Assembly (NCBI GenBank): GCA_965262615.1 | Contig: OZ253545.1 | Location: forward strand, 192,001-256,000 | Source: Alphaproteobacteria bacterium | GTDB taxonomy: Bacteria > Pseudomonadota > Alphaproteobacteria > GM7ARS4 > G965262615 | Direction of reading: 5' to 3' | Length of the DNA stretch: 64,000 nt | Part shown: piece by piece, positions 1-64,000 of the stretch | Numbering within the stretch: the first letter of the stretch is position 1 | How the letters are laid out: each line of letters starts with the position of its first letter | The notes under the pieces: model-generated | Databases searched by the model: none | Seen by the model: only the letters and a program-made list of their open reading frames with translations | Told to the model about the DNA's origin: nothing | Translations under genes and position numbers: made by a program

Positions 1-1215
1 GATTTCGCGTGTCTTGATTTGTTTTTCCACATCGTCACTGACCACACCTTTCTGCAACCATGTATTGCTGTCATCGTGCAACAATCCCATCAATTGAGCC
101 GCCGCCAATCCCTGCTGGGCATCATCGCCTCCCTTGCTCATATAATCATGCACCAAGCTCAATGCCAATGACACATTCAAATCATCCGCCAATGCCGCCA
201 TCACATCGGGCGCGAGCGATGCCGCGTCATCACACACCATCTGCCCCTTCATGCGATACAGAGAATCCAAAAAGCGTTCCGCTTCCTGCAACTGATGATG
301 AGAACAATCCAACGGCTTGCGATAATGGGTCATCAACAAAAAAAGACGCAGCACCTCACCCTGCCACTCTTGCAACAATTCCCCCACGCCACGCACATTG
401 CCCAGCGATTTAGACATCTTCTCGCCATCACAGGTGACATATCCGTTATGAACCCAAAAGCGCGCCATCGTGTCCGTTCCCACACACGCACAGCTTTGGG
501 CGATTTCATTTTCGTGATGGGGAAAAATCAAATCCTGCCCGCCGCCGTGAATATCAAAGGGCGTGTCCAGATAGTGATGGCTCATGGCGGAACATTCAAT
601 GTGCCATCCCGGACGCCCCCTGCCCCACGGGCTATCCCATCCCACCTCGTCATCGCTTGATGGCTTCCACAGGACAAAATCACGGGCATCTTTTTTATAC
701 TCCTCCACCGCCACACGCGCCCCCGCCTGCATGGATGCCTCCTCCCGCTTGGACAGCACCCCATATCCATCCCATGACGACACCGCAAACAACACATGAT
801 TTTCCGCCTCATAAGCATGACCCCGTGCCAACAATTGCTGAATCATGGTGACCATCATGTCAATGTGCTGTGTGGCGCGCGGTTCAACATCAGGAGGCAA
901 CACGCATAGTGATGCCATGTCCTCATGAAACAGCTGCGTCATGCGGTGGGTCAGAGCATCAATGGGCTCGCCACGCTCACGCGCCGCCGTCATGATTTTA
1001 TCATCCACATCGGTAATGTTGCGCACATAAGTCACCCGCTCATAGAAGTGACGCAACAAGCGCACCAATAAATCAAACACCACCACAGGACGACCATTGC
1101 CAATGTGCGCCCTGTCATACACCGTGGGCCCACACACATAGACGCGCACATGGGAATCATCCAGTGGCACAAAAACCTCTTTTTTGCCGCTCAATTGATT
1201 GTGCAGCCGCAGCAT
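1..1215 (-). CDS. cysS: Cysteinyl-tRNA synthetase (3' end runs off the window)
   Basis: Manual translation from ATG at 1215: MLRLHNQLSGKKEVF...YVCGPTVYDRAHIGNGR...NITDVDDK...GRPGWHIECSAM...DIHGGGQDLIFPHHENE. Not in the ORF track because it is truncated. Confidence 0.96.
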   Translation of the reverse strand, partial: MLRLHNQLSGKKEVFVPLDDSHVRVYVCGPTVYDRAHIGNGRPVVVFDLLVRLLRHFYERVTYVRNITDVDDKIMTAARERGEPIDALTHRMTQLFHEDMASLCVLPPDVEPRATQHIDMMVTMIQQLLARGHAYEAENHVLFAVSSWDGYGVLSKREEASMQAGARVAVEEYKKDARDFVLWKPSSDDEVGWDSPWGRGRPGWHIECSAMSHHYLDTPFDIHGGGQDLIFPHHENEIAQSCACVGTDTMARFWVHNGYVTCDGEKMSKSLGNVRGVGELLQEWQGEVLRLFLLMTHYRKPLDCSHHQLQEAERFLDSLYRMKGQMVCDDAASLAPDVMAALADDLNVSLALSLVHDYMSKGGDDAQQGLAAAQLMGLLHDDSNTWLQKGVVSDDVEKQIKTREI

Positions 1216-2576
1216 CACGCCTCCTTTGCCACATGAGCCAGTCGGGCGGCAACTTGCTCACGCCCCAGCAGCTGCAAAATATCCGACAAGGCGGGACCAT
1301 CGGTGCGTCCCGTCAAAGCCAGACGCAGCGGCATCATCATGGCTCGCCCCTTGCGCTGCGTGGCTGCACTCACCCCATCAAGCCATGCCTGCCATGACGC
1401 GCTCTCATGATCTTGTGCCAATTGATGCGCCGTCACAAAAAAAGACCTGTCCTCTGACAATGGATTTGCATACCGCCAGTTGCCATCATGAATGATGCCA
1501 TCCCACTGTTTGATGTCATCAAAATAGCGCACATTATCACGCATCACCCGCCACAATGATTGGACTCGTCTTTCGTCCCATGACGGCAACAATGCTCTGA
1601 GGCGTGATGCCACATCAGCAAAATCCATGCGATGCAGCAACGATTCATTGACGCTGGCAAAATGACGCTCACTCAATTGCAATGGTGCGCGCGAGACATG
1701 CGTCAAATCAAAGGAATCAATCAATGCCGTCATGGTATTGTGTGCCACCAGCTGTTGCGCTCCGCCCAATCCCGCCAGCACATTGGCGACCGTCATGGCT
1801 TCATAGCCTCTGTCACGCAATGCCCGCAGCGACCACTGCTGATGAGAGCCATCGCGCTTGGACAAATTACGCCCCCCCTCACCCACCACCAATCCCACAT
1901 GACTGAATTGCGGCTCATTCAATTGCAGGGCGCGCGCCATATCCAATTGGGCGGCGGTGTTGGTGAGATGGTCTGACCCTCTGATGACATGAGCAATGGT
2001 CATGGCATCATCATCCACCACCGACAAAAGCAGATAGAGCATTGAGCCATCGCTGCGGCGAATGACAGGGTCAGACAATTCACTCAGTGCCACATTCATG
2101 TCGCCAAAAACGCCGTCATGCCAGCCGACGCTTCCTTCGCTCAAGACAAAACGCCAATGAGGCGCATCGCCGCGCTGCTCTCGCTTTTGCTTTTCTTGCG
2201 GCGATAAAAAATCCTTGTTGTAGCGCGGCGGCTGCTTGAGCTTGATGTGCATACGGCGCATGGTGTTCAATTCCTCCGCCGTCTCGTAACACGCATACAC
2301 CCGCTCCATCTGCCGCAAGCGTTCAAATGCCGCCTCATAGTGCGCGGTGCGATCCTTTTGCTGACATTCCTCATCCCACGCAATGGCGAGCCAGTTCAAT
2401 TCGTCTCTGATTGCCTGATAGGCATCCGCCTGCACCTTGCTGGCATCGGTGTCATCAAAGCGCAGCACAAATCGCCACCCGCGTTCACGCGCCAGCAGAA
2501 AATTGAGCAATGCCACCCGTCCATTGCCTGCGTGCAGCGCGCCACTGGGCGCGGGAGCAAAACGAACGCCGCTCAT
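1215..2576 (-). CDS. gltX: Glutamyl-tRNA synthetase
   Basis: RFAPAPSGALHAGN (HIGH-like), LRFDDTD, VIRGSDH and LSKR (KMSKS-like) motifs. Confidence 0.93.
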   Translation of the reverse strand: MSGVRFAPAPSGALHAGNGRVALLNFLLARERGWRFVLRFDDTDASKVQADAYQAIRDELNWLAIAWDEECQQKDRTAHYEAAFERLRQMERVYACYETAEELNTMRRMHIKLKQPPRYNKDFLSPQEKQKREQRGDAPHWRFVLSEGSVGWHDGVFGDMNVALSELSDPVIRRSDGSMLYLLLSVVDDDAMTIAHVIRGSDHLTNTAAQLDMARALQLNEPQFSHVGLVVGEGGRNLSKRDGSHQQWSLRALRDRGYEAMTVANVLAGLGGAQQLVAHNTMTALIDSFDLTHVSRAPLQLSERHFASVNESLLHRMDFADVASRLRALLPSWDERRVQSLWRVMRDNVRYFDDIKQWDGIIHDGNWRYANPLSEDRSFFVTAHQLAQDHESASWQAWLDGVSAATQRKGRAMMMPLRLALTGRTDGPALSDILQLLGREQVAARLAHVAKEA

Positions 2577-4201
2577 AGAAAATCCTCCCCGCCGTTGATG
2601 ATGGGATACCGCCTGTCACGACCCAAATGACACGATGTCACCTTCACCCCAGGCGGCGATTGCCGCCTCTTGTGTTCCGAACGCAACAACAAATGACGCA
2701 CCCGAATGGCATCCTGCTTGGAAATTCCTCGCTTTACCAAATCATCAAGCGGCGAATTTTGCTCCAGAAAACCGTGCAAAATGGCATCCAATTGGTCATA
2801 GGGCATGAGGTCATCCTCATCTTTTTGTTGCGGAATCAATTCCGCACTGGGCGGCTTGGTCAAAATGGCATCGGCAATCACCAAGCCTTTCTTGCCCAGT
2901 CCGCCCTGAGGATGATGATCATTGCGATAGCGCGCCAAAAGGCGCACGCGCGTTTTATACACATCCTTAAGAGGCGCAAAAGCTCCGCTCATATCACCAT
3001 AAAGAGTGGTGTAGCCCACGGCACTCTCCGACTTATTGCTGGTGGCAAGCAACAGGGCGTTGTTCTCATTGGCAAACATCATCAACAGGGTGGCTCTGAT
3101 GCGCGCCTGCAGATTTTGTGCCGCCACACTTCGCTCATCCAGCCCGCCATAAGACTGCAAAAACGCCTCATACGCTTCGTGAATGGTCATGGTGGAAGAT
3201 GTGATTCCCAAATTATCCGCCATTGCTTGAGCATCGGTGAGAGTCTGGGGCGAGGTCACCATGGATGGCAGAATGATGGCATGCACCTGCCCTGCTCCCA
3301 GCGCATCCACCGCCAGTGTCGCCGTCAAGGCAGAGTCCAAGCCCCCCGACAAACCCAGCACCACCGACCGATACCCACTCTTGCCCACATAGTCACGAAT
3401 GGCAATCATCACGGCATGATAATCCATCGCCACCTCGTCTTGGTGTGGCTCTGCAGTGTGAGTTTCAAAAGAAGAAGGCATGAGGTCATCGTGCCATGCC
3501 TGTCCGTGCCACAGCAACCTGCCATCACCCGCCAGACAAAAGGAATTGCCATCAAACACCAGTTCGTCCTGTCCGCCCCATTGATTGACATACACCAGCG
3601 GCAAGCCCGTCTGCTCCACGCGCTGGCGTGCCACCTGCCTGCGTCTTTGCTGTTTGCCGCACTCATGGGGAGAGGCATTCATGGACACCAACAATTCCGC
3701 TCCTTGTGTGTGCAAAAAAGCGGCTCTTTTCTCACCCCATAAATCCTCACAAATCAAGACTCCAAAACAATGCTCACCAATGGTGAGAGGTTTTTGGTCA
3801 TGAGGGGCGGCGGTGAAGACTCGTTTTTCATCAAACACACCCTCATTGGCAAGGCGGTGTTTGAAGACCGCATCCCCCACCGTTCCATGATGCAACAACA
3901 CCGCCCCATTATAACACCCATCGTTGTGCAACAATGGCGCACCCACCAGCACCGCTATATCAGACGGCAACGCACGCGCAAGCAATTGCAAGCACTCATG
4001 AACCCTTGCAATAAAAGACGGACGCAACAACATATCTTCCGCCGTATATCCCACCAGTGCCATCTCGCTGGTGACCATCAACGAAGCATTCATGGCGGCA
4101 CTGCGGCGCGCGCCATCAAGAATGATGGCACTGTTTCCCTCTAAGTCGCCGACAGTCATGTTGGCTTGCAGGGCGGTCATGGGCACAGGCAGCGCGCTCA
4201 T
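2573..4201 (-). CDS. nadE: Glutamine-dependent NAD+ synthetase
   Basis: Nitrilase domain (ICEDLW, FDEKR) plus SGGLDS, NLQARIR, NKSE, GYTTLYGD, PPSAEL. Confidence 0.95.
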   Translation of the reverse strand: MSALPVPMTALQANMTVGDLEGNSAIILDGARRSAAMNASLMVTSEMALVGYTAEDMLLRPSFIARVHECLQLLARALPSDIAVLVGAPLLHNDGCYNGAVLLHHGTVGDAVFKHRLANEGVFDEKRVFTAAPHDQKPLTIGEHCFGVLICEDLWGEKRAAFLHTQGAELLVSMNASPHECGKQQRRRQVARQRVEQTGLPLVYVNQWGGQDELVFDGNSFCLAGDGRLLWHGQAWHDDLMPSSFETHTAEPHQDEVAMDYHAVMIAIRDYVGKSGYRSVVLGLSGGLDSALTATLAVDALGAGQVHAIILPSMVTSPQTLTDAQAMADNLGITSSTMTIHEAYEAFLQSYGGLDERSVAAQNLQARIRATLLMMFANENNALLLATSNKSESAVGYTTLYGDMSGAFAPLKDVYKTRVRLLARYRNDHHPQGGLGKKGLVIADAILTKPPSAELIPQQKDEDDLMPYDQLDAILHGFLEQNSPLDDLVKRGISKQDAIRVRHLLLRSEHKRRQSPPGVKVTSCHLGRDRRYPIINGGEDFL

Positions 4202-5568
4202 GATGGTGAGTGGGATGCCCCTATTTTATCCACAATCAAAAATGCCAATTCCAACGCCTGATGAGCATTGAGGCGGGGATCACAATAAGTTTCATAGCGA
4301 TTGGCAAGGGTGTCATCGGCAATGCCCTGACCGCCACCGATACATTCGGTGACATCCTCGCCCGTCATCTCAACATGAATACCACCCAAAGGAATCCCTT
4401 CCGCCGCCACAATATCGGTAAAGGCACTCAGCTCCGCCAAAATATAATCAAACGGACGCGTCTTGTAACCGCTTTGACTCTTGATGGTATTGCCATGCAT
4501 GGGGTCACACATCCAAATGACGCTGCGTCCCTCTTTCTTCAAACGGCGCACCAAAGACGGCAATGATTTTGCCACCTTCTCATGTCCCATGCGACAAATG
4601 AGAGTCAATCTGCCCTCTTGGTTGTGAGGATTGAGAATATCCACCAGCCGTATCAATTCATCCTCCGTCATCTGGTCGCTCACCTTGACCCCCAGAGGAT
4701 TGACAATGCCTCTGGCAAACATCACATGTGCGCCATCCACCTGACGAGTGCGCTCGCCAATCCATACCATGTGAGCCGACGAATTATAAAATCCTCCCGA
4801 ATGAAGAGGGCGCGTCATGGCTTCTTCATAGGGCAGCAACAATGCCTCGTGCGAGCTGTAAAAGCGCACCTCATTGAATTCGCGCACCCGTGCCATCGGC
4901 ACACCACACGCCTTCATAAAGGCAATGGATTCGCTAATCTTATCGGCGGTCTTGGCAAAGCGTAGCCCCACAGGACTCTCCTTGATGAACTGCAACATCC
5001 ATCCGTGCACCGTCTCCAACGATGCCGACCCGCGCGCCGCCATAGAACGCATCATATTGAGGGTGGCGGCGGCATGCTCATATCCCTGCCGCATCCGATG
5101 TGGATCATGACGGCGAGCCTCAGCATCAAACTCAATGCCATTGACCATGTCACCCAAATAGCTGGGAAGAGTGATGCCGTCTCGCTTCTCGGTGGGGCTG
5201 GAGCGCGGCTTGACATACTGTCCCGCCACGCGCCCCACCTTCACCACAGGCTTGAGCATCCCCGCCATCAGCGCAATGGTCATCTGCATGAAGGCTTTGA
5301 AATTATGACGCACCACATCCTCGCGGGCATCGGCAAAAGTCTCGGCACAATCTCCGCCCTGCAACAACATCGCCTCCCCGCGCGCCACCAAGGCGAGATC
5401 CTCACGCAACGCTTCAATCTCACGATAAGACACCAGCGGCAGTGCCTCTTCCAAACCTCCCACCACTGATGCCAAAACCTTCTCATCCTCATAGGACGGC
5501 TGATGGCGAGCCTCATAATCTCGCCATCCATCTTTGCGCCACGAATTTTGCTCATGCATATTCTTCAT
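4198..5568 (-). CDS. Class II DAHP synthase
   Basis: LLQGGDCAE, GRVAGQYVKPRS, WIGERTRQ, CDPMHGNT, CDPRLN; start codon estimated. Confidence 0.95.
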   Translation of the reverse strand: MKNMHEQNSWRKDGWRDYEARHQPSYEDEKVLASVVGGLEEALPLVSYREIEALREDLALVARGEAMLLQGGDCAETFADAREDVVRHNFKAFMQMTIALMAGMLKPVVKVGRVAGQYVKPRSSPTEKRDGITLPSYLGDMVNGIEFDAEARRHDPHRMRQGYEHAAATLNMMRSMAARGSASLETVHGWMLQFIKESPVGLRFAKTADKISESIAFMKACGVPMARVREFNEVRFYSSHEALLLPYEEAMTRPLHSGGFYNSSAHMVWIGERTRQVDGAHVMFARGIVNPLGVKVSDQMTEDELIRLVDILNPHNQEGRLTLICRMGHEKVAKSLPSLVRRLKKEGRSVIWMCDPMHGNTIKSQSGYKTRPFDYILAELSAFTDIVAAEGIPLGGIHVEMTGEDVTECIGGGQGIADDTLANRYETYCDPRLNAHQALELAFLIVDKIGASHSPS

Positions 5569-5672
5569 AATAAATTCATCATACCCATTGAATTGACAAA
5601 AAAATAGCTCTACATACCCACTTAATGCACGGGGGAGACTGTTCAACCAACAACCCTCAAGGAGTTAATCCT

Positions 5673-6170
5673 ATGTCCCAGACTCAAAACCCCACCTCAA
5701 AGTGCTTGGTGGCTTCCGTCTTGTTGCTGTGCTCTGCTTTGCTCGTCCCTCACAATGGTCATACCATGAACCACGGGGGGCACGGTGATGACATGATGGA
5801 GATGAAAAGCATGATGAAAAAAACGAAAGGCATGGATATGATGATGCCCATGGTAGAAATGCCCGCTAACATGTCCAAAAAAGACTTTCCCAAAAACTCC
5901 ATCATGATGATGATGACACCATCAGGGGAAAAAGCTTTTGTGCCTTGGTATCTCACCAACAGCTTCAAATCCATGATGAGAATGGATGATGACGACATGG
6001 CACAAGGTGTCATGATGCGCATGGATAATGGCGAGTTTGCCTTTGTTCCGTGGTATCTCGCTCCTCAATTCTCCATGACCATGACCAAAAAAATGGACAT
6101 GATGAGGGGAATGGAAATGATGGAAGGCGATGACATGTCTTACATGTTCGTGCCTTGGTATAGACAATAA
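5673..6170 (+). CDS. Secreted methionine-rich protein with three FVPWY repeats, function unknown
   Basis: AAGGAG RBS before ATG 5673; hydrophobic signal-like N-terminus; 35 Met in 165 aa. Confidence 0.8.
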   Translation: MSQTQNPTSKCLVASVLLLCSALLVPHNGHTMNHGGHGDDMMEMKSMMKKTKGMDMMMPMVEMPANMSKKDFPKNSIMMMMTPSGEKAFVPWYLTNSFKSMMRMDDDDMAQGVMMRMDNGEFAFVPWYLAPQFSMTMTKKMDMMRGMEMMEGDDMSYMFVPWYRQ

Positions 6171-6233
6171 CCACCCCATCTGGATGAAGGAAAGCCCGTG
6201 AGATGATGAATCTTGCGGGCTTTCTTTTTGGTC

Positions 6234-7586
6234 TCACATGAGCCACTCCTCGCCGGTCGTGGGATGGATGCCAATGCACGCCGCCACTGTCTGTGTGGTG
6301 ATGCCTCCTGCCAGTGCGATTGCCAATCCTTGCATGATTTCAGGGGCATCCGTACCCAGCATGTGAAATCCGAGAATGCGTCCATCACGATGAGCAACCG
6401 TCTTGAGCAGTGCCTCATGATGCTGTGCCGTCATGTCATGATGGCGATGAAGGCTATACTGCAACGGCTTGAATTGATTCTTTGTGATTTCAACATCTTT
6501 TTTGCCATAACGTTGCTGAGCCTGGCGTTCGGTGAGTCCCACCGTTGCCAAAGGCGGATGACTAAAAACAGCCGTGGGCACTTGTTCATAGTCAAAGGGC
6601 GGCATGGGGCATCCTTGCCAATGGGCAACCAGACGCTCCGCCTCACGAATGGCAACGGGAGTCAGAGCCAGCCGTCCCACCACATCGCCAATGGCATACA
6701 CAGACGGCTCAGAGGTTTGATAGTGCTCATTGACCTTGATCGTGCCTCCATCATCGGTGGCAACGGCGACTTGATGCAAAGCATCAGTGTTGGGATCCCG
6801 TCCAATGGCTGCCAGCACGCAATCTGTCTCTATTGTTGAAGGCGATGACGCACCTGAGAGTGTCACACGCAAGTGAGAGTCAGTTTTCTCAATGGTTGCC
6901 ACCTGCGATTGCGTCAGCACCGTGATGCCTTTATCCACCATTGCGGTGTGCAATCGGGCGGCGATTTCATGATCAAAGGCTTGCAGCAATGCCTCTCCAC
7001 GATGAATCATCGTCACCGCCACGCCCAATCCATGCACAATGCACGCCATCTCCACCGCAATATAACCGCCCCCCACCACCACCATGCGAGAGGGCAATGT
7101 CGGCAAATGAAACACATCGTCCGAGACAATGCTGTGCTCATGCCCCTCACACGGCAACCGACGAGGAACGCCCCCTGTGGCAATCAAAATGCGCGTGGCT
7201 TCAATAAGCTCACCGTCACAACGCACATGGTGAGCATCGTGCATCTGAACCTCATGACGATAGATGGTCACTCCTGCTTTGTGCAACAGGTCATCATAAA
7301 TGCCATTGAGCCTTTTGATTTCTTTATTCTTGTTTTTTTGCAATGTCTGCCAGTGACAGTGCAGCGTTCCTTGCAATCCCAATGGTTGAGCATCTTGGGC
7401 TGCCTCTTGGTAATGAGCGGCAAAGGAATACAGTTTTTTGGGGACACAGCCCCGATTGACGCATGTGCCGCCGAATTCACGCCCGTCACTGATGGCGGTT
7501 TTCAATCCTGCCTCGCTGGCGCGCCGAGCCGCGCGCACACCGCCTGAACCCGCTCCAATGACAAAAACATCATACTGTTTCATCAT
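6234..7586 (-). CDS. gor: Glutathione reductase
   Basis: GAGSGG, GGTCVNRGCVPKK redox disulfide, GGGYIA, C-terminal GIHPTTGEE. Confidence 0.93.
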   Translation of the reverse strand: MMKQYDVFVIGAGSGGVRAARRASEAGLKTAISDGREFGGTCVNRGCVPKKLYSFAAHYQEAAQDAQPLGLQGTLHCHWQTLQKNKNKEIKRLNGIYDDLLHKAGVTIYRHEVQMHDAHHVRCDGELIEATRILIATGGVPRRLPCEGHEHSIVSDDVFHLPTLPSRMVVVGGGYIAVEMACIVHGLGVAVTMIHRGEALLQAFDHEIAARLHTAMVDKGITVLTQSQVATIEKTDSHLRVTLSGASSPSTIETDCVLAAIGRDPNTDALHQVAVATDDGGTIKVNEHYQTSEPSVYAIGDVVGRLALTPVAIREAERLVAHWQGCPMPPFDYEQVPTAVFSHPPLATVGLTERQAQQRYGKKDVEITKNQFKPLQYSLHRHHDMTAQHHEALLKTVAHRDGRILGFHMLGTDAPEIMQGLAIALAGGITTQTVAACIGIHPTTGEEWLM

Positions 7587-9382
7587 TCCACCGTGACGGA
7601 TTTGGCAAGATTGCGCGGGCGGTCAATATCATTTCCTCGCACCAATGCCGTCTCATAGGCAATGCGCTGAATGGCAATGGCATACACAACAGGCGCGATA
7701 AACGGCGGCACTGTGGGAAGAATAACGCTTGCTTTTGTCAGATGCTGGGCTTGGCGCGCGCCCTCATCATCGGTGATGAAAATCAAATCGCCGCCGCGCG
7801 CATGAATTTCCTCAGCATTGGACAGAGTTTTGGCAAAAAGAGAATCATTGGGAGCAATGACAATGACGGGAACGCCCTCTTCAATCAATGCCAGTGGTCC
7901 ATGTTTCAGCTCTCCCGCCGCATAGGCTTCCGCATGAATGTAGGAAATCTCCTTGAGCTTGAGCGCACCCTCCGCCGCAATGACCCAATGAACCCCCCGT
8001 CCCACATACAGCACATAGGGCGATTGATGAATCAATTGAGCCACATGCCGCTCATTGCTGTCACGGCTCAACACATCCCCAATCAGAGCGGGCAACTGGG
8101 ACAGTTCTTGCGTGACGGCACTCACACAAGAAGATTTCTCGCGCGCCGCTGCCGCCTGCAGCACCAGCCACAACAAACACACCAATTGGGATGTGAAGGC
8201 TTTGGTGGAGGCAACGCTCATTTCTGTGCCGGCATGCGTCTGCAAAAGATGACTTGCCTCACGCGCCAGCGTGGATTGCGCCACATTGACAATCGCCCAT
8301 GAATCAATCTGTTCTTCTTTCATTTTTTGTTGCGCGGCGATGGTGTCGGCGGTCTCTCCCGATTGAGATATGAGAATACCCAGCACATCCGCCCCGCCCT
8401 GATGGCTTTTATAGCGATACTCCGATGCCACCTCGCACTGTGTCACCAACCCTGCCATTTCCTCAAAAAAGTAGGATGCCGCCAATCCCGCATGGTAGGC
8501 AGTGCCGCATCCCACAAGCATCAAACGCCGCAATGATTGCCAATCAATGGAGGGCGAATGAGCGGGCAATTCTTGCAAAACTTTACGCAAGACATTCTCC
8601 TGTTCAAAAATTTCTTTTTGCATGTAATGGTCAAACGCGCCCAAGCCCAAATGATAGCTTTGCACCCGCTCACTGGTCTTGGGCAATGGCACCGATTGTG
8701 TGTGTTCGTGTAGTTGCATGGCCTCAATGCCCAAGCGCATCCATTGGTCATCTTTGAGATACATCAGTCGGCTGATGGAATCCGGCAAGGCGATGGCATC
8801 GGATGCCATCGCCACCATGCCATCGCCCACGCCCACCACCAACGGCATGGATTTTCTCGCTCCCCACACGGTGTGTTCATCGTCACGAGACATCATGACA
8901 ATGGCGTATGATCCCTGCAAAAGAGCCAAAGTCTCGCACAAAGAGTCTTCAATGCTCGCCTCACGACTTCTAAAATGATGCAATAAATGCACAATGATTT
9001 CAGAATCGGTCTCACTGCGAAGTTCAAGGGGTGCGTCTTGTTCTTTTTCTAGCCACCCCTTGAGATGAGCGGCATTTTCAATAATGCCATTGTGCACGAT
9101 GGCAAACGAACCCGACACATGAGGATGAGCGTTTTGCTCACTGACTTTGCCATGAGTCGCCCAACGGGTGTGACCAATTCCCACATGGCCTTTGGCGACA
9201 CGAGGCTCAATGGTTTGTGTCAAATGCTTCACACTGCCCACAGCGCGATGGCACATGATGTCACCTTGATGCAACAAGGCGATGCCTGCCGAATCGTAGC
9301 CGCGATACTCCATGCGCGCCATGCCTTGCAGCAACGGCTGCCAGACATCATGGCTGTTGATCATCGCAATAAGGCTACACAC
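7583..9382 (-). CDS. glmS: Glutamine-fructose-6-phosphate aminotransferase
   Basis: GTG start gives N-terminal catalytic Cys; EYRGYDSAG, GHTRWATHG, SQSGETAD, PRNLAKSVTVE. Confidence 0.97.
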   Translation of the reverse strand: MCSLIAMINSHDVWQPLLQGMARMEYRGYDSAGIALLHQGDIMCHRAVGSVKHLTQTIEPRVAKGHVGIGHTRWATHGKVSEQNAHPHVSGSFAIVHNGIIENAAHLKGWLEKEQDAPLELRSETDSEIIVHLLHHFRSREASIEDSLCETLALLQGSYAIVMMSRDDEHTVWGARKSMPLVVGVGDGMVAMASDAIALPDSISRLMYLKDDQWMRLGIEAMQLHEHTQSVPLPKTSERVQSYHLGLGAFDHYMQKEIFEQENVLRKVLQELPAHSPSIDWQSLRRLMLVGCGTAYHAGLAASYFFEEMAGLVTQCEVASEYRYKSHQGGADVLGILISQSGETADTIAAQQKMKEEQIDSWAIVNVAQSTLAREASHLLQTHAGTEMSVASTKAFTSQLVCLLWLVLQAAAAREKSSCVSAVTQELSQLPALIGDVLSRDSNERHVAQLIHQSPYVLYVGRGVHWVIAAEGALKLKEISYIHAEAYAAGELKHGPLALIEEGVPVIVIAPNDSLFAKTLSNAEEIHARGGDLIFITDDEGARQAQHLTKASVILPTVPPFIAPVVYAIAIQRIAYETALVRGNDIDRPRNLAKSVTVE

Positions 9383-10694
9383 GATTTTTTCTCTTTTTAT
9401 TGAGTTGTGGCGCACGCGCAATGGCGAGATGATTGTGATTCACATCCTGCGTGATGACACTGCCCGCGCCCACCACCGCACCATCGCCGATGGTGACGGG
9501 AGCAATCAATGATGCATGAGACCCCACAAACGCCTGTGCGCCAATGTGAGTCTCGTGTTTATTCCTGCCATCGTAGTTGCATGTGATGACGCTCGCGCCA
9601 ATGTTGCTGCTCGCGCCAATGGTGCAATCTCCCAGATAGCTCAAGTGCGCGGCTTTGACCTCTTCATCCATCTTTACATTCTTGCCTTCCACAAAATTGC
9701 CAATGCGTGAGGCGCGTCCAATGGTGGAATGACCGCGCAGACGGGCAAAAGGTCCAATCTCGCAGTGTTCGCCAATATGCACATCGGCGAGATGACAAAA
9801 AGAATGAATCGTGACATTCTGCTCACACACCACGCCTTGTCCCATAAACACAAAGGGATGCACAACAACGCCCGACCCCCACTGGGTATCGGCGGCAAGA
9901 GAAACCAATTGCGGTTGTGGCATCATGACATGATGCTGACTCGCTCGCAATCGCTGTTGCATCAGGGTTTCGGCTTGCTGCCATTGATTGATGTCATTGA
10001 CTCCTTGCACGATGTCTTCGTCCCCCTCGCACAGTGTCAGTGCATAATCGGATTGTTGCGCCAACAGACTGATCACTTGCGTGAGATAATACTCCCCCGT
10101 CACGGGGCTGGGGGTGATGTCATTCATCACCCGATGTAAGCGACTCCCCGCCACCATCATGATGCCGGCATACACAAGGGGGATTGTTCTGCTTTTGTCA
10201 TCACAGTCTTTTTCCTCAATAATGGCGACTGCCTTGCCGCGTTTGTCACACATGACTCGTCCATATCCCACATTGGAGCGCGGTGTCATGACCGCCAGCA
10301 CGCCGTTTGTCGCCGATGATTCACTCACAAGGCGCGTTAAAAAATCACTGGTGATGAGAGGCATATCGGTGGGCACGATGAGAACATCATTGATGCCGTG
10401 ATGCTCAGTGATGGCGGCAAGTCCTGTCTGCACGGCATCCGCCGTTCCTTGTGGTGATGGCTGAACGGCAATCACATCGCCTTGTGTGCCATATTCTTGT
10501 TCCATGCGTGATTGGTCATCGGGATGACAGACAATGACAATGCTCTGTGGCGGGTTTGTCATGCCCAACAGTGCTTGACGCACATGCCAAATCATGGGAC
10601 ACGCCGCCAGAGGAACGAAGGCTTTGCCGCGTCCACCACTCAGACGCTGCCCGCGCCCTGCCGCCAAAATCATTGCTGCGTAAGGAGATGCCAT
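9375..10694 (-). CDS. glmU: Bifunctional UDP-GlcNAc pyrophosphorylase / glucosamine-1-P acetyltransferase
   Basis: ILAAGRGQR, GYGRV, EYYLT, GPFARLR, HLSYLGD, TCNYDG, hexapeptide repeats; adjacent to glmS. Confidence 0.95.
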   Translation of the reverse strand: MASPYAAMILAAGRGQRLSGGRGKAFVPLAACPMIWHVRQALLGMTNPPQSIVIVCHPDDQSRMEQEYGTQGDVIAVQPSPQGTADAVQTGLAAITEHHGINDVLIVPTDMPLITSDFLTRLVSESSATNGVLAVMTPRSNVGYGRVMCDKRGKAVAIIEEKDCDDKSRTIPLVYAGIMMVAGSRLHRVMNDITPSPVTGEYYLTQVISLLAQQSDYALTLCEGDEDIVQGVNDINQWQQAETLMQQRLRASQHHVMMPQPQLVSLAADTQWGSGVVVHPFVFMGQGVVCEQNVTIHSFCHLADVHIGEHCEIGPFARLRGHSTIGRASRIGNFVEGKNVKMDEEVKAAHLSYLGDCTIGASSNIGASVITCNYDGRNKHETHIGAQAFVGSHASLIAPVTIGDGAVVGAGSVITQDVNHNHLAIARAPQLNKKRKNRV

Positions 10695-10796
10695 AAAAAC
10701 CGCTTCTAACACATTCTTTTTGCCAAAAAAAAGCAGACAAAAGTTACATTCTGTAATGATTGCATCACCCATTTTTGCGGTTTAGGATGACCCATA

Positions 10797-11105
10797 ATGA
10801 TTCGAACCCTGCTGATAGCCATCCTTGTTCCTGTGGGCATCGCCTTGCTGCGTCAGGTGGTGTATGAGCGGCTCGCCGCAGGCATGGCACAAAAAAGACG
10901 CAAACAGACGCGCTCACATGGCACATCCGCCATGACGCGCGAGGAAGCCCTTGCCACACTGGGAATCACCGATGCCCGCCCTTCCCATGAGGATATTGAT
11001 GCAGCATGGCGGCATCTCATGCGCGGTGTGCATCCCGATAGCGGCGGCAGCGCATTGCTCGCCCAGCGACTCAATGAGGCGCGCCACATTCTCAAAAACT
11101 CATGA
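10797..11105 (+). CDS. Small membrane-anchored J-domain protein
   Basis: N-terminal TM; MTREEALATLG...HPDSGGS...LNEAR J-domain signature. Confidence 0.85.
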   Translation: MIRTLLIAILVPVGIALLRQVVYERLAAGMAQKRRKQTRSHGTSAMTREEALATLGITDARPSHEDIDAAWRHLMRGVHPDSGGSALLAQRLNEARHILKNS

Positions 11106-12013
11106 CACACCCCCTGCGCCATCTCATTCTTCCGATGGCGGGCAGAGCCACCCGCCTCATGCCTCTCACCAAAGCGGTCAATAAGGCACTGCTGCCGGTT
11201 TATCATAAGCCGGTGTTGCAGTATGCTCTTGATGAGGCAAGCGTCACCGATCTTGACCAGCTGATTTTTGTCATCTCGCCCGAGGATCGCTCCATTGAAG
11301 ATTATTTTCGCCCCGATGATACCCTCATTGAAAAACTGCAAAGCCAACAAACCCCTCAAGCCAACGAGGCTCTGGCAGTGTTCGCCGCGCATGATTCGTG
11401 GCACTGCCATTATGTGCCTCAACCCCAGCCCACAGGCTTGGGAGATGCCGTGTTGCGCGGATGGCGGGCAGATGTCCCCCATGTCGCCGTGATTTTATCC
11501 GATGACCTGATTCTCACCGATGCCCAATCCCCTCTGCAAACAATGATGCAAGCCCATCACGCCACCAATGGCGCGATTATCTTGCTGTGCGAGGAGGTCT
11601 CCCTTGATGTGATTTCTCGCTACGGCGTGATTGCTCCTGCCGCCCATTCTCACGATGACCCGATTGCCGTCACCTCCCTTGAGGTGATTTCTCGCTACGG
11701 CGTGATTGCTCCCACCGCCCATTCTCACGATGACCTGATTGCCGTCACCTCCCTTGTGGAAAAACCCGTCCCCGCCGAAGCTCCCAGTCGCTTGGCGGTG
11801 ATTGGTCGGTATGTTTTGCCACGAGCGGTGCGGGATTGTTTGCAAAAAACGGAAGCGGGAGCGGGAGGGGAGATTCAGCTGACCGATGCCATCAATGATG
11901 CCATCGCTCACGGCACACCCGCCTTTGCCGTGACCCTTGAAGGAACGCGCTACGATTGCGGCTCTCTATCGGGATTGATGGCTGCCGCTCACGCCGTCCA
12001 ACAACAATCATGA
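11102..12013 (+). CDS. galU: UTP-glucose-1-phosphate uridylyltransferase
   Basis: PMAGRATRLMPLTKA, GLGDAVL, VEKP, GEIQLTDAI, RYDCGS. Confidence 0.92.
   Translation: MTHPLRHLILPMAGRATRLMPLTKAVNKALLPVYHKPVLQYALDEASVTDLDQLIFVISPEDRSIEDYFRPDDTLIEKLQSQQTPQANEALAVFAAHDSWHCHYVPQPQPTGLGDAVLRGWRADVPHVAVILSDDLILTDAQSPLQTMMQAHHATNGAIILLCEEVSLDVISRYGVIAPAAHSHDDPIAVTSLEVISRYGVIAPTAHSHDDLIAVTSLVEKPVPAEAPSRLAVIGRYVLPRAVRDCLQKTEAGAGGEIQLTDAINDAIAHGTPAFAVTLEGTRYDCGSLSGLMAAAHAVQQQS
11600..11755 (+). repeat. 75-bp in-frame tandem duplication inside galU
   Basis: 11600-11674 and 11675-11749 nearly identical, flanked by TCCCTT microhomology. Confidence 0.95.
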
Positions 12014-13401
12014 GCGCGCCCTTTCACCTGCCGCCTCACATCGTCCGCAGCTACGACATCAGGGGCATTGCGGAAACTGAGATCAACAATGACACCGCCA
12101 CCCATATCGGACGCGCCTTTGCCCATTGCGTCACCCAAAACGGCGGCTCGTGCATCACCGTGGGCTATGACGGCAGACATTCCTCACCATCGCTGGTGCA
12201 TCATTTTACCCAAGGCGTGCTGGATGGCGGCGTGGATGTCATCACCATCGGTCTGGGACCCTCGCCCATGCTGTATTACAGCGTTTATCATCTCAATGTG
12301 GATGGCGGCGTGATGGTGACGGCATCCCACAATCCCCCCGCCTACAATGGATTCAAATTCATGCTGGGAAAACAGAGTTTCTACGGCGAATCCTTGCAGC
12401 AATTGGCGCGTCTTTTGGCTCAAGGCTTGCCGGATGCAAAAAAACGAGGAACGCAGCGGCAGCATCCTCTGCAACAAGACTACGCCACCATGCTGGCGCG
12501 CCATGCGTGCGATGCCTCCTTCACCAGCGTGTGGGATGGTGGCAATGGCGCGGTGGGGTCGGTTCTGCCGCTTTTGTTGCCGCGCCTTGCGGGGCATCAT
12601 CATCCACTGCATGAGGCGGTGGATGGCGACTTTCCCAATCATCACCCCGACCCCACCGTCATTGAGAATATGCGTGATGTGATGGCGGCGGTGCGTCATC
12701 ACAGTGGCGATGTGGGCTTTGCCTTTGACGGTGATGGCGACCGCTTGGGAGTCGTCACAGGCAGTGGACGCATGATTCCGCACGATGCCCTTGCCGCACT
12801 GCTGGCACGAGGAGTGCTCAAGGAACGCGGCACAGGAATCATCCTTGCCGACATCAAGGCTGGATTTGTCGTGCGTCATGAGGTGGAGCGGTGCAATGGA
12901 ACACTAGAGCTCACCCCCAGCGGACACTCCATCATCAAGGAGCGATTGCATCAAACCCATGCCTTGTTTGCCGCCGAAATGAGCGGGCACATCTTTTTCA
13001 CCGACCCCTATTACGGATTTGATGATGCCCTCTATGCCGCCATCCGCTTTCTTCATCTTCTCCACAGTGAGCAAAAAACCAGCGATCAATTGCTGGACGA
13101 ATGTCTCACCACCCATCATTCCGGTGAGGTGCGTCTTGAATGTGATGGCGAGCAAAAACAACGCGCTCTTGCCTGCGCGCGCGACCAAGCTGAAAAATCT
13201 CGCGCCACCGTCTCCACCATAGACGGCATTCGTCTTGACGACTCGGATGGATGGTGGTTGCTGCGCGCCTCCAACACTCAAGATGTCCTCTCTGTGTGTG
13301 TGGAAGGCAAAACCAAACAGGCGTTTGACCATCATGCCGCTCAATTGCAACACATTCTTTCGCTCAGTGGCATTGCGCACGAGCCGTTTTCCTCCCGATG
13401 A
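12010..13401 (+). CDS. Phosphomannomutase/phosphoglucomutase (AlgC-like)
   Basis: YDIRG, TASHNP phosphoserine loop, FDGDGDR, EMSGH, RASNT. Confidence 0.95.
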   Translation: MSAPFHLPPHIVRSYDIRGIAETEINNDTATHIGRAFAHCVTQNGGSCITVGYDGRHSSPSLVHHFTQGVLDGGVDVITIGLGPSPMLYYSVYHLNVDGGVMVTASHNPPAYNGFKFMLGKQSFYGESLQQLARLLAQGLPDAKKRGTQRQHPLQQDYATMLARHACDASFTSVWDGGNGAVGSVLPLLLPRLAGHHHPLHEAVDGDFPNHHPDPTVIENMRDVMAAVRHHSGDVGFAFDGDGDRLGVVTGSGRMIPHDALAALLARGVLKERGTGIILADIKAGFVVRHEVERCNGTLELTPSGHSIIKERLHQTHALFAAEMSGHIFFTDPYYGFDDALYAAIRFLHLLHSEQKTSDQLLDECLTTHHSGEVRLECDGEQKQRALACARDQAEKSRATVSTIDGIRLDDSDGWWLLRASNTQDVLSVCVEGKTKQAFDHHAAQLQHILSLSGIAHEPFSSR

Positions 13402-14054
13402 CGAAAAAATCCGCCTCATCCAAACGCTGGCTGCAACGACAGCGTCGGGACATCTACACAAAAAAAGCCGTGCAACGCAATCTGCCCTCACGGGCTTCCT
13501 TCAAACTGACCGCCATCAATGACCAGTACCGATTGTTTGACCGTGCTCATCTCATCATAGAACTGGGAGCAAGCCCTGGCGGATGGTCTCATGTCATCAC
13601 GAATGCTCTGGCACGAAATGGTCATCTCATCGCCATTGATCGCCTTGCCATGCGTCATAGCTCGCCCCACATGACTTTTATTCACAGCGACATCACCGAT
13701 GACAATCTGCACGCCACAATCAAAACCATTTTGCACAATCGCAAAGCCGATGGCATCGTCTCCGACTTATCCCCCAACATCAGTGGCATCAGAGACAAGG
13801 ATCATGACGCACAAATGGTGCTGTGTCGCTTGGCACTTCATTGGGCTCGGCTGTATCTTGCTGAAAACGGCTTTCTTTTGACAAAAGTCACGCAAGGGGC
13901 TCAATTGGCGGCGTGGCTGGACGAATTGAAGGTTTGTTTTCGCCATCGGTGTCTCATCAAGCCCGCCGCCAGCCGTGCCGCATCGCGTGAGCAATATATG
14001 CTGGCGCGCGCCTTCACACCATCGGCAAAGCGTGGCAAAGTGGATGAATCATGA
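13398..14054 (+). CDS. rlmE: 23S rRNA Um2552 methyltransferase
   Basis: SRASFKL, ELGASPGGWS, SDLSPN, KPAASR. Confidence 0.93.
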   Translation: MTKKSASSKRWLQRQRRDIYTKKAVQRNLPSRASFKLTAINDQYRLFDRAHLIIELGASPGGWSHVITNALARNGHLIAIDRLAMRHSSPHMTFIHSDITDDNLHATIKTILHNRKADGIVSDLSPNISGIRDKDHDAQMVLCRLALHWARLYLAENGFLLTKVTQGAQLAAWLDELKVCFRHRCLIKPAASRAASREQYMLARAFTPSAKRGKVDES

Positions 14055-15250
14055 CGAAACCCTCCTCACACAAACTCAGCACCATCGCTGTTCATGGCGG
14101 ACAGCACCGCTCCCCCTTCATGGAAACCAGCGAAGCGTTGTTTTTGACTTCAGGCTATGTCTATGATTCCGCTCAACAAGCCGAGGATGCCTTCAAAGAA
14201 AAAGACCCTCGCTACATCTATTCTCGCTTTGGCAATCCCACGGTGCGTATGTTTGAAGAAAAAATGGCGTTGCTGGGTGGCTCTGAAGACTGCTGGGCGA
14301 CCGCCAGTGGCATGGCGGCGGTGTTTGCCAGTCTGATGTGTCAATTACAAGCGGGCAATCGCGTGGTGGCGGCGCGGGAGCTCTTTGGCTCGTGTGATTA
14401 CATCATTCGCACCCTGCTGCCCGCCTATGGCATCACCAGCGAACTGGTGGCGGGGCATGATATGGCGGCATGGAAAAAAGCTCTCGCGCAAAAGACCGAC
14501 GCGGTGTTTTTTGAAACCCCCTCCAACCCAACCCTGTCGCTGGTGGATATGGAGCAGGTGAGTCGCCTCGCCCATGATGCCGGGGCGATGGTGATTGTGG
14601 ATAATGTCTTTGCCTCATCGGCTCTGCAAAATCCCTTTGCGCACGGCGCAGACATCGTGGTCTATTCCACCACCAAACACATTGACGGACAAGGACGCTG
14701 CCTCGGCGGCGCAATCTTGGCAACCAAAGAATTCTGCCAAACCAAAATCAAACCCTTCATTCGCAACACGGGACCCTCCATGAGCCCCTTCAATGCCTGG
14801 GTCATGACCAAATCCCTTGAGACTCTTGCCTTGCGGGTGGAAAAAGCCAGCCACACCGCCGCCGCCATCGCCGACCAGTTGGCGCGCCATCCCGCCATCA
14901 CCACCATCTATCCTCATCATCCGTCTCATCCTCAATACCAGCTGGCACAAAAACAAATGAGCATGGGCTCAACCCTCATTTCTTTTGAGTTCAAGCCGCC
15001 TTTGTGTCACAAGCAAGCTGCCTACGCTTTTCTCAATGAGCTCTCTGTCATCCTCATCTCCAACAATCTTGGCGACTCCCGTTCCCTTGCGGTTCATCCT
15101 GCCACCACCACCCATCATCGCCTGTCGCAACAAGACAGGGACGCTCTTGGCATCTCCGATGGACTCATCCGCCTCTCCATCGGCTTGGAAGATGGCGATG
15201 ATTTGCTGGACGATATCAATCAAGCTCTCGCCAAAGCCACACAAAAGTGA
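14051..15250 (+). CDS. metZ: O-succinylhomoserine sulfhydrylase
   Basis: ETSEALFLTSGYVY, YSRFGNPT, YSTTKHIDGQGR, ISNNLGD. Confidence 0.93.
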   Translation: MTKPSSHKLSTIAVHGGQHRSPFMETSEALFLTSGYVYDSAQQAEDAFKEKDPRYIYSRFGNPTVRMFEEKMALLGGSEDCWATASGMAAVFASLMCQLQAGNRVVAARELFGSCDYIIRTLLPAYGITSELVAGHDMAAWKKALAQKTDAVFFETPSNPTLSLVDMEQVSRLAHDAGAMVIVDNVFASSALQNPFAHGADIVVYSTTKHIDGQGRCLGGAILATKEFCQTKIKPFIRNTGPSMSPFNAWVMTKSLETLALRVEKASHTAAAIADQLARHPAITTIYPHHPSHPQYQLAQKQMSMGSTLISFEFKPPLCHKQAAYAFLNELSVILISNNLGDSRSLAVHPATTTHHRLSQQDRDALGISDGLIRLSIGLEDGDDLLDDINQALAKATQK

Positions 15251-15262
15251 TACAAAGACATC

Positions 15263-15661
15263 ATGATGGTCTATGAGAAAGAAACCAACGCAATCAAAGT
15301 CAGCGTCAGCCCCGTCTATCTTGAGGATGAGTCGGATCCCATTGACCATCACTATGTCTGGGCCTATCATGTGCGCATTGAGAACACCGGCAAAGAGACG
15401 GTGCAACTGATGAGCCGCACATGGAACATCACCGATGGACAAGGACGCATGCGAGAAATCAAGGGGGCAGGCGTTGTCGGTGAGCAACCCGTCTTGAAAC
15501 CGGGGGACAGCTTTGAATACACCAGTGGCACGCCTCTCATCACCGCCTCTGGATACATGGACGGCTGCTATCACATGGTGACAAAAAAGGGCAAACGCCT
15601 TGAGGTGAGCATCCCCGGATTCTTTCTGGAGAGCAATGAGCCCGCCCAATGGCTCCATTGA
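15263..15661 (+). CDS. apaG: ApaG protein
   Basis: YVWAY, QLMSRTWNITD, GAGVVGEQP, FEYTSGTPL. Confidence 0.95.
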   Translation: MMVYEKETNAIKVSVSPVYLEDESDPIDHHYVWAYHVRIENTGKETVQLMSRTWNITDGQGRMREIKGAGVVGEQPVLKPGDSFEYTSGTPLITASGYMDGCYHMVTKKGKRLEVSIPGFFLESNEPAQWLH

Positions 15662-15662
15662 T

Positions 15663-16322
15663 ATGGCGAAACCCTCCCAACCCTCTCGCGAAAAAATGCT
15701 TCCGCCTGATCGCGGCGTTGATACGGCGCGCAAACCCTCCCAACCCTCTCGCGATGAGGCACTAAAAGCCGTCCGCACCCTGCTGGCGTGGATCGGCGAA
15801 GATCCCACGCGCGAAGGACTCGTAGAAACCCCCCGCCGAGTGGTGGATGCCTTCACCGAATACACCGAAGGATTGCGTCAAGATCCTCGCAGTGTCCTCA
15901 CCACCACCTTTGGGGAGGTGAACGACTATGATGAAATCATCGTACTGCGCGATATTCGCTTTCATTCGCTGTGCGAACACCATCTTGCGCCTGTGACCGG
16001 GTATGCCCACATCGGCTACATTCCGCAAAAGCGCGTGGTGGGCATCAGCAAACTGGCGCGCCTTGTGGATGTTTTTGCCCGCCGCCCCCAAGTGCAAGAA
16101 CGACTCACCGCCGATATTGCAAAAACCATCAACGAAATCCTCAAACCCAAAGGAGTCGCCGTGGTGGTGGAGGCAACACACCACTGTATGGTCTCGCGAG
16201 GAATCAAGAAGCCTGGCACTTCTATGGTGACCAGTCAGATGCTGGGATTGTTTCGTGATAATCTTGCCACCCGTGAAGAATTTTTATCACTTATGCGCCA
16301 ACGGACGGCAACCAACGATTGA
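15663..16322 (+). CDS. folE: GTP cyclohydrolase I
   Basis: REGLVETPRRV, CEHH, GISKLAR, QVQERLT, HHCMVSRG. Confidence 0.96.
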   Translation: MAKPSQPSREKMLPPDRGVDTARKPSQPSRDEALKAVRTLLAWIGEDPTREGLVETPRRVVDAFTEYTEGLRQDPRSVLTTTFGEVNDYDEIIVLRDIRFHSLCEHHLAPVTGYAHIGYIPQKRVVGISKLARLVDVFARRPQVQERLTADIAKTINEILKPKGVAVVVEATHHCMVSRGIKKPGTSMVTSQMLGLFRDNLATREEFLSLMRQRTATND

Positions 16323-16328
16323 TGATCA

Positions 16329-17759
16329 ATGAATGGGCGTCCCATTCTCTACCTGTGTGGCATTGTGCTGACGGCGTTGGCGGTGCTCATGGTGCCGCCA
16401 TTACTAATTGATTTATTAGACCAATCCGCCGATTGGCGCGCATTTCTCGTTACCATTTTTTTCTCTTTGACATTGGGCATGAGTCTGATTCTCATCAATC
16501 GCGATCCGCAATTTGTCATTAGTCCCCGAGAAGCCTTTGTCATGACCACCGCCAGCTGGTGTCTGGCGGCGGCGGTGTCATCTGTGCCCTTTATGCTCAC
16601 GGCGAGTCAGCTGTCTCTCACCGATGCCTTTTTTGAAGCCACATCAGGAATCACCACCACCGGCTCTACCGTCATGACCAATCTTGATGACACCAGCCGC
16701 GGCATTCTGCTGTGGCGCGCCTTGTTGCAATGGATTGGCGGCATCGGATTTATCGTGGTTGCCATTGCCATCCTGCCGTTTTTGAAGGTGGGAGGCATGC
16801 AGCTGTTCAGTCTGGCTTCCTCTGACCACAGTGATAAAATCATGCCGCGTGCGGTCACCATCGCGACGCAACTGGCGTTGCTCTACGGATTTTTAACCTT
16901 GCTCTGTGGCATTGCCTTGTGGCTCTCTGCCATGCCCGGTTTTGATTGCGTCATTCACGCCATGACCACCATCGCCACAGGCGGATTTTCCAGTCATGAC
17001 GATTCCATCGCCTTTTTTCAAAATCCGCACGCCGAAATCATCATCATGGTCTTCATGATTGTCAGTTCCCTTCCCTTTCTCATGTATCTCAATTGCATCA
17101 AACAGGGCATGGCACCATTTTGGCGCGACGGACAAGCCGTCTCCTTCCTTTTGCTCAGCTGTCTGGCGGTCATCACCGTCATTGTGTTACGCAGTGACGA
17201 CCTTGAATCGTGGCGCATGACGGCATTTAACACCATCTCCTTTCTCACGGGAACGGGATATGTCACGGGCGACATCAGCCACTGGAATGATGCCATGGTG
17301 ATTTTGCTCTTTTGTTTGATGCTCATCGGCGGCTGTGCTGGCTCTACCACCTGTGGCATTAAAATGTTCCGCTTGCAGATTATTCGCCGCCAGACAAAAT
17401 CGCTGCTGCAAGGATTGATTCAACCTCACGGGGTTTTCGTGCCGCGCTATCAAGGACGCGCCCTGCCGGATGACATCACCCAATCGGTTTTGGGGTTTGT
17501 GTTTTTGTTTTTTATGTCCTTTGCCGTCTTGGCGTTTTCTCTGGGGGCGGTGGGATTGGACTTTCAATCCAGCATGACCGCCGCCGCCACCGCCATCGCC
17601 AATGTGGGTCCCGCCTTGGGAGAGAGCTTGGGACCTTACGATCATTTCGCCAATCTTCCCACCAGTGCCAAATGGCTCATGAGCGCAGGCATGATTCTCG
17701 GACGCCTTGAGCTCTACACCGTCATTGTGCTACTGATGCCGCGCTTCTGGCGATATTAA
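16329..17759 (+). CDS. trkH: Trk potassium uptake membrane protein
   Basis: FFEATSGITTTG, QWIGGIG, ATGGFS, GGCAGST.GIK, GRLE. Confidence 0.95.
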   Translation: MNGRPILYLCGIVLTALAVLMVPPLLIDLLDQSADWRAFLVTIFFSLTLGMSLILINRDPQFVISPREAFVMTTASWCLAAAVSSVPFMLTASQLSLTDAFFEATSGITTTGSTVMTNLDDTSRGILLWRALLQWIGGIGFIVVAIAILPFLKVGGMQLFSLASSDHSDKIMPRAVTIATQLALLYGFLTLLCGIALWLSAMPGFDCVIHAMTTIATGGFSSHDDSIAFFQNPHAEIIIMVFMIVSSLPFLMYLNCIKQGMAPFWRDGQAVSFLLLSCLAVITVIVLRSDDLESWRMTAFNTISFLTGTGYVTGDISHWNDAMVILLFCLMLIGGCAGSTTCGIKMFRLQIIRRQTKSLLQGLIQPHGVFVPRYQGRALPDDITQSVLGFVFLFFMSFAVLAFSLGAVGLDFQSSMTAAATAIANVGPALGESLGPYDHFANLPTSAKWLMSAGMILGRLELYTVIVLLMPRFWRY

Positions 17760-18656
17760 GTTCAAACACCACGCAAGAATTGCCTTTTGCACATGCAAGC
17801 GATTGGTGCTGCACTCCCACACCAATGATTGTTCCCCATCAATGACTTCATCGGTCACCTCACGCCCGCGCGTGGCGGGCAGGCAATGCAAAAACACCCC
17901 ATCCTTATGAGCCAATGCCATGAGATTCGTGGTGACGGCAAAATCACCCAACAGATTCTCGCGTTTGGATGCATCATCGGTGTTCATGGATTTCCATGTA
18001 TCGGTCATGACGGCATACGCGCCATCCACAGCATCGGACGCATTGTCATAAAAAGTGACACGACCGCCCCCATTGCGCACCTCATCCACAAAGGCATCGT
18101 TCGGACGCAATGAAGAAGGACACCCCACACGCAACTGACATCCCTCATAGCGACTCGCCCACATCCATGACCGAGTCACATTGTTAAAATCACCCACCCA
18201 AGCGATGGGCATGTCCTTGAGAGAAGAAAAACGCTTCTGCAGAGTCATCATGTCCGCCATCACCTGACAGGGATGACAGTCGCTGGTGAGACCATTGATG
18301 ACAGGAACGCTCGCCACCTCCGCCGCCGCCTCCAAATCCGATTGTGATGGACAGCGCACCATCATCACATCCACATAGCCACCGAGCACCCGAATGGTGT
18401 CATGCAGTGTCTCGCCGCGTCCCATCTGACTGGAGCCACCATCCATCGTCACCGTCATGCCGCCCATCTGCTGCATGGCAAGATCAAACGACAGACGCGT
18501 GCGCGTGGAAGGATTATGAAACACCATCGCCAAACCACGACCCAGGCACAATGAAGACACATCATCAGGTGGGCGTGACTTCCACTCATGAGCCGTCCGC
18601 AAAATGGTGAGAGCCGTGTCGGTATCAATATTCTGTAGTTTCAAAAAGTGTCGCAT
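17730..18656 (-). CDS. argF: Ornithine carbamoyltransferase
   Basis: STRTRLSF, HPCQ, TDTW.SM, HCLPATRG. Confidence 0.95.
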   Translation of the reverse strand: MRHFLKLQNIDTDTALTILRTAHEWKSRPPDDVSSLCLGRGLAMVFHNPSTRTRLSFDLAMQQMGGMTVTMDGGSSQMGRGETLHDTIRVLGGYVDVMMVRCPSQSDLEAAAEVASVPVINGLTSDCHPCQVMADMMTLQKRFSSLKDMPIAWVGDFNNVTRSWMWASRYEGCQLRVGCPSSLRPNDAFVDEVRNGGGRVTFYDNASDAVDGAYAVMTDTWKSMNTDDASKRENLLGDFAVTTNLMALAHKDGVFLHCLPATRGREVTDEVIDGEQSLVWECSTNRLHVQKAILAWCLNLISPEARHQ

Positions 18657-19825
18657 ACCCGCTCCATCGCGCCAATGCACTCGGAAATGTGATTCTCTTC
18701 CACAATGAGTGGCGGCAGCAAACGAATGACATTGCCGCGCGCCCCCACCGTCAAAATGCCTTGTTCGCGCAACGCGGCGATAAAATCATCGCGTCTGTCG
18801 GCAATCTCCACGCCCAGCATCAAGCCTTTGCCGCGCACATCGTTGATGGCATGAGAATACCGCCGTGCCACATCCTCTAGTTTCTGCCTAAAAAGCTCGC
18901 CCATCTGATTGACGCTTTCAAGGAATGATTCTTGGGTCACCACCTCAAGCAGTTGTTTGGCGACCGCCATCGCCAGTGGATTGCCACCAAAAGTTGAGCC
19001 ATGAGAGCCGCGCGTCATGACTTGTGCCACCTCGTGCGTTGCCAGACACGCTCCCACAGGGAAACCGCCTCCCAATCCCTTCGCGGTGGCAACAATGTCG
19101 GGCATCACACCGCTCCACTGATGGTGAAACAGGCGACCGCATCGTCCCATGCCGCACTGCACCTCATCCAAAAACAACAGTGCGCCCACATCATGCGCCA
19201 AATCTCTGACAAAGCTCATATCGTCATCGGTCATCACATGAATACCGCCTTCCCCTTGCACGGGTTCTAGTAAAATCGCCGCCGTCTGCTGTGATACCAC
19301 GCGCCGCAAGCCTTCCCAATCGCGCAAACGCACATGGTCAAAGCCCGGCAAGGCGGGAGCAAATCCATCCAACATGCCACTGAGCGCGCCCGATGCGCTG
19401 ATGGCGGTCATGCTTCTGCCGTGAAACGCCCCATCAAAACACACAATGCGCTGACGATGCCCATCGCCTCGCTGTTGATGGTATCGGCGCGCCATTTTCA
19501 CCCCCATCTCCACCGCTTCAGTTCCCGAATTGCAAAAAAATGCATGGTCGGCAAAACAATGCGTCACCAACAAGCTCGCCACCGCCTCTTGAATGCCGTG
19601 TGAGAATAAATTGGAAATATGCCACAGTTTTTCCGCCTGCTCACGCAATGCCGCCACCAACAACGGATGGGCATGACCCAACGCATTCACCCCAATGCCG
19701 GAGGTGAAATCCAAAAACCGCCGTCCTTTGTCGTCATACAGATACACCCCCTCCCCCCGCACAAAGCGATGAGGCGGAAAATTATACAACGGAAAAAGAG
19801 GCGAATCCTTCATCATGATACTCAT
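18641..19825 (-). CDS. argD: Acetylornithine aminotransferase
   Basis: NSGTEA, FHGRS, EPVQGEGG, DEVQCGMGR, AKGLGGG; upstream of argF. Confidence 0.93.
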   Translation of the reverse strand: MSIMMKDSPLFPLYNFPPHRFVRGEGVYLYDDKGRRFLDFTSGIGVNALGHAHPLLVAALREQAEKLWHISNLFSHGIQEAVASLLVTHCFADHAFFCNSGTEAVEMGVKMARRYHQQRGDGHRQRIVCFDGAFHGRSMTAISASGALSGMLDGFAPALPGFDHVRLRDWEGLRRVVSQQTAAILLEPVQGEGGIHVMTDDDMSFVRDLAHDVGALLFLDEVQCGMGRCGRLFHHQWSGVMPDIVATAKGLGGGFPVGACLATHEVAQVMTRGSHGSTFGGNPLAMAVAKQLLEVVTQESFLESVNQMGELFRQKLEDVARRYSHAINDVRGKGLMLGVEIADRRDDFIAALREQGILTVGARGNVIRLLPPLIVEENHISECIGAMERVCDTF

Positions 19826-19861
19826 TGAAAGAGAGACAACTACCCATAGTTATCCATCAGG

Positions 19862-20683
19862 TCAAGACTGCACCCGCACGCCATAAAACAACAGCAACCA
19901 ACAACACACCACCAAGATGATGTTAATCGTCAACACAAACACAATGCCAAAGGACAGAAAATCCCCGCCAACCCCCAAAACGCCATAGCGAAAGCCATCA
20001 ATCAGATAAAAAAACGGGTTGTATGATGACAACACCTGCAACCACGGCGGCAATTGCTCAATGCTGTAAAATGTGCCCGACAGAAAGGCAAGAGGCGTGA
20101 TGACAAAATTATTCAATCCCGCAATGTGGTCAAATTTTTCGGCTAAAATGCCTCCCAACAAACCGAACAGCCCCAACATCAATGATGCCGATGCGCCGTA
20201 ATAAATCACCAGCCACCAATTGGCAACGGACAGCGGCAGCACCCACGACATCGCCCATCCCACGCTCACCAACACCACCAAGCCGCGCGTCAATGACCCC
20301 AACGCATAGCCGCAGGTCAGTTCAAACGGTGTCAGCGGCGGCATGATGACATCCACAATGCTTCCCTGAACTTTGGCAATCACGATGGAAAACGAGCTGT
20401 TCATAAAGGCATTTTGCATGATCGCCAGCATCACCAATCCGGGTGCGATGAATTGATCGTAAGAGACCGCCAAATCGTCACGCCGCAAGCCACCTATTGC
20501 CAAATCAAACACCGCCAGAAAAAGCAAACTGGTCACCACGGGCGCAACGATGGATTGACTGGGAATACTCAAAAAGCGCATGACTTCTTTGAGATAAAAG
20601 CTCCACAATCCGTAATAGTTCGCCCGTTTGAAAGTTTTTGTTTGGCTATCGCTTGGTGGTTTTTTACGATACGATGGCATCAT
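19862..20683 (-). CDS. ABC-2 type transporter permease (YadH-like)
   Basis: Six TM segments; APGLVM, FLSGTFY, NPFFYLIDGFRYG. Confidence 0.9.
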   Translation of the reverse strand: MMPSYRKKPPSDSQTKTFKRANYYGLWSFYLKEVMRFLSIPSQSIVAPVVTSLLFLAVFDLAIGGLRRDDLAVSYDQFIAPGLVMLAIMQNAFMNSSFSIVIAKVQGSIVDVIMPPLTPFELTCGYALGSLTRGLVVLVSVGWAMSWVLPLSVANWWLVIYYGASASLMLGLFGLLGGILAEKFDHIAGLNNFVITPLAFLSGTFYSIEQLPPWLQVLSSYNPFFYLIDGFRYGVLGVGGDFLSFGIVFVLTINIILVVCCWLLLFYGVRVQS

Positions 20684-20957
20684 GAGTGTTCATCCTTTGC
20701 AGACGGCGATTGAGGCGTGTTTGCGCCGTTGTTTTGTTCCCCGTCACTTGACGGTGCGGGATATATCGGACAGCCATCGCGGTCATGCTGGCTGGCGAGA
20801 GGGCGGCGGCACTCATTTTGCCATTGAGATGCACTCGTCTCGTTTTGTGGGGCAGTCTCGCGTGCGCTGCCATCGGATGGTTCATGAGTCGCTGTCTGAG
20901 GCGGGGCTGTTGTCTCGTATTCACGCGCTGACCCTTTCTCTGCACGGCGACTTCTAA
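20682..20957 (+). CDS. bolA: BolA family protein
   Basis: SHRGHAG...THF...F.GQSRVRCHRMV...IHALTL. Confidence 0.92.
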   Translation: MSVHPLQTAIEACLRRCFVPRHLTVRDISDSHRGHAGWREGGGTHFAIEMHSSRFVGQSRVRCHRMVHESLSEAGLLSRIHALTLSLHGDF

Positions 20958-20958
20958 G

Positions 20959-21030
20959 AGCGGGAGACGAGATTTGAACTCGCGACCCTCACGTTGGCAA
21001 CGTGATGCTCTACCCCTGAGCTACTCCCGC
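20959..21030 (-). tRNA. tRNA-Gly(GCC)
   Basis: Reverse complement GCGGGAGTAGCTCAG...CACGT-TGCCAA-CGTG...GTTCAAATC...CTCCCGC; CCA not encoded. Confidence 0.96.
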
Positions 21031-21084
21031 ATAACGCCACTCTAACTCATCAAGGTTGATTTGCCAAGATGATGTGAGAGGTCT

Positions 21085-21495
21085 TTATTTTTTGAACACC
21101 CACCAGCGGAGAATAATGAAATTAATTATTGGTATACACACCACGACAATCAGCACCGCCAGCCATGGATGCCATTGCATCTCAGTAATCCATTCAGACA
21201 CAAGGATGGTGAAAACGAGTCCCACTGATGCCAGCAGAAGAAACTTTGTGTATTGATTCAATGACAGCTTCTTGGTTTGAAAGACAAAAAAATTCGCCAT
21301 GAGGTATGACCCTATATTGGCGATGAGAAACGCTCCGCCGTTGGCTTGAGTGACGCTCCATTCGTGTTCACGCGCCAGGGCAAAGCATCCGATGTGAATG
21401 AGGGTGGCGATGATGCCGGCGATGATGTACCGCCCCAAACTTTTAACGAGTGCGCCGTTTTGTGCGATGAGGCTTTGAAGTTTGGCGATTATCAT
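21085..21495 (-). CDS. GtrA family flippase-like membrane protein
   Basis: Four TMs; RY..AG, AN..AF, N.FFVF, C-terminal NFIILRWWVF; start uncertain (21495 or 21537). Confidence 0.85.
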   Translation of the reverse strand: MIIAKLQSLIAQNGALVKSLGRYIIAGIIATLIHIGCFALAREHEWSVTQANGGAFLIANIGSYLMANFFVFQTKKLSLNQYTKFLLLASVGLVFTILVSEWITEMQWHPWLAVLIVVVCIPIINFIILRWWVFKK

Positions 21496-22420
21496 GGACG
21501 GCGGCGATGATGTAGGGCGGTCGTTTTTTGCTCTCAATCAGCGTGTGAGCGGCGTATTCCCCGATAACACCCAGCACGAACAATTGCAATCCGCCCATAA
21601 AAAAGATGGCAAAAAGTAGTGTGCTGGTGTCGGTGCTGAGGTTGAACACAGAGACATCAATCGCGAGCATCGCGGCGCCACAGACGGCGGCGATGATGGC
21701 AATGAGCATCCCCACATACATCCACAGACGCAACGGCGCAATGGAAAATGAGACAATGCCAACGGTGGCTTGTTTGATGAGGGCGGCGAGATTGAATTTA
21801 GACCTGCCCTTGCTGCGTTTGGCTCGGGTGTAGGTGATGAATTGCTGTTTGAATCCTGCCCATGCGAAGATTCCCTTCATGAAGATGGTGTGTTCGTTGA
21901 GGGAGCGGATGGCGGTGACGACTTTTTGATCCAACAGTCGAAAATCCCCCGCATTGGGCTGAATGGGAACATGGGCGATGCGTTTCATGATGGCATAAAA
22001 AAATTGCGCCGAGACGCGTTTGAACCAGCTGTCGGCGGAGCGGTCAGAACGAATACCAATGACAGTCTCTGCCCCTTGTTGCCATTTTTTCACCATGTGA
22101 GGGATGATGTCGGGAGGGTCTTGCAAATCTATGTCGCAGGGGATGACGGCATCGCCCGTGGTGTGATGCAATCCCGCCACCAGAGCGGGTTCTTTGCCGA
22201 AATTGCGTGACAGACGCACCAGACGGATGGTGTGTTTTTTCTCGCGAGCGATGCGGTGTTCAATGAGGGCGGCGGTGGCATCGGTGCTGCCATCATCCAC
22301 AAAGACGAACTCCCAGCGCATGGTGGACAAACGGCGAGCGATGGGCGTGATGCTCTCCCAGAACGGACCCAGGGCATCTTCTTCGTTGTAACAGGGAATG
22401 ACGAGGCTGATGGTTTTCAT
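21443..22420 (-). CDS. GT2 bactoprenol glucosyltransferase (GtrB-like)
   Basis: SLVIPCYNEE, VDDGSTD, LSRNFGKE, DIDLQDPP, GDFRLLD, two C-terminal TMs. Confidence 0.93.
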   Translation of the reverse strand: MKTISLVIPCYNEEDALGPFWESITPIARRLSTMRWEFVFVDDGSTDATAALIEHRIAREKKHTIRLVRLSRNFGKEPALVAGLHHTTGDAVIPCDIDLQDPPDIIPHMVKKWQQGAETVIGIRSDRSADSWFKRVSAQFFYAIMKRIAHVPIQPNAGDFRLLDQKVVTAIRSLNEHTIFMKGIFAWAGFKQQFITYTRAKRSKGRSKFNLAALIKQATVGIVSFSIAPLRLWMYVGMLIAIIAAVCGAAMLAIDVSVFNLSTDTSTLLFAIFFMGGLQLFVLGVIGEYAAHTLIESKKRPPYIIAAVHDNRQTSKPHRTKRRTR

Positions 22421-22438
22421 AACGCAAAGCTGCATGCG

Positions 22439-22512
22439 CGCGCCCGGGAGGACTCGAACCCCCAACCTCCTGATCCGTAGTCAGACGCTCTATCCAATTG
22501 AACTACGGGCGC
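22439..22512 (-). tRNA. tRNA-Arg(ACG)
   Basis: Reverse complement GCGCCCGTAGTTCAATTGGATAGAGCGTCTGACTACGGATCAGGAGG...GTTCGAGTCC...GGGCGCG. Confidence 0.96.
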
Positions 22513-22521
22513 AGCAAAAAC

Positions 22522-22550
22522 ACCATACAAATTATCCCACACACTCGCAA
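22522..22550 (-). promoter_or_regulatory. Putative sigma70 promoter of tRNA-Arg
   Basis: TTGCGA-17 nt-TATGGT ending 9 nt before the tRNA 5' end. Confidence 0.5.
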
Positions 22551-22563
22551 GCGTCAGATGGTT

Positions 22564-23031
22564 CTAAAAACCGAGAATGGCTTGTCCGTTCCAATCGGTT
22601 TGGAAGATGCCTCTCGCAAGAATATCACGCCCCAGTAGCACATCGTGGTCTGTTGAAAGAGTCTGATATTCAGCTACTTGAGTGCTTTCAAAGGCAGTAA
22701 GGGCATTCCCCATCGGTATAATTAGGGTAACGAAGTAAGCTCTCACCTCAGAGACACCTGTCGCCGAATTCGCAGTAATCAAGCCTGATGACTCAAGATT
22801 TAATTTTTGGGAAAGTCTTTGGCTGATATAACTGACAGAAGACCCTGTATGCACGAGACAAAAAGCCTCCTCCATCGTAAGATTTTCTTTTTTCCTATCT
22901 TGAGCACGGTCACCAATGGCAAACCCCATTGGCACATTTTCTTCAATTTCAACAGCACTCTTTCCTGTGACGACAGATACAGGAATAATCACTCCTTTTT
23001 CAGAATCAAACGAAACCCTCAGCAGTGACAT
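22564..23031 (-). CDS. Retropepsin-like aspartyl protease homolog, catalytic Asp replaced by His
   Basis: CLVHTGSS where the paralogs have CLIDTGA; LLGRDIL and C-terminal strand intact. Confidence 0.85.
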   Translation of the reverse strand: MSLLRVSFDSEKGVIIPVSVVTGKSAVEIEENVPMGFAIGDRAQDRKKENLTMEEAFCLVHTGSSVSYISQRLSQKLNLESSGLITANSATGVSEVRAYFVTLIIPMGNALTAFESTQVAEYQTLSTDHDVLLGRDILARGIFQTDWNGQAILGF

Positions 23032-23036
23032 GCTGA

Positions 23037-23288
23037 TTAAGCAGGCATTGCAGGGAATGTGATGACATCAATTGGCTTTTGTCCAACTTGTTGGACGCTG
23101 TAATTATCGTCATCGTAGGTATCAAGGGCGTGTTTGTGGGCGAGGCGGGCGGTATCAAAAACGCCGATGAGTTTTTGGTCACGCAGGAGGGCATACTTGC
23201 CTTTATCTGCTTTTTTGAATTGAGCGGACATTTTTTGAAAGGCATCAAAATTCGCCTTAATCATGGTGTCTCGGTCGGTCATTGTCAT
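23037..23288 (-). CDS. Small DUF5678-like protein, copy 1
   Basis: NFDAF...GKYALLRDQKLIGVFDT...A...Y...YSVQQV; AGAGGA RBS; family name from pattern recall. Confidence 0.75.
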   Translation of the reverse strand: MTMTDRDTMIKANFDAFQKMSAQFKKADKGKYALLRDQKLIGVFDTARLAHKHALDTYDDDNYSVQQVGQKPIDVITFPAMPA

Positions 23289-23519
23289 TGCATCCTCTGG
23301 GTTTGTTTGATGGGTTCATTGTGGTGTTTTTTTTGCAAGAAGTCAATATTTTTGGTGATTGGTCATTTTTTTTGTTTTCGGTTTGAGGGATGGGTGATGT
23401 CGGTGGGGTTGGTGTCAATGGCTCAGAAGTGGCGGCGGGACTGTTGGGCGATGATTCCTGCCCCGCACCAATTGCCATCACTCGCAAGCGTCAGATGGTT
23501 CTAAAAACCGAGAATGGCT

Positions 23520-23915
23520 TCAATCGGTTTGGAAGATGCCTTTCATAAGAATATCGCGCCCCAGTAGCACATCGTGACCTTTCCCTCCTCCGTATTCAGC
23601 CACTTGGGTGGATTCAAAAAAATGGAAGGAATTCCCCATTGGTATTATTAAAGTGACAAGGTAAGTTTTCATCCTCACTTTTTCTGATGCGGTCAGCATT
23701 GTTATCATCCCTGATCGCTCAAGCTTTAATTTTTCGGCAAGTCTTTCGCTGACACAGCTGATGCCAGCTCCCGTATCTATGAGACAGTTAAACTTCGGCA
23801 ACGTTTTAATGTATTTTCCTTTATCCTCAATCGCAACGGTGTTTTTACCTGTTGCAATGAACACGGGAATAGTGACCCCTTTTTGAGGGTCAAATTGAAC
23901 TTTCAGAAGAGCCAT
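23520..23915 (-). CDS. Retropepsin-like aspartyl protease, C-terminally truncated by an 8-bp deletion
   Basis: CLIDTGAG, LLGRDIL; ends QTD* and lacks the WNGKAILGF tail of the paralogs. Confidence 0.85.
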   Translation of the reverse strand: MALLKVQFDPQKGVTIPVFIATGKNTVAIEDKGKYIKTLPKFNCLIDTGAGISCVSERLAEKLKLERSGMITMLTASEKVRMKTYLVTLIIPMGNSFHFFESTQVAEYGGGKGHDVLLGRDILMKGIFQTD

Positions 23916-23920
23916 ACCGA

Positions 23921-24196
23921 TTAAGCAGAAAGTGCAGGAAATGTGATGACTTCAATTGGCTCTTGTCCAATTTCTTGGAAGCTGTAGTTGTTATCTTTGA
24001 ATTTCTCAAGGGCGTGTTTGCGAGCTTCTCGGGCGGTGGCAAAAATGCCGACGAGTTTTTGATCGCGCAGAAGCGCGTATTTGCCCTTGTCTTCTTTTTT
24101 GAATTGAGAAGACATTTTTTCAAAGGCATCAAAATTTGCCAAAAGCATGGCATCTCTGTCGGTCATCATGGTTTTATTGTAGTGAATTTTGGTCAT
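23921..24196 (-). CDS. Small DUF5678-like protein, copy 2
   Basis: Paralog of 23037-23288; GAGGGA RBS before ATG 24196. Confidence 0.75.
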   Translation of the reverse strand: MTKIHYNKTMMTDRDAMLLANFDAFEKMSSQFKKEDKGKYALLRDQKLVGIFATAREARKHALEKFKDNNYSFQEIGQEPIEVITFPALSA

Positions 24197-24358
24197 TGTG
24201 TCATCCCTCATTTTTTGTGGTTTTGGTTTTTTGGATGCGATTTGAGGGATGGGTGAGGGTGGTGAGGGTGGTGTCAATGGCTCTGAAGTGGCGGCGGGAC
24301 TGTTGGGCGATGATTCCTGCCCGTACCAACTGCCATCCCTCGCAAGCGTCAGATTGTT

Positions 24359-24793
24359 TCAAAAACCGAGAATGGCTTTCCCGTTCCAATCGGTTTGGAA
24401 GATGCCTTTCATAAGAATATCGCGCCCCAGTAGCACATCGTGACTTTTCCCTCCTCCGTATTCAGCCACTTGGGTGGATTCAAAAAAATGGAAGGAATTC
24501 CCCATTGGTATTATGAAAGTGACAAGGTAAGTTTTCACCCTCACTTTTTCTGATGCGGTCAGCATTGGTATCATCCCTGATTTCTTAAGTTTTAATTTTT
24601 CGGCAAGTCTTTCGCTGACACAACTTCGAGAAGCTCCCGTATCTATGAGACAGCCAAACTTCGGCATTGTTTTGATGTCTTTCTCTCCACTTCTCACTCT
24701 ATCCTCAATTGTAGCAGTGTCTTTGCCTGTTACAACAAACACGGGAATGATGACCCCTTTTTGAGGGGCAAATTGAACTTTCAGAAGAGCCAT
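24359..24793 (-). CDS. Retropepsin-like (clan AA) aspartyl protease, apparently intact
   Basis: CLIDTGAS catalytic motif, LLGRDIL psi-loop, complete C-terminus. Confidence 0.9.
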   Translation of the reverse strand: MALLKVQFAPQKGVIIPVFVVTGKDTATIEDRVRSGEKDIKTMPKFGCLIDTGASRSCVSERLAEKLKLKKSGMIPMLTASEKVRVKTYLVTFIIPMGNSFHFFESTQVAEYGGGKSHDVLLGRDILMKGIFQTDWNGKAILGF

Positions 24794-24798
24794 GCTGA

Positions 24799-25074
24799 TT
24801 AAGCAGAGATGACGCGGAACAAAGGAATCTCAAGTGGCTCGCATCCAATTTCTTGAAAGCTGTAGTTGTCATCATCGTAGGTCTCAAGGGCGTGTTTGTG
24901 GGCGAGGTGGGCGGTGGCAAAAATGCCGACGAGTTTTTGATCGCGCAGAAGCGCGTATTTTCCCTTGTCTTCTTTTTTGAATTGAGAAGACATTTTTTCA
25001 AAGGCATCAAAATTTGCCTCAATCATGGCATCTCTGTCGGTCATCATGGTTTTATTGTAGTGAATTTTGGTCAT
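24799..25074 (-). CDS. Small DUF5678-like protein, copy 3
   Basis: Paralog of the other two; GAGGGA RBS before ATG 25074. Confidence 0.75.
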   Translation of the reverse strand: MTKIHYNKTMMTDRDAMIEANFDAFEKMSSQFKKEDKGKYALLRDQKLVGIFATAHLAHKHALETYDDDNYSFQEIGCEPLEIPLFRVISA

Positions 25075-25265
25075 TGTGTCATCCCTCATTTTTTGTGGTT
25101 TTGGTTTTTTGGATGCGGTTTTGGGCGGGGGTGAGGAAGGTGGGGTTGGTATCAATGCCGTAGATAATGTCACCCTTGCCGAAGAGTCAAAGCGTTCCAG
25201 CTTGTGATGAACGCGCCAATGGTTTATCATGTCCTCATGCCACCCTCGCCAAACACCGTATCCAT

Positions 25266-25293
25266 AAAACAAAACCCATCTCGTAGGATGGGA
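25266..25293 (-). terminator. Intrinsic terminator after the HicBA-like pair
   Basis: Minus strand CCCATC-CTACGA-GATGGG followed by TTTTGTTTT. Confidence 0.6.
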
Positions 25294-25298
25294 AGCTG

Positions 25299-25523
25299 CT
25301 ACACATAATCCTCAAATCGCTTCAGTGGCAACTTAAGACGCTCACACATTTTTTTAATCATTCTAGGATGCATCTGCACATGATCATCCAAAACAGGTGT
25401 CCACAGCAACACGCCATCATGACGATGCGTTAGATGCCTGATTTCAATTTCTTGAATCTCACAAGAAAACTCCTCAATGGCAATGGCTTCAAATTCTTTG
25501 TAGAGAAGCCGCCGCGGCATCAC
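25299..25523 (-). CDS. Small protein, possibly HicA-like toxin
   Basis: 74 aa with a helix-strands-helix pattern (…WTPVLDDH…MIKKMCERLKL); overlaps the stop of the HicB-like gene; canonical GSH absent. Confidence 0.4.
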   Translation of the reverse strand: MMPRRLLYKEFEAIAIEEFSCEIQEIEIRHLTHRHDGVLLWTPVLDDHVQMHPRMIKKMCERLKLPLKRFEDYV

Positions 25524-25909
25524 GCCGCCACCCGATAATCAATCATATCAGAGAAGTCTTGAGATGGCGGCAAAGCAAAAGACTTCGGCAACAAAGACTT
25601 CTCTTGAGGAGCAATCTTGCTTTTAGGAATAAACTCATCCTTGATGCCCAAAGCATCCTCATACATATCCCAATACTCTTGGGGAGCTTTCTCAATGGCA
25701 TCCAATCCCTCATAGCCATACTGAGCACACAAAACCAACTCGGCATAGAGCGTCTTGACGAAATTGAGCATCACATCTTTCGCGCTATCGCCCTGCGCCG
25801 CAATATAATGCTCCAGACCGACCGCGACATAGCCCATCGTGTCCTTCACGATGACAACGCTGATTTTTCCGCTCGTAGCTTTTGTATCCACAGCAAGACT
25901 TTCACTCAT
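25520..25909 (-). CDS. HicB-like antitoxin-domain protein
   Basis: VVIVKD..GYVAVGLEHYIAAQGDSAKDV..N resembles the HicB N-terminal domain. Confidence 0.55.
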   Translation of the reverse strand: MSESLAVDTKATSGKISVVIVKDTMGYVAVGLEHYIAAQGDSAKDVMLNFVKTLYAELVLCAQYGYEGLDAIEKAPQEYWDMYEDALGIKDEFIPKSKIAPQEKSLLPKSFALPPSQDFSDMIDYRVAA

Positions 25910-26009
25910 TCGCGACCTCCATTGCCCACCAATATAGTCATTTTCATCTTCAATGAAAACCCCTCATGACCATATTGTCGTGACCGCGTCAATCGTCTAT
26001 CATGTTCTC

Positions 26010-26363
26010 ATGTCTCTTGATGAATCTCAATTTCTGCACGAAGCCGAACACACCCTCACCCACCTCTTTGACGAGCTGGAATCCGCCGAGGGAGCGTTTG
26101 ATATAGACACCGAAGAAGGCGACACCATCACCATCACGCTGGATGAAGGCGGGGTTTATATCATCAGCAAACACACCGCCAGCCAGCAATTGTGGCTGTC
26201 GTCGCCGCATTCGGGCGCAAGCCATTATGAGTATCATCTCAGCGAGGAGAGTGAGCATCCCGCCGACAACTGGCGCAACACTCGCGCCACAGACGATGAT
26301 GCTCAAACCCTCAAAACCACACTCTTTGACGAACTGAAACAATACGCGAGCGCGGTGCTGTGA
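26010..26363 (+). CDS. cyaY: Frataxin-like iron donor protein
   Basis: YIISKHTASQQLWLSSPHSGASHY; acidic N-terminal helix. Confidence 0.9.
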   Translation: MSLDESQFLHEAEHTLTHLFDELESAEGAFDIDTEEGDTITITLDEGGVYIISKHTASQQLWLSSPHSGASHYEYHLSEESEHPADNWRNTRATDDDAQTLKTTLFDELKQYASAVL

Positions 26364-27419
26364 TTACTCACCCGCCTGCTCGCGCTGCTTGAGCTGCTGC
26401 AACCAACGCAACACCGCCGCCACCGCCTCAATCAAATGGGTGGGGATGTAGTGGTCCACGGGAACTTCATCATAGAGCGCATGGGCAAGCGGAACATTAC
26501 GCATCACGGGAATGCCCTCTTGCTCCGCCGTCTTGATGATGAGGCGCGCCAGATGCTCCTCCCCCTTCGCCATCACCACTGGCAATTTGCCGGACTCCTT
26601 ATCATAAAACAACGCCACCGCCCGATGGGTGGGATTGGTCACAATCACCGAAGCTTTTTTGACTTTTTGCGTCATGTCATTCATCGCCATCTCTTGAGCC
26701 ATCTGTCGCCGCTTGGATTTAATCACGGGGTCGCCCTCCATCTCTTTGAACTCACGCTTGACCTCATCCTTCGTCATCATCAAATCCTTCGTGTGCAACT
26801 TGCGCTTGATGATGATGTCCGCCGCGCCCACAATCACAAAACACAAACACGCATAAAACATCAGTAACCAATAGGAATCAAACAGCACACTCTGAACGCA
26901 TCGCATTCCGCACGATGGCGCAATGAGTAGAACGGGCAGGAGGTGGTCTATCACCTTGTAGAGAAGCACCGTCATGAACACCACCTTGAAAACATTCATC
27001 ACAAACTCCAGCAACTTGCGCTTGCCAAACATGTTCTTGCCATTCTCAACCGGATTCAAACGCTTGATATCCATCTTGACCGCTTTGGGAGCAAACACGG
27101 GTCCCGTTTGTCCGATGTAGGCAAGCAACGCAACCACAAACACAACCCCCAACAACGGCAGCAACAAATGACTCATCATCTGCACAATGGCGTGCTGCAA
27201 AATAATCAAAGCCGTCTGCTGCGATGACATGATGGCTTGCACCACCTCATCAATGGTGAGCTCAAAGGTTTCATGAAACACGCCCACTCTTTGCAATAAA
27301 AAAGCCGACACCGCCACCAACAACACCGCCGAGGCAAAGTCTTTGCTGATGGCGACCTGTCCTTTTTCACGAGCTTCGCGAATCTTCTTGGGCGTTGGCT
27401 GTTCGGTTTTTTCAGCCAT
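26364..27419 (-). CDS. sctU: Type III secretion export switch protein SctU (YscU family)
   Basis: MAEKTEQPTPKKIREAREKGQV, MTKDEVKREFKEMEGDP, NPTH autocleavage motif. Confidence 0.92.
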   Translation of the reverse strand: MAEKTEQPTPKKIREAREKGQVAISKDFASAVLLVAVSAFLLQRVGVFHETFELTIDEVVQAIMSSQQTALIILQHAIVQMMSHLLLPLLGVVFVVALLAYIGQTGPVFAPKAVKMDIKRLNPVENGKNMFGKRKLLEFVMNVFKVVFMTVLLYKVIDHLLPVLLIAPSCGMRCVQSVLFDSYWLLMFYACLCFVIVGAADIIIKRKLHTKDLMMTKDEVKREFKEMEGDPVIKSKRRQMAQEMAMNDMTQKVKKASVIVTNPTHRAVALFYDKESGKLPVVMAKGEEHLARLIIKTAEQEGIPVMRNVPLAHALYDEVPVDHYIPTHLIEAVAAVLRWLQQLKQREQAGE

Positions 27420-28212
27420 CCTGATAGTCCTCTTGTTGCACGGCATCCATGATGTCTCGCATGATGCGCTCCATTTCAAACAATTCATCGCGCAGGTAGG
27501 GCATCACGGTGGACACATACACCCCCAGCATGAAAATGGCGATGCCACTCTTGATGGAAAACGCTATGTTAAAAACATTCAATTGCGGCGCAAAACGACT
27601 GATTAACGCCAGAGACCATTCGGCAAGCATCATGACAATAATCACTGGCGCGGCAATGCGCACCGCCGTGTGAAGCAGAAAATCCAGCATGGACAAAAAG
27701 TAACCGCTTTTTTCCAAAGGAAAAGTGGGATAAAACGAATCAAAACGCCAAATCTCATAGCTGAGGGCAAGAGATGTCAGCAGCAGATGCAAGCCGCCAC
27801 TGATGATGAAATACACCATGAACACATGCAAAAGCATCATGCCGATGGGTGAGGATTGCGAGCCGGTCAATGGGTCAAGGGAGGATGCGATGGTTGCGCC
27901 TCGCTGGTTGTCAATAAAGACTCCCACCGCCTGCACCGCCCAAAAAATCGTGGCAACCCCCATGCCCAACAAAAATCCCAGCAAATACTCCTTCGCCACC
28001 AGCCCGGCAATGTGCCAATGACTCACATCAGCATGGGGGGCGGTGTGATAAAAGGAAACAATGAACGGCATCGCCAAAGCCACAATCACCGCCGTGCGCA
28101 CAGTGCCACTGATGGTGGAGGACGCAAAAATAGGAACAATAGAAAAAAATCCCATCAAGCGCGCCGATGCCAAAAACAAATGCGAGATAAAAACAACCAG
28201 ACTCTGTTCCAT
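27412..28212 (-). CDS. sctT: Type III secretion export protein SctT
   Basis: IDNQRGATIASSLDP, LISRFAPQLNVF. Confidence 0.92.
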   Translation of the reverse strand: MEQSLVVFISHLFLASARLMGFFSIVPIFASSTISGTVRTAVIVALAMPFIVSFYHTAPHADVSHWHIAGLVAKEYLLGFLLGMGVATIFWAVQAVGVFIDNQRGATIASSLDPLTGSQSSPIGMMLLHVFMVYFIISGGLHLLLTSLALSYEIWRFDSFYPTFPLEKSGYFLSMLDFLLHTAVRIAAPVIIVMMLAEWSLALISRFAPQLNVFNIAFSIKSGIAIFMLGVYVSTVMPYLRDELFEMERIMRDIMDAVQQEDYQDG

Positions 28213-28218
28213 ACCGCC

Positions 28219-28491
28219 TCAACGATTTTGCACGGTGGGAATGGCATCAAAGGAGTGAATGGCGAATTGATAGAGCTCTGAGCCAATGTTGCTGGCAGTG
28301 GCATAGATGGCAAAACTCACAGCAATCAATTTGACGGCAAAGGAAAGCGTTTGTTCCTGAATTTGCGTGAGTGCCTGCACCAGACTGAACGCCACCCCCA
28401 CCACCGCCGCCACAATAATGGGAGGCATTGATAAATGAAGCACCAACAACAAAATGGCAGATGTCTGTTCGGTGAGATGATGAGCATCCAT
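28219..28491 (-). CDS. sctS: Type III secretion export protein SctS
   Basis: QALTQIQEQTLSFAVKL. Confidence 0.92.
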   Translation of the reverse strand: MDAHHLTEQTSAILLLVLHLSMPPIIVAAVVGVAFSLVQALTQIQEQTLSFAVKLIAVSFAIYATASNIGSELYQFAIHSFDAIPTVQNR

Positions 28492-29189
28492 TATGCTGGG
28501 ACTCCGTAGGTCAAAATGAGCCCTTCAATGAGTCTGCGCCAGCCGTCAATGATGACAAAAAGCAGCAGTTTAAGAGGCAGAGAGATGGTCATGGGTGACA
28601 TCATCATCATGCCCATCGCCAGCAGGATGTTGGAGACCACCAAATCAACGGCGATAAAGGGCAGATAAAGCAAAAACCCGATTTCAAAGGCTTCGGTCAA
28701 TTCGGTGAGCATAAACGCAGGGATGAGAATACTAAAGGGAGGCTCGCCCGTTGGGTTGTCTTGAGGAATCAGTTGTTCGAACTCATGGGTGGTTTTGTCT
28801 CTGTACACCTCCCAGATGTTTTTGCTGAGGTTTTGAAAAAATTCAATGTCCTGAGTGCTGGCGTGCAGAAACAGAAAATGACGAAAGGGCTGACTGGCTT
28901 TTTCTAAAAAAGCGATGGCATCGGGGAGGTCTTGCGGCAGAGGGTCGTGCTGCACCAATGCCAACGCATCAAGAAAGACGGGTGTCATCACATAGAGGGT
29001 GAGGATGAAGGCGAAGGCGTACAGTGCCATGTTGGGCGGGATTTGTTGGACACCCAAAGCGTTACGCACCAATGATAAAACCACGGCGATTTTGACAAAG
29101 GAAGTGGTCATGAGAGCCAAGACTGGCAACAACGAAAAAGCGATCAAAAGGACAAAGAGCGGCCCCGTCGCGGGCAATCCTGTGGTCAT
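28491..29189 (-). CDS. sctR: Type III secretion export protein SctR
   Basis: TSFVKIAVVLSLVRNALGVQQIPPNMAL, LAMGMMMMSPMTISLPLKLLLF..DGW. Confidence 0.93.
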   Translation of the reverse strand: MTTGLPATGPLFVLLIAFSLLPVLALMTTSFVKIAVVLSLVRNALGVQQIPPNMALYAFAFILTLYVMTPVFLDALALVQHDPLPQDLPDAIAFLEKASQPFRHFLFLHASTQDIEFFQNLSKNIWEVYRDKTTHEFEQLIPQDNPTGEPPFSILIPAFMLTELTEAFEIGFLLYLPFIAVDLVVSNILLAMGMMMMSPMTISLPLKLLLFVIIDGWRRLIEGLILTYGVPA

Positions 29190-38276: not shown

Positions 38277-39731
38277 GATGGGCTGACTGTCATGAACAAT
38301 GCCGCCGCCCGCCTGCACATGCAGCCGACCATCCTTGATGATCGCCGTGCGCAAAGCAATGCAGCTATCCATCTCCCCATTGGCGGCAAAATAGCCGATA
38401 GCCCCTGCGTACAATCCTCGTCTTGTGGGCTCGCACTCGTCAATGATTTGCATGGCTCTGATTTTGGGTGCGCCACTCACCGTTCCCGCTGGAAATCCCG
38501 CCAGCATCACATCCAACGGATGCATATCCTGACGGCATGAGCCGCGCACCTCCGACACCATGTGCATCACATGGGAATAGTGTTCAATCTCCATTTGCTG
38601 TGCCACCGTGACGCTTCCCGTGCGACTGGCGCGCCCCACATCGTTGCGTCCCAAATCCAGCAACATCAGATGCTCTGCCACCTCTTTGCTGTCGTGCTTG
38701 AGGGACTCGGCTAATTTGCGGTCTTCTTGCTCCGAGCCGCCGCGCGGACGCGTGCCCGCAATAGGACGAATAATCACCTGTCCATCTTGAAGACGCACCA
38801 AAATCTCCGGACTTGAACCCGCAATCGCCGCCTCGCCAGTGTGAATGAAAAACAAAAAAGGAGACGGATTGAGGCGGCGCAACCGACGATAAAAAACAAA
38901 AGGCGCATCATCACACGCCACAGTGAAGCGTTGCGACAACACCACCTGAAAAATATCACCACTGACAATGTATTGTTTGGCGCGAGCCACCATCTGCTCA
39001 AATTGATTTTTCTCCATAGAGGTGAAGACGGGATGCTGTCTGATATCCCAAATTGCCTCTTCCTCAAGAATTCCATCATGGGGCGATGGTTTTCCAAGAC
39101 GCGCCACCAATTCATCCATTGCCTGTTGTGCCCGCTCATGAGCTTTGGTTGCGGTGCGTTTTTTTTGCGGACGCACCGTCGTTGTCACAATCAAACTGTC
39201 GGTGACGGAATCAAAGACCAGCATCGTGTGGGGACGCATCCACACGCCATCCCACAAATCAAGGGTGTCTTGATGAGGCGAGGCATGGCGCAAACGCTTT
39301 TCCACATGGCGAATGGTGTCATAGGCAAGATAGCCAAAAACCCCATGGGCAATGGACGGCAACGCAGGCGGCATGGGAAGACGGGAATCATCCAAAAACC
39401 GCCGCAATGAGGTGAGGACATCATCGGCTTCATTGGCAAAAGCATCATCGCGACTTTCCATCTGGTCATTGCGCTGAGCCCGTTGTCCCCTAAACCGCCA
39501 CACCGCATCAGGCGCAAGACCAATGACACTATAGCGACCACGCCGACTCCCACCTTCCACAGATTCCAACAAAAAATGATAGGGCTGTTCAATGTTCAGA
39601 CGCAATGCCGCCGCCACAGGTGTCAGGCAATCATTGTGATACACCCGCCAGAGAAGCTGTGCCTTACCGTTGTCATATCTATCTGCATCAAAGGAAGACG
39701 CGGGGAAAGAATGCACGCGTCCGTCTCTCAC
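38211..39731 (-). CDS. trpE: Anthranilate synthase component I
   Basis: LLESVEGG, GDIFQVVLSQRF, PIAGTRPRG, EHLMLLDLGRND, GTVSGAPKIRAM. Confidence 0.96.
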   Translation of the reverse strand: MRDGRVHSFPASSFDADRYDNGKAQLLWRVYHNDCLTPVAAALRLNIEQPYHFLLESVEGGSRRGRYSVIGLAPDAVWRFRGQRAQRNDQMESRDDAFANEADDVLTSLRRFLDDSRLPMPPALPSIAHGVFGYLAYDTIRHVEKRLRHASPHQDTLDLWDGVWMRPHTMLVFDSVTDSLIVTTTVRPQKKRTATKAHERAQQAMDELVARLGKPSPHDGILEEEAIWDIRQHPVFTSMEKNQFEQMVARAKQYIVSGDIFQVVLSQRFTVACDDAPFVFYRRLRRLNPSPFLFFIHTGEAAIAGSSPEILVRLQDGQVIIRPIAGTRPRGGSEQEDRKLAESLKHDSKEVAEHLMLLDLGRNDVGRASRTGSVTVAQQMEIEHYSHVMHMVSEVRGSCRQDMHPLDVMLAGFPAGTVSGAPKIRAMQIIDECEPTRRGLYAGAIGYFAANGEMDSCIALRTAIIKDGRLHVQAGGGIVHDSQPIKEWEESCHKAQALLKAAGGVL

Positions 39732-41614
39732 AAAAGCAACGAATCAATGGCGCGATCGCTGATGGTCACAGAATAAATCGTCTCAAGATGACGGCGATAC
39801 TGCTGCAATAAATCCTGAGCAATGCTCAAAATGACCCTCTCCTGAGACTCTTGCATCAATTGGTCATCTCCCAAATCGGCTTTTTCAACGCGATCCAAAA
39901 TGGCAATCATATAGCCTTCCTTGAGAGTGGCGGTGACCACTTCACCCACGCCCGCGTCAAACAATTCTTGAGCAATTTCCCCTGGCACTTGCTGGTCTAA
40001 AAAATTGGAGCGGGTGAACTCCTCAAAGGGGACGATGGCAAAATCGGCAACGACTTGCTCAAACCTGTCTCCTTTGGCAATGGCTTTTTGCATGTCTTTG
40101 CCTCGTTTTTCTGCAATAGCTGCCTGTTGCTCATTGATCCATGCGGCAAGAACATCGCTTTGAGCTTCCTCAAATGTCCGCTCCCTTGGTGGGGTCACCT
40201 CATCAATGCGCAAGACAAAAAAACCGCCACTTTCGGTCTCATTGACAAGACTCTCTTCGTCTCGTTCGTAATCTTTGATGGCTTTGAGAAAGCGGTTCAT
40301 CTGGGGAAGATTTTCAATACCACGCCCTTTTGCATCCTTGCCGGTGACATCAATGGCATCCACGCCCCGCATCTCCAGATTGACACTGCTGGCGGTGTCT
40401 TCCAATGATTCCCCCGCCGCCAGCTGATCTTCCACATTGGCAAGCAATTGATAAATCGCCTCCAGAGCTTCGCCTCCTTTGAGTTCAGCCAACAAATCCT
40501 CACGCACTTCCTCATAGGAAAGGGTGTCGGCTTCTTCCACTTCTTCCACTTTGAAAATATGAAAGCCAAAGGGACTTTGAAGCACCTCCGACACCGCTCC
40601 TTCGTCCAGGGCAAAAATATCATCCGCCAATTGGCTCAGCAGCTCGCCTTTGGTGTTCCAGCCAAGTGTGATGTCCTGCTCGGTCAGCTGGGCTTGTGTC
40701 TCTGCCACGCTGGCAAAGTCGGCATTGGAATCCAGTTCCTCGCGAATTTTTTGCGCCAGTTCTTCCTCATCCACCAAAATCTGCAACAGTCGCCGTCTTT
40801 CATCTTTAGAGAAGAAATACAACCGTTGCTCATAGAGGTCTTTGACATCTTGTTCGTCAATGTCAATCTCATCACTGAGGTCTGACGGCTCCAATGTGAT
40901 GTAACTGACCTCATACAATTGAGGCGTTGCAAATTGCTCCACCCGCTCATCAAACCATTGTTGCAAAACGGTTGCCGATGGCGGACGAGCTTTGGGCATG
41001 TCTTCATTTTTCAGCAAAATGGAGCGGGCAAAGCGTTTTTCATGACGAAACTCAATAAGGGGTGTCATCATCAATTGAGGAGCCTTGGGACCCGATGCAA
41101 TGCTGGACATCAATTGGCGACGCTCCAGGTCACGCTTGAGATCCCGCACAAAACTGCGCTCGCTGTAGCCCGCCTCACGCAACAATTGACGATAAATCAA
41201 TTCGCTGAAAAGCCCCGCCTCGTCCTGAAAATCCTCCAGATAGAGAATTTTATCGCGCGTCATGGTGTCACTGACGCTGAGTTCCATGCGCTGCGCCTCA
41301 TTATCAAACAAGGCTCGGCGAATGAGATCGGACATGACGCTATCCACAAATCCCAGTTCCCGTGCCTTTGCGCTGTCCAGTGCCACTCCCAGCAGCTCCT
41401 GCACGCTTTGGGTTTGTTGAGTGTAGAGGCGCAGAAATTCATCGCCTTTGATTTCCACATCACCCACCTGTGCCACCACGACGGTGCGATTGCTGGTGAT
41501 AATCATGTCCGCCATGCCCCAGATGGCAAACGACAGCGCAATCAATGCACTCAATGCAACGAAAACAATCTTATAGAAAAGACCGCCTTTTTCTGCCGTC
41601 AGATTTTTCAACAT
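39728..41614 (-). CDS. ppiD: PpiD-like periplasmic chaperone (SurA-N plus parvulin domain)
   Basis: N-terminal TM (SFAIWG), SurA-N region, SPFGFHIFKV; upstream of trpE. Confidence 0.85.
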   Translation of the reverse strand: MLKNLTAEKGGLFYKIVFVALSALIALSFAIWGMADMIITSNRTVVVAQVGDVEIKGDEFLRLYTQQTQSVQELLGVALDSAKARELGFVDSVMSDLIRRALFDNEAQRMELSVSDTMTRDKILYLEDFQDEAGLFSELIYRQLLREAGYSERSFVRDLKRDLERRQLMSSIASGPKAPQLMMTPLIEFRHEKRFARSILLKNEDMPKARPPSATVLQQWFDERVEQFATPQLYEVSYITLEPSDLSDEIDIDEQDVKDLYEQRLYFFSKDERRRLLQILVDEEELAQKIREELDSNADFASVAETQAQLTEQDITLGWNTKGELLSQLADDIFALDEGAVSEVLQSPFGFHIFKVEEVEEADTLSYEEVREDLLAELKGGEALEAIYQLLANVEDQLAAGESLEDTASSVNLEMRGVDAIDVTGKDAKGRGIENLPQMNRFLKAIKDYERDEESLVNETESGGFFVLRIDEVTPPRERTFEEAQSDVLAAWINEQQAAIAEKRGKDMQKAIAKGDRFEQVVADFAIVPFEEFTRSNFLDQQVPGEIAQELFDAGVGEVVTATLKEGYMIAILDRVEKADLGDDQLMQESQERVILSIAQDLLQQYRRHLETIYSVTISDRAIDSLLL

Positions 41615-41639
41615 GATGAATCCTTTCAAACCCCAAGAA

Positions 41640-42759
41640 ACTCGGGATGTTCTTCAAGAGAACTCCCATTGTCTGTAAGTCATTTCAATGGAAGGGCGGC
41701 TTCATACCTTTGGGCAATGTTGGCAAGTCGCGATTCGTTAAAATCAAAGCCCCTAACCTTAGTTAAGTTTGAGTAACCATCTCCCATGCCAACAATCAAA
41801 ACACAAACATCCAATTTGATCTTGCGTCAAAGGTCATGAATTTCTGCCAAATTAGCACTCATTGATTATGGCGTGGGTTAGGTTGGCATTTTTTAATTGA
41901 CATCCACTTAAATTGGAATGAGCGAGCCAAGCTCTGGTCAAATTGGCATTTTGAAGTTGAGCTTGGGACATATCAGCTCTAATGAGGAAAGCACCCGTCA
42001 AATCGGCATTTCGAAGACAAGCTTTAGACAAATTTGCGCTTTCAAAATTGGCAGATGCAAGGTTGGATTCCGTGAAATTCGTCATCTCTTAAATCAGCAT
42101 AACAAAAGTCAGCTTTTTCAAAATTGAGATTGCGGAAGACACCGCCCGCCAAGCGCACACCACGAAACTTGCCCTCAGAAAAATCGGGAGGGTTCTTCTC
42201 AAACAATTTGATGAGTTTTTCTCTATTTCTGATGACACGCTGTTTCATTGTTTCAGTACCCTCTCTCATAAGATTCATGACGAGATTCACATCATCGCGC
42301 CCACCCAAATTTGGACCGTAATCAGGCGGATTTTTAAGGAATTCCATAAACAAAGTCATAATCATGCCTCTGTGTTCTCTCATCAGGATTATCTTGGAGC
42401 TGTTGCCACAAAATTTCAATACCTGCAATGCGCGCTCCCAAATGTTTCGACCACAATAATTCATTAGCAACACTGTATTGACTTGCGCGCGTCTGTTTTT
42501 GACCAATCTCTATCTGTTGTTGGCTTTTTTCTACCTGCTCCTGCATGACCGATAAACGCTTGATGAGAATAGGAAATCCCAGCAATGCCGCCAAAATCAA
42601 TGGATTGTTAAAAACATAGTGTCCAAAGGTTTCGTAATTGTGTACGCTACTGCTAACCAAGCCCAAAAACTCGCCAGAAAAGACATACCCACCGCCCATC
42701 ATCAACAACACAATGATGAAGGCGGTTAAATCAAAATTGCGCACAAACCAATTCATCAT
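41640..42759 (-). pseudogene. Frameshifted membrane-anchored pentapeptide-repeat gene
   Basis: Starts [10 protein letters not shown]...LLGFPILIKRLS...ARIAGIE like its paralogs; continues across several frames (ORFs 42042-42506 and 41852-42085); may be an assembly error. Confidence 0.75.
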
Positions 42760-44264
42760 GTTATGTGATAATTTGGTGCTTGGCGTGTGATGCGGACGCC
42801 ATGCACATGTCCTTCCACCATTCCTGCGTGTGTGACTCGGCAGAATTTTGCTTTTTTTCGCATGTCTGTGATGTCGTTTGCGCCGATGTATCCCATGGCG
42901 GAGCGCAATCCACCCACCAGTTGATAGAGTATGTTTGCGAGTGCTCCTTTGTATGGCACTTGTCCTTCCACGCCTTCGGGGACGAATTTGGCGGTGGGAT
43001 GTTCTTTCGCCTGTCCTCTGCCTTGATTTTGAAAATAGCGACTGGCAGAGCCCTCCGCCATGGCGGACACCGACCCCATGCCGCGATAGACCTTGCACGG
43101 TCTGCCCTCGTAATGAAAAGTCTCGCCTGGGCTTTCGTCCGTTCCCGCGAGCAATGACCCCATCATGACACAGTGTGCGCCCACGGCGATGGCTTTGGCG
43201 ATGTCGCCGGAATGACAAATGCCGCCATCGGCAATCAGCGGCACGCCCGCCTGATGACACACCGCGGCGGCGGCTTTGATCGCGCTCCATTGAGGCACGC
43301 CCACGCCCGCCACCACGCGAGTGGTGCAGATGGAGCCTGGTCCGATTCCCACCTTGATGGCATCTGCGCCGCAATCAATGAGGGCAGCCGCGCCGTCTGT
43401 GGTTGCCACATTGCCGCCGATGATGTCGCAGGTTGTGCCGAATTCTTTTGTGAGCGCGGTGATGCTGTCCAGCACCCCTTGGCTGTGTCCGTGAGCGGAA
43501 TCCACCACGAGGGCATCCGCTCCCTCAGCCACCAGCAATTCGGCGCGCTGCAGCATGGAGCTCTCTACCGCAAGGGCGGCGGCGACGCGCAATCTGCCTT
43601 GCTGTCTTTGTTGGCAAGAGGATGGCGTTCGGCTTTTTCAATGTCTTTGACGGTCATCAGCCCCACCAATGTGCCTTGTGTGTTGATGATGAGCAGTTTT
43701 TCAATGCGGTTTTTATGAAGAACTTCGCGCGCCTCATTCCAGCTGATGCCCTCAGAAGCTGTGATGAGTTTTTGAGTCATAATGCTCGCGAAACCGGCTT
43801 GATTGAGTTGAGTGGCAAAACGCAAGGTCACGATTGGTGACAATACCCTGTAGCTGATGGTTGTCATCCACCACAGGAATCCCCGAAATTTTGTGGTGTT
43901 GGGTGAGGCGGCGGGCAGCTTCTATGGTCTGGTCTTGCGTGATGGTGATGGGATCCCGCACCATGCCAGCTTCGTATTTTTTGACGGAACGGACTTGTGT
44001 CGCTTGTTTCTCAGGGGTCAAATTTTTGTGAATCACCCCAATGCCCCCCGCCTCCGCCATGCCAATGGCAAGACGCGCCTCAGTGACAGTATCCATCGCC
44101 GCCGATGCCAACGGCACATTCAGAGCAATGCGGCGAGAAAACCGACTGCGAATATCAGTATCCTTCGGCAGAATTGTGGAATGGCTCGGCAGCAACAGCA
44201 CATCATCAAAAGTGAGCGCAAGAGGCGGTTCAGGTGGAAAAGATGATGCTATGGTACGCGCCAT
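42756..44264 (-). pseudogene. guaB: IMP dehydrogenase, broken by at least two frameshifts in or near the CBS region
   Basis: ALTFDDVLL, SAAMDTVTE, CBS domains, [11 protein letters not shown] and YRGMGS are spread over three ORFs; frameshifts near 43825 and 43597. Confidence 0.88.
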
Positions 44265-44306
44265 GAACCATTATAAACAAAGAAAGATGATTTTCAAGCT
44301 GCCCCA

Positions 44307-45293
44307 TCAAATCTCAAATTCGTAGAATTTCCGTCCACTTTTATCTTCCCATTCGCTGATTGACATTTTTTGGTATTCGTGCCTGATGCCATCAGGCAAT
44401 AAAGGCTTTTTCTCATAAACAGCACAGTCCGTAATGAAAACGCAAACATTAATTTGTTCTTGGGTTAAATTTTTTACACCGCTGAAATCAACATCGTTGA
44501 TGATAACTAATTTCAAAATAGCACCCTTTAAATCAACACCTTTCAAGCGAGCTTTCCATAAATCAGCTCCTTCTAAATGAGCCCTCATCAAATCAGCTCC
44601 TTCTAAATGGGCATGAGACAAATAAGCTCCCTCTAAATAAGCACCAAACAAAAGAGCCTTTTCTAAATGAGCACCACACAAATTAAGCCTATACGGCACT
44701 GCATCTGTGATTCTTTCTTCGCGCATATGCCGCAAAATCGTGTAGATGTCTGATCGGTTTCCTGCTTTTTTATCCTCTTCTTTTGTTCCTCCTCCCCATT
44801 CATAAGAGACTGGATACTTAATGAATTGAGTAAAAGCATCCATCACATGGTGATACTCCTCTTTGGGGTGAGTGTTAGCCAAAAGCCACAAAGCTTCAAT
44901 CCCCGCTATGCGTAAACCTAAATGATTTGACCATAGCCAGTCATTGGCAGTATTGTATTGATTGATGCGCGTTTGTTGTTGACCAATCTCTACCTGTCGT
45001 TGGCTTTTTTCTGCCTGCTCTTGCATGACCGACAAACGCTTGATGATAACGGGGAAACCTAATAATACACCAAACAAAATGCCTTGTGTTTCAACAAGAG
45101 AAGGAGCGTTTGTATAACTTGGCAATATGACTAAAAACAAAATGACGGTAGGAATGGAAATATAAAAGAAGGCATTAAAATCAAAATTGCGGGCTAGCCA
45201 ACCCTGTTTCATAATCTCTTGCACAATGCGAACGAAAAAAACGACTAAAATGCCGACAGAGACCAACTCCATAAATGTGCCGAAAACATCCAT
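44307..45293 (-). CDS. Membrane-anchored pentapeptide-repeat protein
   Basis: Three TMs, coiled coil, RIAGIEALW, AHLEG-type repeats; AT-rich. Confidence 0.88.
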   Translation of the reverse strand: MDVFGTFMELVSVGILVVFFVRIVQEIMKQGWLARNFDFNAFFYISIPTVILFLVILPSYTNAPSLVETQGILFGVLLGFPVIIKRLSVMQEQAEKSQRQVEIGQQQTRINQYNTANDWLWSNHLGLRIAGIEALWLLANTHPKEEYHHVMDAFTQFIKYPVSYEWGGGTKEEDKKAGNRSDIYTILRHMREERITDAVPYRLNLCGAHLEKALLFGAYLEGAYLSHAHLEGADLMRAHLEGADLWKARLKGVDLKGAILKLVIINDVDFSGVKNLTQEQINVCVFITDCAVYEKKPLLPDGIRHEYQKMSISEWEDKSGRKFYEFEI

Positions 45294-45412
45294 GCCGCCA
45301 TTGTCACTCAAAAGGATGGAGGTTTCAAGGCATCAGGGTGTGGTGGCATTGGGGGTAATTTCGCGCCACCACGAAGGTGGCTTGTGTCACCGCCCCGCAT
45401 CATGGCTCAAAA

Positions 45413-46570
45413 CTAGAATTTCCTTTCACTTTTTCCTTCCCACCTTATGATTGATAATTTACTATAATCACGCCTTATACCGTCAGGTAATTTGGGTCTT
45501 TCCTCAAATTCTTTGTGTTCTCTGATGAAGACACACTCATTAAATTGTTCTTGTTCTAAACCATTTGCACCTGTGAAATCAACTTCGTTGATAATAGTTA
45601 ATCTCAAATCAGCTCCCTCTAAATGAGCATCACGCAAATCAGCTCCCTCTAAATGAACATCACGCAAATCAGCTCCCTCTAAATGAGCACCGCGCAAATC
45701 AGCTCCCTTCAAATGAGCACCATTCAAATCAGCTCCCTTCAAATGAGCACCATTCAAATCAACTTCATCTAAATAAGCTCCATCTAAATGAGCATCAAGA
45801 AAATTAGCTTTCTCTAAATGAGCTCCATCTAAATGAGCTCTCTTTAAATGAGCGTTAGCCAAATTAGCTCCCCCTAAATGAGCGTTAGCCAAATTAGCTC
45901 CCTCTAAATGAGCGTTAGCCAAATTAGCTCCCTCTAAATGAACCTCACGCAAATCAACTCCCTCTAAATGAGCATAACTCAAATCAATCTGATACGGTGC
46001 TACCCCTGCCATTCCTTCTTCACCCATATGCTTCAAAATTGCACTGATGTCTGTTCGTTCTCCTGCTTTTTGAGCCTCTTTTTTTGTTGCCTTTTTCCAG
46101 TCATAAGGGACTGGATGCTTAACGAATTGAGAGAAAGCGTCCATCACATGGTGATATTCTTCTTTGGGGTATGTTTGAGCCACGCGCCACAAAGCGTCAA
46201 TCCCCGCCATGCGTGAGCCTAAACGCTCTGACCACAAAAATTCATTGGCGGCGTTGTATTGAAGGGTGCGCGATTGCAAGCGTGTCTCACTCACACGCCT
46301 GATGAGAATAGGAAAACCCAATAATGCGCCAATCAAGAGGGTGTTTTTTTTGATAATGTCATAAACAGTTTCATCGCTAACAGTTTCATCGCTTGATCCG
46401 ACAAAAAACAAAATGAGGGCAGGGATGGAAACATAAAAGAGGGCAGTAAAATCAAAATTACAACCCAGCCATGAGCTCCCCCAGCTGTTTTTTATGTATT
46501 TTATGAGTTGCAACACAAGCCAGCACAAAAAGCCTAAAGCCGCGATAAGGAGTACATATTTCATATCCAT
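45413..46570 (-). CDS. Membrane-anchored pentapeptide-repeat protein (longest repeat tract)
   Basis: RMAGIDALW; about 25 pentapeptides (AHLEGANLAN...); start estimated. Confidence 0.88.
   Translation of the reverse strand: MDMKYVLLIAALGFLCWLVLQLIKYIKNSWGSSWLGCNFDFTALFYVSIPALILFFVGSSDETVSDETVYDIIKKNTLLIGALLGFPILIRRVSETRLQSRTLQYNAANEFLWSERLGSRMAGIDALWRVAQTYPKEEYHHVMDAFSQFVKHPVPYDWKKATKKEAQKAGERTDISAILKHMGEEGMAGVAPYQIDLSYAHLEGVDLREVHLEGANLANAHLEGANLANAHLGGANLANAHLKRAHLDGAHLEKANFLDAHLDGAYLDEVDLNGAHLKGADLNGAHLKGADLRGAHLEGADLRDVHLEGADLRDAHLEGADLRLTIINEVDFTGANGLEQEQFNECVFIREHKEFEERPKLPDGIRRDYSKLSIIRWEGKSERKF
45600..45975. repeat. 30-bp period DNA repeats encoding decapeptide units
   Basis: AGCTCCCTCTAAATGAGC core recurring; three near-exact TAAATGAGCGTTAGCCAAATTAGCTC units at about 45845-45930. 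Confidence 0.9.
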
Positions 46571-46723
46571 GTCACACCCGCCGTGCCGCAATGCCCTGTT
46601 TGGCAAGATATTCCTTTGTCTCGAACATTGACAGCTCGTCAACAAAAATTCCATTTGTTTTTTTCATATCAAAGCTCCCACCAAGTAACTTGTTCATGCG
46701 ATAGTTTTACCATAAAAACAGCC

Positions 46724-47218
46724 TCACGGCAATACTTTCCACCAATCAGGCTTTGGTCTTCGCCAATTCCAATGGGCGATGTGTTGTTTGTGGGTGATGT
46801 AATACTGTCGGTAGCTGGCGACGGCATCATGAGGCACGATGCAATTTTCGGGCATGGCGAGAGCAAAGGGAGTCAATCCGCCGTGGGGGATGGAGCGAGG
46901 GGGCGATGCCAGCGCGTCCGCCAACTTTTTGTGGGTGGCATGAGGCTTGCCGCGCCGATACACAAACTCATCCGCCAGCGCACAAAATAAGCGATAGGTG
47001 TAGTCGTAATTGCTTGCGCTGGCGCGCACCCACACGGCACACGGATGATTGGCATGAGTCGCCTTATAGATAATGGAATCGTGTGGGGGCGTGTCATCCA
47101 ACAGGCGATGGGCGGTGGAGAGCAGTTGTCCGCTTTCCAAAATCATCTTGCCCACATGAGCATCACAGTGAGCGCGAGCGTTGGCTTTGATGTCGGAGTC
47201 TAGGATGAAGATGTTCAT
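46724..47218 (-). CDS. Pyrimidine-dimer DNA glycosylase / endonuclease V-related family protein
   Basis: MNIFILD...A..HCD.HV.KMILE..QLLSTAH...YKATH.NHPC..W...V.SYR.YY; ATGA overlap with hisF. Confidence 0.75.
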
Positions 47219-47970
47219 GAGAGCCGCACGGGAACACCATTCTTTGCAAGGTATTGTTTGGTCTCGGCAATTGACAATTCACCGAAATGAAACAATGAAG
47301 CCGCGAGGGCGGCATCGGCAACTTTTAGGACATCACGAAAATGGCTGAGTTTGCCGGCTCCGCCCGAGGCAATGACGGGAACGCTCACCGCATCCGCCAC
47401 TTGTTTTGTCAATTCACATGCAAAGCCACCTCTCGTGCCATCGTGATCCATAGAGGTGAGCAAAATCTCGCCCGCGCCGTGTGCCACTGCTGCCTTGCAC
47501 CATTCCACCGCGTGCCACCTCGTCTCGCGCCGTCCGCCATGAGTCCAGACTCGCCACTCGCCAACATCATTCCGTTTGGCATCCACCGCCACCACGATGC
47601 ACTGCGCGCCGAACCTCTCGGATGCCTCCCCAATCAACGCAGGATTCGCCACCGCCGCCGAGTTCATCGCCACCTTGTCCGCTCCCGCCAGCAACAACGC
47701 CCGCACATCGCTCACCTGCGACACCCCGCCCCCCACAGTCAAAGGCATGAAACAACACGCCGCCACCCGCGACACCACATCCCGCATGGTGGCGCGCCCC
47801 TCATGAGACGCGCTGATGTCCAGAAAAACCAACTCATCCGCACCCGCCTCGTCATAGGCGCGCGCCTGTGCCACCGGGTCGCCAGCATCACGCAAAGACA
47901 CAAACCGAACGCCCTTGACAACGCGTCCATCATCAACATCCAAACACGGAATAATTCGTTTCTTTAGCAT
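47215..47970 (-). CDS. hisF: Imidazole glycerol phosphate synthase cyclase subunit
   Basis: [38 protein letters not shown]. Confidence 0.97.
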
Positions 47971-48036
47971 AAATCATTGTAACTCTATCAAAACGCCATG
48001 CAAGAGTTCTTGTTGTGAGGTGGATTTTTTGCTATA

Positions 48037-48177
48037 GTGCGCGCCGTCTAACTTTTATCGCCCCTTGTTGGGTGTCCCACCCAATACAAGAGCGCGCAAG
48101 CGTAAATAAGTGGGGACATCCATCTGCTGGATAGGCGATAGAGGTTAGACAACGCCCGGCACCGCGTTCGGTGCTCA
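48037..48177 (+). ncRNA. Structured intergenic RNA candidate, possibly 6S RNA
   Basis: 17-bp stem GTCTAACTTTTATCGCC/GGCGATAGAGGTTAGAC with G-U pairs, inner GGGTGTCCCAC/GTGGGGACATCC pairing, GCAA tetraloop; TATAGT -10-like box just upstream. Confidence 0.5.
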
Positions 48178-48202
48178 ACAACGGACTCCAGCAGAGGTCA
48201 AA

Positions 48203-48580
48203 ATGAAAAAAGCTATTTGTGTTTTGTGTGTCTTGCTCATGGCGGGATGCTCGTCTATTTCGGCGTTTCAAGGAACGCCCGACATTGCATCCTTGCGTGT
48301 GGGGATGCTCAAAGGTCAGGTGGAAGACATTGTGGATAATGTCTCAACCATCAAACCCCTCGCCAATGGACAGCGAGAGGTCACCTATTCTTATACTGAA
48401 AAAGATTCCAGTATCTTTCGCGGCGTGGGGTATTTTCTCGGCGACTTGCTCTCTTTTTTCTTGCTTGAGCCACTTTTTTGGCTACTGGAGCTGGAGCGAG
48501 GAAGCAAAAACTATGCCACAATTGTCTATGACCGCAATGGACGAGTCGTCTCCTTCACCACCAGCCCCATCGCAAAATGA
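48203..48580 (+). CDS. Lipoprotein with SmpA/OmlA-like fold features
   Basis: Lipobox LMAG-C; LRVGM.K.QV..I and IVYDRNGRV; GAGG RBS. Confidence 0.7.
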   Translation: MKKAICVLCVLLMAGCSSISAFQGTPDIASLRVGMLKGQVEDIVDNVSTIKPLANGQREVTYSYTEKDSSIFRGVGYFLGDLLSFFLLEPLFWLLELERGSKNYATIVYDRNGRVVSFTTSPIAK

Positions 48581-48617
48581 TAAAGAGGTGTGGCAAACGG
48601 GGGGGAGGGCGAATGGC

Positions 48618-49841
48618 TTATGATAGCATTTCGTCTCTCTCTCTTTCCCATTCTTTGAATGTTAATTTCCTGTAAGTGTGTTTTATACCTTCGGGCAACT
48701 GGGGTTTATCCTTAAAGTAATCATTGTCTGTGATGAAGACACAAGCATCAATTTGTTCTTGTGTTAAATTGTCTGCATTTGTGAAATTAGCGTTATTGAT
48801 AAGAGCTAATGTCAAATCAGTCTTTGTCAAATTAGCTCCCTCTAAATGAGTTTTCCGCAAACGAGCTCCCTCTAAATGGGTGTTGTGCAAACGAGCTCCC
48901 TCTAAATTAGCACCCCACAAATCGGCTCCCTCTAAATGAACGCCAAACAAACTAGCTCCCTCTAAATGAGCATAAAACAAATCAGCCCTCTCTAAATGAA
49001 CCCAATACAAACGAGCTCCCTCTAAATGAGCTTCACGCAAATCAATCTGATAGGACTTTGCCCCTGCCATACTTTTTTCACCCATATGCTCCAAAACCGC
49101 ATTGATGTCTGTTCGTTCTCCTGCTTTTTTATCCTTTTCTTTTGTGCCTTCTTCCCATTCATAAGAAGCTGGATGCTTAATGAATTGGGTGAAAGTGTCC
49201 ATGACCTTGTGATATTGCTCTTTGGGGTGTTCTTGAGCAAAATTCCACAAAGACTCAATCGCTGTCATACGCGTGCCTAAATCCGATGACCACAATTTTC
49301 CGTAAGCATCAGCAAACTGACTAAAGTACAATTGCTCTCGGCTGATGCGCGTTTGTTCCCGCATTTCCGCCATCCGCTTGATGAGAATGGGAAAGCCCAA
49401 TAATGCACCAATCAAAAGGGTGTGCTTTTCAATAAATTTGCTCACTGGATTATCCCATAAAGACAAGAAAGAAAATCCAATGAGCAAAGGAACAGAAACA
49501 CGAAAAAGGGCAAAAAAATCAAAATTGCGACCCCACCAATCGTTTTTATGTTTTTCTTCTTTTGTGAGGGCATACTTTATGTATTGTTTTCTTTTGTCAT
49601 TAAGAAATCTCGCTGCACCCAAAAACAAATCTTTGCATTTTTTCACAAAAGAGCCAATCGTCCGTTTTGCAAAGTCAAATATCTGTTTTGCAACATGATA
49701 GAAAAAGGCAATTAAAATGCCGATAAAGAAACGAAGAGCCATCGCAATGCCATACAATACGGCAAGAGCCGTGCAGATGATAATCAAAAGACCACTCACC
49801 AACGACAAAAAAACGATAACATCATTAAATGACGGCATCAT
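48618..49841 (-). CDS. Membrane-anchored pentapeptide-repeat protein
   Basis: N-terminal TMs, RNFDF, LLGFPILIKR, RMTAIESLW, xHLEG repeats; start overlaps the hisA stop. Confidence 0.88.
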   Translation of the reverse strand: MMPSFNDVIVFLSLVSGLLIIICTALAVLYGIAMALRFFIGILIAFFYHVAKQIFDFAKRTIGSFVKKCKDLFLGAARFLNDKRKQYIKYALTKEEKHKNDWWGRNFDFFALFRVSVPLLIGFSFLSLWDNPVSKFIEKHTLLIGALLGFPILIKRMAEMREQTRISREQLYFSQFADAYGKLWSSDLGTRMTAIESLWNFAQEHPKEQYHKVMDTFTQFIKHPASYEWEEGTKEKDKKAGERTDINAVLEHMGEKSMAGAKSYQIDLREAHLEGARLYWVHLERADLFYAHLEGASLFGVHLEGADLWGANLEGARLHNTHLEGARLRKTHLEGANLTKTDLTLALINNANFTNADNLTQEQIDACVFITDNDYFKDKPQLPEGIKHTYRKLTFKEWERERDEMLS

Positions 49842-50571
49842 TCCCTCGCATCAGACGAAGTGCCGCCGAAACATCAAAATTGCCTTCATAATAGGCTCGC
49901 CCTACAATCAAGCCCGCGAGTAATGGCTCATCAGCCGACAACACCTTATTGACATCATCTAATGATGCAACGCCGCCGGAGACAATCACCTGAATGCCTG
50001 AGGCTCGTGCCAGCGACACTGAAGAGGACAAATTAATTCCTGTTTCCATGCCGTCGCGGTTAATATCGGTGTGAATGAAACACGCGGGCGGATGAGCTGT
50101 GTAGCGAGAGGCAATGTCCTCAATGGGCGTTTGCGTTTGCTTTTGCCAGCCGTGTGTTGCCACCTTGCCATCACGGGAGTCTAAGCCAATGGCGATTTGT
50201 TTTCCATAGGTTTTCAGCAATTGGCGCGTCAGTGCCTCGTCTTGCACCGCCACCGTTCCCAGCACCACGCGTGACACCCCTAATTTGAGCCAATACTCAA
50301 CATCAGCCTCACTTCGAACACCACCCCCCAGCTGAACATTGATATCAATCTCTTCCACAATCTCACCAATCACATCGCCATTCACTCGTTGCCCTTGTGC
50401 CGCGCCGTCCAAATCCACCACATGAAGCCACGAGCATCCCAAAGACGCGAACACGCGCGCCTGCTCAACGGGGGACTCATGATAGCGAGTCTCGCGATCA
50501 AACGCCCCGCGCGTCAGCCGCACCACGCGACCGAATTTGATGTCTATAGCTGGATACAAATTAATTGTCAT
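49825..50571 (-). CDS. hisA: ProFAR isomerase
   Basis: LYPAIDI..G.VVRL..G, LHVVDLDGA, QLGGGVR, TDINRDG. Confidence 0.96.
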   Translation of the reverse strand: MTINLYPAIDIKFGRVVRLTRGAFDRETRYHESPVEQARVFASLGCSWLHVVDLDGAAQGQRVNGDVIGEIVEEIDINVQLGGGVRSEADVEYWLKLGVSRVVLGTVAVQDEALTRQLLKTYGKQIAIGLDSRDGKVATHGWQKQTQTPIEDIASRYTAHPPACFIHTDINRDGMETGINLSSSVSLARASGIQVIVSGGVASLDDVNKVLSADEPLLAGLIVGRAYYEGNFDVSAALRLMRGNDAVI

Positions 50572-50575
50572 GGCA

Positions 50576-52363
50576 TCATTCGGCGAATATCTTTTTGTTG
50601 TATTCATCAAGAATTGCGCGCATTTGATTCGTTCCGCGTGCCTCCTCGGTGATTCGGCTGACCATGCGGCGGGCATCGTGGGTGTCAATGCGGCGAATGC
50701 AATCCTTGACTCGCGGCACGGCGAGCGGCGACATGGACAACTCATGAATGCCCAAACCCACGAGCAACGCACTGTAGTCTGGATTGCCCGCCATCTCGCC
50801 ACACACCGCCACCGATAAACCATGATTCCAACCGGCATCCCCCGCTTTGCGAATCATCTGCAACAGGGCAGGGTGCAACGGATTATACAAAGATGCCACC
50901 TCTTGGTCGCCTCGGTCAATCGCCAATGTATACATGGTCAAATCGTTCGTGCCGATGGATAAAAAATCACAATCATTCACCAAATAATCCACCGCCATCG
51001 CCGCCGCAGGAACTTCAATCATCGCGCCCACAGGAGGCAACTTGGACGGCAGACTAACCCCACGCCGCTGCAAACGCTTTGCCGCACCGCGTAAAATCTC
51101 ACGAGCCGCATGAATCTCCTCCAGACTTGAGATCATCGGCAGCAAAATGCGCACCTCGCCCTCTAGGGAGGCGCGCAAAATCGCACAAAACTGATCCTCC
51201 AATAACTGCGGAAACTTCAAAGAAAAACGAATCGCCCGCAAGCCCAACGCAGGATTCTCCGCCTTCTTCAACTGCTTCACCAACGAATTGGATAACTTCT
51301 CACCCCCCACATCCAGCGTGCGAATGGTCACCGGCTTGCCACTCAGCTGTTTGATGATGGAAGTGAAAAAACGAGTCTGCTCCTCTTCATCGGGAATGTC
51401 CTCACGATTCATGTATAAAAACTCACTGCGTAACAACCCCACGCCCTCCGCACCATTGCTCAAAACGGCATCACACTCCTTTTCCGTCTCAATGTTGGCA
51501 AGCAAATTAATCAATGTGCCATCCTTCGTGCGCGCCAATTGATCGCGCAACAACGACAATCGCCGATTTTCCGCCAAAAACGCCTGCTGCTCTTTTGTAT
51601 AGGCACGCAATGTCGCCTTGCTGGGATTGACGATAATTCTGCCGCGCTTGCCATCCACAATCACCGTCTCGCCCGTGCGCACATGCTGCGTGATGTCCTT
51701 CGCCCCCAACACCGAAGGAATGCCCATGGCTCGGGTCACAATCGCCGTGTGACTCTCGGGACCGCCGTAATTGGTGGCAACGCCAATCACATAGTCTGGA
51801 TTGAGCGAAATGGCATCGGCGGGAGTCATTTCATCGGCAATGATGATGGCGTTTTTATCGTGCGTGACCGAAACCGACTGTGCCTGTCGTGTGAAAAAAA
51901 CCATCAGGCGTTTGCCGATTTCTCTGATATCCTCCGCACGAGCAGCCAGATGCTTATCCTTCATGGAAGCAAAGGTCGCCGCGACGGCTCGCACCTCTTC
52001 GGCAACGGCATATTCCACATTCACCAATTCCTTGCGAATGCGATTTTCCACATTGCGGGTGAAAGTCGCTCCCTCGTCCAAAATTCGCAGATGGACTTCA
52101 AAGAGCAATTCCATGTCCTCTGCCATCTCATCGGAAAACTGTGCGGCTCGCCGTTGGGATCGCCGCACCGCCGCCCGAGCCTGATTGATGGCTTCCTCAA
52201 GCCGACTGATCTCACTGCCAATGCGTGTTGCGGGAATGGTGTATTTGATAATCTCCGAACCATCACTCTCGCGCACATGAGCCTGACCAATCGCCACACC
52301 CGATGCAACCCCCAATCCCTGAAGAATACGCTCGCTTTTAGTCTGCCGCTGGTGCTCCGTCAT
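50576..52363 (-). CDS. ptsI: PTS enzyme I
   Basis: SHTAI phospho-His, GVGLLRSEFL, NPALGLRAIR, SIGTNDL, VCGEMA; no GAF domain. Confidence 0.95.
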   Translation of the reverse strand: MTEHQRQTKSERILQGLGVASGVAIGQAHVRESDGSEIIKYTIPATRIGSEISRLEEAINQARAAVRRSQRRAAQFSDEMAEDMELLFEVHLRILDEGATFTRNVENRIRKELVNVEYAVAEEVRAVAATFASMKDKHLAARAEDIREIGKRLMVFFTRQAQSVSVTHDKNAIIIADEMTPADAISLNPDYVIGVATNYGGPESHTAIVTRAMGIPSVLGAKDITQHVRTGETVIVDGKRGRIIVNPSKATLRAYTKEQQAFLAENRRLSLLRDQLARTKDGTLINLLANIETEKECDAVLSNGAEGVGLLRSEFLYMNREDIPDEEEQTRFFTSIIKQLSGKPVTIRTLDVGGEKLSNSLVKQLKKAENPALGLRAIRFSLKFPQLLEDQFCAILRASLEGEVRILLPMISSLEEIHAAREILRGAAKRLQRRGVSLPSKLPPVGAMIEVPAAAMAVDYLVNDCDFLSIGTNDLTMYTLAIDRGDQEVASLYNPLHPALLQMIRKAGDAGWNHGLSVAVCGEMAGNPDYSALLVGLGIHELSMSPLAVPRVKDCIRRIDTHDARRMVSRITEEARGTNQMRAILDEYNKKIFAE

Positions 52364-52644
52364 GATTCTTCGTCAAAACAACGCTGATTGAGGAGTTCAT
52401 CCAATGCCTTGAGTACCGCCTCAGCATCATCTCCCTGTGCGGTCACAATGATGCGCGCCCCTTGTGATGCCGCCAGCATCATCAGCCCCAAGACCGATCT
52501 GCCATCAACCTCCAGCTCCCCACAACACACGCGCACCGAAGACTCAAAAGACGCAAGAACCTGCACAAAGCGAGCCGCCGCACGAGCATGCAAACCCAAC
52601 CTATTGGGAATGATAAACTCTTTGCTGGCGGCGGCATCACTCAT
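52360..52644 (-). CDS. ptsH: HPr/NPr phosphocarrier
   Basis: GLHARAAA, DGRSVLGLMMLAA. Confidence 0.93.
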   Translation of the reverse strand: MSDAAASKEFIIPNRLGLHARAAARFVQVLASFESSVRVCCGELEVDGRSVLGLMMLAASQGARIIVTAQGDDAEAVLKALDELLNQRCFDEES

Positions 52645-52669
52645 GGTTTTCCTTATGGCAATTTTATGG

Positions 52670-53059
52670 TTAAGAGTCATTTGCGCGTTGCATATATTTT
52701 TGTCCATCACCCACGGCTCGGCGCACCGTCTCATGCAAATCACACGACTGGCGCAAGAGCATCAATTGAATGAGCAGCGGCACATTCACGCCGCCAATGA
52801 GTTCCGTCTTGGTTTCATGACACACCAATCGTGCGGCATTAAAAGGCGAATTGCCATATAATTCGGTGCAAATAATGACCCCCTGAGGCACCCGCACCGC
52901 CGCCACCGCTTTCATAATTTCATTCTTCGTCTCCTGCAGCGATGGATTGTCCGCCACACCAATGGTAATCAAATGCTCCTGCTTGCCCAGAACATGCTCC
53001 ACCGCTCGCGCCATCTCACGGGCCAGCTGACCATGAGCCACAACCACAATGCCAATCAT
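52670..53059 (-). CDS. PTS EIIA mannose-family component
   Basis: MIGIVVVAHG.LA, G.SPFN, GVNVPLL. Confidence 0.9.
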   Translation of the reverse strand: MIGIVVVAHGQLAREMARAVEHVLGKQEHLITIGVADNPSLQETKNEIMKAVAAVRVPQGVIICTELYGNSPFNAARLVCHETKTELIGGVNVPLLIQLMLLRQSCDLHETVRRAVGDGQKYMQRANDS

Positions 53060-53520
53060 GATGTCGCCTCCGATGCACAATGATATGTGTCATCCACAGG
53101 CGCATGGCTCAATGCACAGAGCACTGATGCCGCCGCCGACACCGCCCATCCATAAAGATGACACTGGGGAACATCCACCCCCATCATTGAGAACAGGCGC
53201 GTGTCTGGCAGACGCTGTGCCGCCGCCAGTGGCTTGTTCTGCAATTGAACCACCAAATTCACTCTCGCCTTCTCCACCCAACCATGCTCAATGACTCCCC
53301 ATCCGCGCAGTTCAAATAATCCTCGCCCCTGAGGCAACGGCGATGCCCACAAGCCGCCCGCTCTCTTGATGATGCTCACACAATCATCTGCCACCAACTG
53401 CGCCCCGAGACTCATCAGCCGCAACGCCAAATCCGACTTGCCAACGCCAGATTCTCCACACAGCAAAATCCCGCTGCCCTCATAGCAAACGCATGTGCCA
53501 TGAATCACCGTCATTGTCAT
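53056..53520 (-). CDS. hprK: Short HPr kinase/phosphatase
   Basis: HGTCV, GESGVGKSDLAL, LVADD, G.FELRGWG. Confidence 0.88.
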   Translation of the reverse strand: MTMTVIHGTCVCYEGSGILLCGESGVGKSDLALRLMSLGAQLVADDCVSIIKRAGGLWASPLPQGRGLFELRGWGVIEHGWVEKARVNLVVQLQNKPLAAAQRLPDTRLFSMMGVDVPQCHLYGWAVSAAASVLCALSHAPVDDTYHCASEATS

Positions 53521-53526
53521 CCTTTC

Positions 53527-55266
53527 TTAGCGAAACAATCCAAACAGCTTATCCTTGATGGATAATTCACGAGCCTGCTGCTTCGCACCGGCACGCTGAT
53601 ACCTTCTGGACGAGCGATTTTTGTCACGCCCGCCCCTGTTGCCTCTGTGACGCTGTGACGAACGATTGTTATGATGAGAGCGTTGCTGACGGCGCTGAGA
53701 ACGATGATCCGCCGCACCATAATCTCGATCCCTCTCATCAGAAACGCCCTTGAACTCGCCAAAAGTATAAAAATCCAAAGCAATCCCATGAGACTCATAA
53801 ATGGGAATGATCTCAATCTCCACCTCATAGTGATTTTCAATACGGCGCAAATCGCGCCTTGCTTCATTGAGAATGCTCAAGGCAATCTCAGGACGCACCG
53901 ACAGCGTAATCTTGCGCTCCCCCGTATCGTCCCCTTTCTTTTGCATCTTGATGGCTTCACTCTCCAGCCGTCTGACGATGTGAGCGCTCATGATTCCTTT
54001 TGCCCGCACCATTCCCCTGCCGTCACAATGAGGACAGCGATCCGCCGTCAAGTCGAAAAAACTCGGACGCAAACGCTGGCGAGACAATTCCAACAAGCCA
54101 AAAGTCGTGATGCGATTCACCTGAACCCGAGCGCGACTTTGTAACAACAACTCCCGCACCCGCGACTCCACACGAGCACGATGCTGAGAACTCTCCATAT
54201 CAATAAAATCAATCACGATAATGCCCGCAATTTCACACAAAATGACCCTGCGGGCAATTTCATCAGCCGCCTCAAGATTAATTTGCAAGGCGGTCTGTTC
54301 AATGTTGCTCTGCTGAGTCGCCCGTCCCGAATTCACATCAATCACCGTCAGAGCCTCCGTGGGCTGAATCACGATATGACCGCCACTGGGCAAATCACAT
54401 TTAGGTTCATACAAACCAATCAATTCATCCTCAATGCCATAGCGACTGAACAAACCGCCGCCCGTGCTGGAATCGTAATAATTCACCTTGTTCTCATGTC
54501 CTGGTGCAAAAAGGCGCAACCAATCCTTGACCTCTTCAAGACAATCTTCATCATCCACCAAAATTTCATCCATGTCATCATCGTACATGTCGCGAATGGC
54601 TTGCATAATGATTTTGGAATCCTCGTAGAGAAAAAGGGGCGCCTCGCCTCCTTGGGTTGCATTTCTGATGGATTCCCACAGCTTGAGCAATGCCTTGAAA
54701 TCTTGCAAAAGCTGAGCCTTATCTTGTTTTTCCGCCGATGTGCGAACAATAAGAGACATGCCTTCCGGCAATGGCATATCGTCTAAAATTTCCTGCAAGC
54801 GCGTCCTCTCCGCGTGATTGCTAATCTTGCGAGAGACACCACCGCCGCGCATACTATTGGGCATTAAAATACAATAGCGTCCTGCCAGCGTGATGCGGGT
54901 GCTCAAGGATGCTCCCTTGCGCGATCCTGGCCACTCCTTATTGACCTGCACCATCACCAACTGCCCCTCGCTGATGACATCCTGAATCCCATGAGAGGAG
55001 CCATCCGCATTCGCCTGCTTTGACGAACGGTAATAGTCCGGATGAATCTCCGAAAAAGGTAAAAAACCCTGACGCTCCGCTCCGTAACTGACAAATGCCG
55101 CCTGCAGACCGGGCTCCACCCGAGCAACCTTGCCTAAATAAACATTACCAATGGAAACATTTCGGTCATTATAGGATATCTGAAAACCGTCCAAGCGGCT
55201 GTCGTGAATGGTGGCGATGCGCGTCTCGCGCGAATCGTGAGCGTTGACAAGCATTTTTCGTGTCAT
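53527..55266 (-). CDS. rne: Ribonuclease E/G
   Basis: GNVYLGKVARVEPGLQAAFV, IDVNSG, IDFIDM, CPHCDG zinc link, Arg-rich tail. Confidence 0.93.
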   Translation of the reverse strand: MTRKMLVNAHDSRETRIATIHDSRLDGFQISYNDRNVSIGNVYLGKVARVEPGLQAAFVSYGAERQGFLPFSEIHPDYYRSSKQANADGSSHGIQDVISEGQLVMVQVNKEWPGSRKGASLSTRITLAGRYCILMPNSMRGGGVSRKISNHAERTRLQEILDDMPLPEGMSLIVRTSAEKQDKAQLLQDFKALLKLWESIRNATQGGEAPLFLYEDSKIIMQAIRDMYDDDMDEILVDDEDCLEEVKDWLRLFAPGHENKVNYYDSSTGGGLFSRYGIEDELIGLYEPKCDLPSGGHIVIQPTEALTVIDVNSGRATQQSNIEQTALQINLEAADEIARRVILCEIAGIIVIDFIDMESSQHRARVESRVRELLLQSRARVQVNRITTFGLLELSRQRLRPSFFDLTADRCPHCDGRGMVRAKGIMSAHIVRRLESEAIKMQKKGDDTGERKITLSVRPEIALSILNEARRDLRRIENHYEVEIEIIPIYESHGIALDFYTFGEFKGVSDERDRDYGAADHRSQRRQQRSHHNNRSSQRHRGNRGGRDKNRSSRRYQRAGAKQQARELSIKDKLFGLFR

Positions 55267-55391
55267 AATTGGCCATCTCCCTTAGATGTCTGTCGCGCCA
55301 CAGGGGCGCATCTCCCCTTGAGGCAGTATTCGTGATCAGTGAAAAGCGCACGCCGAAAATACAAAGCGACCTCATCCGCCGCTCCCCCGCT

Positions 55392-56014
55392 TCATAACAA
55401 TGAAAGAATGGCACGCGCACGAAATCCCAATTGTTGCTTAAGAAACACAGGTTCCTCACATATGTAAGGCGTAAGACGATTGCGTTCATCAAAAACTCGT
55501 ACATTCCATTCCATTTCCGCCTGCACAGCCAGATAGCGTTCATCCGTAGAGCCCACTCCCTGGCGGCGCAACGCACGCATATCCGATGCCTTCTCCGACG
55601 TTCGTTCCGCAACCTTATCCTGCCGAGCCACAAAACGCAAGATTGATTTCAACTGAGATTGGTACAATTCCAAAACGGAACTGTACATCGCCGCAAATAA
55701 ATCCAAAAGAGCATCCGAGCGAGATGAACTGGGAACGCTCTTGGCAAAAGTGGCAATCAATTCTTGCGTATCCTCTTGGGTGAGAGTCATGTCATCAAAT
55801 AAAATCCGCAAAACTTCATTGTCGCGATTGCTCACATAGGGAGACTCCCACCAGCTGTCAAGGCGCGCCGCCACATCAGGACCCTGCCACACAGTGGGCA
55901 ACGATATGTTGGGATTATAAACCTGATCACAAGGCCAGCCCTGAGGCGTTGCCGACAGAACATCATCAGAAAGCAAGATGCCTCCAAGAGCCAGCGTCCA
56001 TGCAATGGTCATCA
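55392..56014 (-). CDS. Secreted helical protein associated with PQQ/lanthanide ABC clusters
   Basis: Signal peptide, WPCDQ motif, C-terminal W..RVF.ER...Y.CE.P; last gene of the cluster. Confidence 0.6.
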
Positions 56015-56022
56015 TTTTTCTT

Positions 56023-56448
56023 CTAACGCACATGAATCATTCCTTTCATTCCACGAGATTCCAGACCCTCCAGCACAAAAGGATACATGCCAGGGCGAAT
56101 GGGAACAAACACCATCTCAACCTCCGTCTCCTCATGGCTCTCTTCTATTGAAATGGAGCGCACCGAGCCCACCGCCAATGACACATCCTCCACCTCAACA
56201 GAGCGAATCCAAATGTTGGCAAAAAACTCAGGGGCAACAAAGCGATATTCCTTGAAACCCTGAGACTCAAACTCAAACTCATAGGCTTTGCCGGTCTCCA
56301 AGGATATTTTCTTCGGCTCAAGATGATAATCACTCTCATCAGAGCCCAATTCAATCTCAATGGACTGTGCGCCAGCACTCAGATTGCCTTTGGCATAAGA
56401 TGGCACACTTGTCATAAAGAGCAAAGCAATCGTCAAAAAAATAGCCAT
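56023..56448 (-). CDS. Cupredoxin-fold periplasmic protein lacking type-1 copper ligands
   Basis: Signal peptide; LETGKAY, APEFF, FVPIRPG.Y.F....GMKG.I.V; no Cys or His in the ligand loop. Confidence 0.7.
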   Translation of the reverse strand: MAIFLTIALLFMTSVPSYAKGNLSAGAQSIEIELGSDESDYHLEPKKISLETGKAYEFEFESQGFKEYRFVAPEFFANIWIRSVEVEDVSLAVGSVRSISIEESHEETEVEMVFVPIRPGMYPFVLEGLESRGMKGMIHVR

Positions 56449-56461
56449 ATCAACCCCCTGT

Positions 56462-57259
56462 TCAACCTCCTGTACGGCGCGCCATGATGCCACGCGCGGG
56501 ATTATATCCATAGATGGCGAGAATAAGGAACAAGGTCAAGGCAGTCATCAACCAAACAAACGCATCGCCGTTAAACGAGCCATACAAGGCAAAGCGAATG
56601 AACTCCACCGCATGGGTGAACGGATTGAGCAAACACGCCACAGGCAACCATGTGCTGGCTTCTTCAATCTTCCAAAGGGGATACAGTGCCGTTGAGGCAA
56701 AAAACATGGGAAAAATCACAAAATTCATCACGCCTGCAAAATTCTCCAACTGCTTAATGGTGGAGGATAAGAACATTCCCAGCGCGCCCAACATCAATCC
56801 AGACAGAAACAAAGCCGGCAGCAGCGTCACATATCCGATCAGAGGCGGCGTGATGTCCCAAAAATAGGCGATGGCGAGAAAACTATAGACCTGCACCACC
56901 GACACGCATGTCCCCGCCAGCAGGCGAGAAAACAACAAAAACCAGCGCGGCAGGGGGCTCATCAACAAAATACGCATGCTGCCCATCTCGCGGTCGTACA
57001 CCATGGAGAGGGAATTTTGCATACCATTGAATAATTGAATCATGGCAATCAATCCGGGGGCAATATAAATCTCATAGGTGATGTATGTCTCATAGGGCTC
57101 AATGATGGATACGCCCAGCACAGAGCGAAATCCTGCGGCAAAAACGGCAAGCCACACCAACGGGCGCACCAAGGCGGAGAAAAATCGCTCCCGCTGATGA
57201 AAAAACCGCAGCCCCTCACGGCGCACAATGCCCTGCAAACAATAAAAATAATCCATCAT
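56462..57259 (-). CDS. ABC permease, PQQ alcohol-dehydrogenase-system type
   Basis: SALVRPLVWL, QLFNGMQ.SLSMVYDREMGSMR, QLENFAGVMNFVIFP. Confidence 0.9.
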   Translation of the reverse strand: MMDYFYCLQGIVRREGLRFFHQRERFFSALVRPLVWLAVFAAGFRSVLGVSIIEPYETYITYEIYIAPGLIAMIQLFNGMQNSLSMVYDREMGSMRILLMSPLPRWFLLFSRLLAGTCVSVVQVYSFLAIAYFWDITPPLIGYVTLLPALFLSGLMLGALGMFLSSTIKQLENFAGVMNFVIFPMFFASTALYPLWKIEEASTWLPVACLLNPFTHAVEFIRFALYGSFNGDAFVWLMTALTLFLILAIYGYNPARGIMARRTGG

Positions 57260-57984
57260 GCCTCTCCTTGCGTGGCATGGTCAAAAAGTCCTTTGACCTC
57301 TTGGCACTGATGCTGACGCAGTAAATCTTTGGTGAGTCCCGTCATTTTGATTTTGCCCTTATGAAGAATGACCAGATGGTCATCGGCAGCGACCTCATCA
57401 AAAAGGTGGGTCGCCCACAAGACCGACAATCCCTGCTGGCGACACAACTGATGAATGTGGTCGGTGATGATACGGCGACTTTCCATATCCAGTCCGACGG
57501 TGGGTTCATCCAATAACAAAAAACGCGGCTGATGCAAAAGGGCGCGCGCAATCTCCACCCGACGGCGTTGTCCGCCCGAGAGATGGCGAATTTTTTTGTG
57601 AGACACATCCGACAATCCAATGCGCGCCAGTTCAACCTCCATGCGCTGAGTGATGCGCGACCGATTCATGCCATGCAGCGCACCGTGATAGTGAAGATTT
57701 TGCTCAATGGAGAGGTCTAAATCTAAACTGGGCAATTGAAACACCACCCCCATCGCCGCCAATGCCGCACGCGCATGAGCATGCAGATCATGACCGAACA
57801 AATGAATTGTTCCCGATTGATTCATAAACAAGCGCGTCATCAGGGAAAACAAAGTGGTCTTGCCGGCACCATTGAGCCCCAACAGAGCGACAAACTGCCC
57901 CTTCTCAATGGTGAGATGAATATCATGAAGTGCCCGCAGTGTGCCGAAATCATGATGCACTGCACGAATTTCCAGCGCGCTCAT
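57256..57984 (-). CDS. ABC ATP-binding protein
   Basis: GLNGAGKTT, LSGGQRRR, LLLDEPTVGLD, WATH. Confidence 0.92.
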   Translation of the reverse strand: MSALEIRAVHHDFGTLRALHDIHLTIEKGQFVALLGLNGAGKTTLFSLMTRLFMNQSGTIHLFGHDLHAHARAALAAMGVVFQLPSLDLDLSIEQNLHYHGALHGMNRSRITQRMEVELARIGLSDVSHKKIRHLSGGQRRRVEIARALLHQPRFLLLDEPTVGLDMESRRIITDHIHQLCRQQGLSVLWATHLFDEVAADDHLVILHKGKIKMTGLTKDLLRQHQCQEVKGLFDHATQGEA

Positions 57985-58952
57985 CCCTTCACCACGACAC
58001 CCCACGGAAAGCGTCCCACGCGAATGGATTTAAGCACCTTCAAACTTTCAACATCAATGACCGAAACATCATTGCTGACACCATTGGTGCTAAACAGGCG
58101 CGTTTGCGTCTTGTTAAAAGCAAGCTGCCACACTCGCTGTCCCACCAGCAAATACGACAAAACCTCCTTGCTCTGCTGGTCAATGACGGCGATGCGATTG
58201 GCGGGACCCAGAGCAACAAAGGCATAGCGTCCATCATCGGTGAGGCGCACGCCCACAGGCTGAATGGCTTCATCATTGACGCCTTTAATCTCAAAACGAA
58301 TCACATGGGTGATGCTATAATCGGTGGGATCAATCACCGACACCGTGCCCCCCACCTCCGATGACACCCATACTTCCGTGCCCTCCTTATTATAAATGGA
58401 GACGCGCGGACGAGCATCCACAAGCACATTTTCCACAATCTCCAAATCCGCCGTGTCAATAAAATGCGCCATGTTGGTGGTCTCAGAAGTATTGACCAAC
58501 ATGTCCCCAGACGGATGCATGCCCATGCCTTCGGGCTCTACCCCCACAGGAATTTCATCCAAAATCTCACGACTTTTCACATCCACCACCGTCACAAGAT
58601 TGTCATCCTCATTGGCAATAAACAATGTGCGTCCATCAGGATGCAAAATGAACAGTTCAGGATCGGGACCCGATGGCAAATAGCGGACAATTTCCAAACC
58701 TTCAGCATCGCGAATCTCCACGCGATCATCATCACTGGCACAGATATAGATTTGGGTCTCGTCTTGACTCAAAATGATGCCCCGAGGTCTTTGTCCCACA
58801 TCTTTGGTAAAAAGCACCTCCATGCTGTCACCATCCAGCACACTGACGGTGTTGTCCTTTTCATTGGTGACATACACACGGCTCTCCGCCATTGCATTCG
58901 CACTCAATAAAAAGAGTACGGCTGCTACTGCTCTCCATCTCCAGTTAGTCAT
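57981..58952 (-). CDS. YVTN beta-propeller, PQQ-catabolism associated
   Basis: YVTNEKDN, GQRPRGI, GPDPE, GVEPEGM, NTSETTNM, VGRFPWG. Confidence 0.92.
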   Translation of the reverse strand: MTNWRWRAVAAVLFLLSANAMAESRVYVTNEKDNTVSVLDGDSMEVLFTKDVGQRPRGIILSQDETQIYICASDDDRVEIRDAEGLEIVRYLPSGPDPELFILHPDGRTLFIANEDDNLVTVVDVKSREILDEIPVGVEPEGMGMHPSGDMLVNTSETTNMAHFIDTADLEIVENVLVDARPRVSIYNKEGTEVWVSSEVGGTVSVIDPTDYSITHVIRFEIKGVNDEAIQPVGVRLTDDGRYAFVALGPANRIAVIDQQSKEVLSYLLVGQRVWQLAFNKTQTRLFSTNGVSNDVSVIDVESLKVLKSIRVGRFPWGVVVKG

Positions 58953-58964
58953 TGTGATGCCTCC

Positions 58965-60230
58965 TTATTGCTCATTTCTCATTGTGCATCGTGACAATTG
59001 CTTGTCAAAACCCAGTGTATCCATCGGACTGACGGGATGCAAGTATCCATCCTGCGGCGACACCGACACCAGAGCGCGCGGCACATTGAGCAAAATGCGC
59101 TGACGCAATTGTCCATTCCACGAACGATAGCTCACCTTCACTCCTTTATAGGCTGCAATGCCAAATTGCTCACTGAGAATATAATCCTTCACAAGAGGAA
59201 AATTATTTTTCTTGCGTGTGACGGCTTCGCCAATAGAGCGCACGGCGACCCATGCGGCATAATCAATTTCATTCATGAATCTGCCGGCGATGCGGCGAAA
59301 TCGGTTTTGCATTTGTGCTGCGCCCCATTGCTCATGGGTGCGATGCCAAGAATGAGCGGTGAGTCCTTGCGTTCCTGCCAACAAAGCGGGCGACCATGTG
59401 TTGAAGACGATGTATTCACCAAACTCGCCTTTTTCATCGGCAAGCAACAAAAGAGCATAGTCACGGGCTTCTTTGGTAAAGAGAGGAATCTCGGCGCGAG
59501 CGGTGCGCCGAATATCATGAGTGAGCGTCCATTGCTTCTCGCCACCAATGGATGTGCCGAATTTTTTTGCTGAATACTTCAAAGACTCAGCAAAAAGCTC
59601 ATCGGCTTCATCGGCTCCCTTGATTAGAAAAGAGTCTTTCCAATTTTTAGCAATGAGGAATTGCATGAGGGCATCGGTAACCATGGCACGACTGGGAATC
59701 ACATGGAGCATATTGTGACGGCATTGCTCATTGCGCAGAACATTATCTTTGGCACTGATATTAAAAATGATGGTGTCCTGTGCCTGTGGCAAGTCGGCAA
59801 GGGTGAGCAGGTGTTCCTTGGCGGCGTGAATGACAAAATAGCGAATGCCTTGCTCATAAAGGCGCACGAAATGCTGCGTGATGTCATCGCCAATGGCAAC
59901 GGTGGCTTCGCTCAATTGATAGAGTTGTTTGGTGAGTCTTCCTGTGGTGTTGTTATCGTCAATGGCGATGCGTGCGCCGTGGATGCCTTCGTCTTGCAGG
60001 ATGGGGTCAAGATTGGAGAGTGCGGGCGGCACATCTTTTTCCATGACAATCATGCCCATGGTGATGACTTCATCGGCGGTGGCGGCGGCTCGTTTTTTGC
60101 CTCTTTTGGCTCTCTCTATGGCGCGTTGTTTGTCAATTTCTTTTCGTTCTTCCAGTTCCTGCACGGATTGTTCCCGCGCCACACAATGATGCCATGGCAC
60201 GAACGCCACACACAGAGCGAGGGATATCAT
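58965..60230 (-). CDS. ABC substrate-binding protein, PQQ-system type
   Basis: DNNTTGRL, PSRAMVTDAL.QFL, HEQWGAAQMQNRF, R.WNGQLRQ, DTLG.D; start uncertain. Confidence 0.88.
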   Translation of the reverse strand: MISLALCVAFVPWHHCVAREQSVQELEERKEIDKQRAIERAKRGKKRAAATADEVITMGMIVMEKDVPPALSNLDPILQDEGIHGARIAIDDNNTTGRLTKQLYQLSEATVAIGDDITQHFVRLYEQGIRYFVIHAAKEHLLTLADLPQAQDTIIFNISAKDNVLRNEQCRHNMLHVIPSRAMVTDALMQFLIAKNWKDSFLIKGADEADELFAESLKYSAKKFGTSIGGEKQWTLTHDIRRTARAEIPLFTKEARDYALLLLADEKGEFGEYIVFNTWSPALLAGTQGLTAHSWHRTHEQWGAAQMQNRFRRIAGRFMNEIDYAAWVAVRSIGEAVTRKKNNFPLVKDYILSEQFGIAAYKGVKVSYRSWNGQLRQRILLNVPRALVSVSPQDGYLHPVSPMDTLGFDKQLSRCTMRNEQ

Positions 60231-60287
60231 GAAACGCACAGACATTTTTTTACAGTCTAGGCAAAAATTTATTAAAAGGGTATGAAT

Positions 60288-60875
60288 ATGTCAATGACAC
60301 GACACGCGACAATAAACCGAAGCACGAAAGAGACCACCATTGAAGCCCGTTTGCAGTTGGACGGCACGGGCGTTTGTGAGGCTGAGACGGGCTTGGCATT
60401 TTTGGATCATATGTTGGATCAGTTGGCTCGTCATAGCGGCATGGATATTTCCATCCGTTGTGATGGCGATGTGCATGTTGATGGTCATCACACGGCGGAG
60501 GATTGCGGCATTGTGTTGGGCAAGGCGTTTGATGAGTGTTTGGGGACTCGTGCGGGGATTGTTCGTTTTGGCTCTGCCCTTGCGCCTCTTGATGAGGCAC
60601 TGAGCGAGGTGGTGGTGGATTGCTGCGGCAGGGCGCACTTTGAATGGCGGGTGACCATCCCCACCCCCAAACTGGGTGATAGCGACAGTGAGATTTTTCG
60701 TGAGTTTTTCAAGGCGTTTGCTGACAATGCCCGCATCACATTGCATGTGGATAATCGTCACGGCATCAATGGACATCATATTGTTGAGTCGTGTTTTAAG
60801 GCGGCGGCGTTGGCGTTGCGTCAGGCGGTGAGGGTCACGGGAACGGGCATTCCTTCCACCAAGGGCGTGTTGTGA
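60288..60875 (+). CDS. hisB: Imidazoleglycerol-phosphate dehydratase
   Basis: FLDHML, DGHHTAED, NGHHIVE, PSTKGVL. Confidence 0.96.
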   Translation: MSMTRHATINRSTKETTIEARLQLDGTGVCEAETGLAFLDHMLDQLARHSGMDISIRCDGDVHVDGHHTAEDCGIVLGKAFDECLGTRAGIVRFGSALAPLDEALSEVVVDCCGRAHFEWRVTIPTPKLGDSDSEIFREFFKAFADNARITLHVDNRHGINGHHIVESCFKAAALALRQAVRVTGTGIPSTKGVL

Positions 60876-61246
60876 TGGGGATGCGTCTTTTTGACATATA
60901 CCGCACCCCCAACGGTGATTATCGGGCGGTGGCGCGTGGGTTTTCCGTGTGGGCGGCGATTTTGTCTGTTGTGTGGAGTTTGTATCACCGACTGTGGCTG
61001 GAGAGTGCGGCGATTGTGTGTGCCCTCACTGCCATTCGCTATGTGCGAAAACTTCATATAGAAACAGGCATGGTGACGGCTGATGTGGTGGCGGGCATTT
61101 TTTTGGCTCAGGTGGTGTTGTTTGTGGTGATGGGAGCGTTTGGTCATGAGTGGCTCAATGCTCGCTACCGCCGTTTGCGGTATGAGCATGAGGGCGTGAT
61201 GCTGGCGTTCTCAAAGCGCGATGCACTGCAACGCGTCCATCAATAA
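60872..61246 (+). CDS. DUF2628-like membrane protein
   Basis: GFSVWAA....W.LYHRLW; usual position between hisB and hisH in alphaproteobacteria. Confidence 0.75.
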   Translation: MMGMRLFDIYRTPNGDYRAVARGFSVWAAILSVVWSLYHRLWLESAAIVCALTAIRYVRKLHIETGMVTADVVAGIFLAQVVLFVVMGAFGHEWLNARYRRLRYEHEGVMLAFSKRDALQRVHQ

Positions 61247-61258
61247 TGGCTCGGCATA

Positions 61259-61915
61259 ATGGCACGAATTGTAATTATTGATGTGGGGTCCGGCAACATT
61301 CGCTCGGCGTATTCCTCATTGCACAGGGTGTGGAGCGAGGTGGGTTGTGATGGCTGGGTGCGGGTGGCAGCAAAAAATGACCGACCGCAAGCACACCAAT
61401 GGCTTGATGACTGCACTCACATCGTGTTGCCCGGCGTGGGAGCATACGCCGATTGCATGGCAGGATTGCAAGCCAGCGAATTATTGGATGACATGACCCA
61501 CCATGTTCGCACCAATGGCAAGGCGTTTTTGGGCATTTGTGTGGGCATGCAGCTGCTCAGTGAACGCGGCGAGGAAGGAGCAGGCGCGCGCGGCTTGGGA
61601 TGGCTCGGCGGCATCACCCGCCAATTTGTTTTGCCTCGCCATTTGAAAATCCCTCACATGGGCTGGAATGAAGTGACGGCGATGAAACCTCATGATTTGT
61701 GGCGCGATATTGACGAAGGCAGTCATTTTTATTTCGTTCACAGTTATCATGTAGAGTGTAATGAGTCGGTGCGTTTGGCATCCTTTGAGTATGGTGGTTC
61801 ATGGACTGCCGCAATGGGCAAAGACAATCTTTTTGCCACCCAATTCCATCCCGAAAAAAGCCAAAAAGCAGGCTTGAAAATGTTGAAAAACTTCATAGCA
61901 TGGAATGTAGGATGA
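61259..61915 (+). CDS. hisH: Imidazole glycerol phosphate synthase glutaminase subunit
   Basis: LPGVG, LGICVGMQ, PHMGWN, YFVHSY, QFHPEKS. Confidence 0.97.
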   Translation: MARIVIIDVGSGNIRSAYSSLHRVWSEVGCDGWVRVAAKNDRPQAHQWLDDCTHIVLPGVGAYADCMAGLQASELLDDMTHHVRTNGKAFLGICVGMQLLSERGEEGAGARGLGWLGGITRQFVLPRHLKIPHMGWNEVTAMKPHDLWRDIDEGSHFYFVHSYHVECNESVRLASFEYGGSWTAAMGKDNLFATQFHPEKSQKAGLKMLKNFIAWNVG

Positions 61916-62898
61916 GAAAGAGGATTGACAAAATTTGGCACACCATCAAAAACGCTTCTCGCTGGCAGTGGCTTGCACGAGGAGCTTGGGCTATTCTTTT
62001 CATTGTCGGAGGTTGCCTTATCCTTTATCCCTATGGCGGAGTTTTCTTTGAATCTCATTTTAGCGTTCTTGATTTTGTTGACAAACGCAATTTAGAAGCC
62101 ATCCGCAACATTGTTTTGATTATGGCTGCCTTGTTGGCATTTCCTCTCGCACTGGAACGCATGATTATTGCTGATAACCAATTAAAAGCCACGCAAGACC
62201 AATTGAAGCAATCCCAAAAAGAAACAATAGGGAGGGATTTTGAAATTTGGCGAGAAGATTTGTTTTCTGACCGTCAAAATCAGCTGAACTATGCCTTTGA
62301 GAAATTGTGGGAACTGGCACAAAGCCACCCACAAGACTACCATACAAGAATGATGGACAGCCTATCTGATTTTTTAAATAAAATACCGTTCATTAGCACT
62401 ACTACAGGTTCGGTTGCTCTCAAAATTCTCACGAACCTAGATGACTATTACAAAAAAACGGCAGAACAAGAAAGAGAAGAGATTGCCAAAGATTACCGCA
62501 TACACTTGCAAAAAATTACTGTAAAAGATTTAGATTTGCATGGTGCAGACTTCAGTAGGTTCACATTGAAATATATTGGCTTTGAGAATGTGAATTTAAC
62601 GGGAGCTGTTTTTAATTGGACTATGTTAGACGGTGTTAGATTTTCTCCTTCGGATTTGACAGGAGCTAATTTTGACAATGTTTTTTTGCAAAATGCAGAT
62701 TTTGCAGAAAGCCAAAACATAATGGATGCTTCTTGGAAAAATATCTCTATCCCCAAAAACGCCACCCTCAATTTTGCAAACAGTAAAGACGAGACACTTG
62801 TCAGGAAAAATGCCACAGTAAAATCCGAAGATGAATGGGACATAGAGCGAAAAGCAGAATTTGAAAAAATTAAGCAATCGCAAAAGCCATCAAGCTAA
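61912..62898 (+). CDS. Divergent membrane-anchored pentapeptide-repeat protein
   Basis: Two TMs, LAFPL, coiled coil, LWELAQ.HP..YH, ADFS/ANFD repeats; ATGA overlap with hisH. Confidence 0.82.
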   Translation: MRKRIDKIWHTIKNASRWQWLARGAWAILFIVGGCLILYPYGGVFFESHFSVLDFVDKRNLEAIRNIVLIMAALLAFPLALERMIIADNQLKATQDQLKQSQKETIGRDFEIWREDLFSDRQNQLNYAFEKLWELAQSHPQDYHTRMMDSLSDFLNKIPFISTTTGSVALKILTNLDDYYKKTAEQEREEIAKDYRIHLQKITVKDLDLHGADFSRFTLKYIGFENVNLTGAVFNWTMLDGVRFSPSDLTGANFDNVFLQNADFAESQNIMDASWKNISIPKNATLNFANSKDETLVRKNATVKSEDEWDIERKAEFEKIKQSQKPSS

Positions 62899-63002
62899 CC
62901 AATCATTGTTGCGTTTCTTTATTGAATGGCTAATTTTTCCACTGTTGCTTTTTTTTCGGTAAAATTCTACAATGACTTTCGGCTATTTCAAGGAGAGGGA
63001 AA

Positions 63003-63284
63003 ATGGCACAAAAAAATGACAAGGATTATATCATCAATGGATTAAAAGACTTGAACAAACAAATTAAAAACATCAATCCAGCACAATGGGCGGTGATTGT
63101 TGCATCCCTTGTGGCAGGTTATTTTATCTACCAAGACTACGCTGACAAAAAATCAGAAGCACAATTTTGCGAGGATCTATTCAGGAGCGGGATCGGGACA
63201 TATAAGCCTCCGATTAAAATCTTCGCCAATCCCCCGCATATTACAAAAATTTGTGCAAAACACTGGAAATATATATTAAGGTAA
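63003..63284 (+). CDS. Hypothetical single-TM protein
   Basis: AGGAGAGG RBS, one TM, two Cys. Confidence 0.6.
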   Translation: MAQKNDKDYIINGLKDLNKQIKNINPAQWAVIVASLVAGYFIYQDYADKKSEAQFCEDLFRSGIGTYKPPIKIFANPPHITKICAKHWKYILR

Positions 63285-63370
63285 AAAGACGCACATAGTA
63301 CAATCTCATCTGTTCATTTCGCGTTTTTTTATTGATTGTTAAACCACCTTTTCATGCCTATAATGTAATC

Positions 63371-63829
63371 ATGAAGTTGTTTCTCAAAAATAATGTCGCA
63401 TCGGCGATTATTATTGGGCAGGTACTTTTTTCTGTGGCGTTTTTGTATGTGTCCATAGAAACTCGCTTTGCCAACATAGAAACCCGCTTTGCCAACATAG
63501 AAACCCGCTTTGCTGGTGTGGAAGCTCAGCTGACCGTCATGAATGCCCGCCTTGATGGGCTGGATGAAATGAGAAAAGACATTGTGGAGCTTAAAGAAAA
63601 TCAGCGCGCCATCATCCGACTGCTTGAACGCATGGATCAACGCGTTCTCAATGTGGAAGTTCTTGCTCTGCAAAACAAAAAAGAGTTTTTGCTGACAAAG
63701 CCACAAACCGCCGACACCCGCAATCAACTGGCTGCCGTCCAGAAAAAACTGGACTATCTTGACGAGCTCGGTCGCACACGCACCTATATCAACCCGTCTG
63801 AGCCCTACGCCCCTCCCACTGACGGCTAA
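63371..63829 (+). CDS. TM-anchored coiled-coil protein with heptad repeats
   Basis: N-terminal TM, then IETRFAN-type heptad x3 and an extended coiled coil. Confidence 0.7.
   Translation: MKLFLKNNVASAIIIGQVLFSVAFLYVSIETRFANIETRFANIETRFAGVEAQLTVMNARLDGLDEMRKDIVELKENQRAIIRLLERMDQRVLNVEVLALQNKKEFLLTKPQTADTRNQLAAVQKKLDYLDELGRTRTYINPSEPYAPPTDG
63454..63513 (+). repeat. 21-bp tandem repeat, about three copies
   Basis: CATAGAAACYCGCTTTGCCAA repeated. Confidence 0.9.
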
Positions 63830-63834
63830 ATAGC

Positions 63835-64000
63835 ATGAAGGCGTTTCTCAAAGACAATTATGCATTCGTGATTATTTCTGGACAGTTGTTTTTGTCCACG
63901 GCGTTTCTCTATGTGACAATAAACAAGAACTTTGACCGCTTAGAAGCCTCCATGGAAAGACACTTTGGCAATAAGGAATCCTCTATGGAAACCAATTTTA
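63835..64000 (+). CDS. Paralog of the 63371-63829 protein (runs off the window)
   Basis: MKAFLKDNYAFVIISGQLFLSTAFLYVTI versus MKLFLKNNVASAIIIGQVLFSVAFLYVSI. Confidence 0.75.
   Translation, partial: MKAFLKDNYAFVIISGQLFLSTAFLYVTINKNFDRLEASMERHFGNKESSMETNF

What the first reader, a model, noticed from the sequence alone, without database searches (positions are those of the whole stretch)
22543..25150. Triplicated two-gene module: small DUF5678-like protein plus retropepsin-like protease (best candidate for an undescribed system)
Seen: three head-to-tail copies of a gene for an 83-91 aa protein followed 5 nt later by a single-domain aspartyl protease gene (DTG and LLGRD motifs, no signal peptide). 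The array is AT-richer than the flanks and sits directly upstream of tRNA-Arg. The small proteins share a core but differ in the C-terminal tail (PIDVITFPAMPA / PIEVITFPALSA / PLEIPLFRVISA), and copy 3 looks mosaic. Known: clan AA retropepsins act as homodimers. Inference: tight coupling, small size, amplification and a neighbouring HicBA-like pair suggest a toxin-antitoxin-like or defence module. The variable tail could be a substrate, inhibitor or specificity element for the cognate protease.
Basis: partly seen in the sequence, partly recalled or inferred. Interest (0 to 1): 0.8.

Follow-up and report, generated by a model that had tools for sequence, protein, structure and literature searches.

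The report
Tripled small-protein plus retropepsin-like protease cassette
A low-GC islet next to a tRNA gene carries three old, diverged copies of a gene pair (a small DUF5678-like protein followed by a cytoplasmic HIV-protease-like enzyme), a pairing that matches no described system, and only one of the three protease genes is still intact.

Summary
The array is real, with corrections. On the minus strand, three head-to-tail units (spacing 866-929 nt) each hold an 83-91 aa gene, a 5-nt gap, then a 131-155 aa single-domain clan-AA aspartic protease gene. The array ends 51 nt before tRNA-Arg(ACG). It lies in a 3.4-kb islet of GC 0.45, against 0.52-0.54 in the flanks.

The copies are old paralogues (dS 0.16-0.92, dN/dS 0.23-0.51), not an assembly artefact.

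- Copy 1 has His-Thr-Gly in place of the catalytic Asp-Thr-Gly.
- Copy 2 has an 8-nt deletion that removes the last 9 residues.

Only copy 3 is intact. All three small genes are intact.

The small protein belongs to a large, unnamed family: 380 representatives at 50% identity, and 1355 clusters at 90%. The family is remotely DUF5678-like by profile and by fold. The model shows a helix, a beta-beta-alpha-beta core and a low-confidence C-terminal tail.

Close relatives keep the pair together. No TA, defence, phage, plasmid or PDB match was found, and no paper.

My best reading (confidence 0.35) is a translationally coupled regulator-protease, antitoxin/toxin-like cassette.

The parts
22438..22512 (-). 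tRNA-Arg (anticodon ACG). It bounds the islet and lies 51 nt downstream of the last protease stop on the same strand.
   Evidence: ARAGORN; Rfam tRNA model, 60.2 bits
22564..23031 (-). Protease copy 1 (155 aa). Retropepsin-like, but with His61-Thr-Gly-Ser in place of Asp-Thr-Gly-Ala, and an extra loop of about 10 residues before the active-site strand. Probably catalytically dead.
   Evidence: ORF. PF13975 scores 23.1 bits and PF13650 20.3 bits, both below the cutoffs. Alignment A2: the only one of 11 sequences without the Asp.
23037..23288 (-). Small protein copy 1 (83 aa), intact, tail PIDVITFPAMPA. AGAGGA lies 4 nt before its ATG.
   Evidence: Its closest relatives are 91% identical.
23289..23519 (-). 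Spacer and leader between unit 2 and unit 1. It shares the conserved stretch 'CTGACGCTTGCGAG...CATTGACACCA' with the other unit junctions.
   Evidence: Repeat families D4, D7 and D8; DNA alignment A4
23520..23915 (-). Protease copy 2 (131 aa). DTG is intact, but an 8-nt deletion creates a stop right after ...FQTD, so the last 9 residues (the C-terminal strand) are lost.
   Evidence: A4 columns 966-973; A2. PF13975 scores 34.9 bits and PF13650 28.7 bits, both above the cutoffs.
23921..24196 (-). Small protein copy 2 (91 aa), intact, tail PIEVITFPALSA.
24197..24358 (-). Spacer and leader between unit 3 and unit 2. It holds a 9-nt inverted repeat (24202-24210 / 24243-24251) that could pair the GAGGGA ribosome-binding site.
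24359..24793 (-). Protease copy 3 (144 aa). This is the only copy with DTGA, LLGRD and the full C-terminus.
   Evidence: PF13975 scores 32.8 bits and PF13650 31.0 bits, above the cutoffs; A2. A relative 99% identical exists elsewhere (P0001).
24799..25074 (-). Small protein copy 3 (91 aa), intact, tail PLEIPLFRVISA, mosaic relative to copies 1 and 2.
   Evidence: A relative 95% identical exists (P0015).
25075..25170 (-). Leader of unit 3. Similarity to the other units starts near 25160 (CATTGATACCA).
   Evidence: Repeat family D7; A4
25275..25292 (-). Terminator-like hairpin followed by a T-run. It separates the upstream gene pair from the array.
25299..25909 (-). Upstream pair in the same low-GC islet: a 129-aa gene (25520-25909) overlapping a 74-aa gene (25299-25523) by 4 nt. 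It may be HicB/HicA-like, which is unproven.
   Evidence: ORFs. No Pfam, NCBIfam or PADLOC match, and only weak PHROGs matches to families of unknown function. The nearest Atlas cluster scores 0.93 and is automatically named HicB family antitoxin. No PDB sequence match.

Best explanation
Shown:
- A horizontally acquired islet between tRNA-Arg and cyaY carries three old paralogous cassettes. Each cassette encodes a small DUF5678-like protein directly followed by a cytoplasmic single-domain retropepsin-like aspartic protease.
- Only cassette 3 still encodes a protease with every catalytic hallmark. All three small genes are intact.

Inferred:
- The pair works as a regulator-protease, antitoxin/toxin-like module.
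- The protease gene has no ribosome-binding site of its own and starts 5 nt after the small gene's stop. It is therefore probably translated by coupling and never made without its partner.
- The small protein folds into a compact helix plus beta-beta-alpha-beta core. It would use its flexible, aromatic C-terminal tail to occupy the substrate cleft or the terminal dimer sheet of its cognate protease, and so keep it silent.
- Loss or displacement of the small protein would free the homodimeric protease to cut cellular or invading proteins.
- The two cassettes with damaged proteases would be the usual end state of such modules: the harmful partner decays and the protective partner is kept.
For: - Architecture: the 5-nt stop-to-start gap is conserved in all three units, and no purine-rich site lies before the protease ATG.
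- Protease identity: PF13975 and PF13650 score above their cutoffs for copies 2 and 3, which carry DTGA and LLGRD. An Ala after DTG is described as typical of the retroviral type in passages of PMC12239564.
- The pair is kept in relatives: 4 of 8 protease clusters share a contig length with a small-protein cluster, and P0010 reads through into the protease.
- Selection: dN/dS is 0.23-0.44 for the small genes and 0.37-0.51 for the protease genes, with dS 0.16-0.92.
- Asymmetric decay: the His61 substitution and the 8-nt deletion hit 2 of 3 protease genes and 0 of 3 small genes.
- Small-protein model: pLDDT 85, with the tail (residues 66-81) at 55-60.
- Tail motif: an aromatic residue is conserved in the tail across the wide family, as ...P-I-D-L-G-F-F/W-S-H-A.
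- Foreign origin: the islet has GC 0.45, and the protease genes have GC3 0.38-0.41 against 0.50-0.68 for five neighbouring genes.
- Weak co-variation: three protease columns (positions 47, 56 and 117 of copy 3) split perfectly by the partner's tail class over 7 pairs. This holds even though tail class cuts across overall protease similarity.
Against:
- There is no match to any TA or defence family.
- The small protein has no recognisable DNA-binding domain, unlike most type II antitoxins.
- The co-variation is weak. The observed split ranks 5th of 35 possible 3-versus-4 splits, and about 3 columns differing in both sister pairs would be expected by chance.
- Decay of two proteases is equally expected if a single protease serves all three small proteins.
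- Whether the wide small-protein family (380 representatives, 1355 clusters) is generally paired with proteases is unknown. None of the 14 longer family members scanned carried a protease domain.
- The protease model failed (pLDDT 40), so the fold rests on profile matches and motifs only.
Confidence: 0.35

Rival explanations
1. Substrate and processing enzyme. The small protein is a precursor whose C-terminal tail (or the core released from it) is cut by the protease. One live protease (copy 3) is enough to process all three precursors.
For: - The tails of copies 1 and 2 contain Phe-Pro. Aromatic-Pro bonds are classic retroviral protease sites (recalled, not tested here).
- The tail is the only flexible part of the model.
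- Loss of two redundant proteases alongside three intact small genes fits this reading.
- Translational coupling would also suit an enzyme-substrate pair.
Against: - Across the wide family the tail is a conserved motif, not a hypervariable product region.
- No export, modification or receptor genes lie in the islet.
- Each cassette carries its own diverged protease, with hints of matching to the tail class.
Confidence: 0.2
2. A decaying remnant. The cassettes are leftovers of a mobile element or of an ancient duplication and no longer act as a system. The pairing is historical, and the lesions in copies 1 and 2 mark ongoing loss.
For: - Two of 3 proteases are damaged.
- The islet is low in GC and lies next to a tRNA.
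- The protease family is very rare: 8 clusters among 5.8 billion proteins by word search. It is absent from the genome, plasmid and phage collections searched.
Against: - dN/dS stays well below 1 for both genes across all copy pairs.
- All small genes, and copy 3 in full, are intact.
- Relatives elsewhere keep full-length pairs.
Confidence: 0.2
3. Adaptor or chaperone. The small protein is a positive partner that helps the protease dimerise or brings it a specific substrate. The module would then have a housekeeping or stress role like RimB/RloA, not an addiction or defence role.
For: - Characterised bacterial retropepsin-like enzymes have physiological roles (abstracts and listing; passages of PMC12239564).
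- The wide family of the small protein occurs on contigs of 2.4-7.1 Mb, which are probably chromosomes.
Against: - The islet has foreign composition.
- There are three diverged copies rather than one conserved operon.
- The protease clade is very rare.
- The proteases resemble neither any solved chain (none at E<=1) nor any Pfam family beyond PF13975, PF13650, RVP and RVP_2.
Confidence: 0.15
4. Assembly artefact. The three copies are collapsed or expanded alleles from a mixed population, not a true tandem array.
For: All close relatives come from metagenome-type sources, so the window may be from an assembled population genome.
Against: - The copies differ by dS 0.16-0.92, by indels and by different junction spacers (231 versus 162 nt). 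They are joined by unique sequence at both ends.
- Such divergence does not arise from mis-assembly of one locus.
Confidence: 0.03

Closest known systems
Prokaryotic single-domain clan-AA peptidases (Pfam PF13975 gag-asp_proteas / PF13650 Asp_protease_2; the 'pSNCAPs' COG5550/COG3577 of Llorens et al. 2009, PMC2642776)
   Same: - Similar size (131-155 aa here, against about 120 residues in that paper).
- DTGA active-site loop, and a hydrophobic-hydrophobic-Gly (LLG-RD) motif near the C-terminus.
- No second lobe, so a homodimer is expected.
- The profile matches exceed the Pfam cutoffs for copies 2 and 3.
   Different: - The TIGR03698 subfamily cutoff is not reached (23-24 bits against 57.35).
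- The N-terminus before DTG is longer (50 residues).
- This clade is always seen with a DUF5678-like upstream partner.
- The passages read say 'little is known' about these enzymes and mention no partner.
RimB / RloA retropepsin-like proteases of Pseudomonas, and APRc of Rickettsia
   Same: Bacterial enzymes with a retropepsin fold, a DTG(A) motif and homodimeric catalysis (passages of PMC12239564; titles and abstracts).
   Different: - There is no detectable sequence relationship. No solved chain matched the window protease at E<=1 or its profile at E<=0.01.
- RimB works with RimK and RimA on ribosomal protein S6. RloA enzymes have signal peptides. APRc is membrane-associated.
- None is described with a small upstream partner or in tandem arrays.
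Type II toxin-antitoxin operons
   Same: - Two small, coupled genes, with the putative neutraliser first.
- Located on a foreign islet beside another possible TA pair.
- Multiple diverged paralogues, and decay of the putative toxin while the partner stays intact.
   Different: - To my knowledge (recalled), and in the paper searches, no TA toxin is an aspartic protease.
- The small protein has no recognisable DNA-binding domain.
- Nothing matched in PADLOC or NCBIfam.
- Toxicity and neutralisation are untested.
DUF5678 (PF18929) small proteins
   Same: - The beta-beta-alpha-beta core.
- 12 of 83 aligned family members match PF18929 at E<=0.01, and 3 of 40 scanned reach its cutoff.
- Two of the six best BFVD fold matches are named DUF5678 proteins.
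   Different: - The window proteins score only about 12 bits.
- This family adds an N-terminal helix (N-Y/F-x-A-F) and a conserved C-terminal tail that the 49-position Pfam model does not cover.
- DUF5678 itself has no known function. One unrelated paper mentions it.

Membership tests
Clan AA retropepsin-like aspartic peptidase (PF13975 / PF13650) | Profile match above the curated cutoff | tested here: met
   Copy 2 scores 34.9 and 28.7 bits, and copy 3 scores 32.8 and 31.0 bits, against cutoffs of 28.2 and 24.3. Copy 1 scores 23.1 and 20.3 bits, below both cutoffs.
Clan AA retropepsin-like aspartic peptidase (PF13975 / PF13650) | Catalytic Asp-Thr/Ser-Gly motif (followed by Ala in the retroviral type) | tested here: met
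   Copies 2 and 3 carry DTGA. The feature is NOT met in copy 1, which reads HTGS.
Clan AA retropepsin-like aspartic peptidase (PF13975 / PF13650) | Hydrophobic-hydrophobic-Gly motif (LLG-RD) and a complete C-terminal strand for the dimer sheet | tested here: met
   LLGRD is present in all three copies. The C-terminal 9 residues are missing in copy 2.
Clan AA retropepsin-like aspartic peptidase (PF13975 / PF13650) | Retropepsin fold and homodimer | tested here: inconclusive
   The AlphaFold2 model from 11 close sequences has pLDDT 40 and is unusable. There is no PDB sequence relative. Dimerisation is not testable here.
TIGR03698 clan AA aspartic protease (AF_0612 subfamily) | Score above the NCBIfam cutoff | tested here: not met
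   23.4 and 24.4 bits against 57.35.
DUF5678 (PF18929) | Profile match above the cutoff of 23.2 bits | tested here: not met
   Window copies score 12.6 and 12.3 bits, and one copy has no match. Relatives bridge the gap: 3 of 40 reach the cutoff and 12 of 83 match at E<=0.01. The fold matches named DUF5678 proteins at E 0.012-0.027.
Type II toxin-antitoxin system | Two adjacent co-oriented small genes in one operon | tested here: met
   A 5-nt gap in all three units.
Type II toxin-antitoxin system | One product is toxic and the other neutralises it by direct binding | not testable with these tools
Type II toxin-antitoxin system | Membership of a known toxin or antitoxin family, or a DNA-binding antitoxin domain | tested here: not met
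   No TA family was found in Pfam, NCBIfam or PADLOC for either protein.
Anti-phage defence system | Match to a known defence protein model | tested here: not met
   PADLOC gives no hit apart from a chance-level GajA fragment at E 0.012.
Anti-phage defence system | Enrichment of homologues in defence islands | not tested
The single genome-contig scan returned only two unrelated loci.
HicAB (neighbouring pair 25299-25909) | HicA (PF07927) or HicB profile match | tested here: not met
   No match in Pfam or NCBIfam at E<=1. The only support is an Atlas look-alike cluster at 0.93, automatically named HicB family antitoxin.

The most novel reading that the evidence does not exclude
This is the founding example of a toxin-antitoxin or abortive-infection family whose effector is a cytoplasmic retropepsin-like aspartic protease. 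The protease is silenced by a DUF5678-like partner, whose C-terminal aromatic tail acts as a pseudo-substrate or dimerisation blocker. The wide, unnamed small-protein family (at least 1355 clusters, also present in phages by fold) would then be a widespread, unrecognised neutraliser or regulator domain.
Probability: 0.22. Interest if true: 0.8.

Novelty: new variant of a known kind. Interest (0 to 1): 0.55.

Why it matters
- Single-domain retropepsin-like proteases are common in bacteria, but only a few have a known role: RimB, RloA and APRc.
- None of those is known to have a dedicated small partner. A partner-controlled cytoplasmic aspartic protease would add a new enzyme class to toxin-antitoxin or defence effectors.
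- It would also give a first function to a DUF5678-like family with more than a thousand clusters that carry no name other than 'hypothetical protein'.
- The window supplies a natural experiment. It holds three cognate pairs with different tails, plus one dead-site protease and one truncated protease as built-in controls.
- If the pair turns out to be an ordinary enzyme-substrate or adaptor pair, it still annotates a large unknown family.

Tried and rejected
- **Complex prediction** of a protease dimer with the small protein was not available and nothing was folded. Binding therefore stays untested.
- **Protease structure:** pLDDT 40 from 11 close sequences, so no fold search was run on it.
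- **Genome context of relatives:** One is a 411-aa two-lobed protease with no small partner. The other is a 14-residue motif match. Neither is relevant.
- **tblastn against plasmids and phages**, using the window proteins and three wider-family members, found nothing.
- **PDB:** no sequence match for either protein. Foldseek with the small-protein model gave 0 matches at E<=0.001.
- **PHROGs** gave only matches of unknown function at E>=0.01. **PADLOC** gave none. **Rfam** found only the tRNA.
- **Cluster look-ups** gave no accession numbers or gene indices that could prove adjacency.
- **Fusion ('Rosetta stone') check:** the longer family members are tandem doubles of the small domain or carry unrelated extensions. 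None has a protease domain.
- **tRNA-targeted integration** was considered and not supported. The islet lies on the 5' side of the tRNA, no integrase is present, and no flanking direct repeat of 20 nt or more was found.
- **Operator search:** inverted repeats in the leaders are not shared by the three units.
- **Paper searches** that found nothing relevant: DUF5678 (1 unrelated paper); retropepsin-like + toxin-antitoxin (0); Asp_protease_2 + antitoxin (0); retropepsin + bacterial + antitoxin (1 paper, on archaeal CRISPR-linked retropepsins; passages read); aspartyl protease + anti-phage + defense system (0); PF13975/PF13650 (eukaryotic transposon papers only).


Full report
**1. What is in the sequence**

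All genes of the finding lie on the minus strand. Reading 5' to 3' on that strand, the order is as follows.

| Feature | Coordinates | Notes |
|---|---|---|
| 129-aa gene | 25520-25909 | overlaps the next gene by 4 nt |
| 74-aa gene | 25299-25523 | |
| Terminator-like hairpin | 25292-25275 | |
| Unit 3, small gene S3 | 24799-25074 | |
| Unit 3, protease P3 | 24359-24793 | 144 aa |
| Unit 2, S2 | 23921-24196 | |
| Unit 2, P2 | 23520-23915 | 131 aa |
| Unit 1, S1 | 23037-23288 | |
| Unit 1, P1 | 22564-23031 | 155 aa |
| tRNA-Arg(ACG) | 22512-22438 | 51 nt after P1 |

- In every unit the small gene's TAA is followed by 5 nt and then the protease ATG. No purine-rich ribosome-binding site lies in front of that ATG.
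- Unit spacing is 866-929 nt. Tandem Repeats Finder is blind to this, because its period limit is 500 nt.
- tblastn of the six products against the whole window finds exactly three copies of each and nothing else.
- The islet 22513-25950 has GC 0.45, against 0.537 and 0.518 in the flanking 10 kb. The protease genes have GC3 0.38-0.41, against 0.50-0.68 for five neighbouring genes.
- The neighbours are ordinary chromosomal genes. On one side are a GT2 glycosyltransferase, GtrA, BolA, an ABC-2 permease, an aminotransferase and an ornithine/aspartate carbamoyltransferase. On the other side are frataxin/CyaY and the flagellar export genes FlhB, FliR, FliQ, FliP and FliN.
- I did not determine the organism.

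**2. The copies are old paralogues, and two proteases are damaged**

- Nei-Gojobori estimates on codon alignments:

| Pair | dS | dN/dS |
|---|---|---|
| S2-S3 | 0.28 | 0.44 |
| S1-S2, S1-S3 | 0.62-0.76 | 0.23-0.28 |
| P2-P3 | 0.16 | 0.51 |
| P1-P2, P1-P3 | 0.90-0.92 | 0.37-0.38 |

- This rules out a recent amplification or a collapsed repeat. It also shows purifying selection over most of the copies' history.
- P1 carries His61-Thr-Gly-Ser where all ten other aligned sequences have Asp-Thr-Gly-Ala. Its nearest relative P0007 (65% identical) has the Asp. P1 also falls below both Pfam cutoffs.
- P2 has an 8-nt deletion that puts a stop right after ...FQTD and removes the last 9 residues. The downstream sequence is still recognisable out of frame.
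- In retropepsins the C-terminal strand forms part of the dimer sheet (established knowledge of the family, recalled).
- P3 alone has DTGA, LLGRD and the full C-terminus. A relative 99% identical exists elsewhere (P0001).
- All three small genes are full length compared with 12 relatives.

**3. What the proteins are**

*Protease*
- PF13975 (gag-asp_proteas) and PF13650 (Asp_protease_2) score above their cutoffs for P2 and P3. RVP and RVP_2 give weaker matches. TIGR03698 scores only 23-24 bits against a cutoff of 57.
- No solved structure is related by sequence, either at E<=1 for the single protein or at E<=0.01 for the profile.
- The AlphaFold2 model from 11 close sequences failed (pLDDT 40). 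The fold assignment therefore rests on profiles and motifs.

*Small protein*
- Pfam gives only sub-threshold DUF5678 (12.3-12.6 bits) and DUF7336.
- An exhaustive HMMER search with a 15-sequence profile found 380 representatives at E<=0.001 and 24 at E<=1e-10. Most are 80-120 aa long.
- A word-seeded profile search found 1355 clusters at E<=1e-5. The only names given are 'hypothetical protein', for example in Kiloniellaceae and Sphingomicrobium MAG records.
- Some members sit on contigs of 2.4-7.1 Mb.
- Nine of 40 scanned relatives match DUF5678 at E<=0.01, and three of them reach the cutoff. Twelve of the 83 aligned members match at E<=0.01.
- The AlphaFold2 model from 83 sequences has pLDDT 85 and pTM 0.69. 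It shows helix 3-21, strands 30-34 and 37-42, helix 45-55 and strand 62-65. Only the last 16 residues fall to pLDDT 55-60.
- Foldseek finds nothing in the PDB at E<=0.001.
- In the viral predicted-structure library it finds one match at E 6.7e-4 (TM 0.68), plus two Pandoravirus proteins named DUF5678 at E 0.012 and 0.027, and unnamed phage proteins.
- The family adds two things to the DUF5678 core. One is an N-terminal helix with N-[YF]-x-A-F. The other is a conserved C-terminal motif, which in the wide family reads ...FSIQEV...P-I-D-L-G-F-[FW]-S-H-A. In the window's clade it reads P-I-[DE]-V-I-T-F-P-A or P-L-E-I-P-L-F-R-V.
- Natural tandem-double versions of the domain exist: P0021, P0023, P0024, P0079, P0082 and P0122.

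**4. Is the pair conserved?**

- The word-seeded search found only 8 protease clusters (59-99% identity) and 12 small-protein clusters (68-91%). All come from metagenome-type sources.
- Four of the 8 protease clusters share an exact contig length with a small-protein cluster or member: 7926, 57788, 4634 and 147434 nt. This is indirect evidence for the same contig. For the two short contigs it suggests they lie close together.
- P0010 is a small-protein gene call that runs through the stop and contains the P1-type N-terminus MSLLRV. That shows the same junction in another genome.
- Beyond this clade I could not look.
- Whether the wide small-protein family is generally coupled to proteases is therefore the main open question. 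None of the 14 longer family members scanned carries a protease domain.

**5. How it most likely works**

*Shown*
- Tight gene coupling.
- A foreign islet.
- Old, diverged paralogues under purifying selection.
- A compact small protein with a flexible, aromatic tail.
- A protease with retroviral-type active-site motifs and no signal-like N-terminus.
- Decay of 2 of 3 proteases and 0 of 3 small genes.

*Inferred*
- The protease is made only by reinitiation after the small gene, so it never appears without its partner.
- The partner holds it inactive through its tail, either in the cleft as a pseudo-substrate or in the terminal dimer sheet.
- Release of the protease harms the cell or an invader.
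- The asymmetric decay is what is commonly seen when a toxic partner is lost and the protective one is kept.

*A weak hint of specificity*
- Over the 7 pairs whose partners can be assigned, three protease columns split perfectly by tail class ('ITFPA' versus 'PLFRVIS'). These are positions 47, 56 and 117 of P3.
- Tail class cuts across overall similarity. P2 is closest to P3, and P0004 is closest to P0002.
- Counted from the catalytic Asp and from the Gly of LLG, positions 56 and 117 fall where HIV-1 protease contacts substrate, at Asp30 and the '80s loop'. This numbering is recalled and mapped by offset only, with no structural alignment.
- The signal is not significant. The split ranks 5th of 35 possible splits, and 7 columns differ in both sister pairs.

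I put 0.35 on this reading.

**6. Rivals**

- **Precursor plus processing enzyme (0.20).** The Phe-Pro in two tails resembles retroviral cleavage sites (recalled). One live protease could serve three substrates, which explains the decay equally well. Against it, the tail is a conserved motif rather than a variable product, and no export or modification genes are present.
- **Decaying remnant (0.20).** This fits the two lesions and the rarity of the family. Against it, dN/dS stays well below 1 and relatives keep intact pairs.
- **Positive adaptor or chaperone with a physiological role like RimB/RloA (0.15).** Against it stand the foreign composition and the multiple diverged copies.
- **Assembly artefact (0.03).** Against it stand the divergence, the indels and the distinct spacers.

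**7. Comparison with what is known**

- The protease is a new, distant member of the prokaryotic single-domain clan-AA peptidases. Passages of Llorens et al. 2009 (PMC2642776) say of these that little is known.
- The characterised bacterial examples are RimB, the secreted RloA enzymes and APRc (titles and abstracts; passages of PMC12239564). They are unrelated in sequence. They have other partners or locations, and none is described with a small upstream partner.
- A retropepsin-domain protein of about 100 aa linked to type III CRISPR loci in Sulfolobales is listed in PMC3973734 (passages). I did not compare it.
- No searched paper links a retropepsin-like protease with a toxin-antitoxin or anti-phage role. 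DUF5678 occurs in one unrelated paper. Subscription journals are not covered by these searches.

**8. Verdict**

It is one intact cassette plus two cassettes with crippled proteases.
- The pairing is conserved in a narrow, rare clade, and it matches nothing described.
- The TA-like or defence reading is plausible but untested. An enzyme-substrate reading explains most of the same facts.
- Novelty: a new variant of a known kind, namely a partner-coupled clan-AA protease with possible TA-like logic.
- Interest: 0.55.

Noticed in passing
window 25299-25909 (minus strand): A 129-aa gene and a 74-aa gene overlap by 4 nt, lie in the same low-GC islet, and are followed by a terminator-like hairpin (25292-25275). 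Pfam, NCBIfam and PADLOC give no match. The nearest language-model cluster for the 129-aa protein (0.93) is automatically named HicB family antitoxin. Nothing supports a HicA assignment for the 74-aa protein.
   Followed up: partly
window 24202-24210 / 24243-24251: A perfect 9-nt inverted repeat in the leader of unit 2 pairs the putative ribosome-binding site (GAGGGA) of the small gene with an upstream anti-sequence. Unit 1 keeps only the upstream arm and unit 3 only the downstream arm.
   Followed up: partly
window 23019-23036 (minus strand): A 6-bp hairpin (TCAGCA...TGCTGA) encloses the start codon of protease copy 1. By eye, units 2 and 3 have only a 4-bp version. It might gate translational coupling.
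   Followed up: no
proteins P0021, P0023, P0024, P0079, P0082, P0122: Natural tandem-double fusions of the small-protein domain (168-234 aa) exist in the wider family. This suggests the domain may act as a dimer.
   Followed up: no
window 21443-22465 versus 22438-22512: The longest ORF of the GT2 glycosyltransferase (TTG start) overlaps the tRNA-Arg gene by 28 nt. The real start is probably an internal ATG (…MKTISLVIPCYNEED), which would leave the tRNA clear.
   Followed up: no
window 26364-29575 (minus strand) and 25953-26363 (plus strand): The flagellar-type export genes FliN-C, FliP, FliQ, FliR and FlhB lie directly beside a frataxin/CyaY gene that bounds the islet. The Pfam matches do not tell the two apart.
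   Followed up: partly
protein P0030: A 2026-aa surface-type protein with DUF5979, SpaA, FctA and thioester domains matched the small-protein profile in 11 short stretches (profile positions 21-51). This is most likely a repeat or composition artefact, not homology.
   Followed up: no
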